From positions 1-43,983 of the IMG/VR virus record IMGVR_UViG_3300017707_001045: DNA of 43,983 bases. One strand, written 5' to 3'. Made by a program: the position numbers and the translations under genes. Below the pieces are notes generated by a model. The model was given only the letters and a program-made list of their open reading frames with translations. It had not been told where the DNA came from and did no database searches. The DNA comes from a virus. Lineage: Duplodnaviria; Caudoviricetes. Below, in pieces: positions 1 to 43,983 of the stretch. Position 1 is the stretch's first letter; the number at the start of each line of letters is the position of its first letter.

Positions 1-123
1 AACAGTCCTGCCTTTTACTTTAAGGATCTGATCACTGGGGATGGAACCTTAGACAGTCGCTATGATCAATTCCTAGAGGCTAGGAAGTTCCAAAAGAAGC
101 TCCAGGATTATGAGACTGGTAAG
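1..123. repeat. Exact 123-bp terminal overlap (copy 1); genome is circular or circularly permuted
   Basis: 1-123 is identical to 43861-43983 (aacagtcctg...gagactggtaag) and an ORF reads through the join. Confidence 0.97.
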
Positions 124-2694
124 GATGCAGTTCTTCCTGGATCTAAGGAACGAGCCAATCTACAGGTTGCCAGCGATCTTAGCGTGTTGGTTGATCCTAC
201 CCTGATGCTTGGACCCGCCAAGGCTCTGGCTATGACTGGCAAGCTAGGGGCGGGAGCACTTAAAGCGGCTGAAGCTATTGGAAAGGTCGAAAACCTAGCC
301 GGAAAAATAGTTTCAAATGGCGTTGCTGCCGGGGCTGATGCTGTATCTGCCGCAGGTAAGGCTGTATCAGGCGGTATGGAGGCCGTAGGGCGTAAGGTTG
401 GTGAAACTTTAGCAGAGATTAAGGGTGTTGGTTCTCCTGCTGTAGGTGCCGCTGCTGGGCTAGGTGCAACCCAGATTCCAGGGGTTGGAACTGCTGCCGG
501 TGTCTATGCTGGGGCTAAGGTCGCTCAGATAGGCGGAGAATTAGCCGGGGAAGCCGCTAGGGCCGCTTTTGAGGCCCCCTCACGTCTATCCACCCTAGAA
601 CGACTTGCGGCCTCTCCTACGCTATCCCTAGGAGCAAGAAACGTGGCTTCTGCGATGCTACCACTAGACCCATTGCTTCAATTGGGTGGTGCTATGGCCA
701 GGGGAGGCGCTGAGGGTGCTGTTGTAGGGGGTGCTTTAGGCTATTATGGCTCTGGAACGGCTGAAGGTGCCGGGCAGGGTGCTGGGGCTGGATTTGGACT
801 AGGAGCAGCCGGTGGGGTGGTTGGTAAGGGTATTGAGCGCCTAGCGGGTGTAGGACGTAAGGAAGCTATAGGTCCAGAGGTAGCTAAAGAGATCAATGCC
901 ATGCCTGAGGCTCAAAGGCCAATGGCAGCTAAAGCCTTCCAGAGGTTCATGGATGGGGGCAACTATGAAGCGGCTGCTGAGCTTATCGACGTTAAACGAT
1001 GGCTAGGCAAGGCGGTTGACTTCCAGTTTGTGGACAATGCCACAGCCAAAGCGACATTTGAGGCTCAGTTTCCTGGTCAAAAGTATGTATTCAGCCAAGG
1101 TTTCGCAGGTGTAAATGATGCCGGTAAGCCTGCCGTATTCATCAATGCCGACAATGTTAAGCCTGGGACCGGGTATCATGAGGCTTTACATGGGGCTGTC
1201 AGGACCGCTATAGGCCGGGAGTTTGGTGGTCGGATGGCTGAATACCTTCAGAACACATTAAACCCCACCCAGCTTAGCGGGTTCATCTCTGATTACCTAG
1301 GCAGAGCTAACCCTAAAGATCGAAAGTCCCTATTAGCTGGCATGGATATGAAGACTCCTGAGGGGCTTAAAGTTACCCTTGAGGAGATCAGCGCAGACCA
1401 GTTTAGCCAATTCCTTCAACGGTCTGAATTTCGTGATTACCTCATGAGAGGTGGCAGGGACTGGGGTGGCATTTTCCTAGGATTTGCTAAGGATACCATT
1501 GGAAAGCTATCTGATTCCGTAGGGTTAACGGATTTCGGTGCTCAACGAGGGTTTGAGCGCATCGCCAAGGAGTTGATTAAGGCTCAACGCATCATTGCCA
1601 GGGAAGAAATGGTTAGCGGGAAAGTCCCTATTCCGCTGGATCTGACAGGCAAGAGCCCTAAGGAGTTGGAGGCATGGGCCGGTAAGCATGGTCAAACGGA
1701 TGTTCTGATAAGGGATCAGAACGGAAATACGGTTGGGGTTAAAGATCCTGTTAAGGCTGAGGCTGACCGGGTGGTCAAGAATGAGCGTATCTACAAGACT
1801 ATTGAAGAGCACGCTAAGAAGGCCGGGGCATCCACCAAGGGTGGCATTAAGCTAAACCGTAGAATGCTTGAGAAGTATAAGGATGCAATCCCCACACAAG
1901 ACTACGTCAAGGCATCCGCTTTGATGGATGCAATGGAGTCAGGAAGCGTGGTTCAGTGGAATAGCTATTTCCCAACCAACCGTAAGCTTAACAGAAGCGA
2001 GAGATCAGTTAAGGCAGATCGTGGCGAGTTTCAGGTTCTAGGCGTTCCATATGAGCTAGCTATCACAAAGAAGGGTGGGCTGATTGCTAGAATCCTAGAC
2101 TTCGACACGATCAAGAATCGAGCTGATGACTACTTAGGCCGGGAAGGCATGCTAAAGCCTTGGAATGGCGACAAGGGCGCAGCCATGGCAGACCTTGGCA
2201 AATATATCAACAACCTTGGAGATTCTCACTCTAAACCTAGCGTTGATGTCCTTGGCGATGCTCAGAAACGAGACATCCTCTATAAGATCGTAGGCGGAAA
2301 GCTTCGGATTGATCAGGCTGGTGATATTGCCAATCAGCCTTCAACTGGGATCAATACGGCAGATGAGAACCAGGCCGGAAGAGCTACCACAATCGGCAAG
2401 CCTGATCCGCTTCAAGGTAACAATACGGCACCTATCAATTCTCTTAGGTTAGACCTGATGGGTGAATTCGCTCCTACAGGCGAGAAGCTTAATTTCAACC
2501 TTGGAGCGTATGAGAAGAGCAAAGTCAACTGGCTCCCCGCTGAGACCATAGGCCAAACTGAGATTATCAAGTCTCAGGAAGGGTTTAAGATTGTTCATGG
2601 CCAAAAGTGGAGGCTCTACGATAAGTCAGAGAAGCTTGTCGGGATCTATGGGACTGAAGCTGAGGCAATCAAGAAGGCTGAGAAGCTAAAGTAA
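1..2694 (+). CDS. 3' part of a ~1025-aa internal virion/ejection protein with a zincin-like metallopeptidase domain (starts at 43477, spans the join)
   Basis: Frame 1 is open from base 1 and continues the frame of ATG 43477; Gly/Ala-rich hydrophobic N-half; HEALH (HExxH) motif with downstream EEISAD; follows two other ejection-type genes. Confidence 0.75.
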   Translation, partial: NSPAFYFKDLITGDGTLDSRYDQFLEARKFQKKLQDYETGKDAVLPGSKERANLQVASDLSVLVDPTLMLGPAKALAMTGKLGAGALKAAEAIGKVENLAGKIVSNGVAAGADAVSAAGKAVSGGMEAVGRKVGETLAEIKGVGSPAVGAAAGLGATQIPGVGTAAGVYAGAKVAQIGGELAGEAARAAFEAPSRLSTLERLAASPTLSLGARNVASAMLPLDPLLQLGGAMARGGAEGAVVGGALGYYGSGTAEGAGQGAGAGFGLGAAGGVVGKGIERLAGVGRKEAIGPEVAKEINAMPEAQRPMAAKAFQRFMDGGNYEAAAELIDVKRWLGKAVDFQFVDNATAKATFEAQFPGQKYVFSQGFAGVNDAGKPAVFINADNVKPGTGYHEALHGAVRTAIGREFGGRMAEYLQNTLNPTQLSGFISDYLGRANPKDRKSLLAGMDMKTPEGLKVTLEEISADQFSQFLQRSEFRDYLMRGGRDWGGIFLGFAKDTIGKLSDSVGLTDFGAQRGFERIAKELIKAQRIIAREEMVSGKVPIPLDLTGKSPKELEAWAGKHGQTDVLIRDQNGNTVGVKDPVKAEADRVVKNERIYKTIEEHAKKAGASTKGGIKLNRRMLEKYKDAIPTQDYVKASALMDAMESGSVVQWNSYFPTNRKLNRSERSVKADRGEFQVLGVPYELAITKKGGLIARILDFDTIKNRADDYLGREGMLKPWNGDKGAAMADLGKYINNLGDSHSKPSVDVLGDAQKRDILYKIVGGKLRIDQAGDIANQPSTGINTADENQAGRATTIGKPDPLQGNNTAPINSLRLDLMGEFAPTGEKLNFNLGAYEKSKVNWLPAETIGQTEIIKSQEGFKIVHGQKWRLYDKSEKLVGIYGTEAEAIKKAEKLK

Positions 2695-3879
2695 ATGGCC
2701 TACCCTCCCCATCAGCATCTAGTTGAGGACATCCTAAACCTGAGCAAGGCTACCAAGCGAACGCTCAAGGACGGGGATCTTCAATTTGCAACGCTCATCC
2801 AGGCTGGCGTCTTTGCATCTGATAGAATCCCATTTGATGCTCTTTTGACTGATGGAGAGAATGTCCTTGTAGACCATAACGGGGATGTTCTGTGGGCCGA
2901 GACTGTATCGGTTGGAAGGACGCTGACGCCTCGCGCATCCGTTCCCATTCCTGTTGTTGAGCCTAATCGGCTTATCATATCCTCTGAGCTGGCTTGGCTG
3001 GAGGACATCGACAACCTGGTTTACTATCGTCTCTTCATTGAGAACATTGATGGGATTCCTTCCATCATGCTATCCACAGATAGCTACTCTGTGGAAGGTG
3101 GAGGCAGTCCTTACTCTGGGGATCTATTGATCAATGGCGGACTAGCTTACCTTCGTAACATCTCCACAGGTCTTTACAATGAGATACACGTTGAAACGGT
3201 TGGTGGTGTTGCATCGATTGTTCTCTCGAACGAAGACTATGATCTAGCTTCAGGAAGCGGCTCTTTGACTGAGGGCAATCTTATTTGGAGTGAAGGCAAA
3301 GCCTACCTCAAGAATACAACCTCTGGATATCATCATGAGATTTACGCTCAGTTGGTTGGTGGGATTCCTACTATTCTCCTGAGTGATGCAGGCTATATCT
3401 TCGGTGATGCGATCAGCGATCAATTCACAGGCTCACTTATTGTCTCAGGTGGATCTGCCTACATCACCAACATTACAACCGGTCTATATCACCGGATCTT
3501 CATTGGAGATGTAGGAGGGCTTAAAGCTATCCTAGTCGATGATACTGCTGGATTCATAGCCTCAGGAGATGGGGTTCCTACTACTGGAGATCTTCTGTGG
3601 TATGATGACGTTTGCTGGCTCAAAGATCCAGTGACATTGCTTTATCACCAGTTTTGGCTTGAGACAGTAGACTCAGAGTCTAGCTTTGTAGTTGATCAGG
3701 CTGGCACAACTGTTCCAAGTGCTCAGACTGTCAGCCCTACAAACGATCTAGTTTGGAATGATTCCAAGGCATATCTGAAGAATCATACGGATAACTTTTA
3801 CAGAGAGATTTACGCAGAAACAATCGACGGCGAACCGAGCCTAATGAATTCAGATACATCATATGCGACACTTCCTTAA
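2695..3879 (+). CDS. Virion protein with six ~52-aa beta-rich tandem repeats (possible tail hub/adaptor)
   Basis: Repeat G-x-L-hh-x(4)-AYL-x-N-x(4)-Y-x(2)-I-x(5)-G-x(3)-I-h-L-S occurs six times; abuts the previous stop codon; lies in the tail module. Confidence 0.6.
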   Translation: MAYPPHQHLVEDILNLSKATKRTLKDGDLQFATLIQAGVFASDRIPFDALLTDGENVLVDHNGDVLWAETVSVGRTLTPRASVPIPVVEPNRLIISSELAWLEDIDNLVYYRLFIENIDGIPSIMLSTDSYSVEGGGSPYSGDLLINGGLAYLRNISTGLYNEIHVETVGGVASIVLSNEDYDLASGSGSLTEGNLIWSEGKAYLKNTTSGYHHEIYAQLVGGIPTILLSDAGYIFGDAISDQFTGSLIVSGGSAYITNITTGLYHRIFIGDVGGLKAILVDDTAGFIASGDGVPTTGDLLWYDDVCWLKDPVTLLYHQFWLETVDSESSFVVDQAGTTVPSAQTVSPTNDLVWNDSKAYLKNHTDNFYREIYAETIDGEPSLMNSDTSYATLP

Positions 3880-5692
3880 ATTACTGGCGCTCTTTATTGG
3901 GCTCAACTTGCACGCTCAGACGGCCACTTATGCGCCGTTGATGATTAACAAGACAAACGCCGTTACTGCTAATAGTGCATTTTGGACAGGCAACAGTAAC
4001 AACTTGATGGGCATTGTGCTTCCCACAATCAATGCTGAGCGTGTTCTTGTAGTAAGTGCAGCTAGCGGTAATGACTCAAGCGCAGTTGGGTCAAATCCAA
4101 CGACTCCATTCCTAACACTTGGAGCAGCATTAACTAATGCTCCTTCAAATAGTCGTGTGGTTGTATTGCCTGGGACGTATGCAATGACTCCTAGCTATAA
4201 TACACCAGAAACGGCAACCCCTGCCGACTTCACTTACATTCCAGCATTGATGCTTAACAAGACGAACGTAACGATTAGCGGTAAGGGAGCAATAATTACA
4301 GGAAGCGGAACCGGCTGCATGCTTGGACTTCTAAACTGTAAAGACGTTCAGGTTGAGGGGCTGGAGTTTAACCTTACCAAAGGGATTGGTGAAGAGCTTA
4401 CCAATTCATACATTGGACCAATCACAATGTATGGGACGAATGTTGGAATTACGTTTGATAACGTAATCATCAGGAATGCAACAGACCAGGGCATTACTGG
4501 ATCACGAAAAGAATATGGTGTGACAGTGAGAAACTCTTACTTCGAAAACATTGGATCGACTAACGTTGCTTACGTGACCAACCTAGTTGGGTATCCATAC
4601 GTTGACGGAACGGCAATTAGTGGCATGGGATCTGGAACGGTGATTCAAAATTGTAGATTTGTTAATTGCTTTCGAGATGTTGAATGGGATGCGATTGGTG
4701 GCACTGAGATTCATAGTGGATTCACAATGCAAGGTTGCGTTTCATCCAATGCAATTCACGCTTCTGTTGTGATGTATGACAGCAACACAAACACGGTTAC
4801 ACTTAGAAACATTAACATTTCAGGCAATGACTTCTATGGTAACTCTAGTGAGTACGCAGTTAACTCCAGAGACTCCTCCTTGCAGATTAACGGAATTATT
4901 TCGATGAAGTGTGGTGGCTCTGCGGTTATCAGCGGCAACAACTTTTTCAATACTTACGACTACGGAATCTACCTTTCTCCATCAAGTCCGATGGAAGATT
5001 TTGCGATCACCGGAAACAACTTCTATGGATCAGCTAATGGATGGACCAACATTCACAATAATGGGATCACGATTCTAGCAAACAACATCAACGCAACGAA
5101 CCCTTTCCCTATTAGAAATATTACAATTAGTGGTAATCAATTCAGCCATCTTGGAGGTGCAGCGGTTCGACCTATTGGTGCCAATGTTCTTGTAGTTGGT
5201 AACAGCATGATCGATTGCGGAAAGAACGCTGGCGGATCTTATCTTAACTGGGTTGGTGGAGGAACGTTCGCAACCTCAACCTCCAACGTGGTATTCAGGG
5301 CCAACACCGCCATCTCTTACAATACTGCTTTCCCTTCTCACATGTTTGCGGTTTCAGATCCATCTCTTGCGGTTTACATCGACCGTTCAAACGTGGGAAT
5401 AGGCATCGACAAGTCTCTTGTGTCATGGCCCGTAACGGCAGCTTCAGCGGTTAAGGCTCAAGTGTATCTAGATGGAAAGACATTCGCAGCAACGCTTGTG
5501 GGTGGAACCGTTACAATCAGTCATCCTCTAATCCACGCAAACAGCCGAATTCAAGTGACCAGGAATGTGACAGGCGGAACGGTTGGGCATCTAAGTGTTA
5601 CCAGATCCAATGAGACTAGTTTCACTGTGAATAGTTCAAGCGGAACTGACACATCGACTTTGGCAATAACGGTATTTGAAGACACGTTCTAG
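3863..5692 (+). CDS. Right-handed parallel beta-helix (pectin-lyase-like) tailspike/depolymerase-like protein with an N-terminal signal-peptide-like segment
   Basis: Repeated ITISGNxF/NVGITFDN beta-helix rungs; GNDSS...PFLTLGAAL...VLPGTY cap; C-terminal ATLVGGTVT...SFTVNSSSGTDTS resembles tail-fibre ends; N-terminus MRHFLKLLALFIGLNLHA|Q. Confidence 0.7.
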   Translation: MRHFLKLLALFIGLNLHAQTATYAPLMINKTNAVTANSAFWTGNSNNLMGIVLPTINAERVLVVSAASGNDSSAVGSNPTTPFLTLGAALTNAPSNSRVVVLPGTYAMTPSYNTPETATPADFTYIPALMLNKTNVTISGKGAIITGSGTGCMLGLLNCKDVQVEGLEFNLTKGIGEELTNSYIGPITMYGTNVGITFDNVIIRNATDQGITGSRKEYGVTVRNSYFENIGSTNVAYVTNLVGYPYVDGTAISGMGSGTVIQNCRFVNCFRDVEWDAIGGTEIHSGFTMQGCVSSNAIHASVVMYDSNTNTVTLRNINISGNDFYGNSSEYAVNSRDSSLQINGIISMKCGGSAVISGNNFFNTYDYGIYLSPSSPMEDFAITGNNFYGSANGWTNIHNNGITILANNINATNPFPIRNITISGNQFSHLGGAAVRPIGANVLVVGNSMIDCGKNAGGSYLNWVGGGTFATSTSNVVFRANTAISYNTAFPSHMFAVSDPSLAVYIDRSNVGIGIDKSLVSWPVTAASAVKAQVYLDGKTFAATLVGGTVTISHPLIHANSRIQVTRNVTGGTVGHLSVTRSNETSFTVNSSSGTDTSTLAITVFEDTF

Positions 5693-5695
5693 CCT

Positions 5696-7516
5696 ATGCC
5701 TAAACATACAATCGAAGCAATCATCAATCCGAACGTGGCCCCTACGGCTATTGGTCAGCATTGGATCAACACGGCATCTAAGAGGCATTGGCTTGCGGCT
5801 GGTGATACTCTGGTAGGTGATTGGATTGAGCAGACTGAGGCTACAACTCTATCCGATGGAGATCGTGGAGACATCACAGTATCAGCCGATGGCGCTACCT
5901 GGACGGTGGACAATGGAGCTATAAGCCTGGCAAAGATGGCCAATGTTGCTACACAAAGGATCATTGGAAGGACTACCACAGGGACAGGCGTTCCTGAGGC
6001 TCTGACGCCAAGCCAGACCACGGCTATCCTTGACACATTTACATCTTCTCTTAAAGGTCTTGCTCCTGCATCTGGTGGAGGCACGACTAATTTCCTTAGG
6101 GCAGATGGAACCTGGGCAGCGGCTAGTGGTGGAGGGATATCTGATGGAGATAAGGGAGATATTACTGTTTCCGCATCTGGAGCCACCTGGACCATAGATA
6201 ACAGTGTTGTTACCACTGCAAAGATGGGTGGAGATGTAACGACTGCTGGTAAAGCTTTGCTTGATGATGCTGATGCTTCAGCTCAAAGGACTACCCTAGG
6301 GCTTGCTATTGGTACCAATGTTCAGGCTTTTGACGCTGAGCTTTCAGCGATTGCGGGACTAACAAGCGCAGCTAACAAGGGGATCACATTTACCGGTTCC
6401 GGAACGGCTGCCACATATGATTTATCTGCGGCAGCTTTAACTGTCTTGGATGACGCCTCCGTGTCAGCGATGGTAGACACCCTCTTCGGCGCATCCAGCT
6501 CCGGTACTGGCGGGGCGGCGAGGGTGAATGGTCCAACGTTCACGGCTCCGGTTCTTGGGGTGGCGAGTGCGACGAGTTTGACGGTGGGTGGAGCGACTTT
6601 AGGTGCAAGCGTAATTAGCCTACCAAACGGAGGGCTTATTGGGAACTCATCCGGTAACGCATACTTATATCTTGGATCTGGAGACTTGAGGCTATACAGC
6701 AACTCAGGCCAAAGTAATTTTAGACTCCAAGGGGGATCGGCAAACGCCACACTTACTCTAGGCGCTACAACGTCGCTTCGCTGGAATGATACCAACGATA
6801 CTGGTGCCGGTGCGGCGGACCTTATGTTGCTCCGCGACGCCGCGAACACCCTCGCCCAGCGTAATGGGGCGAATGCGCAGGAGTCCAGGATCTACGGAAC
6901 TTTTACGGATACGAGCAACTTTAGACGCCTAAGCCTAGGCATGACAACTGGCGGGGTTGCTACAATCGCGGCTTCAGGTCTAGGCACTGGCGTTGCTAGC
7001 AACGAGCTTGTGTTTGGAGTTAACGCTCTGACCCCTTGGAAAATCAATTCCAGCGGTCATATCCTAGCCGGAACCGACAACACCTACGACATCGGCGCGA
7101 GCGGGGCGAATAGGCCGAAGAATGTTTTTGTTGCTGGCCTTGGATCGTTCGGAAGTCACGTCTCGATAGCAAATGCATCGTCATTTTATTGGTCGACTCG
7201 TTCGGCTCTGCTTAGCCCATCGGATGGAGTTGTCGGGATTTACAACAATGCACTGACCAGCTTCGACCGCATCCAATACGGCGGAACGACCACCAGCTTC
7301 CCTGCGACCAAGCGACGAAACGCAACCCTCGAAACTCGCCTGGCCGACGATTCCGCAATTGCCGTTCACATTCACGCGATTTTCACAAAAGCCGGAGCCA
7401 TTTCCGACGCTGACTTCACGAACCCCGTTGACGGATGCGAAGGCTACGACACGACCAACAATAAGCACTACGTCAGGAACGGCGGCGTGTGGAAATCTTC
7501 AGCGGCCTACACCTAA
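5696..7516 (+). CDS. Tail fibre protein
   Basis: Gly/Thr/Ala-rich; duplicated GD[RK]GDITVSxxGATWT[VI]DN; fibre motifs [25 protein letters not shown]. Confidence 0.8.
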
Positions 7517-7519
7517 TTT

Positions 7520-7798
7520 ATGGCAAAACTGAATTCTACAATCTCAGCAAAACAGCTCGCTGGCTGGCAGTGGGCAACGGATGGCCACAACACGCGAGAG
7601 ACCGCACGCAGGGCAGCTCTGACTCCTCCAGAGGTCCACATCCCGCTGACCGTGGATGATTACGCGTCGTGGTTGAACGGGCTCGCCGCTGACGACTATG
7701 TGAGGCAGGCCGACGAAAAAGAGATCGAGGAGATCAGGTTGGCTTTTAAGGAAGGCAACCAGGCCAAGAGGGACGCCATCAAAAACGCAGCGAAGTGA
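7520..7798 (+). CDS. Small protein downstream of the fibre (possible fibre chaperone)
   Basis: ORF track; position immediately after the tail fibre gene. Confidence 0.5.
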   Translation: MAKLNSTISAKQLAGWQWATDGHNTRETARRAALTPPEVHIPLTVDDYASWLNGLAADDYVRQADEKEIEEIRLAFKEGNQAKRDAIKNAAK

Positions 7799-7802
7799 TT
7801 TT

Positions 7803-7967
7803 ATGACGAAGCAAGAAGCATCCTTGCAGGTAATTGAGTCGATACTGCTGAACGATAGAATCCACGGATTCACCGTTAAGGAGGTTCTGTTACTTCAGAA
7901 GGCTCTGATTGATTTGAAAGCTAAAGAATCCCCAGAGCCTTCATTACCGCAACCACAAGGCCAATAG
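7803..7967 (+). CDS. Hypothetical 54-aa protein (not in ORF track)
   Basis: ATG 7803 to TAG 7967, MTKQEASLQVIESILL...; starts 4 nt after the previous stop. Confidence 0.55.
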   Translation: MTKQEASLQVIESILLNDRIHGFTVKEVLLLQKALIDLKAKESPEPSLPQPQGQ

Positions 7968-8037
7968 CCCACACGCTATGCATAAACTGGCGAGCGGTTA
8001 GAGGCTTGTCCTGATCTTCATCCTTGAATGGGTTCAT
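7921..8037 (-). CDS. 38-aa single-pass membrane peptide (not in ORF track)
   Basis: MNPFKDEDQDKPLTARQFMHSVWAIGLVVAVMKALGIL; has its own minus-strand promoter. Confidence 0.5.
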   Translation of the reverse strand: MNPFKDEDQDKPLTARQFMHSVWAIGLVVAVMKALGIL

Positions 8038-8043
8038 AGCTCA

Positions 8044-8073
8044 ATACTATGGACCCTATTTTCTTTCTGTAAA
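8044..8073 (-). promoter_or_regulatory. Leftward sigma70-type promoter, leaderless geometry
   Basis: TTTACA-N18-TAGTAT-N6-ATG(8037) on the minus strand. Confidence 0.5.
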
Positions 8074-8127
8074 TAGACCCCCGCTAAAAATAGTTCAATA
8101 GGTATGTATCTTTTCTACAAAAAGATG

Positions 8128-8156
8128 TTGACTCCATTTCTTTCCCGATGCATTGT
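8128..8156 (+). promoter_or_regulatory. Rightward early sigma70-type promoter, leaderless geometry
   Basis: TTGACT-N17-CATTGT-N7-ATG(8164) in an AT-rich intergenic region. Confidence 0.6.
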
Positions 8157-8163
8157 CTTTCCC

Positions 8164-8313
8164 ATGATCAAAGTGGAAACCGAAAACCTAGCAGTGCCGA
8201 TTAAGGAGAAGCAGGCATTTGCCCGTTATTGCAAAGAGAACGGAATTAAGATTTACGTTGCAGCCGCTCAAGCCCTAGCTGAATGGTTGCAAAAACGAAA
8301 GGCTGGAAAGTGA
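8164..8313 (+). CDS. Ribbon-helix-helix (Arc/CopG-like) regulator, 49 aa
   Basis: MIKVETENLAVPIKEKQAFARYCKENGIKIYVAAAQALAEWL: beta-strand plus two helices with a Gly turn; first gene after the promoter. Confidence 0.6.
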   Translation: MIKVETENLAVPIKEKQAFARYCKENGIKIYVAAAQALAEWLQKRKAGK

Positions 8314-8504
8314 AAGGCCAACCCTTGCGACGGAAGACAGACAAGTGTGGGACCAAAGGAAAGCCAAAGCTGTCATTTGGTAAATCGTTCCATAAAGAAG
8401 TTCGCGAGGCTGCCGATAGAATCAATGTAGAGCGCGGAGGAGTTCCCGCTAAGAAGTGGTTCAAGATGTTTAAGGCTAACAATCATACAAGACATGAAAC
8501 CTAA
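8283..8504 (+). CDS. Hypothetical basic protein (start may be the GTG near 8310)
   Basis: ORF track; tightly packed operon. Confidence 0.5.
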   Translation: MVAKTKGWKVKGQPLRRKTDKCGTKGKPKLSFGKSFHKEVREAADRINVERGGVPAKKWFKMFKANNHTRHET

Positions 8505-8697
8505 ATCCCTAATCGTTGGAGACCGAGTGAAGATTAAGCCATATGAAGGCGATGAGTTTGAGGCAACCTTCATGGAGAGAATCCTGGTTCCTGGTGAGAC
8601 CGTCCGAGTAGGCAAATGCCGATTCCTTGGGCTCAAATCCCAGACAACCTATTGGCTCAATGATACCGAGGTTCACTATCAAGTTAACCCTGTATGA
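8494..8697 (+). CDS. Hypothetical protein (SH3/KOW-like 'VGDRVKI')
   Basis: ORF track; overlapping operon packing. Confidence 0.6.
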   Translation: MKPKSLIVGDRVKIKPYEGDEFEATFMERILVPGETVRVGKCRFLGLKSQTTYWLNDTEVHYQVNPV

Positions 8698-8807
8698 TTG
8701 CCCTACTCGTTTCCATCGTGGTTGTGCTTATCACCTTCCATGTTTTAACGGCTAAGAAGCTAACCGAGCTTCAAGACAGAATCGAATACCTAGAAGAGGA
8801 ACTATGA
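8694..8807 (+). CDS. 37-aa membrane-anchored coiled-coil peptide (not in ORF track)
   Basis: MIALLVSIVVVLITFHVLTAKKLTELQDRIEYLEEEL; ATGA overlaps at both ends. Confidence 0.6.
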   Translation: MIALLVSIVVVLITFHVLTAKKLTELQDRIEYLEEEL

Positions 8808-8983
8808 GCGTATTTCTTAAAGTCATGTGTGCCATGTATGCGTTTCATCTTGCGAAACACATGTTCAGGTTAGTTAGAAACAACTTCCCTATTGTATCGA
8901 CTACCAACATCGGGGAGACATTTGCAACCTGCATTGAATGCCTTGGATTCCTTATCTGGATCATAATTCTAATAAACAAATGA
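8804..8983 (+). CDS. 59-aa membrane protein (not in ORF track)
   Basis: MSVFLKVMCAMYAFHLAK...CLGFLIWIIILINK; ATGA overlaps at both ends. Confidence 0.55.
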   Translation: MSVFLKVMCAMYAFHLAKHMFRLVRNNFPIVSTTNIGETFATCIECLGFLIWIIILINK

Positions 8984-9123
8984 AGCTCACTATAAAGAAT
9001 TCTTGGCTCTGTTGTGTTGTGGCATGCGCCTGGTGCGGTCGATTGATGAAATTCGTTAAGAGTGACAAGGCGCAAACGAGTCATGGCATCTGCAATACAT
9101 GCAAAGCAAAACATTTCAAATGA
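8980..9123 (+). CDS. Small Zn-binding protein (CAWC...SHGICxxC)
   Basis: Cys/His motif; ATGA coupling to the previous gene. Confidence 0.6.
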   Translation: MKLTIKNSWLCCVVACAWCGRLMKFVKSDKAQTSHGICNTCKAKHFK

Positions 9124-9356
9124 ACATCCCAGTTATCAAAGCGCAGGGAGACGACGGCCCGATGTTGATATGCCTTCAAGGGTTAAGGTCTGCCGCTGTA
9201 TGTAAAAGCAGCCTAGGCGGAAACTATTACATACAACTTAGGTTTGTTGATGATGAGCCGATGAAAATGAACATAGCAAACGGCTATTCAGCAGCGGTCG
9301 AGTCATTCGATGAAATAGTTAAAGCCGTAAACATAGCGTGGAATCCAAAACCATGA
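9120..9356 (+). CDS. Hypothetical protein
   Basis: ORF track; start adjusted to the ATGA overlap. Confidence 0.6.
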   Translation: MNIPVIKAQGDDGPMLICLQGLRSAAVCKSSLGGNYYIQLRFVDDEPMKMNIANGYSAAVESFDEIVKAVNIAWNPKP

Positions 9357-9637
9357 AACACATGATGCGATTTGAGATAGTCCAGCCAATCGTTGGAGCC
9401 TTTCAATCAGAGGCTAACGGCTGGCAGCATGCTCAGGAAGTGGCCAATGGTCACGAGGTTCGCCTAGTTCAGTCCAGGCAGGTTGACCAGGACAAGACAG
9501 AGGTTAAAGACCTTAAGGATTCAGCCTATGAGGTGGAGCCTGAGGATGGAGAGGGTGGCGTTAAGCTCTTCATAGCGGTCGGGTTCTCCTTCGCGGTTGG
9601 ATGTGCAGTCGGATGGATCATTGGGGGTGCAATGTGA
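9353..9637 (+). CDS. Hypothetical protein with a C-terminal TM helix
   Basis: Ends LFIAVGFSFAVGCAVGWIIGGAM; ATGA overlap. Confidence 0.6.
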   Translation: MKHMMRFEIVQPIVGAFQSEANGWQHAQEVANGHEVRLVQSRQVDQDKTEVKDLKDSAYEVEPEDGEGGVKLFIAVGFSFAVGCAVGWIIGGAM

Positions 9638-10107
9638 AACCCTTTAACACCTGCCCCACCTGTTATTGTGTCGTAGATGCTCCAGGAGACTATTGCCACC
9701 GATGCACGCAGAAGCTTGAGAGTAAGGTCATCTTTAGAGTGTGTGTCTGGACGATGGCAATCATCATGATTGGAATCATGGTTGCGCCCAAGAGTTGTCA
9801 TGGGGCTAGCGTGGTAACTGAGGAGTTCCTTGACCGGGTTGCATGGATTGAATCTAGTAACAATCCCAAGGCTATAGGCAAGGCTGGTGAGAGATCCGAA
9901 TATCAGCTCACACCTAGAGCGGTTATAGACGCAGCCAAGACGCTTAAGCGCAATGACTCGTTTCATGTCGCCACAGCACGTCACGCACGTAAATACGCAA
10001 GGCATTACCTGCTTCTATGTGAGCGGGTGCTGGTTAATAGGCTCAAGCGTCAGCCCACAGAGCGCGAGGTTTACGCTGCTTACAATCGAGGACCTTACCG
10101 AAAATGA
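9634..10107 (+). CDS. Lysozyme-like/lytic transglycosylase with N-terminal Cys knuckle and TM segment
   Basis: FLDRVAWIESS (catalytic E-S), AIGKAGERSEYQLT, AAYNRGP; hydrophobic stretch VCVWTMAIIMIGIMVA. Confidence 0.7.
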   Translation: MKPFNTCPTCYCVVDAPGDYCHRCTQKLESKVIFRVCVWTMAIIMIGIMVAPKSCHGASVVTEEFLDRVAWIESSNNPKAIGKAGERSEYQLTPRAVIDAAKTLKRNDSFHVATARHARKYARHYLLLCERVLVNRLKRQPTEREVYAAYNRGPYRK

Positions 10108-10189
10108 CCCTTTCCGAGTCCATTCAGGGTGATCATAGACCCATAGGCGCTCGGTTTACTTCCGCATGGAATGGGTGCGGAACAATTTC

Positions 10190-10262
10190 GGCCTTATCGT
10201 CTAATGTAAGACTCCTGGTTATGGGCCAGGGAATGCGGGTTCGAGTCCCGCGACGGCCTCCA
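10190..10262 (+). tRNA. tRNA-like gene, anticodon AUG (nominally His), encoded CCA; atypical or degenerate
   Basis: D arm gtct/agac; anticodon stem cctgg/ccagg with loop ttATGgg; T arm gcggg-TTCGAGT-cccgc; acceptor ggcctta/gacggcc (2 mismatches); U73-CCA. Confidence 0.7.
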
Positions 10263-10266
10263 ATTT

Positions 10267-10438
10267 ACCAACTTATTAACCCCTGAGCTGCCAAGTGGCT
10301 CGTCCCACGGCTGAGCGCAAGGTCGATAAGTTGGTCTCTTTCCGCTAATCACTCGGACCATATTTGTGTCATCCGAGTAATCTTCGGCAGAGGAAGATTA
10401 GCGGTTAAATCCCTGGGGATGTGGTTACTGATCCAGGG
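10267..10438 (+). ncRNA. Candidate structured RNA(s) directly 3' of the tRNA
   Basis: Helices accaacttat/ataagttggt (10 bp), ccgctaatc/gattagcgg (9 bp), actcgga/tccgagt (7 bp), ccctgg/ccaggg; no credible ORF. Confidence 0.5.
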
Positions 10439-10471
10439 TGAATTTACGGTGAACTAAACCAAGACAAGAAC

Positions 10472-10771
10472 ATGGAAACATACAGCATTGGAAAAGAGAA
10501 GGCGATTGAACTATTCGACTCTGGATGGTGGAAGGATAAGTCCGAGAAGGATGTTGCAATGTTTCAATTTCACATAGACGAACTGTGCTTACCGTTTGGT
10601 GAGTTTCATAGGTGCGTTGAGAAAGCTTTAGGCCGCCCCGTGTTTACTCACGAGTTTGGAATGAACCGAGACGGTCTTATATCGGAGCTGCTGGGGGAAT
10701 CTAAGGTCCCAACAATGGAAGAGATCATCGGATTGATTCCGAGCGATAAGTTAATGGTAGTGGTGGTGTAA
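10472..10771 (+). CDS. Conserved-looking phage hypothetical protein (FHxxVEKALGRPVFTHEF)
   Basis: ORF track; A-rich initiation region. Confidence 0.7.
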   Translation: METYSIGKEKAIELFDSGWWKDKSEKDVAMFQFHIDELCLPFGEFHRCVEKALGRPVFTHEFGMNRDGLISELLGESKVPTMEEIIGLIPSDKLMVVVV

Positions 10772-10820
10772 CAAAAACCGCCCTGGAATCACCCAGAGCG
10801 GTAAACCAAGAACAAGACGA

Positions 10821-11798
10821 ATGAACAATGCACTCACAGTTGTAGAAGGTCAAGGGCTGCAATCCTACGCACCCCAAACGCCTCAGCAGGTTCTGGAGCA
10901 GGTCGGATTGATCCAAGAGGTAATGCGGACGGCGATGCAGAGCGGCTCACACTACGGGACAATTCCAGGCTGCGGAGATAAGCCGACGCTCCTTAAGCCT
11001 GGAGCCGAAAAACTCCTGTTCCTTTTCCGGTTCGGGACGCGAGTTGCGATCAGCGAGCGAGACCTAGGAAAAGGACACCGCGAGTATCAAGTGACAGTCT
11101 CGGTGTTTCGTCAGGCTGACGGAATGGAAGTCGGCCAAGGGGTCGGCTCATGCTCAACCATGGAGGCGAAGTATCGTTACCGATCCACGAACACAAACAA
11201 GGAAGTGCCGCGCGAGTTTTGGAACTCGCGAGACGTGAAGCTGCTAGGCGGGCCGAGCTTCATTTACCGGAAGGTGTCCGGCAAGTTCATGATCTATCAC
11301 CAGGTGGACCACGACAACCCGGCGGACTATTACAACACCTGCCTGAAGATGGCCAAGAAGCGGGCACAGGTTGACGCCACGCTGACGGCCACGGCGGCTA
11401 GCGATTGCTTCACCCAGGACATTGAGGACATCAAGGAGAACCTCTCGCAGTATTCAAGCGAAGAGGAGGAGACGCCGGAGCATGTCGCCACACACTCAGC
11501 CCCAAAGCCTCAGGCACCTAAACCCGCAGTGCAACCAGCGGCAGCAACCACGCAACCTCAGGAGACTAGCGGCGGTTCTGGCTGGCGCAACGTCCAGATC
11601 CACTTCGGAAAGAACAAAGGCGTTTCGCTCGGTTCGATGATGGGCGACAGCCTGAAGTGGTATATCGAGAAATGGGAGCCGAAGCCTTGGCCTGAGGGAT
11701 CCACCAACTACAAGCAGGTTGACCTGGATTTACGCATGGCGCTCAACCAAGCCGACGCCGAATTCAAAGCCGAAGCCAACAACGAAGGAGCAGCATGA
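10821..11798 (+). CDS. Putative single-strand annealing protein (Rad52/Erf-superfamily-like) with a C-terminal FGKxKG domain
   Basis: KPTLLKPGAEKL, NTCLKMAKKRAQVDATL...FTQDIED core; P/A/Q linker; IHFGKNKGVSLG...LKWY; upstream of an exonuclease. Confidence 0.65.
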   Translation: MNNALTVVEGQGLQSYAPQTPQQVLEQVGLIQEVMRTAMQSGSHYGTIPGCGDKPTLLKPGAEKLLFLFRFGTRVAISERDLGKGHREYQVTVSVFRQADGMEVGQGVGSCSTMEAKYRYRSTNTNKEVPREFWNSRDVKLLGGPSFIYRKVSGKFMIYHQVDHDNPADYYNTCLKMAKKRAQVDATLTATAASDCFTQDIEDIKENLSQYSSEEEETPEHVATHSAPKPQAPKPAVQPAAATTQPQETSGGSGWRNVQIHFGKNKGVSLGSMMGDSLKWYIEKWEPKPWPEGSTNYKQVDLDLRMALNQADAEFKAEANNEGAA

Positions 11799-12451
11799 AC
11801 TACCTCGTAAGCGACATTGAAACCGGGCCGCAAGACCTGGAGAAGCTACAGCGGCAAATGCCGGAATTTGAAGCGGCGGCGAATCTGAAAGACCCTGAGA
11901 AGATCAAGGCATCCATCGAGGCCAAGCGTCAGAAGTGGATCCAGGATGCGGCCTTGTCCGCAGAGTCCGGATTGATCCTGGCTATAGGTTACAAGTTTCC
12001 AGGGCAATCACCGATCATCGACATCATGGACGAGGCTTCGATGCTGGTGATTTTCTGGCAACGATTCGAGAGGGCTGCAATCGAAGGTTATCCGATTGTT
12101 GGACACAACTTCTTCGGGTTCGATTGGCCTTTCATCATTCGACGCTCTTGGGCTCTTGGGGTTGATATTCCGCAATCCGCCCGTGACGTTGGACGCTACA
12201 AACGCTCACCGATTTACGACACCTGCCTAGCGTGGGACGTGATGGGAGCACGGGACTACATCAGCCTTGACCGCTTCGCAAAGTTCCTAGGAGTCGGCGA
12301 GAAGAACGGATCCGGTGCAGACTTCGCAAAGCTTCTGGCAAGCGATCCAGCCAAGGCTCGGGAGTATCTCGGAAACGATCTGATTCTCACCGAATCGGTA
12401 TTCCTTCGCATCACCAAAACCGCAGAAGAACAAGACGACTGCCCGCTATGA
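11795..12451 (+). CDS. DnaQ/PolB-type 3'-5' exonuclease
   Basis: ExoI SDIET, ExoII VGHNFFGFDWPFI, ExoIII YLGNDL. Confidence 0.85.
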   Translation: MNYLVSDIETGPQDLEKLQRQMPEFEAAANLKDPEKIKASIEAKRQKWIQDAALSAESGLILAIGYKFPGQSPIIDIMDEASMLVIFWQRFERAAIEGYPIVGHNFFGFDWPFIIRRSWALGVDIPQSARDVGRYKRSPIYDTCLAWDVMGARDYISLDRFAKFLGVGEKNGSGADFAKLLASDPAKAREYLGNDLILTESVFLRITKTAEEQDDCPL

Positions 12452-12915
12452 GCACCCAAACCCAATACCAAAAAGTACGCGAATTCATGCAGGCGTTCGG
12501 GCAGGAGTGTCCGGAGCGCGTGGAGATGCAAAACGACAGCACTTGCGCGATGAGGGCAAGACTTCATCGCGAGGAGTCTGTGACCGAGTTCTCGACCGCA
12601 TGCATCGAAGGAAGCGTCGTTGGCGTTTTCGACTCTGTTCTCGATTCGCTTTACGTGCTACTCGGAACCGCCGTCGCGTTCGGAATCAACGAGGAGATGA
12701 TTGCGCGAGGATTCGCAGAAGTTCACAGGTCAAATATGAGCAAGTTTTGGACAGACGAACAAGTCCATGACGAGCTTGAAAAGATTGACTGCAAGCTGCT
12801 TTTCATCAGAACCCCGCAAGGCTCATTCATCGCCAAAGACTCCTCCGGAAAAATCATCAAATCCCCCAGCTATAGCCCAGCAAACCTGGGGCCGATTTTG
12901 GAGGGGAAGGTATGA
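12448..12915 (+). CDS. MazG-like nucleoside triphosphate pyrophosphohydrolase (PRA-PH/DR2231-like)
   Basis: VREFMQAFGQ, LHREE..E, DSVLDSLYV, FAEVHRSNMSK, GKIIKSPSY. Confidence 0.85.
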   Translation: MSTQTQYQKVREFMQAFGQECPERVEMQNDSTCAMRARLHREESVTEFSTACIEGSVVGVFDSVLDSLYVLLGTAVAFGINEEMIARGFAEVHRSNMSKFWTDEQVHDELEKIDCKLLFIRTPQGSFIAKDSSGKIIKSPSYSPANLGPILEGKV

Positions 12916-13589
12916 AGGAAAGACCGATCCTATTCAACGGCGAGATGGTCCGCGCAATCCTTGACGGAAGGAAGACGCAGACGCGCCGAGTAATCAAGCT
13001 ACCCCACACGGTTCCGGAAGGCTGGTATCCTGACCGCTACAACAAGGAACCAAACTGGACCTTCTGGGGGCCTCGCAAATCAGCGGACTCCGGAAAGTGC
13101 ATGTTGCCGACGTTCACATGTCCGCAGGGCGAGCCTGGGGATCGGTTGTGGGTTCGTGAGACATTCGCAGACGTTCGAGGAATGGGTTTTGATCGTGACC
13201 TTTTCCCGGCTGGGGCTGGTTATCGTGCCGATTGCACTGGCTCTGACTCACTGCGCTGCGCTGAAGACTACGGGATTAAATGGAAACCGTCCATTTTCAT
13301 GCCCCGATGGGCTTCCCGCATAACGCTTGAGAACGCACTGATCCGAGTTGAGCGAGTTCAAGACATCACCGAGGAGGACGCTAAGGCTGAAGGCTGCAAC
13401 CCTCACGTCGCTGGACATGGAATCGTCACGCCTAAGGAGATCGCGGCTGATCCTGGCTATCTGAATTACGCTTCATACCGGGAAGGATACCGGATTCTTT
13501 GGGACTCGATCAACTACCTGCGCGGGTATGGGTGGCACTCTAACCCGTGGGTTTTCGCAACTACATTCAAAAGGATCACCAATGCCTAA
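12912..13589 (+). CDS. ASCH/PUA-like phage protein
   Basis: KERPILFNGEMVRAILDGRKTQTRR, GDRLWVRET, WKPSIFMPRWASRI, NPWV. Confidence 0.85.
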   Translation: MKERPILFNGEMVRAILDGRKTQTRRVIKLPHTVPEGWYPDRYNKEPNWTFWGPRKSADSGKCMLPTFTCPQGEPGDRLWVRETFADVRGMGFDRDLFPAGAGYRADCTGSDSLRCAEDYGIKWKPSIFMPRWASRITLENALIRVERVQDITEEDAKAEGCNPHVAGHGIVTPKEIAADPGYLNYASYREGYRILWDSINYLRGYGWHSNPWVFATTFKRITNA

Positions 13590-13974
13590 CTTCTCCCCAG
13601 ACTGGCTCCGACAGCACGAGGCCAAGCAGCGTGGAAGACATCCCGTCCAGATCGCGCAATCGAAGGCGGTGGAGAAGGAATCAGTCCTTCAAGACGACAT
13701 CGAGGCTTTCTGCCGACGCCAAGGTTGGATCTGCCTTCGCAACCCGATGCACCTACCAACGCACCGCATGCCGGGTGAACCTGATCTGGACATCATCGCA
13801 ATCAACGGCGTGCGGCTTTGGATCGAATGCAAGGCGAAGGGCGGAAAGCTCTCGGCTGAGCAGTTGGGATTCCATGCGTGGGCTCAGAAGCTCGGACACC
13901 AAGTCGAGGTGGTCACGAACTTGGAACAGTTCCACGGGCTCATGTTGGATCTGACTAAGGAGGTGTGGGAGTGA
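13582..13974 (+). CDS. VRR-NUC (PD-(D/E)xK) nuclease
   Basis: ESVLQ...GEPDL...WIECKAKGGKLSAEQ. Confidence 0.85.
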   Translation: MPNFSPDWLRQHEAKQRGRHPVQIAQSKAVEKESVLQDDIEAFCRRQGWICLRNPMHLPTHRMPGEPDLDIIAINGVRLWIECKAKGGKLSAEQLGFHAWAQKLGHQVEVVTNLEQFHGLMLDLTKEVWE

Positions 13975-14180
13975 ACGCAATAACCGACTTCACCCAAGGG
14001 ATCAGGGTTCGCTACCAGCCGTTCATAGGATGCGACGAATCTCAATATGAGTTCGGGAACGTTTCATCGACTAACGCGAAGTATGTATTCGTGAAGTTCG
14101 ACAAGCAGGTTCAGAAGCTTGGATGGGACGGCGCAACGTCTCAGTCATGCAGGCCTGAGGATTTGAGGATTCTGAAATGA
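13971..14180 (+). CDS. Hypothetical phage protein
   Basis: ORF track; GTGA overlap. Confidence 0.65.
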   Translation: MNAITDFTQGIRVRYQPFIGCDESQYEFGNVSSTNAKYVFVKFDKQVQKLGWDGATSQSCRPEDLRILK

Positions 14181-14392
14181 CCTCCCTCCCCCACCAACTC
14201 GCGCAAGCCAAGCGCCAACTCGAAATGGCAAAATCACGATTCGACAATCTCTCTATGAGCTACGACCAACCGCCTTCGGAGGTTCGGAAAGCAAATGAGG
14301 TTTACATCACACAGATGGCAATTGTTGAAACGATTAAGAAGGCCCTGGGGTTTGAGGAGGCGGCACGGGAATGGAAGGAAGAAAAATCATGA
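14177..14392 (+). CDS. Hypothetical protein
   Basis: ORF track; ATGA overlap. Confidence 0.6.
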   Translation: MTSLPHQLAQAKRQLEMAKSRFDNLSMSYDQPPSEVRKANEVYITQMAIVETIKKALGFEEAAREWKEEKS

Positions 14393-14907
14393 ACGAATTC
14401 GAAGCAGGAAGACACTTTGAGAGGCTCAATCATGAGTGCGACCGACTCCAGAGAACCAACGCGGCAATCTGCAAGGAACTCGGATCGATCCAATCGGCGG
14501 TCTGGGCTCTCGAGCGCAATCAAGCTAAGGCGGAAAACATCGGCCTCCTCCAAAAACTTTCCCGATGGTGGAACCGCTCCCACTACCGGGCACTAGAGCA
14601 ACAACTGAGCGAAATTAGGACCCATCAAATGAAACAGGACGAAGCAGTATCAAAGTTGACGGAAACGCAGGAGAACCAGGCGAAGACGATTGCAAACTTG
14701 GTCGAGGGAAACGCTGAGATCAACGCCCTTGTGGCTGGTCTCAAGACCGAGATCGATGCACTGAAGGAAGCGGCGAACAATGCCGAGATCCCCGAGAACA
14801 TCGCGGCTCTGATCGCCGGGTTGGCTACGTCGAGCGCAGAGGCTAAGGACCGCTCGCAAGAGATCGCCGACATCGTGAAGCCCGTCGAACCCCCTCCCGC
14901 TGGCTAA
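14389..14907 (+). CDS. Coiled-coil protein
   Basis: Heptad-rich, Pro-rich tail; followed by a hairpin. Confidence 0.65.
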   Translation: MNEFEAGRHFERLNHECDRLQRTNAAICKELGSIQSAVWALERNQAKAENIGLLQKLSRWWNRSHYRALEQQLSEIRTHQMKQDEAVSKLTETQENQAKTIANLVEGNAEINALVAGLKTEIDALKEAANNAEIPENIAALIAGLATSSAEAKDRSQEIADIVKPVEPPPAG

Positions 14908-14913
14908 CCCCAA

Positions 14914-14938
14914 CCCCCTGGGCCTTCGGGCCTGGGGG
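14914..14938 (+). terminator. GC-rich cUUCGg hairpin (terminator-like or RNA stabiliser; no U-tract on +)
   Basis: ccccc-t-gggcc-TTCG-ggcct-ggggg. Confidence 0.5.
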
Positions 14939-14949
14939 AGAAAATTTCA

Positions 14950-15591
14950 ATGTTACCTAAACCCTATTATCAAGACGACGCGGTGACGCTATACCACGGC
15001 GATTGCAGAGAGATCGTCCCGCACCTGGGGAGGTTTGATTTGCTGCTGACAGATCCGCCGTATGGGATTGGTGCGGATAACCAAAAGCGAATCCTGAGCC
15101 GATCAAACGCAGCCAGCGCGAAGGATTACGGCGCATCAAACTGGGATTCAGAGAGGCCAGCTCCATGGATCCTGCAGATGGCGATATCCGCATGCAAGGA
15201 GTCGATTATCTGGGGCGGCAACTACTTCGACTTTCCGCCGTGCGCTGGGCCTCTGGTATGGGACAAGGAAAACTCCGGTGACTTCGCCGACGGGGAGCTT
15301 GCATGGAACAATCTTGGATCAGCCCTAAGGATCAAGCGGCACATGTGGAATGGCATGCTTCGCAAGGGAGGCGAGGATCGATCCCACCCCACCCAGAAGC
15401 CTCTAGATGTGATTGCCTGGTGTATAACCCTGGCAAGCGATCCAAAAACCATCCTAGACCCATTCGCAGGCTCAGGAACCACAGGCCGCGCAGCCAAAGA
15501 CCTAGGCCGCAAGTGCGTCATGATCGAGCGAGAGGAGAAGTATTGTGAGATTGCAGCTAAGAGGATGGCTCAGGAAGTTTTAGCCCTATGA
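14950..15591 (+). CDS. Orphan DNA N6-adenine/N4-cytosine methyltransferase, beta class
   Basis: Motif IV TDPPY precedes HPTQKP and motif I DPFAGSGTT. Confidence 0.93.
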   Translation: MLPKPYYQDDAVTLYHGDCREIVPHLGRFDLLLTDPPYGIGADNQKRILSRSNAASAKDYGASNWDSERPAPWILQMAISACKESIIWGGNYFDFPPCAGPLVWDKENSGDFADGELAWNNLGSALRIKRHMWNGMLRKGGEDRSHPTQKPLDVIAWCITLASDPKTILDPFAGSGTTGRAAKDLGRKCVMIEREEKYCEIAAKRMAQEVLAL

Positions 15592-16073
15592 TCACCATGG
15601 ACCCCCTAACAGACATCCCCCCTAGCCTGGACTCGGAGAACTTCCGGATTGCATGGGCTGAGTGGGTAGAGTTTAGGATGTCTTTAAAGAAAGTTAAGAG
15701 ATGGGACCTAATGTTTAAGAAACAGCTCGAATGGCTGTCATCAATGCCCATACCTACGGCTATCGCTATAATCGATCAGAGCATCCGCCAGGGGTGGCAG
15801 GGGCTATTTGAGATCAAAACGCCTCCTAGGCCATACCATGGCTCAAATCAGGGCCTTCCTACGTGCCTTCAATCTAATCCTATCGAGGAAAGAACCTCAA
15901 AGTTTACCAAGATGAAGGAACTGGAGCTAGTGGAAGCTCAGCTCAAGGAAATCAGGGGTCGAGCCTCTGAGAGTGCCCTAGAAACCATCTTTGAGCCTCA
16001 GGACATAGAGCCTAGGAGACTGCTGATTGCTAGGAAGAAGCAACTGAAGGCTGAGCTGGGGTATACGAAGTAG
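15588..16073 (+). CDS. Replication-initiator (replisome organiser) C-terminal-like domain with no N-terminal HTH
   Basis: AWAEWVEFRMSLKK...QLEWL...AIAIIDQSIRQGWQGLF resembles the C-terminal domain of phage O-like initiators; only ~15 aa precede it. Confidence 0.55.
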   Translation: MITMDPLTDIPPSLDSENFRIAWAEWVEFRMSLKKVKRWDLMFKKQLEWLSSMPIPTAIAIIDQSIRQGWQGLFEIKTPPRPYHGSNQGLPTCLQSNPIEERTSKFTKMKELELVEAQLKEIRGRASESALETIFEPQDIEPRRLLIARKKQLKAELGYTK

Positions 16074-16154
16074 GTATATATACCTGAGCAGACGCCTGTT
16101 TTTAGGCTAAAACACAATGAAAACCCCAATGATTGTTAACCCTATATACCTGAG
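16072..16154. repeat. 14-bp palindrome plus 12-bp direct repeat (operator/iteron-like)
   Basis: aggtatatatacct at 16072-16085; tatatacctgag at 16077-16088 and 16143-16154. Confidence 0.6.
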
Positions 16155-16355
16155 ATGAGTGCCGCAATCCCACAAACAGTAACAATTAAACTGTCATTTG
16201 AGTTCGACGTTGAATCCTATGGAGTCACAAGCGACGAGGCTATTGAAAGAGTATCAAGGAGATACGACTTTTCAGCCAGAGAGCTGAGCGACGTTGTGGA
16301 GTTGATTAACTCCAAGGGATTCACCCCAAAGCTAGAGATATTTGTAGATTCTTAG
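16155..16355 (+). CDS. Hypothetical protein
   Basis: ORF track. Confidence 0.55.
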   Translation: MSAAIPQTVTIKLSFEFDVESYGVTSDEAIERVSRRYDFSARELSDVVELINSKGFTPKLEIFVDS

Positions 16356-16394
16356 TAAGACGTTGTTGACATCTTAGGAAGACGGTATTACGGT
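16350..16394 (+). promoter_or_regulatory. sigma70-type promoter flanked by paired operator-like repeats
   Basis: TTGACA(16366)-N17-TACGGT(16389); tcttagtaagacg at 16350 and tcttaggaagacg at 16372, 22 bp apart. Confidence 0.7.
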
Positions 16395-16400
16395 CAGATT

Positions 16401-16771
16401 GTTGGTGGCAGCCTTAGAAACTGCATGGCGGATTCGGATGACTTTATTCTCGCTCGTGGTCTAACGACCGGCTTAATCCCGAATCCCCAAGCTTTCTAAG
16501 ACGAGCGAGACTCTTTCTCGCGCTATCAACCGCGTAAGACACATAACTCAAGTGGGCGATGTGATCCGAAGGGGTGGCGGCACCTGTGGCGGACCGGGGT
16601 GCCTTAATGATGCTAGTGGAAGAAGGTTCTATGGCCTGCGAAAAGAAGGCCAGGTGTAGGCAAGACAGACCACCGCACCAGGAACTGGAAAACCGTGTGA
16701 AAGGGATCCCAAGTTTCTCAAAAGAAACGATCTCCAAATGCATGGTTCCCCTCTAAGTAGGGGGACCATGC
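16401..16771 (+). ncRNA. Candidate large structured ncRNA (~370 nt) with predicted pseudoknots
   Basis: Starts at the predicted TSS; many complementary segments; closed by a 13-bp hairpin at 16740-16771; largest gene-free gap in a densely coded genome. Confidence 0.6.
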
Positions 16772-16821
16772 TCAGAAGAAACCCAGTTAACTCAAAGAAA
16801 CTATCCTCCAAAAGAACAACA

Positions 16822-17346
16822 ATGAGAATAATACCAATAAAGTACAAAAACACAACCAAGCGGGTCATTGTGGATGATGATGTTTTTGAAAGTATTAAGG
16901 CTTTCAACATTACATTTCACAACAAGGGGTATGCATCAGTTTATTTCACCTGCGCTTCAACTGGGAAAAAGCATCACATTTTACTTCATCGACTAATAAC
17001 CGGAGCCAACGAAGGAGAATCCGTTGATCACAAGTCTGGATATGGACTCGATAATAGAAGGCGAAATTTGAGGGTGTGTAACGCATCACAAAACATGTCC
17101 AATCGATCCAAGTTAGCAAACTGGAAGCATTCTAAATATAAAGGAGTTACCAAACTGCGCGGAAAATGGGCTTCTGGAATAAAGGTTCCAAGCCCCATGG
17201 GATTTGGTCCTGGAAAGCAAAAGCATCTAGGTCTTTTTAGCTCCGAGATCGAGGCCCATGAAGCTTACATAAAAGCGGCAATTGAACTTCAAGGAAAGTT
17301 CGCTCGATGCGGAACTAGAGAAGAGTCCTTTGTTCCCATGCACTAA
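16822..17346 (+). CDS. HNH homing endonuclease with C-terminal AP2 domain
   Basis: LHRLI...VDHKSGYGLDNRRRNLRVCNASQNMSN; SKYKGV...KW...HLGLFSSEIEAHEAY...GKFA. Confidence 0.92.
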   Translation: MRIIPIKYKNTTKRVIVDDDVFESIKAFNITFHNKGYASVYFTCASTGKKHHILLHRLITGANEGESVDHKSGYGLDNRRRNLRVCNASQNMSNRSKLANWKHSKYKGVTKLRGKWASGIKVPSPMGFGPGKQKHLGLFSSEIEAHEAYIKAAIELQGKFARCGTREESFVPMH

Positions 17347-17371
17347 CCCCCCTCCAAACAATCTTAAAGAG

Positions 17372-17557
17372 ATGAAGACAAAATGGAAATGGGTCGCATG
17401 CTGGTGGGATGAAGACGGCAAATGCTGGGTGCCTGGAGATCATATCAAGATGGCAAAACAGCATTGCAGGGACTTTATCGAAGATCAGAGGCTTGATGGA
17501 TGCAGTGCTAACTGGATGATTTGCAAGGTCACACTAGAAAAAGGAGAAGAGGTCTAA
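17372..17557 (+). CDS. Hypothetical Trp-rich protein
   Basis: ORF track; start adjusted to ATG 17372. Confidence 0.55.
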   Translation: MKTKWKWVACWWDEDGKCWVPGDHIKMAKQHCRDFIEDQRLDGCSANWMICKVTLEKGEEV

Positions 17558-17565
17558 AATAATCC

Positions 17566-17593
17566 TTGCCTTTATGTAGCCAGTGGTTACAGT
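17566..17593 (+). promoter_or_regulatory. Promoter with an overlapping palindromic operator
   Basis: TTGCCT-N16-TACAGT; tgtagcca-g-tggttaca (17575-17591) is a 7/8-matched inverted repeat. Confidence 0.55.
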
Positions 17594-17611
17594 AGATCAA
17601 ATCAATAACCC

Positions 17612-17773
17612 ATGACCCCCAAAGCCTACAAACGTGAACGCATGAAAAGAGGCACGCAAGCACACGTCGCCTCCCTCCTAGGCGTCTCCCGTGTCTCCAT
17701 AGCTAGGCGTGAGACTGGAGCCAGGCCGATAAGCAGGGAGGCTTGGATTGCGCTGCTGTCGATTAAGAGGTGA
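17612..17773 (+). CDS. XRE/Cro-like HTH regulator, 53 aa (not in ORF track)
   Basis: MTPKAYKRERMKRGTQAHVASLLGVSRVSIARRETGARPISREAWIAL: TQxxxAxxLGVSxxxIxxxExG signature. Confidence 0.85.
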   Translation: MTPKAYKRERMKRGTQAHVASLLGVSRVSIARRETGARPISREAWIALLSIKR

Positions 17774-17780
17774 GGAACAT

Positions 17781-17975
17781 ATGACCCAAGAACAAATCAA
17801 AGAGAGGCTGGAGGAGTTGGTTGAAGGATGGGAAGTATCAATGCAAGTGGATAAAAACAAACTAGCGATGCTGGATTCCGGACACAGTGGAATAAATAGA
17901 GCGTTTGTAGAGGGCTGCTTCTTTCAAACGTATATGTGCAAGCAGGACCTCATAAACATCATAAAGGGATTATGA
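17781..17975 (+). CDS. Hypothetical 64-aa protein (paralog 1)
   Basis: MTQEQIKERLEELVEGW...DLINIIKGL. Confidence 0.7.
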   Translation: MTQEQIKERLEELVEGWEVSMQVDKNKLAMLDSGHSGINRAFVEGCFFQTYMCKQDLINIIKGL

Positions 17976-18166
17976 CTCAAGAGCAAATCAAGGTTAGGTT
18001 GGAGACCCTTAATAAAGAGTGGAGCAATTACGCAGAGGACTGCAAAACCAATGGAAGAGAAGCCAGAGACAATTACGACTATGAGACATCAAGGAGGCAG
18101 GATGATATTGTTTCGGTTCTAGGACATTGCAGAACCGGGATTCTAGACATCCTCAAAGACCTATGA
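17972..18166 (+). CDS. Hypothetical 64-aa protein (paralog 2)
   Basis: MTQEQIKVRLETLNKEW...GILDILKDL. Confidence 0.7.
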   Translation: MTQEQIKVRLETLNKEWSNYAEDCKTNGREARDNYDYETSRRQDDIVSVLGHCRTGILDILKDL

Positions 18167-18531
18167 AACCAAAGATCAGTGAAGAGATGAAGCGGGATTT
18201 GGAAGAAGCTAAGAAAGATCAAAAGATTAAAGATGAGGCCAAGGTTGCATTCTATAACGCTCAGAGAACTTACGGAATGTATGAGTGTCCCACTTTACCA
18301 GACTGTCCTTTCTGCGGTAAAGCAGCTCAATCTAAGTGGATCAATCATGCATGGGTTTGCGGATGTCAGTGCATCACTGATAAGAATGATGTTTACCTAG
18401 AGACCGAATTTACACTGCAAGAATGGAGCCGTAGACCGATTGAGAATAAGCTTAGAGCCAGGATCAAGGAGCTTGAGGAAAAGGTTTCAGACCTTGAAGA
18501 CATGCTATCTGAAGCTAGAGATAGCGAATAA
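18163..18531 (+). CDS. Lar-like (restriction alleviation) Zn-finger protein
   Basis: LPDCPFCG...CGCQC...WSRRP followed by a coiled coil. Confidence 0.55.
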   Translation: MKPKISEEMKRDLEEAKKDQKIKDEAKVAFYNAQRTYGMYECPTLPDCPFCGKAAQSKWINHAWVCGCQCITDKNDVYLETEFTLQEWSRRPIENKLRARIKELEEKVSDLEDMLSEARDSE

Positions 18532-18555
18532 GTCCCCAACCAAGAGACAAAACCA

Positions 18556-18852
18556 ATGAACAAATACGCACACGCATTCGATATTATTGAGAACTGGGAT
18601 AGGGTGGAGCTGAAAGGAACAGATGACGTTTGGAGAAAGCCGATGTCTGGACCCGAAAACCAAACACTAGCTTGTCTGGATAATAAGCAACTATTCCGCC
18701 TTAAACGCGAGCCTAGGCGGGTGTGGGTGAATTTCTGTGATGACGGGAGGATCGGAAACGTAGGCGAGTCGCCAGATGCTGCGAAACGCATAGCGAATCC
18801 TTCCTGGTGCTCCGAATCCGCCGTCGAGTTTGTGGAGGTGATTAAGCAATGA
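18556..18852 (+). CDS. Hypothetical phage protein
   Basis: ORF track; PRRVWVN...VEFVEV. Confidence 0.65.
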   Translation: MNKYAHAFDIIENWDRVELKGTDDVWRKPMSGPENQTLACLDNKQLFRLKREPRRVWVNFCDDGRIGNVGESPDAAKRIANPSWCSESAVEFVEVIKQ

Positions 18853-19058
18853 ACTCAGGAGATCAACCAGCGTTTCCAAACGACGGAGGGCCAGGGGCCA
18901 ACGGCATGACCTACCGCCAATGGCTCATAGGGCAGATTGCTAGTAGCATAGATGCATCTGATATCGCGGATGGCTATCACAACAAGTGTGCGGTGGGCGT
19001 TATCTTATTCGCCGACTCCATCCTCGCCCGTCTTGATAAGGAAAGGGGGGAGAGGTGA
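18849..19058 (+). CDS. Conserved-looking small phage protein (PAFP...GMTYRQW...ADSIL)
   Basis: Motif recognised from phage early regions; ATGA overlap. Confidence 0.7.
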   Translation: MNSGDQPAFPNDGGPGANGMTYRQWLIGQIASSIDASDIADGYHNKCAVGVILFADSILARLDKERGER

Positions 19059-19297
19059 TACCGCACGAAACACTTCAGCAGTTCAGAGCATCCTATGAAG
19101 CCTTGGTGACATATTCGAAGGCTGAATTCCCATACGGGTCTAAAGTTAAGGTGAACAATCCAGGCAGATACGTAGGGCTAGGGATATCTCGCGGCCCAGC
19201 ATCCGGATATCCGGACAAGCTGGCGGTTGAACTGCCGAACGGGAATACCTGGTGGTATCCCATAGAGAGCATTGAAAGTAATGAGGTGACTGTATGA
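19055..19297 (+). CDS. Hypothetical protein
   Basis: ORF track; GTGA overlap. Confidence 0.6.
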   Translation: MIPHETLQQFRASYEALVTYSKAEFPYGSKVKVNNPGRYVGLGISRGPASGYPDKLAVELPNGNTWWYPIESIESNEVTV

Positions 19298-19638
19298 CCT
19301 GGCGCAGCATTGAGAGCGATCCGCCTGCTATAAATGCCATTGTATGGTATGGGAATCTTGAAAAGAGATCCCCAACCCCATGGTATTGGAATAAGGATTC
19401 TGATCATTACTCAAAAAGCCAAGGCTGGACCCACTGGTCCCCCTGCGAGCCTCCCGCCGATCTGCCTCCCGCACCGAAGACAGCGTTTGAGGAGTGGGTG
19501 GAGAAAACGCAGCGACCGGAGAGCATGAGTTCTGGAACAGTTGACATCATCATTAGCGGAAAACGTAGGTCTGTAACGATTGAGTCAGCGGAGATCATGT
19601 TTAACGCAGGCTACGAAGCGGGAAAGGCTAACAAGTGA
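19294..19638 (+). CDS. DUF551-like phage protein
   Basis: MTWRSIESDPP...WTHW. Confidence 0.55.
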   Translation: MTWRSIESDPPAINAIVWYGNLEKRSPTPWYWNKDSDHYSKSQGWTHWSPCEPPADLPPAPKTAFEEWVEKTQRPESMSSGTVDIIISGKRRSVTIESAEIMFNAGYEAGKANK

Positions 19639-19907
19639 AACCACCAAACTGGTATCGATGCAGATTCAAAGCAAACGAGGATGATTACAGGCCGGTTAAG
19701 TGGCCACCACCTGGACCGTATTGGTGCAGCGGATTCGGTGATGGCTACAACATCGTAATTGCCTATGTGCGGTCACTGCCTGAAGTCCTTGAGTTCTGGC
19801 CTGAGGCTGACGACGTTGAGCATACAGAGGAATCCGAGATCAAGTTTTCAGATCGATTCCCCAAGCCTGATTGGTGGAATCCAGAAGCGAGAAAGGCTAA
19901 GGGATGA
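19635..19907 (+). CDS. Conserved-looking phage protein (DYRPVKWPPPGPYWCSG)
   Basis: ORF track; GTGA overlap. Confidence 0.7.
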   Translation: MKPPNWYRCRFKANEDDYRPVKWPPPGPYWCSGFGDGYNIVIAYVRSLPEVLEFWPEADDVEHTEESEIKFSDRFPKPDWWNPEARKAKG

Positions 19908-20119
19908 AAACTAAATGCCAAGTCAGATGGAATAAGGTTCCGGAAGGAAGCCGCAGGCTAGCGGATAGAAGAACGTCTAATCTTGTTAGGTTCTGGGGCG
20001 GAAATGTTCAGAGCCTTTCGATTCAAGACCTGGTATCATCCGCTTACCTTCAAGGCATCTCCGACATGTTCGATTTTACGGAGAAGCGGCAACCTTCGAT
20101 TTCGGATTTTCAGATATGA
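19904..20119 (+). CDS. Hypothetical protein
   Basis: ORF track; ATGA overlap. Confidence 0.6.
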   Translation: MKTKCQVRWNKVPEGSRRLADRRTSNLVRFWGGNVQSLSIQDLVSSAYLQGISDMFDFTEKRQPSISDFQI

Positions 20120-20310
20120 AAACACCAAAACGCATCAAATGGAAACCGATCATCTTTGAGTCAAAGTGCATGGAATACATGATTTCGGAATGCACTGGAG
20201 GTGGATGGTATGCCAAATACCAATGCGAATTCCTCAATGAGGAGGCTGTTACTAAGGCGAAAGCGACACAACTATGCGAGCGTCACGCGAGAGAGAGGAA
20301 AGCGAAATGA
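20116..20310 (+). CDS. Hypothetical protein
   Basis: ORF track; ATGA overlap. Confidence 0.6.
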   Translation: MKTPKRIKWKPIIFESKCMEYMISECTGGGWYAKYQCEFLNEEAVTKAKATQLCERHARERKAK

Positions 20311-20699
20311 GCAACACCGCAATCGAAAAGGTAGAGGCCGAAGAGTGGGAAAGCATGACAACCGAGGATCGCATGGAGGCCGTCCTAGCTCATGCGTTCA
20401 GAGGTATTCACCACGTCAGGAACATTCACAAGGAATCGGCGTCTTGGTGGTGGGTTAGCGTGTGGGATGGACTTTCAACATACGACTTTGATCAGCTCAC
20501 AAGGCTAGTCCTGGCCGCTCACAGGTATTGCGTGAGGGTTGAGATCGGCGCGTCGGCTCCAAGGCGGATTAAGATAACATTGCACACTCGAAACGGCAGG
20601 ACCGGTTTCATGTCTCACAGACACCCCGCGATTTATGAGGTGACCAAGAGCCAACCCCTACCTGATGCACCCAATGAAAACCGAGGAGATTGTTTATGA
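20307..20699 (+). CDS. Conserved-looking phage protein (LSTYDFDQLTRLVLAAHRYCVRVEI)
   Basis: ORF track; start at the ATGA overlap. Confidence 0.7.
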   Translation: MSNTAIEKVEAEEWESMTTEDRMEAVLAHAFRGIHHVRNIHKESASWWWVSVWDGLSTYDFDQLTRLVLAAHRYCVRVEIGASAPRRIKITLHTRNGRTGFMSHRHPAIYEVTKSQPLPDAPNENRGDCL

Positions 20700-20929
20700 G
20701 TGAGGTTCCAACGAAACCTGGAAGGTATTTGTGCAGGCACTCGCTGAATGTGTCGGTTAGAGGAAACACGCTGGAGGGTTGCCCTACTATCTGGATTGTT
20801 TACGGGTCAGTCTCGAAGCTTGAGAACGGCTCATTGGTGTTTCGAAGTCACTCACTTAATCAAATCGAGGAGGATGAGTTCGCCAGCTTCGACTGGCACC
20901 GCATTGAGCTGCCGAAAGGATGGGAATAG
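20696..20929 (+). CDS. Hypothetical protein
   Basis: MSEVPTKPGRY...; ATGA overlap. Confidence 0.6.
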   Translation: MSEVPTKPGRYLCRHSLNVSVRGNTLEGCPTIWIVYGSVSKLENGSLVFRSHSLNQIEEDEFASFDWHRIELPKGWE

Positions 20930-20931
20930 CT

Positions 20932-21294
20932 ATGGACTACACAGAACTACGAGAAGACACTAAGGATGAACTCACCACACTCCGCGAGAGGGTGAGGGAG
21001 TTGGAGGCTAGCAGGTCACTGGTTGCGCTTGACCAACTTGTTAGGCTCGCAGAGCAGAACCTTGCGCACACAGCCCGCATCCGCGAGCTGGAATGGCTCC
21101 TGAAATGCGAGGGAGAATCGGCAGCATCCGAAAACGAGGATGTGCAGTGGCTGGAGGCTAGGATCCGCGAGCTCGAGCAGGCGATGCGTAAAGCCGACGG
21201 CATACTGAGCTGGGCTGACGGTAACAGCTTTTGGAGTGACATTGAAAACGCACGCAAGGCACTTGGGAAGCCTAGCGATGAGGTCAAGAGATGA
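20932..21294 (+). CDS. Coiled-coil protein with R[VI]RELE repeats
   Basis: Three R[VI]RELE copies. Confidence 0.65.
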   Translation: MDYTELREDTKDELTTLRERVRELEASRSLVALDQLVRLAEQNLAHTARIRELEWLLKCEGESAASENEDVQWLEARIRELEQAMRKADGILSWADGNSFWSDIENARKALGKPSDEVKR

Positions 21295-21416
21295 TCGTAA
21301 AGCTTGAATTCAAAGACCCTCACTATGGGCACATTATCAGGGCTGACTATGACACCGAGACAAAGGTGATACTGGTGCAAGATATGGACCTAAGAGACGA
21401 TGTGCAGAGGGTTAGG
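21291..21416 (+). CDS. 41-aa hypothetical protein (not in ORF track)
   Basis: MIVKLEFKDPHYGHIIRADYDTETKVILVQDMDLRDDVQRG; ATGA overlap fills the gap. Confidence 0.5.
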
Positions 21417-21417
21417 G

Positions 21418-21615
21418 ATGCGATTGAGAAAGTTACAAATGCCAGACCTAGTGTGGATGGGAAGCCTTGAGGAGTGCGACATGTGCCACGATATCTACCC
21501 AATGGTGTGGATCGTGTTCACCGGGAGGCAATTCCTATGCATGGCTTGCGACTGTGAAGAAGTGATCCCGAAATCTGCTTCGGGATCAAAACAACCAGAG
21601 GAGAAAAATGAGTGA
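21418..21615 (+). CDS. Small Zn-finger protein
   Basis: CDMC...CMAC. Confidence 0.55.
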   Translation: MRLRKLQMPDLVWMGSLEECDMCHDIYPMVWIVFTGRQFLCMACDCEEVIPKSASGSKQPEEKNE

Positions 21616-22048
21616 TGAATTGAGACCGTGTCACAGATGTGGGCAGCAGCCAATGGGCTATGTTCACGACAACTCAACGTCGGATAATTGCACCGAGTTT
21701 TACCGAATATCCTGTAAGTGCGGAATGGGATACAGCAGCGCAGATTTCTGGAACTGGATTCCTGTTGTTGGATATAAGCGAGACCCTGAATTGCCAACCA
21801 AGAATGCAATTAAGGTCTGGAACACCCGCCCCATCGAAGACGACCTCCGCGCCAAACTCGCCACAGCGGTGGAGGCGTTGGAGGTGATTGCTAAGAAATC
21901 AGCATGCCCTTGCTGGATTGTTCCAGGAATGGGCAGCGGCAAGGATTACAAATGGAAAGGCTGTGAACCGCACCTAAGCGATGATCCGGAGGAATGGTGC
22001 ATTTGTTGTCAGGCGCATGAGGCTTTAGCCAAGATCCGCTCTACTTAA
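21608..22048 (+). CDS. Lar-like Zn-finger protein with a Cys-rich C-terminus
   Basis: ELRPCHRCG...ISCKCG...AIKVWNTRP. Confidence 0.6.
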   Translation: MSDELRPCHRCGQQPMGYVHDNSTSDNCTEFYRISCKCGMGYSSADFWNWIPVVGYKRDPELPTKNAIKVWNTRPIEDDLRAKLATAVEALEVIAKKSACPCWIVPGMGSGKDYKWKGCEPHLSDDPEEWCICCQAHEALAKIRST

Positions 22049-22415
22049 TCTCAATCGTATACGTGCCCTGGAATGTGCCACGTAAAGCTATAGGCGCTCC
22101 AGGTGCCACGTATGCGGGTAAGGTAAGGACATTGGATGGAACACTCTCATTGCCCCATACGTTGATGGCTCTTACAACTAGGTTGTAGTTGCCGGGGACC
22201 ATGTTGGTAATCGTGTAATTCTGATTTGTTGTGGTAGCCACTAGGTTGGTGATAGGTCCACCGTCTAGGCCAGAATAGATGTTATACTTGAGAAGCCTGA
22301 CATGCTCGATAAGCGTGGCATTGGGAGGTTCCCAGACTAGGAGGATGTTTGCTGATTGAGCACTAGATGAGAGGGCTAGGGAGAAGAGTAGAACTAGGAG
22401 AGATTTAAGTTTCAT
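22041..22415 (-). CDS. Secreted single fibronectin type III domain protein
   Basis: Signal peptide MKLKSLLVLLFSLALSSSAQS|A; LVWEPP...YNIY...YTITNMVPGNYNLVVRAINVWGNESVPSN. Confidence 0.8.
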   Translation of the reverse strand: MKLKSLLVLLFSLALSSSAQSANILLVWEPPNATLIEHVRLLKYNIYSGLDGGPITNLVATTTNQNYTITNMVPGNYNLVVRAINVWGNESVPSNVLTLPAYVAPGAPIALRGTFQGTYTIEIK

Positions 22416-22512
22416 GCGGTTAAGCCTATAGCAACCCCCGGCCTATAGCAATGTTAGTACGTACTAACAAGTATAGGTTGACCTATATTTTAGACTATGC
22501 TAGGGGTTTGCC
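22416..22512. promoter_or_regulatory. Divergent control region with palindromes and a direct repeat
   Basis: gcctatagcaa twice (22424, 22441); perfect 18-bp palindrome tgttagtacgtactaaca (22452-22469); tataggt-tg-acctata (22472-22487) overlapping a TTGACC. Confidence 0.6.
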
Positions 22513-24045
22513 ATGCGCTTTAGGCTCACTCTGATTCTATTTCTACTCTCCTTTGCTTCTCAGGCTGCAACCTATTATGTCACGCCAACTGGTGCGGGTG
22601 CCGCTACTGGGGCTAACCTAGCCAATGCCTGGAGCTGGGCGACTGCTCAGAGCACTGTTGCGAGCGGTGATACCTTGCTTCTAGGGGATGGCACCTATGG
22701 CAGCTATGCTTCTGGCACTGGTTCATTCATCACCATTCAATCAATCAACAAGTGGGGAGCTAAGATTGTAGGCGACTCTGGAGCGTTCGGCCTTCGATTC
22801 CTAGATAATCATCACACCAATACGGTTGATGGGCTGTGGATTTTCTCTAGTTATCTGAGTGGGCTTAAATACAACGGCCATGGATGGACCATTAAGAACT
22901 GTAAGATTGAGAACGCTGGAAGAGGTGATCCAGCCTGGGTGACTAATACTTCTGGGACATACACAGGCCAGGGGATCGAATCACACAATTGGAGTGGATC
23001 TACTATCGAGCGTAATTTGATTCGCAATTGTGGGGCGCGGTTGAACCTGGATCATGGGATGTATGTGAGTGGGTCAAATAACATCATCCAATACAATGTG
23101 GTTAACTCCAATGTTTGTTGGGGTATTCAGCTATACGACGGCACAGGAGACACGACCGGCAACATCATTCGAGGTAATCTGGTCTATGGTAACGGTGGCA
23201 TTGATGGCTCTAGCGGTGGTGCAATCGTCAATTACATGTATAACTCAGGGAAGACCAATTACATCTTCAACAACACCCTGATTGCTCCTAGGGTTGGCAT
23301 CAATGTAAGTGGTCCAGGTAATCTCGTAGTCACTAATAACATCATCTGGGCCGGTTCAGGCTACGAGACCATTCTAGATGCTGGCGGTGTAACAGTTAAC
23401 GCTGATTACAACTATAAGAACCAGGATGTGGTAGGTGATCCTGATGGAACCCATGATGTGCTGAACTCTAGCTATACTCTAACCGCCTCCACATGGTTCC
23501 CTGGGTATAATTCTGGTAGGTTTTGGACCCCATTAGCCTCTGGAGCTGTTGGAGCGGCTCTGACTACCCTATACACCCCTCAAGACTGGTTTGGTAATGC
23601 CGAGGCTTCTGCCGCTGATATTGGGGCTACTCAATATGACGGTTACCTAGAGGCTGATACTCGTAACATGTATCTGTCCACGTCAGACTATTGGACGCAT
23701 CCCCTCTCATTTACCCCGCCCCCCACTAGTCCCACGGCTAACAGCTCTAGTATTCAACACACTCTAGTCTCAAGTAACTCTGCTAGAATCAGTTGGGCCA
23801 CAGATCAGAGCGCAACTAGCCAGGTTACCTATAATGGAACCAGCACATCAATGGATACAGCCCTTGTAAGATATCATGCGATCCTTCTCTCAGGTCTCAC
23901 CCCATCAACGGTTTACAACTATACCGTGACATCTACCAACGTTAACGGGTCTATTACTAGCGGAACAAACACGTTTACAACGCTAGCTGTAGGGTATACT
24001 ACGGTTTCAACGAATAGGTTCTTTGGTGGGGCAACTGGGTTCTGA
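22513..24045 (+). CDS. Secreted right-handed beta-helix (pectin-lyase-like) protein with a C-terminal FN3 domain
   Basis: Signal peptide MRFRLTLILFLLSFASQA|ATYYV; GDTLLLGDGTY; DHGMYV, GIQLY, IFNNT, NNII rungs; DIGA; ARISWATD...LSGLTPSTVYNYTVTS. Confidence 0.8.
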   Translation: MRFRLTLILFLLSFASQAATYYVTPTGAGAATGANLANAWSWATAQSTVASGDTLLLGDGTYGSYASGTGSFITIQSINKWGAKIVGDSGAFGLRFLDNHHTNTVDGLWIFSSYLSGLKYNGHGWTIKNCKIENAGRGDPAWVTNTSGTYTGQGIESHNWSGSTIERNLIRNCGARLNLDHGMYVSGSNNIIQYNVVNSNVCWGIQLYDGTGDTTGNIIRGNLVYGNGGIDGSSGGAIVNYMYNSGKTNYIFNNTLIAPRVGINVSGPGNLVVTNNIIWAGSGYETILDAGGVTVNADYNYKNQDVVGDPDGTHDVLNSSYTLTASTWFPGYNSGRFWTPLASGAVGAALTTLYTPQDWFGNAEASAADIGATQYDGYLEADTRNMYLSTSDYWTHPLSFTPPPTSPTANSSSIQHTLVSSNSARISWATDQSATSQVTYNGTSTSMDTALVRYHAILLSGLTPSTVYNYTVTSTNVNGSITSGTNTFTTLAVGYTTVSTNRFFGGATGF

Positions 24046-24047
24046 TC

Positions 24048-24218
24048 ATGTTCAAGACTGATAAAGTATACATCGACTCTCAGATTGAGGCTTTAAAGCT
24101 CAGGGTTGAATGGCTTGAGAATGAACTCAAGTTCCAGGCTAACCAGATTAGGGAGCTTAAGACCAAGGATAGGGATCAAAAGCCTATCAGACATACAGCC
24201 TGTAACCCTGTTTCTTGA
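24048..24218 (+). CDS. 56-aa coiled-coil protein (not in ORF track)
   Basis: MFKTDKVYIDSQIEALKLRVEWLENELKFQANQIRELK... Confidence 0.5.
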   Translation: MFKTDKVYIDSQIEALKLRVEWLENELKFQANQIRELKTKDRDQKPIRHTACNPVS

Positions 24219-24249
24219 GCCTAGGTATGGCCTACAACGCATTTTGATT

Positions 24250-24579
24250 ATGAATGAGGGTGAATACTGCGGAAACATGTATCGATGGCCCACAGCAGAG
24301 GAGCAGGCTATCTTCGATTTGCTTAAGGCAGACTATACCAGCTCACTAGAAGGTGCATGCGACAGGGTATTAGCATCACTAGAAGACAAGGGACCATACA
24401 CCACACCAAGCTTTACCACTATGTTTGTAGGGAATAGCCATAAGCCCATCAACTCCACTTCGCCCCTAATTCTATCCACTTCACCACATATTTCATCTAA
24501 TAACCTTGGCACACCTCCCGGTTTCCCCTTACACATTATAAATAACCCCTTCCACCCTACTACATCAAAGGATAATTAG
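24250..24579 (+). CDS. Hypothetical protein
   Basis: ORF track, start adjusted; low-complexity C-terminus. Confidence 0.4.
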   Translation: MNEGEYCGNMYRWPTAEEQAIFDLLKADYTSSLEGACDRVLASLEDKGPYTTPSFTTMFVGNSHKPINSTSPLILSTSPHISSNNLGTPPGFPLHIINNPFHPTTSKDN

Positions 24580-24600
24580 GCTCTGCCTAACACTTCTCTC

Positions 24601-25086
24601 ATGTCTAAGGTTAAGTCCATCAAAGTACATCATAATGCATCTCTAGATGAGGATGCGATTGATAAACTTGTAGATGCTGACCTCACCGGCAAATCGATAT
24701 CTAGCCTCAAGAATGGTCTCTCTCTAGGCACTAATCAGGCTAATCGTAAGCTTATCAGACATGTAGAGGTTCCTGATGATTATCCTGAGAATGATGATGA
24801 CTGGCGTAAAGATGTCATTCAGTTCCTTCAAATAGCAGCTTGGAAAGGTTCTAAACGTCTAGCAGGTAATGGGATGGATGAGATGCCTGCTTATAACGTT
24901 CCCGTATCGACAGGAATTTTAATCGATAAAATTCAAGTGATGACTGGACAGCCTACATCAATGTCTCTCCAGATCCACACAAGCATGAATCACAGCGATA
25001 TTGCGAAGAGAATTCAGGAATCTAAGGCTTCAAAGAGTCAAGTAGTTGATGCTCAAGTGATTGTAGATGACAAGAAGCAAACATAA
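24601..25086 (+). CDS. Putative terminase small subunit
   Basis: HTH-like N-terminus; GILIDKIQVMTGQPT oligomerisation-like helix; upstream of terL. Confidence 0.55.
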   Translation: MSKVKSIKVHHNASLDEDAIDKLVDADLTGKSISSLKNGLSLGTNQANRKLIRHVEVPDDYPENDDDWRKDVIQFLQIAAWKGSKRLAGNGMDEMPAYNVPVSTGILIDKIQVMTGQPTSMSLQIHTSMNHSDIAKRIQESKASKSQVVDAQVIVDDKKQT

Positions 25087-25186
25087 CTGATGTTGTGCGA
25101 GTACATCATTCAACAGGATGGGGGGAGGGGGTTGGCAGATTGATTGATGAGATTTTGCCTGACGGGTTATCCAAACCATAAAATAT

Positions 25187-25447
25187 ATGCAAACCGATCT
25201 CTATGAAGATGTTGATGATATTGATGTGGTTGAGATGATACGTCGATTGCCTGGGGCTAGTAAGAGAAACAAGGAGATGTTGCTTAGGCGATGTGGGGTA
25301 TATAGTGAGGATGGCCAACCTGAGACGTATGCTGCTATAGGCAAGCGATATGGAGTAACCATTGAGAGGGTTAGGCAGATTACCTTCCAGGTGGTTAAGA
25401 GGGCCAGGAAGCATATTAAAGAGGCTTCGCAAGGAGTTGAGGCATGA
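25187..25447 (+). CDS. Sigma70 region-4-like HTH protein
   Basis: ETYAAIGKRYGVTIERVRQI matches the TLxEIGxxxGVTRERVRQI pattern. Confidence 0.8.
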   Translation: MQTDLYEDVDDIDVVEMIRRLPGASKRNKEMLLRRCGVYSEDGQPETYAAIGKRYGVTIERVRQITFQVVKRARKHIKEASQGVEA

Positions 25448-25614
25448 AGCTCATAAACGTATCAGATAGGCCCTTCTGGAGGCTGACTAATGGAGAGTTG
25501 AACAGCCTAGCCTTCCACCTAGTGCCCTGGCATCATGATTTTGAGGGGTTCATGGCAATAGAGTGTTTGATGTGTGACCTAGAAGATGAGATAGCGGAGA
25601 GGAATCAATTATGA
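25444..25614 (+). CDS. 56-aa hypothetical protein (not in ORF track)
   Basis: MKLINVSDRPFWRLTNGEL...; ATGA overlaps at both ends. Confidence 0.55.
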   Translation: MKLINVSDRPFWRLTNGELNSLAFHLVPWHHDFEGFMAIECLMCDLEDEIAERNQL

Positions 25615-25835
25615 GACTAATAAACGATCTGCTGGGACGGAATGTCGATTTGACCGGAACCTTAGAGGATGGGCCTGAGGCTCAGCTTAAGAGGTGGAAG
25701 GAGGCTAGGTGCAAGTGTAAGTGCTTTCCTGTGGGGTTTAAGCCCAAGACATGGATGGAGAACTATCATTACTTTGTGAAACCGACAGCTTGTGAGAGCT
25801 ATCAGATGTTTCTGATGATTGAGGGTGATTTATGA
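25611..25835 (+). CDS. Hypothetical protein
   Basis: ORF track; ATGA overlap. Confidence 0.55.
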   Translation: MRLINDLLGRNVDLTGTLEDGPEAQLKRWKEARCKCKCFPVGFKPKTWMENYHYFVKPTACESYQMFLMIEGDL

Positions 25836-26263
25836 AAATACTTAAATCTATCGGTGTATACCTGATTCTGGGTATACTTGTGACTGGGTGCGTGACTGCT
25901 GTAGGGGATCGTAATTATCAGCGGTGGCAGTTGGCTTCTTATAGTGCTGCCTACGGTGGATCTGTTGCGTGGTTGACTGATCATCCTGGGGATGTGGGCA
26001 AGTTTGAGGTAGTGGCTGAGGAGTTGGGGCTGATGTCAGAGCAGCCTGTGATCATCTTGCAGGACTTTTTGATTGTGGCGAAGAGGTTACCTATTAAGGA
26101 GCTTAGGAATGATGGTAATATAGCGTTGATAGCGGATACGGTGGTCATGATTGCGGATAGTGAAGGGGCGATGGATAGGGAGAAGGTTCAGCTTTACTTG
26201 AAGCCTATTGTTACTGGGGTATCTCGTGGATTATCGGCAGGCATTGGAAGGGTGAAACGATGA
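25832..26263 (+). CDS. Lipoprotein
   Basis: MKILKSIGVYLILGILVTG|C lipobox. Confidence 0.7.
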   Translation: MKILKSIGVYLILGILVTGCVTAVGDRNYQRWQLASYSAAYGGSVAWLTDHPGDVGKFEVVAEELGLMSEQPVIILQDFLIVAKRLPIKELRNDGNIALIADTVVMIADSEGAMDREKVQLYLKPIVTGVSRGLSAGIGRVKR

Positions 26264-26433
26264 AACGCAAAGAACGAGGCTTTGAGGAAACCCTAGAGCA
26301 GCATGGGCTGTATGGTAAGAGTGTGCGTGGGGTGGATGACGTTATTAACGATGTCCTAACTGAGCATGGCCTGGTGAAGCTCGTTAAGCGTAAGAAGGCT
26401 TACAGGCCTGAGGATGAAGAGGAGGAGGATTGA
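26260..26433 (+). CDS. 57-aa hypothetical protein (not in ORF track)
   Basis: MKRKERGFEETLEQHGLY...EDEEEED; ATGA overlap. Confidence 0.5.
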   Translation: MKRKERGFEETLEQHGLYGKSVRGVDDVINDVLTEHGLVKLVKRKKAYRPEDEEEED

Positions 26434-26735
26434 ACATCCACCTAGAGCTAGCAAAGATGGTGTGCATGGGGTGGAGGCCTGATTCTCCTGGGGCAACCAA
26501 GGAGATACTTGAGGCTTACTATAATGGATACACCCTAAACGGGGCCGAGAGGCATTTAATCATCAGCGCGGTGGTGGTGCTTAACTCTCTGTTTTTGGCT
26601 GTAAACATAGTACAGCCTAACATTGTTAGTGTAGACAATGAAACCAAAGCGATTGGCTCAACTACGCTAGTTAAGCGTCGAGGATGCCCTCCAGGTGGAT
26701 GGCCTAAGAAGGATAAGCCTGTAGAGCATGACTGA
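26430..26735 (+). CDS. Hypothetical protein
   Basis: ORF track; KRRGCPPGGWPKK basic tail. Confidence 0.55.
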   Translation: MNIHLELAKMVCMGWRPDSPGATKEILEAYYNGYTLNGAERHLIISAVVVLNSLFLAVNIVQPNIVSVDNETKAIGSTTLVKRRGCPPGGWPKKDKPVEHD

Positions 26736-28461
26736 TCCCCGCTTCATTACTAACCGCCAATGCATGTCATGCGATAAGCCTATCGTGTTGACGGTGCATT
26801 CGGTTGCTCATGAAGGGACGGAGCGTCAGAAGTGGTTTTGTTGCGATAAGTGCTCAGATGATTGGTGGAATAGTCAGTCATTTTCACCTCTCTACGAGAA
26901 GATCCAACCTGGATGGAAGGATTCTAAGAATCTTAAGCGTGATAGGGAGATGCTTATTACTCTCCAGAAGGCTGACCCTTGGCGGCATGGATACGTTCCT
27001 CCTCACTGGGAGATGGCTGATAAGAACTGGCTAGAGTGTAAGGAGATGCTGATTAGTGGTGGGAACCGAGCCGGTAAAACACTCTGGGCAGGTCGGGAGA
27101 TCATCAAGACACTAGTAGCTAAGGAGAACGCAAACGCGATCTGTTGTCATACGTCTAGGGATACAAGCGTGGAGATTCAGCAACCTGCCATCTATCATTT
27201 TTTGCCTCCAGAGTTAAGAGCGACTAAGAAAAGTAGGGTTGCCTATCTTAACTATTCCAGGAAGAACGGATTCACAGATAGGAGCTTCATTCTACCCAAC
27301 GGTTCTAGGTGCTCATTCCTTAACTACACTCAGGACATAGCGACGATTGAAGGCCGGGAGGCAGACATCATCTGGTGTGACGAGTTGGTGCCTCAGAGTT
27401 GGATTGATACGCTTAGACCGCGCTTGTGGACTCGTAAGGGTAAACTCCTGGTTACCCAGACACCTCTTGAGGGCGTTGCGAGCGTTTACAAGGAGTTTAC
27501 GGCAGGAGGTAAGATTATCGAGTGGGGTGATGCTGACTTGCTAGAGGGTCGCCAGGCGTTCCCCACATGGCCAGCAGGCAAGGCACCTAAGGTGATGATC
27601 GGAATGAATCCTCAAAGGAGAACTGTCTGGTTCTTCTCTGCTGATAATCCTTTCAACCCTTACTCAGAGGTAAAGGAAAAGCTTACAGGTGCTCCTACAG
27701 GTCAGATTCTAACTAGGGCTTACGGTTGGGCTACTGATACCACAGGGAAGGCGTTTACCAGGTTCAATCCTCAAGTCCATTGCATTCCTAGGGAGAAGAT
27801 ACCGCCGGGTGGCTCTACCTACATGATCATTGACCCGGCTGGGCGTAGGAATTGGTTCATCCTTTGGGCGAACTTTTATGAAGACGGAAAAATTGTTGTT
27901 ATCAAAGAGTTCCCTGACTTCCGCAATCATGGCGAATGGGCGCTTTCGGGGGACAAACCCGATGGAAAGAAGGGTCCGGCTCAAATGGCTGGTGCAGGCA
28001 AGGGATTCCCAGAGTGGCGACAAGTATTTCGAGACGTTGAAAGCGAGCTTGGCTGCGGAGAACCTGTTGCAAGGTTGATTGATCCTAAAGCAGGCGGGAC
28101 TCCTTCACTAAGCTTGGAGGGAGGAACCACACTCATTGATCTTCTAGCTACTGATAGCGATCACGACACAGGGATGTATGTGATACCAGCTCCAGGGGTG
28201 GTGGTAGATCAACGATCCTCTGCTATCAATGATGCTCTAGCCTACGACGCCACCAAGCCACTATCCACAGTCAACGAGCCGCGTCTCTACATTGTAGACG
28301 ACTGTGATAATCTGATTTGGTGCCTTGCTGAGCATACGGGCATGGATGGAGATAAAGGGGCCAGCAAAGATCCTATCGACTGCCTGGGGATGCTTTTGAC
28401 TTCGAGCTTAGAGTATGTCGGGTCCGGTGGGTTCTCAACTGTAGGAGGAGGAAGCTATTAA
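26728..28461 (+). CDS. terL: Terminase large subunit
   Basis: Walker A SGGNRAGKT, Walker B IIWCDE, coupling motif TQTP, nuclease IIDPA...KDPIDCL. Confidence 0.95.
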   Translation: MTDPRFITNRQCMSCDKPIVLTVHSVAHEGTERQKWFCCDKCSDDWWNSQSFSPLYEKIQPGWKDSKNLKRDREMLITLQKADPWRHGYVPPHWEMADKNWLECKEMLISGGNRAGKTLWAGREIIKTLVAKENANAICCHTSRDTSVEIQQPAIYHFLPPELRATKKSRVAYLNYSRKNGFTDRSFILPNGSRCSFLNYTQDIATIEGREADIIWCDELVPQSWIDTLRPRLWTRKGKLLVTQTPLEGVASVYKEFTAGGKIIEWGDADLLEGRQAFPTWPAGKAPKVMIGMNPQRRTVWFFSADNPFNPYSEVKEKLTGAPTGQILTRAYGWATDTTGKAFTRFNPQVHCIPREKIPPGGSTYMIIDPAGRRNWFILWANFYEDGKIVVIKEFPDFRNHGEWALSGDKPDGKKGPAQMAGAGKGFPEWRQVFRDVESELGCGEPVARLIDPKAGGTPSLSLEGGTTLIDLLATDSDHDTGMYVIPAPGVVVDQRSSAINDALAYDATKPLSTVNEPRLYIVDDCDNLIWCLAEHTGMDGDKGASKDPIDCLGMLLTSSLEYVGSGGFSTVGGGSY

Positions 28462-28483
28462 CACACAAGAAAAAGTCCCGCGC

Positions 28484-28651
28484 ATGTTGCGGATAAGCCA
28501 GGTAGTGGAGATCACAGGGGTTAACCCACAGCAGATTACCAAGATGGTCAAAGCTGGGGTTCTGCCAATCATCAATCCTGGTGGCTCAAAAGAATTTCGC
28601 GGGTATTACCGAAAAGAAGACATCGAACGAGTTTTTCAAATTAAATTATGA
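28484..28651 (+). CDS. 55-aa AlpA/excisionase/MerR-like winged HTH (not in ORF track)
   Basis: MLRISQVVEITGVNPQQITKMVKAGVLP...YYRKEDIE; ATGA overlap with the portal gene. Confidence 0.7.
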   Translation: MLRISQVVEITGVNPQQITKMVKAGVLPIINPGGSKEFRGYYRKEDIERVFQIKL

Positions 28652-30741
28652 CTACAATTACAGAATCGCGGGATGACATGGCTCAGGTTGATACCAAGAA
28701 GCCGAATATTTCCGCGCTTAACGAAGAGCTTGTTAGGTCTTCTGCACATAGCGGTGTCCTTGACCGTGTTGATAACATCGACAACACACGATTTTGCAGG
28801 TGGGCAGGTCAAACGGTGGACGGAAAGAAGCACGCCAAGAATCAAGGCGAGGCTGGATCGTTTCCATGGGAGGGGGCGTCTGATACCAGGATTCATATTG
28901 CCGATGAGGTCATCAACTCGCTAGTTGACCTGGACGTGACGAGCTACTGGCGATCTACGTGCAAGGTTTCGCCTAATAAGTTCACCGAAACCGCCGACGC
29001 TGCCGCTTCTCATGCCCTAATGGATTGGATGCTTCGTCAGAACCTACACGCTGAGATGGTGCGTGAGGTTGAGCTGGCTAGCCAATACCGATGGCATTAT
29101 GGCTGGTCAGGGGCTCACATCACTTGGCAACAAGAAATGGGTCAAGTTGAGCATGAAGTCAGTATGCAGGATGTGATTGCCATGGCTCAGCAGGCTCAAC
29201 CTGGTTCGATCTTCGCTGAATTGCCTGATCTTATCATGAATCCAGAGGCAGAGGACCAAGTTGCAGAGATTTTCGTTGGTGCTTTTAACCACATTAAGAA
29301 GAAGCGAGCCGTCAAAGCCATCCGAGAGCTTAGGAAAGAGGGTAAATGCTCGTTCCCTATTCCTAAGATGGTTAAAAATCAGGCGTGCATCTCTGCTTTG
29401 ACGCCTTACGAAGAACTCTCGTTCCCACCAGAGACCACAGACATTCAAAGTGCGCGGGTTGTCTTCCGTCGCTGCTTCATGAGTGAGGCTGAAGTCCGTC
29501 AGAAGGTCGAAACTGATGAGTGGGACGCAGAGTGGGCAGATGTAGCAATCAAGAAGGCTGGTAGCACAACGTCAGTTGACAGTTTTAACATCTCTGCAAC
29601 CGGATTGGCTGGCGATGAGAGCAAACTTATTGAGGTTGTTTACGCTTATCAGAAGTCTTTCGATGAAGATGATGTGCCTGGGGTGTGGTATACGGTATTC
29701 TCTCCCCATGTTCCTGATAAATGGGGTAAGTTTGAGCTTCTAGACTATGATCATGGAAAATATCCGTTTGTTATCTGGCGCTCTGAGATCATCCACCGTA
29801 AGATTGTAGAGAGCCGAGGAGTTCCTGAGATCGTTTACACCTGGCAGAACGAAGCCAAGGCGCAGCGGGATTCTGTTTTCGACTATACGTCCATTTCTAC
29901 CATTCCACCGCTTCAAGTTCCTAAGACTAGGGCGGGAACTCTTAAGATTGGGCCAGCGGTTCAGGTTCCAGTGCTTAGAGCTGGTGAGATTTCATGGATG
30001 AATCCTCCGGCCAGGGAGCCTAATGTTGCCTTCCTGCTTCTGGATGTCATCCAGGCGCAAGTTGACAAGTATTTCGGTAGGGCTACCGAGAAAGTTCCTC
30101 CTGCAATATCCCAGATGCGTCAGCAGCGCAATGTGAATGCATTCCTACACGGATGGACTGAAGCCTTTAAGCAGGTCCTATCTTTGAGCGTTCAGTATCT
30201 CGGAGTTGAAGAGGTTGCACGTATCACCGGCATCAATACTGAGATTACACAGGAGGAGCAGGAGCTTGATATCGCTATTCGCTTCGATGTTCGTGAGCTT
30301 CAGAGCGATCTAGTCACAGAGAAGCTTAACGCTATCACTCAGATCATTGGACCGGCTGACAGAGCTGGTGTCTTGGACTGGGCTAAGATCGTTCCTGGCC
30401 TGGTTCGTCTCATTGATCCTACGCTTGCTCAAGAGTTCGTCTTAGACAAGGCCAGCGCCACACAGAAGATGTTTGATGAGACTAACAATGACATTCTTTT
30501 GATGTTCTCGGGTAATCCTCCAAAGCTTCGGGAGAATGACCCAGCAGCACAAACTCGCCTCATGTTTGCTCAGCAGATTATGCAGAGTAATCCCAAGTAC
30601 ATGGAGGCAGTAAACAAGGGAGATGAGATTTTCAAAAAGCATCTTGAGGATTACTTCAAGAATCTTTCCTTCTCGGTTCAGCAACAACAAAACGCAGTAA
30701 CTGGACGCCTAGGGGTTGATCCTAACGCAGTTCAAGCATAA
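28648..30741 (+). CDS. Portal protein (podovirus/P22-like size)
   Basis: 697 aa directly after terL; FPWEGASD, YDHGKYPFV, SRGVPEI; Gln-rich helical C-terminus. Confidence 0.85.
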   Translation: MTTITESRDDMAQVDTKKPNISALNEELVRSSAHSGVLDRVDNIDNTRFCRWAGQTVDGKKHAKNQGEAGSFPWEGASDTRIHIADEVINSLVDLDVTSYWRSTCKVSPNKFTETADAAASHALMDWMLRQNLHAEMVREVELASQYRWHYGWSGAHITWQQEMGQVEHEVSMQDVIAMAQQAQPGSIFAELPDLIMNPEAEDQVAEIFVGAFNHIKKKRAVKAIRELRKEGKCSFPIPKMVKNQACISALTPYEELSFPPETTDIQSARVVFRRCFMSEAEVRQKVETDEWDAEWADVAIKKAGSTTSVDSFNISATGLAGDESKLIEVVYAYQKSFDEDDVPGVWYTVFSPHVPDKWGKFELLDYDHGKYPFVIWRSEIIHRKIVESRGVPEIVYTWQNEAKAQRDSVFDYTSISTIPPLQVPKTRAGTLKIGPAVQVPVLRAGEISWMNPPAREPNVAFLLLDVIQAQVDKYFGRATEKVPPAISQMRQQRNVNAFLHGWTEAFKQVLSLSVQYLGVEEVARITGINTEITQEEQELDIAIRFDVRELQSDLVTEKLNAITQIIGPADRAGVLDWAKIVPGLVRLIDPTLAQEFVLDKASATQKMFDETNNDILLMFSGNPPKLRENDPAAQTRLMFAQQIMQSNPKYMEAVNKGDEIFKKHLEDYFKNLSFSVQQQQNAVTGRLGVDPNAVQA

Positions 30742-30748
30742 CAAACAC

Positions 30749-31432
30749 ATGGAAACTACAGAGGAGAAAACAGAAACCAAAAGCCCATTTGAATTTAGCG
30801 TTCAATGGCATTTGCAGCATGCTCAAAACTGGATGCAGATTTTTGAGCATCACAAACCTAAGCGAGCCCTTGAGATTGGGTGCTATGAAGGAATGTCGAG
30901 CGTGTTCCTATTGGATCATGCTAAATGGCTCAAAGAGTTAGTTTGCCTGGATTCATGGAGCGGTGAACTTGATTACACGACCGTTGATCACTCAGTGATT
31001 GAAGGTCGATTCGACCGAAACATTGCAGCTCATGCAAAGTCTGGAATCGTCAAGAAGATGAAGGGGGATTCCTCTGATTCTCTCGCTAAGCTAATTGCTG
31101 AAGGAAGAAACGGTCAGTTTGACTTCATCTATGTAGATGGAAATCACACAGCACAGGGAACGCTCCAGGATGCAGTCATGGCCTGGAAGCTTCTGGCAAA
31201 GGATGGGCTGATGATCTTTGATGATTACCTGTGGAGAGCGACTCCTCAGCATCACACGGTCGCTAGCCCTAAGATTGCTATTGATGCATTCACAAACATC
31301 TACTCTCATGAGCTGATGATTTTGCCGATCTTCACACTGTCTCAAGTCTACTGCCAGAAGGTAGACATTGGCGGATGGCTTGAGAAATACAAAGAGGTTC
31401 ACCCTGACAAAACTCCGTTAATCACTGGCTAA
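30749..31432 (+). CDS. Class I SAM-dependent methyltransferase (Methyltransf_24-like)
   Basis: LEIGCYEGMS, CLDSW, FDFIYVDGNH, GLMIFDDY. Confidence 0.9.
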   Translation: METTEEKTETKSPFEFSVQWHLQHAQNWMQIFEHHKPKRALEIGCYEGMSSVFLLDHAKWLKELVCLDSWSGELDYTTVDHSVIEGRFDRNIAAHAKSGIVKKMKGDSSDSLAKLIAEGRNGQFDFIYVDGNHTAQGTLQDAVMAWKLLAKDGLMIFDDYLWRATPQHHTVASPKIAIDAFTNIYSHELMILPIFTLSQVYCQKVDIGGWLEKYKEVHPDKTPLITG

Positions 31433-31433
31433 T

Positions 31434-31646
31434 ATGACACGAGAGGAAATCGATAAGATCATCAACGTAGAGTGCAAGGAGAGCCGATTGTTTAAAGCTG
31501 TAATCGACTTGGCAAAACTCTTAGAGGTTGATGATAGGAACAGCCTTTTGAATCCAGACCTAACCGACTCGGGGGCTCATTTTAACAGAGGCAGAATGGC
31601 TGCTTCTAACTACATGGTTGAAGTATTGGAGGAATACATTAATTGA
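31434..31646 (+). CDS. Hypothetical head-module protein
   Basis: ORF track. Confidence 0.65.
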   Translation: MTREEIDKIINVECKESRLFKAVIDLAKLLEVDDRNSLLNPDLTDSGAHFNRGRMAASNYMVEVLEEYIN

Positions 31647-32347
31647 AAACACACATTACAATTTACAGTTACGGTGGAATCCCTGGACCTTGCCTAAACA
31701 CGCACATTGCTCTGACGAGTTACATCGTTAAGAACAAGCGCGATTGCATCCTTAGAAACGTGAGGGACGATGCGCTTATCTCACGTAGTCGATCCAGGGA
31801 GACGGCGGTTGCTGTAGAAAGTGGGGCTGATGTTTGGATGCAGCTCGATCACGATATTACATTTGAACCGGAAGAGATGTTCCGGATGTGCGAGCTGGCG
31901 CTTGAGAAGAATGCGGCCATCTGTGGGGTATACTCATGCCGCAATGTTCCTCCTAGGTGCGCTCTAAGGCCAAAGAGTGGCAATCCTATCGAGGAAGTCG
32001 GAATCGATGAGCTTGTTCCTGTTACCTACTTCGCATCTGGGTTTGTGGCTATCCCGGTTAGTCGAATCATGGACACTGTGGAAATCTGCCAGACAGACGC
32101 AGTGCCGGAAGAATATCGGGTGAAGTGGATCATGGACGCCAAGGTTGAAGGGTTTCAATCAAGGTTCCCATCACTTTGGGCTCCCATTGTCCAATCCGCC
32201 GGTAATGGGGTCTATGAGTATCTCTCGGAGGACTACAGCGCATCTGCACGAATGACACTTGCTGGCGTTGACCAATACGCATGGCTTAAACCTGTTTTGA
32301 GCCATTGGGGAGACTATCCTTTCAAGATGCCGTCTAAATCAAAATAA
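31643..32347 (+). CDS. GT-A fold (GT2-like) glycosyltransferase
   Basis: ISRSR, WMQLDHD (DxD), SGFVAI, YLSEDY, LSHWG. Confidence 0.8.
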   Translation: MKTHITIYSYGGIPGPCLNTHIALTSYIVKNKRDCILRNVRDDALISRSRSRETAVAVESGADVWMQLDHDITFEPEEMFRMCELALEKNAAICGVYSCRNVPPRCALRPKSGNPIEEVGIDELVPVTYFASGFVAIPVSRIMDTVEICQTDAVPEEYRVKWIMDAKVEGFQSRFPSLWAPIVQSAGNGVYEYLSEDYSASARMTLAGVDQYAWLKPVLSHWGDYPFKMPSKSK

Positions 32348-32376
32348 CTCCGGATAGGTTCTAATAGGTTTGCATT

Positions 32377-32410
32377 AGCCCCCTTGCTACGCTTGGGGGC
32401 TTTTGTTTTG
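32377..32410 (+). terminator. Rho-independent terminator
   Basis: agccccc-N11-gggggct followed by tttgttttg. Confidence 0.7.
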
Positions 32411-32492
32411 TTGCCATCAACGGTTCTAGGTTTCCGAGAAACCTTGGTCATTAAAAGCCTTCTTGTATGGCTTAAAACTGCATGGCGACCCA

Positions 32493-33500
32493 ATGGCTGA
32501 CACAAACACAACTGGGGAAGCGACACCCCAAAATAACACGGCACAAGCTCCGGTTAAACTCAATCCGATCCAGTTCCCAGAGGCGGCATTGGAACAGTTG
32601 CTTAAATCGCAACTTTCAGGAGCACAAGAGGAACAAAAGGAAACCCCTGTTGCTGAAGAGGCAAAGGAAGATCCGGCAGAGTCTCAACCCTCTGACGAAA
32701 AGGTTGAGGCGGAATCTGATGATTCAGAATCCGATGCTCATTCACAGTCTGAAGAGGAAGTTTCCGAGGAACCAGAAGAGCAATCGAGGGTTCAGAAGCG
32801 TTTTGACAAGCTCACAGCGAGAGCTAAGGAAGCCGAAGAGCGGGCCGAGGCTGCTTTCAAAGAAGCAGAAGCGATCAAGCAACGGCTTCAAGAGCTAGAG
32901 CAAAAGGTTGCTGAACCGGCACCAGTTCAAACAGGAGACAATCGATTCATTGACGTGTGGGACGCTGAGAAGCTGAAACACGAAAAGGCTATCGCTTACA
33001 ACCTAGTTGAGTGGTGTGAGGACAATCGGGATGGGGTTGAGGTAAACGGAACCGAATACACAGCGGAACAGATTAGGACCATTCGTAAGAATGCCAAGCG
33101 TTCCCTGGATATCCAGATTCCAGAGCGAGAAGCGTTTCTGGCTCGATTCAATCAAGTGAAGCCTCAAGCGGAGACACTTTACCCATTCTGGAAAGACACT
33201 CGATCAACGGAATACACCGAGGCTCAGCAAGTCTTGAGAGTGGTACCGCAGCTCAAATCGGTTCCAGAATACCAAGTTTGGATTGGTGACGCTCTGGAAG
33301 GTCGAAAGGTTCGACTAGCCAAGCAAGCCAACCAGAACAAGGTGCCAGCGGTTCCTAAAGCAGCTCCAAAGCAACCTTCCCAGCCGAAAGCATCGGTAGG
33401 TAAGACCGACAAGGAGACAACCGCTAAAGCAGCCGCAAGAAAAACCTTCTTTGAGACTAAGAGTGAGTCAGCACTAGCAGAGCTTGTTAAGGGACTTTAA
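32493..33500 (+). CDS. Capsid scaffolding protein
   Basis: Acidic low-complexity N-terminus; RVQKRFDKLTARAKEAEE coiled coil; directly upstream of the capsid gene. Confidence 0.8.
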   Translation: MADTNTTGEATPQNNTAQAPVKLNPIQFPEAALEQLLKSQLSGAQEEQKETPVAEEAKEDPAESQPSDEKVEAESDDSESDAHSQSEEEVSEEPEEQSRVQKRFDKLTARAKEAEERAEAAFKEAEAIKQRLQELEQKVAEPAPVQTGDNRFIDVWDAEKLKHEKAIAYNLVEWCEDNRDGVEVNGTEYTAEQIRTIRKNAKRSLDIQIPEREAFLARFNQVKPQAETLYPFWKDTRSTEYTEAQQVLRVVPQLKSVPEYQVWIGDALEGRKVRLAKQANQNKVPAVPKAAPKQPSQPKASVGKTDKETTAKAAARKTFFETKSESALAELVKGL

Positions 33501-33504
33501 TTTT

Positions 33505-34563
33505 ATGGCATACAATCCAGGCATGATCCAGCCGACCCAGGTCGGCATCCGTGAAGAGTTGGCTGACTATATCGCTAACGTAGATGCGAAATCAACCCCG
33601 CTAACCTCAATGATTCCAAAGGGAAAAGACCTTGGAAATCAACAGTTTAGCTGGCAAGTAGACGATTACACTGATCCTAAGCCGGGTGGTGTGGCTGATG
33701 GCGCTGATGTGACCTTTGCGGCTGATGCTACCTCTAACGCTAGCTCCAACCGAACCCGCCTTTATAACCTTGCTCAGGTGTTCCGGCGTGTTCACCGAAC
33801 CGGTTTCATTGCAGACACTTCCAATGTTGCAGGGCTGAGCGATGAGACAGCCAAAGGCGTTGCAAAGCGCATGGTGGAAATGAAACGCGATATTGAGCAT
33901 TCAATCGCCTGCACGAATCAGAACTATTTTGCAGGTAACAACGCTCCTCTTGGAACTCTTACCTCTTCTCTCGGAACTTGGTTGACTACCAACGTATCCA
34001 CCGGCCTTGGCGCTCCTACGTCTGGCTTTGAAACCCCTGCCGCTTCTCGTCCGGCAACTAACACCTCCAACATCACTGAAACTGTAGTCCAGGACATCCT
34101 TGCTTCCATGTATGGCGAGACTGGCGTGTATCGTGACTATGACGCTATTGTTGGGACCACGCTGAAACGTGCGTTCACTCAGCTTTGCGATGCTAAGTCT
34201 ACCACGAACGGAACCGCTAACACGTTCACTCAATCGTCTGTTCGCACCTTTAACAAGGAACTGTCTTCTAGCGTCTACTCCTCCTCGATTGACGTGTTTG
34301 AAGGTGACTTTGGAACCATCCGACTGCACCCCACCACGTTCATCGGTAACACCAATGGCTCACCTTTGGCCACCTCGTTCTCTCCTCAGGCTTACAAGGG
34401 TTACATCTTGCCTATGGAGATGTTGGAGCTTCGCTATGCCAAGCTTCCCGAGGTTCAAGAGCTTCCTAATGCGGGTGGTGGACCTGCGCGGCTTGTCCAG
34501 GCCATCTGCGGTCTTGTGGTAAAAAATCCCGCAGGAATGGGCATGTTTAACGCGGTTAACTAA
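33505..34563 (+). CDS. Major capsid protein (HK97 fold, DUF5309/SU10-like)
   Basis: GIREELADYI...TPL...WQVD...GAD...RTRLYNLAQVFRR...EMKRDIE; FEGDFG. Confidence 0.9.
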   Translation: MAYNPGMIQPTQVGIREELADYIANVDAKSTPLTSMIPKGKDLGNQQFSWQVDDYTDPKPGGVADGADVTFAADATSNASSNRTRLYNLAQVFRRVHRTGFIADTSNVAGLSDETAKGVAKRMVEMKRDIEHSIACTNQNYFAGNNAPLGTLTSSLGTWLTTNVSTGLGAPTSGFETPAASRPATNTSNITETVVQDILASMYGETGVYRDYDAIVGTTLKRAFTQLCDAKSTTNGTANTFTQSSVRTFNKELSSSVYSSSIDVFEGDFGTIRLHPTTFIGNTNGSPLATSFSPQAYKGYILPMEMLELRYAKLPEVQELPNAGGGPARLVQAICGLVVKNPAGMGMFNAVN

Positions 34564-34578
34564 GCATTGGTTGAAGTC

Positions 34579-34616
34579 GGGGTCGGTAGGTTTCTCCTCC
34601 CTACCGGCCCCTTATT
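34579..34616 (+). terminator. Terminator after the capsid gene
   Basis: 12-bp stem ggggtcggtagg/cctaccggcccc followed by ttatt. Confidence 0.7.
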
Positions 34617-34619
34617 AAA

Positions 34620-34991
34620 ATGGATATCATCACAGATCTTTTGGACAGCATGGACGGGCCGCTTAAGCAGGCCGTCATTAACGAACTTGTAAACGCTGCC
34701 AAGATGGAGGAAGTGCAGTCTGGCATCAACCACGCAAGGATTGGCGCTCATAATTATAACAATGAGTCCAAGGCCATTGAGGGGGTTGGTCGCCATCGCC
34801 TTCGGATTGATCCATTTCATTTTCATTATTGGGGAAAGAAATTCAAAACTTACGACTGCTGGAAAGACAAGGGCTTCATCAACGATGTTGAGAAGGTCCA
34901 TCCAGAGTTGAAGGTTAAGTGCGGAGGTACGCGCTTGCAGGTTGGTTATAGCGGAGAAAACAAGAGATCCACACAGAAATACAATTTATGA
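34620..34991 (+). CDS. Conserved-looking post-capsid hypothetical protein
   Basis: ORF track; YHYW-like FHYWG...CWKDKGF...HPEL. Confidence 0.7.
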   Translation: MDIITDLLDSMDGPLKQAVINELVNAAKMEEVQSGINHARIGAHNYNNESKAIEGVGRHRLRIDPFHFHYWGKKFKTYDCWKDKGFINDVEKVHPELKVKCGGTRLQVGYSGENKRSTQKYNL

Positions 34992-35266
34992 GCTTCAAAG
35001 CGCAAATGGCTGGCGAATATGGAGGAACTTGGATTCCTGCCGCTGCCGCAACGGTTACAGCAAGAACGGGAAACTATTGGAGCCGTCTTGAGTGCGTAGC
35101 GGATATTACCGTAACGGCTGTGGGAAGCTCTAACGCTGAGGGAACGCCTGGAACCGTTGTATGGAAAGCCGGGGCTGTTGTAGAGGGCCGATTTAATAGC
35201 ATCACAACTACGGCAGCAACAGCAGGCGGTTTGATTTGGGCCGTCTACGGACTTCCTAGGTCTTAA
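34988..35266 (+). CDS. Small beta-rich virion (decoration-like) protein
   Basis: Ala/Thr/Gly-rich; lies in the structural module. Confidence 0.55.
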   Translation: MSFKAQMAGEYGGTWIPAAAATVTARTGNYWSRLECVADITVTAVGSSNAEGTPGTVVWKAGAVVEGRFNSITTTAATAGGLIWAVYGLPRS

Positions 35267-35541
35267 TGGTTATGCTCAACCGTTTGGCGATGTATATGCC
35301 ATCAAACTCACTTGGATCTTTAGATATGGATGAACGAGAAATCTTACAAGTAGCAGTAGCCAGGATTGAAGAGCATCAACGGCACTTGCTTGAGAAGCTT
35401 TCTGATTTATCCGTCATGCTTAAAGATATTGATCGGCGTGTCATTGCGGTCGAAGAGTTCAAATGGAAAATCATTGGGATTGCCATTGCGGTTGGTGCTC
35501 TGGCTTCTGTTGTTACCAAGGTGCTTATTTCTAAGCTATGA
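35266..35541 (+). CDS. XhlA-like/holin-like membrane protein (start may be ATG 35326)
   Basis: Coiled coil VARIEE...IDRRVIAVEEFKWK plus a C-terminal TM helix. Confidence 0.6.
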   Translation: MVMLNRLAMYMPSNSLGSLDMDEREILQVAVARIEEHQRHLLEKLSDLSVMLKDIDRRVIAVEEFKWKIIGIAIAVGALASVVTKVLISKL

Positions 35542-35747
35542 GCGACTTCTCAAAGGCCCAACTGGAAAGCACAATTCGAGGTGCTGTTTACCTTTCGGCT
35601 GGTGCATGGATTGGGAAACACCCTGAGTTTAGCGGAGTAATTGAAGGATTGACAGTTGCGTTGATTGCCTACGTTACAACCTACTTGGACAACAAAAAGA
35701 AGAATCCTCCGACTGGCCCCGAGAAAGTCACGGTTACCCTGGGATGA
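35538..35747 (+). CDS. Putative two-TM holin
   Basis: Two hydrophobic segments and a basic C-terminal tail KKK. Confidence 0.5.
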   Translation: MSDFSKAQLESTIRGAVYLSAGAWIGKHPEFSGVIEGLTVALIAYVTTYLDNKKKNPPTGPEKVTVTLG

Positions 35748-36664
35748 AAACTGTCACTTACGCTAGTGTCCTGCAAAAGGCTGTAGAGCTTACAGGCCGT
35801 GTTTACCCTCCTACTAACGAGGAGGCTACCGTCTTTCGTGGGTTTATCTCTACGGCGCTACGTAAGATTTGGGAGAAGTTTCCTTGGCCTGAGACTGTTG
35901 CAGTTGAGAAGTTCTATTTTGCTACGTATCCAGAGAACGACGTTGATGTCGAATATCCTGCTGATACGGCTCTTTATAATCCATACGATGGTGAGTTTTA
36001 TAAGACCATCAAGGCTATCAGCTATGGTCAGATTCCTATCACTGATGCGTCTGGTGCTGTTGTAGAGGCTGGATGGTATGTCAAATGCACTGACATTGAC
36101 AGTGCGGCAAACTACGACAACACGCTTTCTTATGAGCCTGGCACGGTGGTTTATTTCCAGGAGAATGGACGCTATTACGCTGTAGGAAGCTCACCGACTA
36201 CTGCTGGCTATGGACCAACTAGTATCCTCAGCGAATACTGGGGAGAGGTTACCAAGTTTACTCGAGATGTTGACAAGCTTGAAGATGAGCTTGGTGCAGC
36301 CAGGACAAACGAGATTGGTGAGATTTGCCGAATCACCGTTGAAGATCCTCGCACCACAACCAATCTTACTCCGGTCAATTTCTATCTTATTGGGGACACG
36401 ATCCGAATCATCGATCCGTTGACTTATGTCTGGATTGAGTATCGGACTGTCCCTCCAAGTCTTACTTCAGATCCCGCTACCATTCCTTACCGGTTCTGTG
36501 AGTTTGTGGCGCAACATGCTGCCTCTCTAATGCTCCTGGTTGATGGTAAAGCCGATCTTGGAGCCGTATGGGCCGGTCTAGCAGAGACAACCCTGATGGA
36601 AGAATGTGACAAGGTTAATAGTCAGGAAGGTCAAACCAAACAGATCAACGTTCGTGTTCGCTAA
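35744..36664 (+). CDS. Head-tail adaptor (tail tubular protein A-like) with an inserted carbohydrate-binding-like module
   Basis: IWEKFPWP N-terminal motif, IPYRF C-terminal motif; insert YDNTLSYEPGTVVYF...YW. Confidence 0.65.
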   Translation: MKTVTYASVLQKAVELTGRVYPPTNEEATVFRGFISTALRKIWEKFPWPETVAVEKFYFATYPENDVDVEYPADTALYNPYDGEFYKTIKAISYGQIPITDASGAVVEAGWYVKCTDIDSAANYDNTLSYEPGTVVYFQENGRYYAVGSSPTTAGYGPTSILSEYWGEVTKFTRDVDKLEDELGAARTNEIGEICRITVEDPRTTTNLTPVNFYLIGDTIRIIDPLTYVWIEYRTVPPSLTSDPATIPYRFCEFVAQHAASLMLLVDGKADLGAVWAGLAETTLMEECDKVNSQEGQTKQINVRVR

Positions 36665-39484
36665 ATGGCAGACGCACCTAGAGTTTATGACTCAGATGAA
36701 AAGTTCCTCGGTGTTGTTAACCGAGTGGATAGCTCTAATCTTGAGCCTGGATTTGTATCTAAAGCTATCAATCGTCTCTTTGACAGGTCTGTTATCAAGA
36801 ATCGTTGGGGTGTAATCCGTCCTAACTGGGGAGGGAAATACACATCTGATTATCGGACTGTAACGGCCAGTTCTACTAGCCTGGTTGTCCCTGTTGTCTC
36901 TGGCAACGCGATTCCTTCAGGTTCTCAGATTTACAGCGATCCTAGTATTTCTTCGATTGGGTCTGTTGTGGTTACAGCTCGAGGGAGCGGATACACCAAT
37001 GGGATTGGCTATAGCCTTGGTATCTCTGGAGGTGGTGGGAGTGGTGCCGCTGGGACATTTGTAGTGTCTGACGGTGGGATTGCATCTGTAACTATCACTG
37101 ATGTGGGCTCTGGGTATACCACGATTCCCACGTTTTCGTTTAGTTCTGCTGGTGCTGGATCAGGTCAAACGCTTGCGGTGACTCTTAACCAGCAATACGT
37201 ATACGCCAATGGAACAAGGGCCATCTCTGATGATGGAACTAACGTCACGTTAAGCGCCACAAGCATTGATTGGAACAACTCAGCTAGGCTTTACTACTTC
37301 GATGGCATTGAAGCCATTGAAGACATCGTCGGAATCCTAACCTATAGGGAGCCTGTTTCCGGGTTGGAAATCCTTCTAGTGGCTTCAAATGAGGCTAGGT
37401 CTGACGGTGGTCAAGGGACTGTTTACGTCATCCGTCCAGGCCAAACCCATAGCTCTATCTACACCGGGGAATCGTTTGATTCTGTGCCGATGAATGGGCA
37501 CGACTTCTATGGGCCTGTTAACATGGTCCAGTGTGGTGATGGAGTTATTCTGCTTAGAAGTGGTTTGGTTAGGTATTACTTCAAAGGTCTTAGCGCAATC
37601 GATGAGGCTAACGACAGAATCACACTGAGTGTTGAGCCAACCGAGATTCAGACTGGAGATAAGGTCTTGCTGGTTGGATTGAATGAGGGGAATGCAAACC
37701 TTGGAGCGGCTGAAGGTGGCAAGGTCTATTACGCTCGAAGCATTGCAGCGTCTAACGACATAGAGCTTTACGACACCCAGCAGAACGCCGAGAACTCTTC
37801 TACTACTACAGGCAGGGTTGAGATCACTGCCACAAGCGATGATTACCGCTTTTACTTGAGCGTTGTAGATCCTAAGAACTTCTGGACGCACCAACAGCAG
37901 AGCAATGTAGTGGTTGCCAATCCTAATGTTGATTCGCCTCCGTTGATCATGCAGGCGTCTGAGACGTTGGCTAATCCTATCAGCGTCGGGTTTGATGTTC
38001 TTGGAACCGTCTCTGTAACGTCTGTAGATACAACCACGGGCTTGTTTACTTGCGAGAATCACAGGCTTGTGCCTGGTGATGGTGTTAGCTTCATAAACAA
38101 GTCTGGGATGGATACTAAGATTCTGGAGCCTTCTGTTGATGATGCAGGCAACAGGATTGAGCAGGTCTATTACGTATACCCTGAAGACCCGAATTCGTTC
38201 TATGTCTACAGGTCAATTGATGATGCTCTAGCCAATACTGAGAGCGATAGGATTATCCCAACTGCTACAGGCACAGCAGACATAGCTAAGAGCGGTGTTA
38301 GTGGTGGACCGATGCCTAATTGCCGGGAGGCTTTATACTTTGGCAATCGTGTATTTGGCGTCTATGGGCCTGACTTCATTGCCATCAGCGACATCTTAAA
38401 CCCTCTGGTTTACCTTCCATTGCAGAATGAGTTCAGGTTGAACTCAGGAACTAATGATAGAGTTGTAGCAATTTACCCTTTCAATGAGTCAACCATCATC
38501 GTCTTTAAGCAAAGATCAGTCCTTGCGATTGCAAACACCACTGGTGACTTGGACGGTGTAAGGCTTATTGAGATCACTAGGGATTACGGTTGCGTTGCAG
38601 CTAAGAGCATTTCTTCAACTGGATCTGACATCGTTTGGCTTAGTCAGCGTGGGGTTGTCAGCCTTAAGCAGACAGAATACGGACTCACTCAATCTGTAGT
38701 GGTTCCTTTGTCTGATCCTATCCAGGCGACGATTGACCGGATTGATTGGGCAAATGCTTCAGGTGCTTGCGCTGCATATCATGATAACAAGTATATCCTG
38801 AGCGTTCCTGTGGGCGATGGAGACGGAACTAATCAGCTAACGATTGCCTACAACTTCCTTAATCAAGCATGGGATGGGGAATGGAGCGGTGATTACCTTG
38901 TCCCTCGATTCTTTGAAAGGTTAGATGTCAATGGAACTACTCGCCTTGTGTTTGCTGATGAGTCTGGGTTTGTGCATTTCTTTGATCCTCTATCGTACAA
39001 GGACAGGATCGAGGGCGGCCAAGCAATCGACATTGCAACGGAAGTGGAAACCAGAGGGTATACTTGCGGAACAAAGGAACACAAGCAATGGACCGAATCA
39101 AAGATGGCCATTGCCACATGGGACCCAGAATACGCGATTGATTCAGTCTTGGACGATTACAACGCCATTTCAGAACTCAAGCCATACACCACTAAGAGTC
39201 GAACGGATTATTACACATATGGAACAGCCGATTACGATGTTACCAATGTGAATGATGACTTCAACTTACCCAATCGTGAGGACTACTCGATTGTTCCTGG
39301 ATTCATTCCAGGCGTTAACGGTGTGAGGTTTGGGGTTAAGCAAACCATTGTTGAGAAGACTAGGCCTAGGGGTCATTCGTCAGCAATTCGCATCAAGTTC
39401 ACAACCTCTCACGGTTCGGTAGATATCAAGTCAAGCTTTGTGGCTGGTATACCGTTCAGGCAGTTCGGCTCAACAGACAATTAA
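36665..39484 (+). CDS. Tail nozzle (tail tubular protein B / P22 gp10-like) with inserted domains
   Basis: 939 aa; beta-propeller-like C-half (GCVAAKSI, IVWLSQRGV, PLSDPI); GSGY repeats and an HRLVPGDGV insert. Confidence 0.75.
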   Translation: MADAPRVYDSDEKFLGVVNRVDSSNLEPGFVSKAINRLFDRSVIKNRWGVIRPNWGGKYTSDYRTVTASSTSLVVPVVSGNAIPSGSQIYSDPSISSIGSVVVTARGSGYTNGIGYSLGISGGGGSGAAGTFVVSDGGIASVTITDVGSGYTTIPTFSFSSAGAGSGQTLAVTLNQQYVYANGTRAISDDGTNVTLSATSIDWNNSARLYYFDGIEAIEDIVGILTYREPVSGLEILLVASNEARSDGGQGTVYVIRPGQTHSSIYTGESFDSVPMNGHDFYGPVNMVQCGDGVILLRSGLVRYYFKGLSAIDEANDRITLSVEPTEIQTGDKVLLVGLNEGNANLGAAEGGKVYYARSIAASNDIELYDTQQNAENSSTTTGRVEITATSDDYRFYLSVVDPKNFWTHQQQSNVVVANPNVDSPPLIMQASETLANPISVGFDVLGTVSVTSVDTTTGLFTCENHRLVPGDGVSFINKSGMDTKILEPSVDDAGNRIEQVYYVYPEDPNSFYVYRSIDDALANTESDRIIPTATGTADIAKSGVSGGPMPNCREALYFGNRVFGVYGPDFIAISDILNPLVYLPLQNEFRLNSGTNDRVVAIYPFNESTIIVFKQRSVLAIANTTGDLDGVRLIEITRDYGCVAAKSISSTGSDIVWLSQRGVVSLKQTEYGLTQSVVVPLSDPIQATIDRIDWANASGACAAYHDNKYILSVPVGDGDGTNQLTIAYNFLNQAWDGEWSGDYLVPRFFERLDVNGTTRLVFADESGFVHFFDPLSYKDRIEGGQAIDIATEVETRGYTCGTKEHKQWTESKMAIATWDPEYAIDSVLDDYNAISELKPYTTKSRTDYYTYGTADYDVTNVNDDFNLPNREDYSIVPGFIPGVNGVRFGVKQTIVEKTRPRGHSSAIRIKFTTSHGSVDIKSSFVAGIPFRQFGSTDN

Positions 39485-39486
39485 AT

Positions 39487-40839
39487 ATGCCACTTTACGT
39501 TAACGTCACTCCGACATTGCAAGTAACGGATGAAACCGTAATGGACCCGGCTGCATTGAATCAGCTAGGGACTCCTACGGTATCAATCACCGGAACACTA
39601 GACGGTTCATCTTCTGTTTCTGTAGGGGCTGGGACGATTAGCAATACAGAGCTGGCGAACATGACCGCTCAGACGGTTAAGGGTAATCCTGGTTCGTCTG
39701 GATCTAGTGCCCCCCAAGATGTTCCCCTTGGTGGAACGCTTATCATGACCGGCGGAGAGCTGAAGGTTAAGGATGCTTCAATCGACACAACTCAGCTCAA
39801 GAGCACCGCTACGGTTGCGGCTGGAGCTATTGCTGATGTTAACATCGCTGGGGGGACCATTGGGCCTAATAAGCTTAAGGTTCAAGCTGCGCTAACGCTT
39901 CTAGGAAATGGCGGTGACACTGCTAGTGCGGCTCCAGAGCCTATTCTGATTGGTTCTGGGTTGTCTGTTACCAATGCTGATGAGAAGGCTACAACTACCA
40001 GGGCTAGGGATGGAAGTAATGTTGCGACCATTGGATGCACCGGGCATGGCTACTCGGTAAGCGATAAGGTCAACGTAACCGGAATGACAGATACGTCATT
40101 CAATGCCTATGGTGCCACTATCCTTTCAGTTGCCACTGATTCATTCACCTATGCAAATGTAGGATCAACCGTTTCCTCTGGCGCTGATACAGGTGGAAAG
40201 GTTCGAAGGATTCAACTTGCCGCAGGCACTCCTACATCTACGATTTCATCTGTTGGCTTTGTTAAAGCATTTTGCACATTTAATGGGGGCGTAAGCGGCG
40301 GCGGGGTTAATCTAAACGCATTAACATATACTTGGTCAGGAGGATACCCTAACGTTGTTACGTCTAGTTCCGCTCATGGGCTAACAACAGGAGAGTACGT
40401 AAGTGTTTTAAGCTCTTCTCCTCCCGCTTCATCTGGAGGAATTTCAGCTATTACATCATCTGTTACGGTTTTAAGCCCCACAACGTTTAGTTTTCTTTCT
40501 GGTTCTGTAGGAGGTGGAACTCTGGTTCTTGGTCCGTTTGTTTATTCTGGGTCTTATAATTTTTCTTCTGTTGTAACAAGAAACGGAGTAGGAGACTACA
40601 CGCTTACTTTTGCAAATCCACTAAGCATGGGGTCCAATGGAAGATATTGCGTTCAGATTGAAACCGGAATTCTAGACGTATCTTCTGGAAATAACATAAG
40701 CGCAGGTGGTGCCCTTTATGGAAGGGCTGGGGCGTGGATATCGGATTCACAAGTAAGAATTAACACAGGAAGCAAATCTTCTGGGGCTCCTTTTGATCTT
40801 AATTCTATTTGTGTTTCTGTTTTAGGAAACCCCTCATGA
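39487..40839 (+). CDS. Tail fibre protein
   Basis: LNQLGTPTV N-anchor; HGYSVSDKV/HGLTTGEYV repeats; VKAFCTFNG...SVVTRNGVGDYTLTF C-terminal domain. Confidence 0.75.
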   Translation: MPLYVNVTPTLQVTDETVMDPAALNQLGTPTVSITGTLDGSSSVSVGAGTISNTELANMTAQTVKGNPGSSGSSAPQDVPLGGTLIMTGGELKVKDASIDTTQLKSTATVAAGAIADVNIAGGTIGPNKLKVQAALTLLGNGGDTASAAPEPILIGSGLSVTNADEKATTTRARDGSNVATIGCTGHGYSVSDKVNVTGMTDTSFNAYGATILSVATDSFTYANVGSTVSSGADTGGKVRRIQLAAGTPTSTISSVGFVKAFCTFNGGVSGGGVNLNALTYTWSGGYPNVVTSSSAHGLTTGEYVSVLSSSPPASSGGISAITSSVTVLSPTTFSFLSGSVGGGTLVLGPFVYSGSYNFSSVVTRNGVGDYTLTFANPLSMGSNGRYCVQIETGILDVSSGNNISAGGALYGRAGAWISDSQVRINTGSKSSGAPFDLNSICVSVLGNPS

Positions 40840-41258
40840 ACCTAGTCACCTCCATTCATGATTACATACGCCTTCGAGGTGGTAAATACTTCGAGGGTTG
40901 GACTAGGGAAGCCCTTGAAGACAAGATCGAGTTTCACCTGAGAGAGAATACCATCTCAGTTGCTGTAAATGACACTGGTGATGTGTGTGGGGTGTTGATT
41001 GGTTGGTGTCAGAATGACAGTGATTACATTCCCTGGAAGTGGCAGCATAATGATATCAATGGAGATCATTGGTGGATCGACCAATTCATGGCTGACTCTC
41101 CTAGTGTTGCGGCTCAGTTAGCTGTGAACTTTGCAGAGAAATGGCCTCAGGTTGCGACCATGCCAACAACTAGGCATCGGAAGGGTAAGCTAAGGGTCAA
41201 TCCTCCTGGCTATTTGTTCAGGATTTACGAGAAAGCAGAGAAACTTTATGGGAACTAG
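40836..41258 (+). CDS. GNAT-fold-like protein (position of T7 gp13-like genes)
   Basis: ~140 aa, WWIDQFMA; lies between the tail genes and the ejection genes. Confidence 0.45.
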   Translation: MNLVTSIHDYIRLRGGKYFEGWTREALEDKIEFHLRENTISVAVNDTGDVCGVLIGWCQNDSDYIPWKWQHNDINGDHWWIDQFMADSPSVAAQLAVNFAEKWPQVATMPTTRHRKGKLRVNPPGYLFRIYEKAEKLYGN

Positions 41259-42126
41259 CGTCCAATATCAGCCACAGCCTAGCTACTCAACGCAGATGTC
41301 GGATACTCTGCTAGCTCAAGCGCAGATGGAATCCGGCACAGGTAAGTTTGCCAAGGTTGGCCCTCGCATTGATCTGGAGAGGAAATACGCGCCACAGTAT
41401 CAGCAGCTCCAAATGGACATGCTTAAGCAGTCCTTGCCTGATATCTTGAAAATGTATAACGACCAGATCAGTCCCGCCATGGCTAATGCTGAGAATGCCA
41501 GTCGGATGATTTCTAGGACTGGTGACATTCAGAGCATTGAACAGCTAGGAGGTAGGGCTAGGGCTGCATTGGCAGGCGCTAACCCAGATCAGGCTAAGCT
41601 AGTCGATACCATGACTAAGCAGGCTAATGCTGGCATGGCTGCTGGTTCGATGCTAACTCCAGAACAGAGGCGAGCCATTGAGCAGGATGTCAGGGCGTCA
41701 TTCTCATCCAGGGGGCTTGCGATGAGTCCTGGAGCTGGCGTGCAAGAGGTGGTAAGGTCTCAGCTTGCAGGTATGGGAATGCAGCAACAGAGGCAGCAAA
41801 TGGGCGGCCAGGCTCTAGCGGCTAGTCAGGCGTTTTACGGTGACCCTTTCCAGCAGATCTTAGGGCGACCTTCTCAGGCGTTTGGTGCTGGTGGATCTGT
41901 ATTAGGTCAAGCTGGCGGGATGAATCCAGGAGCGATCTTTAACCCTGAGAGCAATCTTGCTTCGAACATCTATAACAGCAATTCACAGGGGCAGAACGCT
42001 GCGAACATTGCTAATGCGTCTAACTCTAGTGGGCTATTCGGGAGCTTCCTTGGGCTTGGTGGCAAGATGCTAGGGGCCTCAACCGGTGGTGGTGGGTCTA
42101 TATTCTCAAAAATCTTAGGACTCTAA
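41248..42126 (+). CDS. Internal virion/ejection protein 1
   Basis: Gln/Ala/Met-rich helical protein; SSRGL; Gly-rich hydrophobic C-terminus. Confidence 0.65.
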   Translation: MGTSVQYQPQPSYSTQMSDTLLAQAQMESGTGKFAKVGPRIDLERKYAPQYQQLQMDMLKQSLPDILKMYNDQISPAMANAENASRMISRTGDIQSIEQLGGRARAALAGANPDQAKLVDTMTKQANAGMAAGSMLTPEQRRAIEQDVRASFSSRGLAMSPGAGVQEVVRSQLAGMGMQQQRQQMGGQALAASQAFYGDPFQQILGRPSQAFGAGGSVLGQAGGMNPGAIFNPESNLASNIYNSNSQGQNAANIANASNSSGLFGSFLGLGGKMLGASTGGGGSIFSKILGL

Positions 42127-42127
42127 T

Positions 42128-43480
42128 ATGGCAGGATACCAATACAGCACTCCTTTTCAGGGATTCAGCCAGGGCTTGCCCGCTGGATACATGCAGGCTG
42201 CTACCGATCCAGGCCGTAACATCGCTGCTGGGATTAATAGCTTCGGTGATTCCATGGTGAATGCCTTGGAGAGGTATTCTGCCAAGAAAGAGGAATCTGA
42301 TTACACAGATCAGAAGAATGCCGACATGTTCCAGATGATCCAGCAGATTGCGCAGGGTGGAAACATCATGGATGCTAAGAGCCCTGAAAGTCAGCTCATC
42401 AAGAGCGTGATGGGGTTCACTGGTCAGAAGGACATGGATAAGCTTGGAGAGTATGCAATCAACTCTACCGGGTTGAACCTTGCCAAGAAGAAAGCCCTAG
42501 CTCACGACCTAGAGTTTGCTTTGTCTCGGTATGATACCAACCGTACAAAGGATGCTGAGATTCAGTATCGGACGGCGGTTACTAAGCAGATGGAGCAGGA
42601 ATATGGCATCAAGCAGGAAGCCATCGACCGTCAGCGTGCAATGCCTGGAATGATTGGAAAGATCATTGATGCGCCAACGACTGAGAACCTTCCAGGCGGA
42701 AGCGTTTCTGTGGATGGCGGAGAGTCTAATAGCTTCCCTCCTGAAACGGTTCCTATCCCTAAATCACAACAGATCATCAATGCTACAAAGTTGCTGACTA
42801 ATGCAGGATACAATCCTGATCCTGAGATGATTGACAGGTTGGTGTCTCTTAAGAATCCGGTCACTCCTCAGGTTGCTCCTGGAATGGTTGCAGACACCCA
42901 GACGGTTGAGCTTCCTGGTTATGGAAAGATGACGTTTAAGAACCTTGAGCTTGAGAAGGCTGCTCAACAGGCCAAGTATGATCAAGAGCTTGCCTTGGCT
43001 AACATTAAGAACCAACCAGAGGTTGATGCCAGAACGATCACGCTTCCTACCGGAGCTAGTGCATTGGCTCCAAGCGCAACGGCTGCTAAAGAGTTGCGTG
43101 AGGTAATCACCAGCTCGCAAAACAGTCTTCAGAACATTCAAGAGCTTGAGGCGTTCACAAAGAAGGCTCTGGGTGGTTCGCTATCTCTTCAAGATCGAGG
43201 CAATGCCAGTGTGATTGCAAACTCGCTTAAGGGTAATCTTCGGCTTGTGATTATTGGTCCTGGCGCCGTATCTGACAGCGAGCGCAAAATCCTAGATTCA
43301 GTGGTGGCTAACCCAACCTCACTTTTGTCTCTTACTGACAATAACAAGTCGAAGCTGGAAGAGCTTAAGGGGATCATTAATCGGTCCATGACCAACCATC
43401 TTAAGGCTAACGGAATCACTCCGCCATCTGAGGCTGGAAAAGTTAGACGCTACAACCCAGCTACTAAAAGGGTCGAATGA
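42128..43480 (+). CDS. Internal virion/ejection protein 2
   Basis: Helical; GPGAVSDSERKIL motif; C-terminal RRYNPATKRVE. Confidence 0.65.
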   Translation: MAGYQYSTPFQGFSQGLPAGYMQAATDPGRNIAAGINSFGDSMVNALERYSAKKEESDYTDQKNADMFQMIQQIAQGGNIMDAKSPESQLIKSVMGFTGQKDMDKLGEYAINSTGLNLAKKKALAHDLEFALSRYDTNRTKDAEIQYRTAVTKQMEQEYGIKQEAIDRQRAMPGMIGKIIDAPTTENLPGGSVSVDGGESNSFPPETVPIPKSQQIINATKLLTNAGYNPDPEMIDRLVSLKNPVTPQVAPGMVADTQTVELPGYGKMTFKNLELEKAAQQAKYDQELALANIKNQPEVDARTITLPTGASALAPSATAAKELREVITSSQNSLQNIQELEAFTKKALGGSLSLQDRGNASVIANSLKGNLRLVIIGPGAVSDSERKILDSVVANPTSLLSLTDNNKSKLEELKGIINRSMTNHLKANGITPPSEAGKVRRYNPATKRVE

Positions 43481-43983
43481 TCATTGAGGTAAGAGACGGA
43501 ACACAAGTTGAGTTTCCTGATGATACTCCAGAAGAGGAGATAAATAGGGCTCTGGCTGAAGCTTTCCCACCTCAAGCTGAGGACATCGCGGCCCAGTTAA
43601 AGGCTGATCCTGATTATGTTCCTTCTAAGGCTGATTATGCTCTCTTTGAGGGATGGAAGGATGAGAACGCTAGCGGTTTTATATCTGGAGCAATCGAAGC
43701 GGTTCCTGAGCTGGTAGGTAAAGCGGGTAGAGGGCTTGCGGGTATCCTTGATGTTACGAGCTGGTTTGAGAATGGAACCAATCCCCTGGCAACCATTGGA
43801 GAATCAGGAGCACAAGGAACGGCTCAGCTCTATGGCTTGCTAGCTCAATCAGCCAACCCTAACAGTCCTGCCTTTTACTTTAAGGATCTGATCACTGGGG
43901 ATGGAACCTTAGACAGTCGCTATGATCAATTCCTAGAGGCTAGGAAGTTCCAAAAGAAGCTCCAGGATTATGAGACTGGTAAG
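43477..43983 (+). CDS. 5' part of the large ejection protein (continues to 2694)
   Basis: ATG 43477 overlaps TGA 43478-43480; MIIEVRDGTQVEFPDDTPEEEINRAL; frame open to the end of the window and in phase with base 1. Confidence 0.85.
   Translation, partial: MIIEVRDGTQVEFPDDTPEEEINRALAEAFPPQAEDIAAQLKADPDYVPSKADYALFEGWKDENASGFISGAIEAVPELVGKAGRGLAGILDVTSWFENGTNPLATIGESGAQGTAQLYGLLAQSANPNSPAFYFKDLITGDGTLDSRYDQFLEARKFQKKLQDYETGK
43861..43983. repeat. Exact 123-bp terminal overlap (copy 2)
   Basis: Identical to 1-123. Confidence 0.97.

What the first reader, a model, noticed from the sequence alone, without database searches (positions are those of the whole stretch)
16350..16771. Promoter-driven ~370-nt non-coding RNA candidate with two predicted pseudoknots
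Seen: a TTGACA-N17-TACGGT promoter points into the largest ORF-free stretch of a densely packed genome. One continuous 18-nt strand (16493-16510, tttctaag-acgagcgaga) is perfectly complementary to two separate upstream segments. The first is cttagaaa (16413-16420), in the loop of gcag/ctgc. The second is tctcgctcgt (16448-16457), in the loop closed by ggattcgg/ccgaatcc (16430-16437/16479-16486), beside a ggtc-TAAC-gacc hairpin. A competing hairpin gcgaga/tctcgc (16505-16521) could disrupt the 10-bp pairing, which looks switch-like. Further helices follow (ggcacc/ggtgcc, tggcct/aggcca, gtttc/gaaac inside gatc/gatc), and a 13-bp hairpin closes the region at 16740-16771. I cannot match it to group I/II introns, HEARO/omegaRNA, GOLLD, ROOL, tmRNA or RNase P from memory. 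Inference: an undescribed large phage ncRNA.
Basis: partly seen in the sequence, partly recalled or inferred. Interest (0 to 1): 0.85.

Follow-up and report, generated by a model that had tools for sequence, protein, structure and literature searches.

The report
Folded leader guarding a phage nuclease
In an uncultured phage, the non-coding stretch between a promoter-like site and a selfish DNA-cutting (HNH homing-endonuclease) gene holds a predicted tightly folded 130-base RNA domain and a hairpin predicted to bury the gene's ribosome landing site, so it is likely a control leader that keeps the nuclease low rather than a new large stand-alone RNA.

Summary
The helices are real. Three Watson-Crick stems of 8 bp or more lie in 16400-16525; none of 500 shuffles reached three. 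The promoter is the genome's only TTGAC-type/TAnnnT site, and its 66-nt surround is identical in a related phage contig. But strong structure is confined to two parts: a 130-nt domain starting at the predicted +1 (16401-16530, z -4.9) and the terminal hairpin. The middle 209 nt folds no better than shuffles (z -0.8). 'Pseudoknot 1' is an ordinary nested helix in the minimum-energy fold; the 10-bp pairing is a real competing helix. The relative replaces 16412-17348 (leader plus nuclease) with 674 other bases. No Rfam match and no homologue were found, so covariation and expression are untested. Best reading (about 0.5): an unusually long regulatory leader of a homing-endonuclease cassette, with an uncatalogued, possibly switching 5' domain. 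A stand-alone RNA remains possible (about 0.3).

The parts
16351..16384 (+). Two 12-nt direct repeats (16351-62, 16373-84; 11 of 12 alike, 22 bp apart) flanking the -35 box; possible operator sites (inferred)
   Evidence: family D9; one search finds the motif only here; identical in the related contig
16366..16394 (+). Sigma-70-type promoter candidate, TTGACA-N17-TACGGT; predicted +1 near 16401
   Evidence: only such site in the genome; 16346-16411 identical in the X2 contig, while its neighbouring rep gene differs at 47 letters; +1 is inferred from spacing
16401..16530 (+). Domain 1: three-way junction closed by 16401-09:16522-30, with a long arm (16413-37:16479-500, 21 bp, 41-nt loop) and a short hairpin (16505-10:16516-21)
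   Evidence: z -4.94; pair probabilities 0.95-0.99
16448..16510 (+). Competing 10-bp helix 16448-57:16501-10 (pseudoknot or switch); excludes the short hairpin
   Evidence: duplex -16.7 kcal/mol, the strongest single helix of the domain
16444..16452 (+). Loop segment complementary (8 WC + 1 G-U) to 16823-31, the second HNH start codon and the bases after it; overlaps the 10-bp partner site
   Evidence: pair I1; weak significance (p about 0.02-0.05, post hoc)
16425..16499 (+). 24-codon upstream ORF running along the long arm, without a Shine-Dalgarno site; may be chance
16531..16739 (+). Middle part with several short hairpins, not more stable than shuffles
   Evidence: z -0.80
16740..16771 (+). 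13-bp hairpin whose loop and 3' arm carry a Shine-Dalgarno-like site (16754-61) and the AUG at 16768-70, in frame with the HNH gene
   Evidence: -23.6 kcal/mol, most stable of 11 long hairpins in the genome (next -23.1); anti-SD duplex -8.7 kcal/mol, exceeded by 6 of 62 other starts; 16760-70 predicted fully paired; the public gene call P0013 starts here
16768..17346 (+). HNH-AP2 homing-endonuclease-type gene; second possible start at 16822 (no SD site, A-rich leader), where the two closest homologues begin
   Evidence: phrog_99 E 1e-29; HNH_3; family profile hits AP2 domains and the HNH homing endonuclease 1u3e; P0014 49% and P0143 47% identical
17349..17376 (+). Right boundary of the exchanged block; leader and start of the next small ORF
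   Evidence: 28 nt with 2 differences in the X2 contig

Best explanation
The stretch is most likely the long 5' leader of a free-standing HNH-AP2 homing-endonuclease cassette that sits just behind a conserved promoter-like site, and it likely works by keeping nuclease translation low while transcription would run on into the downstream genes. Shown in the sequence: promoter-like site, a 130-nt folded domain, a 13-bp hairpin containing a Shine-Dalgarno-like site and an in-frame AUG, the nuclease gene, and exchange of the whole block in a relative. Inferred steps: (1) transcription starts near 16401 and reads through, as no terminator-like site was found; (2) the hairpin folds at once and blocks initiation at 16768, as in T-even homing-endonuclease genes; (3) leak-through comes from the SD-less AUG at 16822 or from transcripts that lack the hairpin's 5' arm; (4) least certain, domain 1 has two states: with the short hairpin formed its big loop is free and could pair with the 16822 start (off), and with the 10-bp pseudoknot formed that loop segment is occupied (on).
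For: Hairpin buries a strong SD-like site and an in-frame AUG; the public gene call begins there. Gene is HNH plus AP2. T-even homing endonucleases are controlled by RBS-sequestering hairpins and are often inserted in intergenic regions holding promoters (PMC2988022, passages and section 12). HNH-AP2 genes are a described class of phage homing endonucleases linked to allele exchange (PMC10448857, passages). One related contig keeps 16346-16411 unchanged and 17349-17376 almost unchanged, with 674 other letters between, and matches flanking genes in the same order. Among related HNH-AP2 loci, 14 of 54 have a folded region at the start (z at most -2) against 1 of 36 control genes (Mann-Whitney p 0.049). 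No terminator-like site after the hairpin. Loop complement to the 16822 start: 0.8% of genome windows have an equal match.
Against: No homologue of the leader was found, so nothing is shown by covariation. The leader (about 370-420 nt) is far longer than T-even hairpins, and the model gives the middle 209 nt no role. The two closest HNH homologues start at the residue matching 16822, not 16768, so the buried AUG may not be the natural start. No internal late promoter that would free the site was identified. The loop-to-start pairing is weak: 2 of 63 starts have an 8-base match, its energy is not among the best 10, and the test was post hoc. The exchange evidence is one contig, laid at 80% likeness, with only 28 nt on the right side; its inner 674 letters could not be read and might hold a diverged copy of the same RNA. 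The HNH-locus test used 54 of 80 loci, mononucleotide shuffles and mostly coding controls.
Confidence: 0.5

Rival explanations
1. A stand-alone non-coding RNA (the 130-nt domain 1, or the whole ~370 nt) is made from the promoter and released by processing; the nuclease gene is a passenger with its own hairpin. The double-pseudoknot fold would be its working structure.
For: The closing helix begins exactly at the predicted +1. The promoter is the best in the genome and is conserved. No Rfam match.
Against: Middle part z -0.80. No terminator-like site. Not found in 49 records related by capsid or replication protein. Replaced by sequence under 80% alike in a close relative whose promoter is unchanged, which is not expected of a conserved ornate RNA.
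Confidence: 0.3
2. The helices are partly chance or DNA-level features (inverted repeats left by recombination, a decayed gene, or part of a replication origin after the rep gene); only the promoter and the SD hairpin matter.
For: The reverse strand folds as well (z -4.72), so folding energy does not choose a strand. Several coding windows reach z near -3 to -3.5. No conservation found.
Against: 0 of 500 shuffles reach the stem count. The fold starts at the predicted +1, and its closing helix uses G-U pairs that work on the + strand; the closing helix is largely lost in the reverse-strand fold. Internal ORFs have no homologues.
Confidence: 0.13
3. Leader plus HNH gene are a diverged self-splicing intron or a ribozyme-containing element, with the nuclease in a loop.
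For: RNA followed by an HNH gene, exchanged as a block. One P7-like pairing with a bulged A, 16507-13:17323-28, was the only such candidate in 16401-17376. The two conserved flanks can pair.
Against: RF00028 finds nothing at E up to 10. No interrupted gene. No room for a P9 domain before the right flank (sequence). The P7-region duplex ranks 153 of 967 and the flank duplex 213 of 983 genome windows. No group II start or domain V words and no HDV-like descriptor match in the region.
Confidence: 0.07

Closest known systems
RBS-sequestering hairpins of T-even homing-endonuclease genes (I-TevI, I-TevII, I-TevIII, segB, Aeh1 mobE; PMC2988022)
   Same: A very stable hairpin buries the Shine-Dalgarno site and start of a homing-endonuclease gene that lies on a longer transcript; free-standing gene in an intergenic region with a promoter.
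   Different: No nested late promoter identified; a further ~340 nt of leader with a 130-nt three-way-junction domain lies in front; a second, SD-less start exists; the phage is a 44-kb virus with an SU10-type capsid protein, not T4-like.
HNH-AP2 (IPA-HNH) homing endonucleases at boundaries of genetic exchange (PMC10448857)
   Same: N-terminal HNH and C-terminal AP2 domain; lies in a block that differs between close relatives.
   Different: The passages read describe no structured leader; nuclease activity and target are untested here.
HEARO / omegaRNA (RF02033)
   Same: About 350 nt of folded sequence directly before an HNH-containing ORF.
   Different: No model match; the protein is a 174-192 aa HNH-AP2, not IscB/IsrB (the IscB domain layout is recalled; the HEARO-IsrB link is in PMC12286853).
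int-alpA motif (RF02996)
   Same: Earlier notes of this scan describe it as a three-way junction with a pseudoknot whose relatives precede nuclease genes (unchecked).
   Different: 71-position model, no match in this genome at E up to 10; its published description could not be read.
GOLLD, ROOL, OLE, raiA large RNAs (PMC12286853, PMC5737381)
   Same: Phage-borne (GOLLD, ROOL), pseudoknotted, function unclear.
   Different: No Rfam match; only about 160 of 370 nt is significantly structured; not found in related phages.

Membership tests
T-even-type homing-endonuclease translational hairpin | Downstream gene is a homing endonuclease | tested here: met
   HNH plus AP2 by profile; activity not tested
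T-even-type homing-endonuclease translational hairpin | Stable hairpin buries SD site and in-frame start | tested here: met
   by prediction; which start is used is open
T-even-type homing-endonuclease translational hairpin | Nested late or middle promoter that omits the 5' arm | tested here: inconclusive
   no sigma-70-type site there; the phage's late promoter motif is unknown
T-even-type homing-endonuclease translational hairpin | Measured repression of translation | not testable with these tools
   needs reporter or toeprint assays
HEARO / omegaRNA | Match to RF02033 | tested here: not met
HEARO / omegaRNA | Followed by IscB/IsrB | tested here: not met
   protein is HNH-AP2
Group I intron | Match to RF00028 | tested here: not met
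   (the model rang over its cut-off in 2 of 14 control genomes); it may miss diverged subgroups
Group I intron | P3-P7 core, P9 and terminal G, interrupted host gene | tested here: not met
   one P7-like pairing, not significant; no P9, no interrupted gene
Group II intron | Conserved 5' end and catalytic domain V | tested here: not met
   no Rfam match; recalled consensus words absent in 16390-16830
RNase P RNA | Match to RF00010 or other Rfam RNase P models | tested here: not met
   (control: over cut-off in 8 of 14 genomes)
tmRNA | tRNA-like domain and tag ORF | tested here: not met
   ARAGORN and Rfam negative
HDV-like / theta ribozymes | Nested double pseudoknot with P1, P1.1, P2, P3, P4 | tested here: not met
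   own descriptor built from recalled consensus: 6 loose hits elsewhere in the genome, none in the region
int-alpA (RF02996) | Match to the covariance model | tested here: not met
GOLLD / ROOL / OLE / raiA | Match to the Rfam models | tested here: not met
   all 4227 families scanned
Conserved structured RNA of any class | Compensatory changes among homologues | not testable with these tools
   no homologue retrieved; the relative's inner sequence could not be read

The most novel reading that the evidence does not exclude
Domain 1 is an uncatalogued two-state pseudoknot switch: one 10-base strand chooses between a local hairpin and the big loop, and so decides whether that loop pairs over 370 bases with the nuclease start codon. 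It would be either a long-range RNA lock on a selfish nuclease or, if released, the core of a new class of phage RNA.
Probability: 0.2. Interest if true: 0.7.

Novelty: new variant of a known kind. Interest (0 to 1): 0.42.

Why it matters
Selfish nucleases must be throttled or they harm their host phage; the known brakes are simple hairpins in T-even phages. If the reading holds, this cassette adds a much longer leader with an uncatalogued folded domain to that hairpin, in an unrelated phage group, and gives a concrete testable model of two-layer control. If domain 1 is instead released as its own RNA, it is a new phage RNA without a family. At present it rests on one genome and one partly readable relative, so its weight is moderate.

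Tried and rejected
Homologue searches, all negative: blastn of 16340-16800 against annotated phages and plasmids at E 1. Exact short patterns in viral contigs gave 2 and 4 matches; the two I read lay in unrelated sequence, and nhmmer found nothing significant in the fetched loci. The promoter pattern found 0 in viral contigs, 0 in genome contigs and only the window's own contig (L043) in metagenomes. Rep-protein loci (35, about 31-49% identity), capsid loci (80, 53-60%) and HNH loci (80, 33-44%) hold no similar RNA by nhmmer or BLAST. A single-sequence covariance model of domain 1 matched 0 of 49 other records, 0 of 80 HNH loci, 0 of 50 HNH-bearing records and no second copy in the genome; such a model is weak for remote relatives, and the middle part was searched by sequence only. 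The 66-aa upstream ORF and the rep alignment found no loci. No RNA holder listed among sequencing runs; this is no evidence on expression. Rejected ideas: long-range pairing of the two conserved flanks and a P7-like pairing (unremarkable ranks); a diverged tandem duplication between 16404-16495 and 16573-16657, which beat shuffles but not neighbouring genome windows (86 of 1091 score as high) and does not keep the helices; coding by the 99-aa minus-strand and 60-aa plus-strand ORFs; short resemblances to RNase P, omegaRNA, 5S and pistol RNAs that I recalled from memory, none backed by Rfam. Literature: 7 searches listed no description of this RNA. An exact 12-nt motif was absent from 4 of 6 supplementary files of PMC10690425; its alignment archives and the supplement of PMC5737381 could not be read and may hold a related motif.

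Full report
Setting. The window is a whole phage record of 43,983 bases with a 123-nt terminal repeat. Nearly all genes lie on the + strand; it has an SU10-type major capsid protein, a terminase and tail proteins. The best sequencing-run holder is a freshwater metagenome that may be the source of this DNA, so it is not independent. The candidate lies after a lambda-O-like replication protein (15588-16073) and a 66-aa ORF, and before an HNH endonuclease gene and a long run of small genes.

Observation. Every helix listed for the 5' part is present at the stated coordinates; the terminal hairpin is 13 bp with one G-U. Three Watson-Crick stems of at least 8 bp in 16400-16525 were reached by 0 of 500 shuffles and by 3 of 3655 genome windows, two of them this domain. 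The whole stretch 16390-16780 gives z -2.82, but the signal is uneven: 16401-16530 gives z -4.94, 16531-16739 gives z -0.80. In a rough genome scan the domain ranked 12th of 675 windows; with more shuffles it was second of 17 re-scored windows. The reverse strand folds almost as well in energy (z -4.72), so energy alone does not fix the strand. The promoter is the only TTGAC.-N16-18-TAnnnT site on either strand, although its -10 box is too weak for the consensus scanner. The closing helix of domain 1 begins at 16401, seven bases after the -10 box, where transcription would be expected to start (inference).

Pseudoknots. In the minimum-energy fold, 16413-20:16493-500 is the base of one long nested arm (probability about 0.95), so it is a pseudoknot only if the 4-bp gcag/ctgc stem forms. 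The 10-bp helix is the strongest single duplex of the domain (-16.7 kcal/mol), but as a nested alternative it costs 11 kcal/mol (-40.2 against -51.6). It cannot coexist with the short hairpin 16505-21. With a rigid 21-bp arm it would need a zero-length linker, so it requires the arm to bend at its 2-bp middle (inference).

The terminal hairpin is the most stable of 11 long hairpins in the genome (-23.6 kcal/mol; the next is -23.1). Its loop and 3' arm hold a Shine-Dalgarno-like site (16754-61) and an AUG at 16768 in frame with the nuclease. The site's pairing with a recalled anti-SD motif (-8.7 kcal/mol) is exceeded by 6 of 62 other hand-picked starts, and 16760-70 is predicted fully paired. 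The public gene call P0013 begins at this AUG. The two closest homologues, P0014 (49%) and P0143 (47%), begin at the residue matching a second AUG at 16822, which has no SD site, so the true start is open. The protein is HNH plus AP2. [quoted passage not shown] HNH-AP2 genes are a described class of phage homing endonucleases (PMC10448857; passages read). No terminator-like site follows the hairpin. Among 80 related HNH-AP2 loci, 54 could be scored after dropping short, duplicate and start-less ones; 14 had z at most -2 around the start, against 1 of 36 control genes (p 0.049). The controls are mostly coding and the loci are not independent, so this is modest support.

The one close relative. 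A 2568-nt contig in run X2 matches the rep gene (47 other letters, 27 gap positions), then 16346-16411 without a difference, then has 674 other letters, then 17349-17376 with 2 differences, then two further downstream pieces in order. So the promoter, its two direct repeats and the first 11 transcribed bases are conserved, while 16412-17348, the rest of the leader plus the nuclease, is exchanged or under 80% alike. This fits a mobile or fast-changing cassette behind a phage promoter. It is one contig, the right side is only 28 nt, and the 674 letters could not be read; they could hold a diverged copy of domain 1.

Possible switch. The big loop of domain 1 (16444-52) is complementary to 16823-31, the second start codon and the bases after it, and overlaps the site used by the 10-bp helix. 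This suggests an off state (short hairpin formed, loop on the start codon) and an on state (10-bp helix formed). Support is weak: 0.8% of genome windows and 2 of 63 starts have an equal 8-base match, shuffles give p 0.02 for the loop and 0.05 for the whole leader, the duplex energy is not among the best 10 of 63, and the test was post hoc. A 24-codon ORF without an SD site runs along the arm and may be chance.

Comparison with known families. Rfam gives only a tRNA in the window at gathering level and nothing in the candidate at E up to 10. Direct searches with int-alpA, group I intron, HEARO and RNase P models were negative; ARAGORN finds no tmRNA. My own HDV-like descriptor and group I/II motif checks, built from recalled consensus, were negative apart from one P7-like pairing that is not significant. 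The ORFs inside the stretch have no homologues. Seven literature searches listed no description of this RNA. I read passages of PMC12286853, PMC5737381 and PMC10690425, the abstract of PMC11855218, and only the search listing of PMC10879173. Unreadable supplements of PMC5737381 and PMC10690425 may hold related motifs.

Homologues. None found. Covariation, the decisive test, was therefore not run.

Earlier notes of this scan report folded leaders of about 50-150 nt before phage HNH genes in other genomes. They moved my reading towards the leader model and prompted the int-alpA test. They are unchecked notes and are not counted as support; no look-alike stretch of this sequence was on record.

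Verdict. A real folded 130-nt domain and a real start-burying hairpin, most likely parts of the leader of a homing-endonuclease cassette (0.5). Rivals: stand-alone RNA (0.3), chance or DNA-level repeats (0.13), diverged intron or ribozyme (0.07). It works like the T-even hairpins; the 5' domain belongs to no catalogued family that I could test. New variant of a known kind; interest 0.42.

Noticed in passing
window 10190-10262 (+): A tRNA gene read by ARAGORN as His with anticodon AUG. An A at the wobble position is unusual for a bacterial His tRNA (recalled).
   Followed up: no
window 10262-10471 (+): Intergenic stretch right after the tRNA folds as strongly as domain 1 (z -3.3 over 216 nt; z -4.84 for 10260-10389): two multi-helix domains with 9-11-bp closing stems. 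No Rfam match at E up to 10, no blastn match in annotated phages, no HDV-like descriptor hit. A second candidate structured RNA.
   Followed up: partly
window 16073-16088 and 16143-16154: A 12-nt direct repeat 66 bp apart (D6) right after the rep gene; the first copy lies in a 14-bp AT-rich palindrome. Possible replication-origin or protein-binding sites.
   Followed up: no
window 22049-22512: The 464-nt gap in + strand genes holds a rare minus-strand gene (22041-22415, tail-fibre-like profile hits), a short direct repeat and a palindrome before gene 22513; possible late control region.
   Followed up: no
window 16732, 16806, 17352: The same 7-mer recurs before the hairpin, before the second HNH start and before the next gene's start (3 of 7 + strand copies in the genome).
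   Followed up: partly
window 16471-16478 and the start of gene 18849: The other side of the big loop has an 8-base complement near the start of gene 18849, the only other of 63 starts with such a match; not significant alone.
   Followed up: partly
L133 8227-8303 (-), record G004: A capsid-related phage carries a CyVA-1 RNA motif just above its Rfam cut-off.
   Followed up: no
L199 1330-1465, L234, L235: Several unrelated HNH-AP2 genes have their own promoter-like site and a folded leader of about 100-200 nt, unlike this one in sequence.
   Followed up: partly
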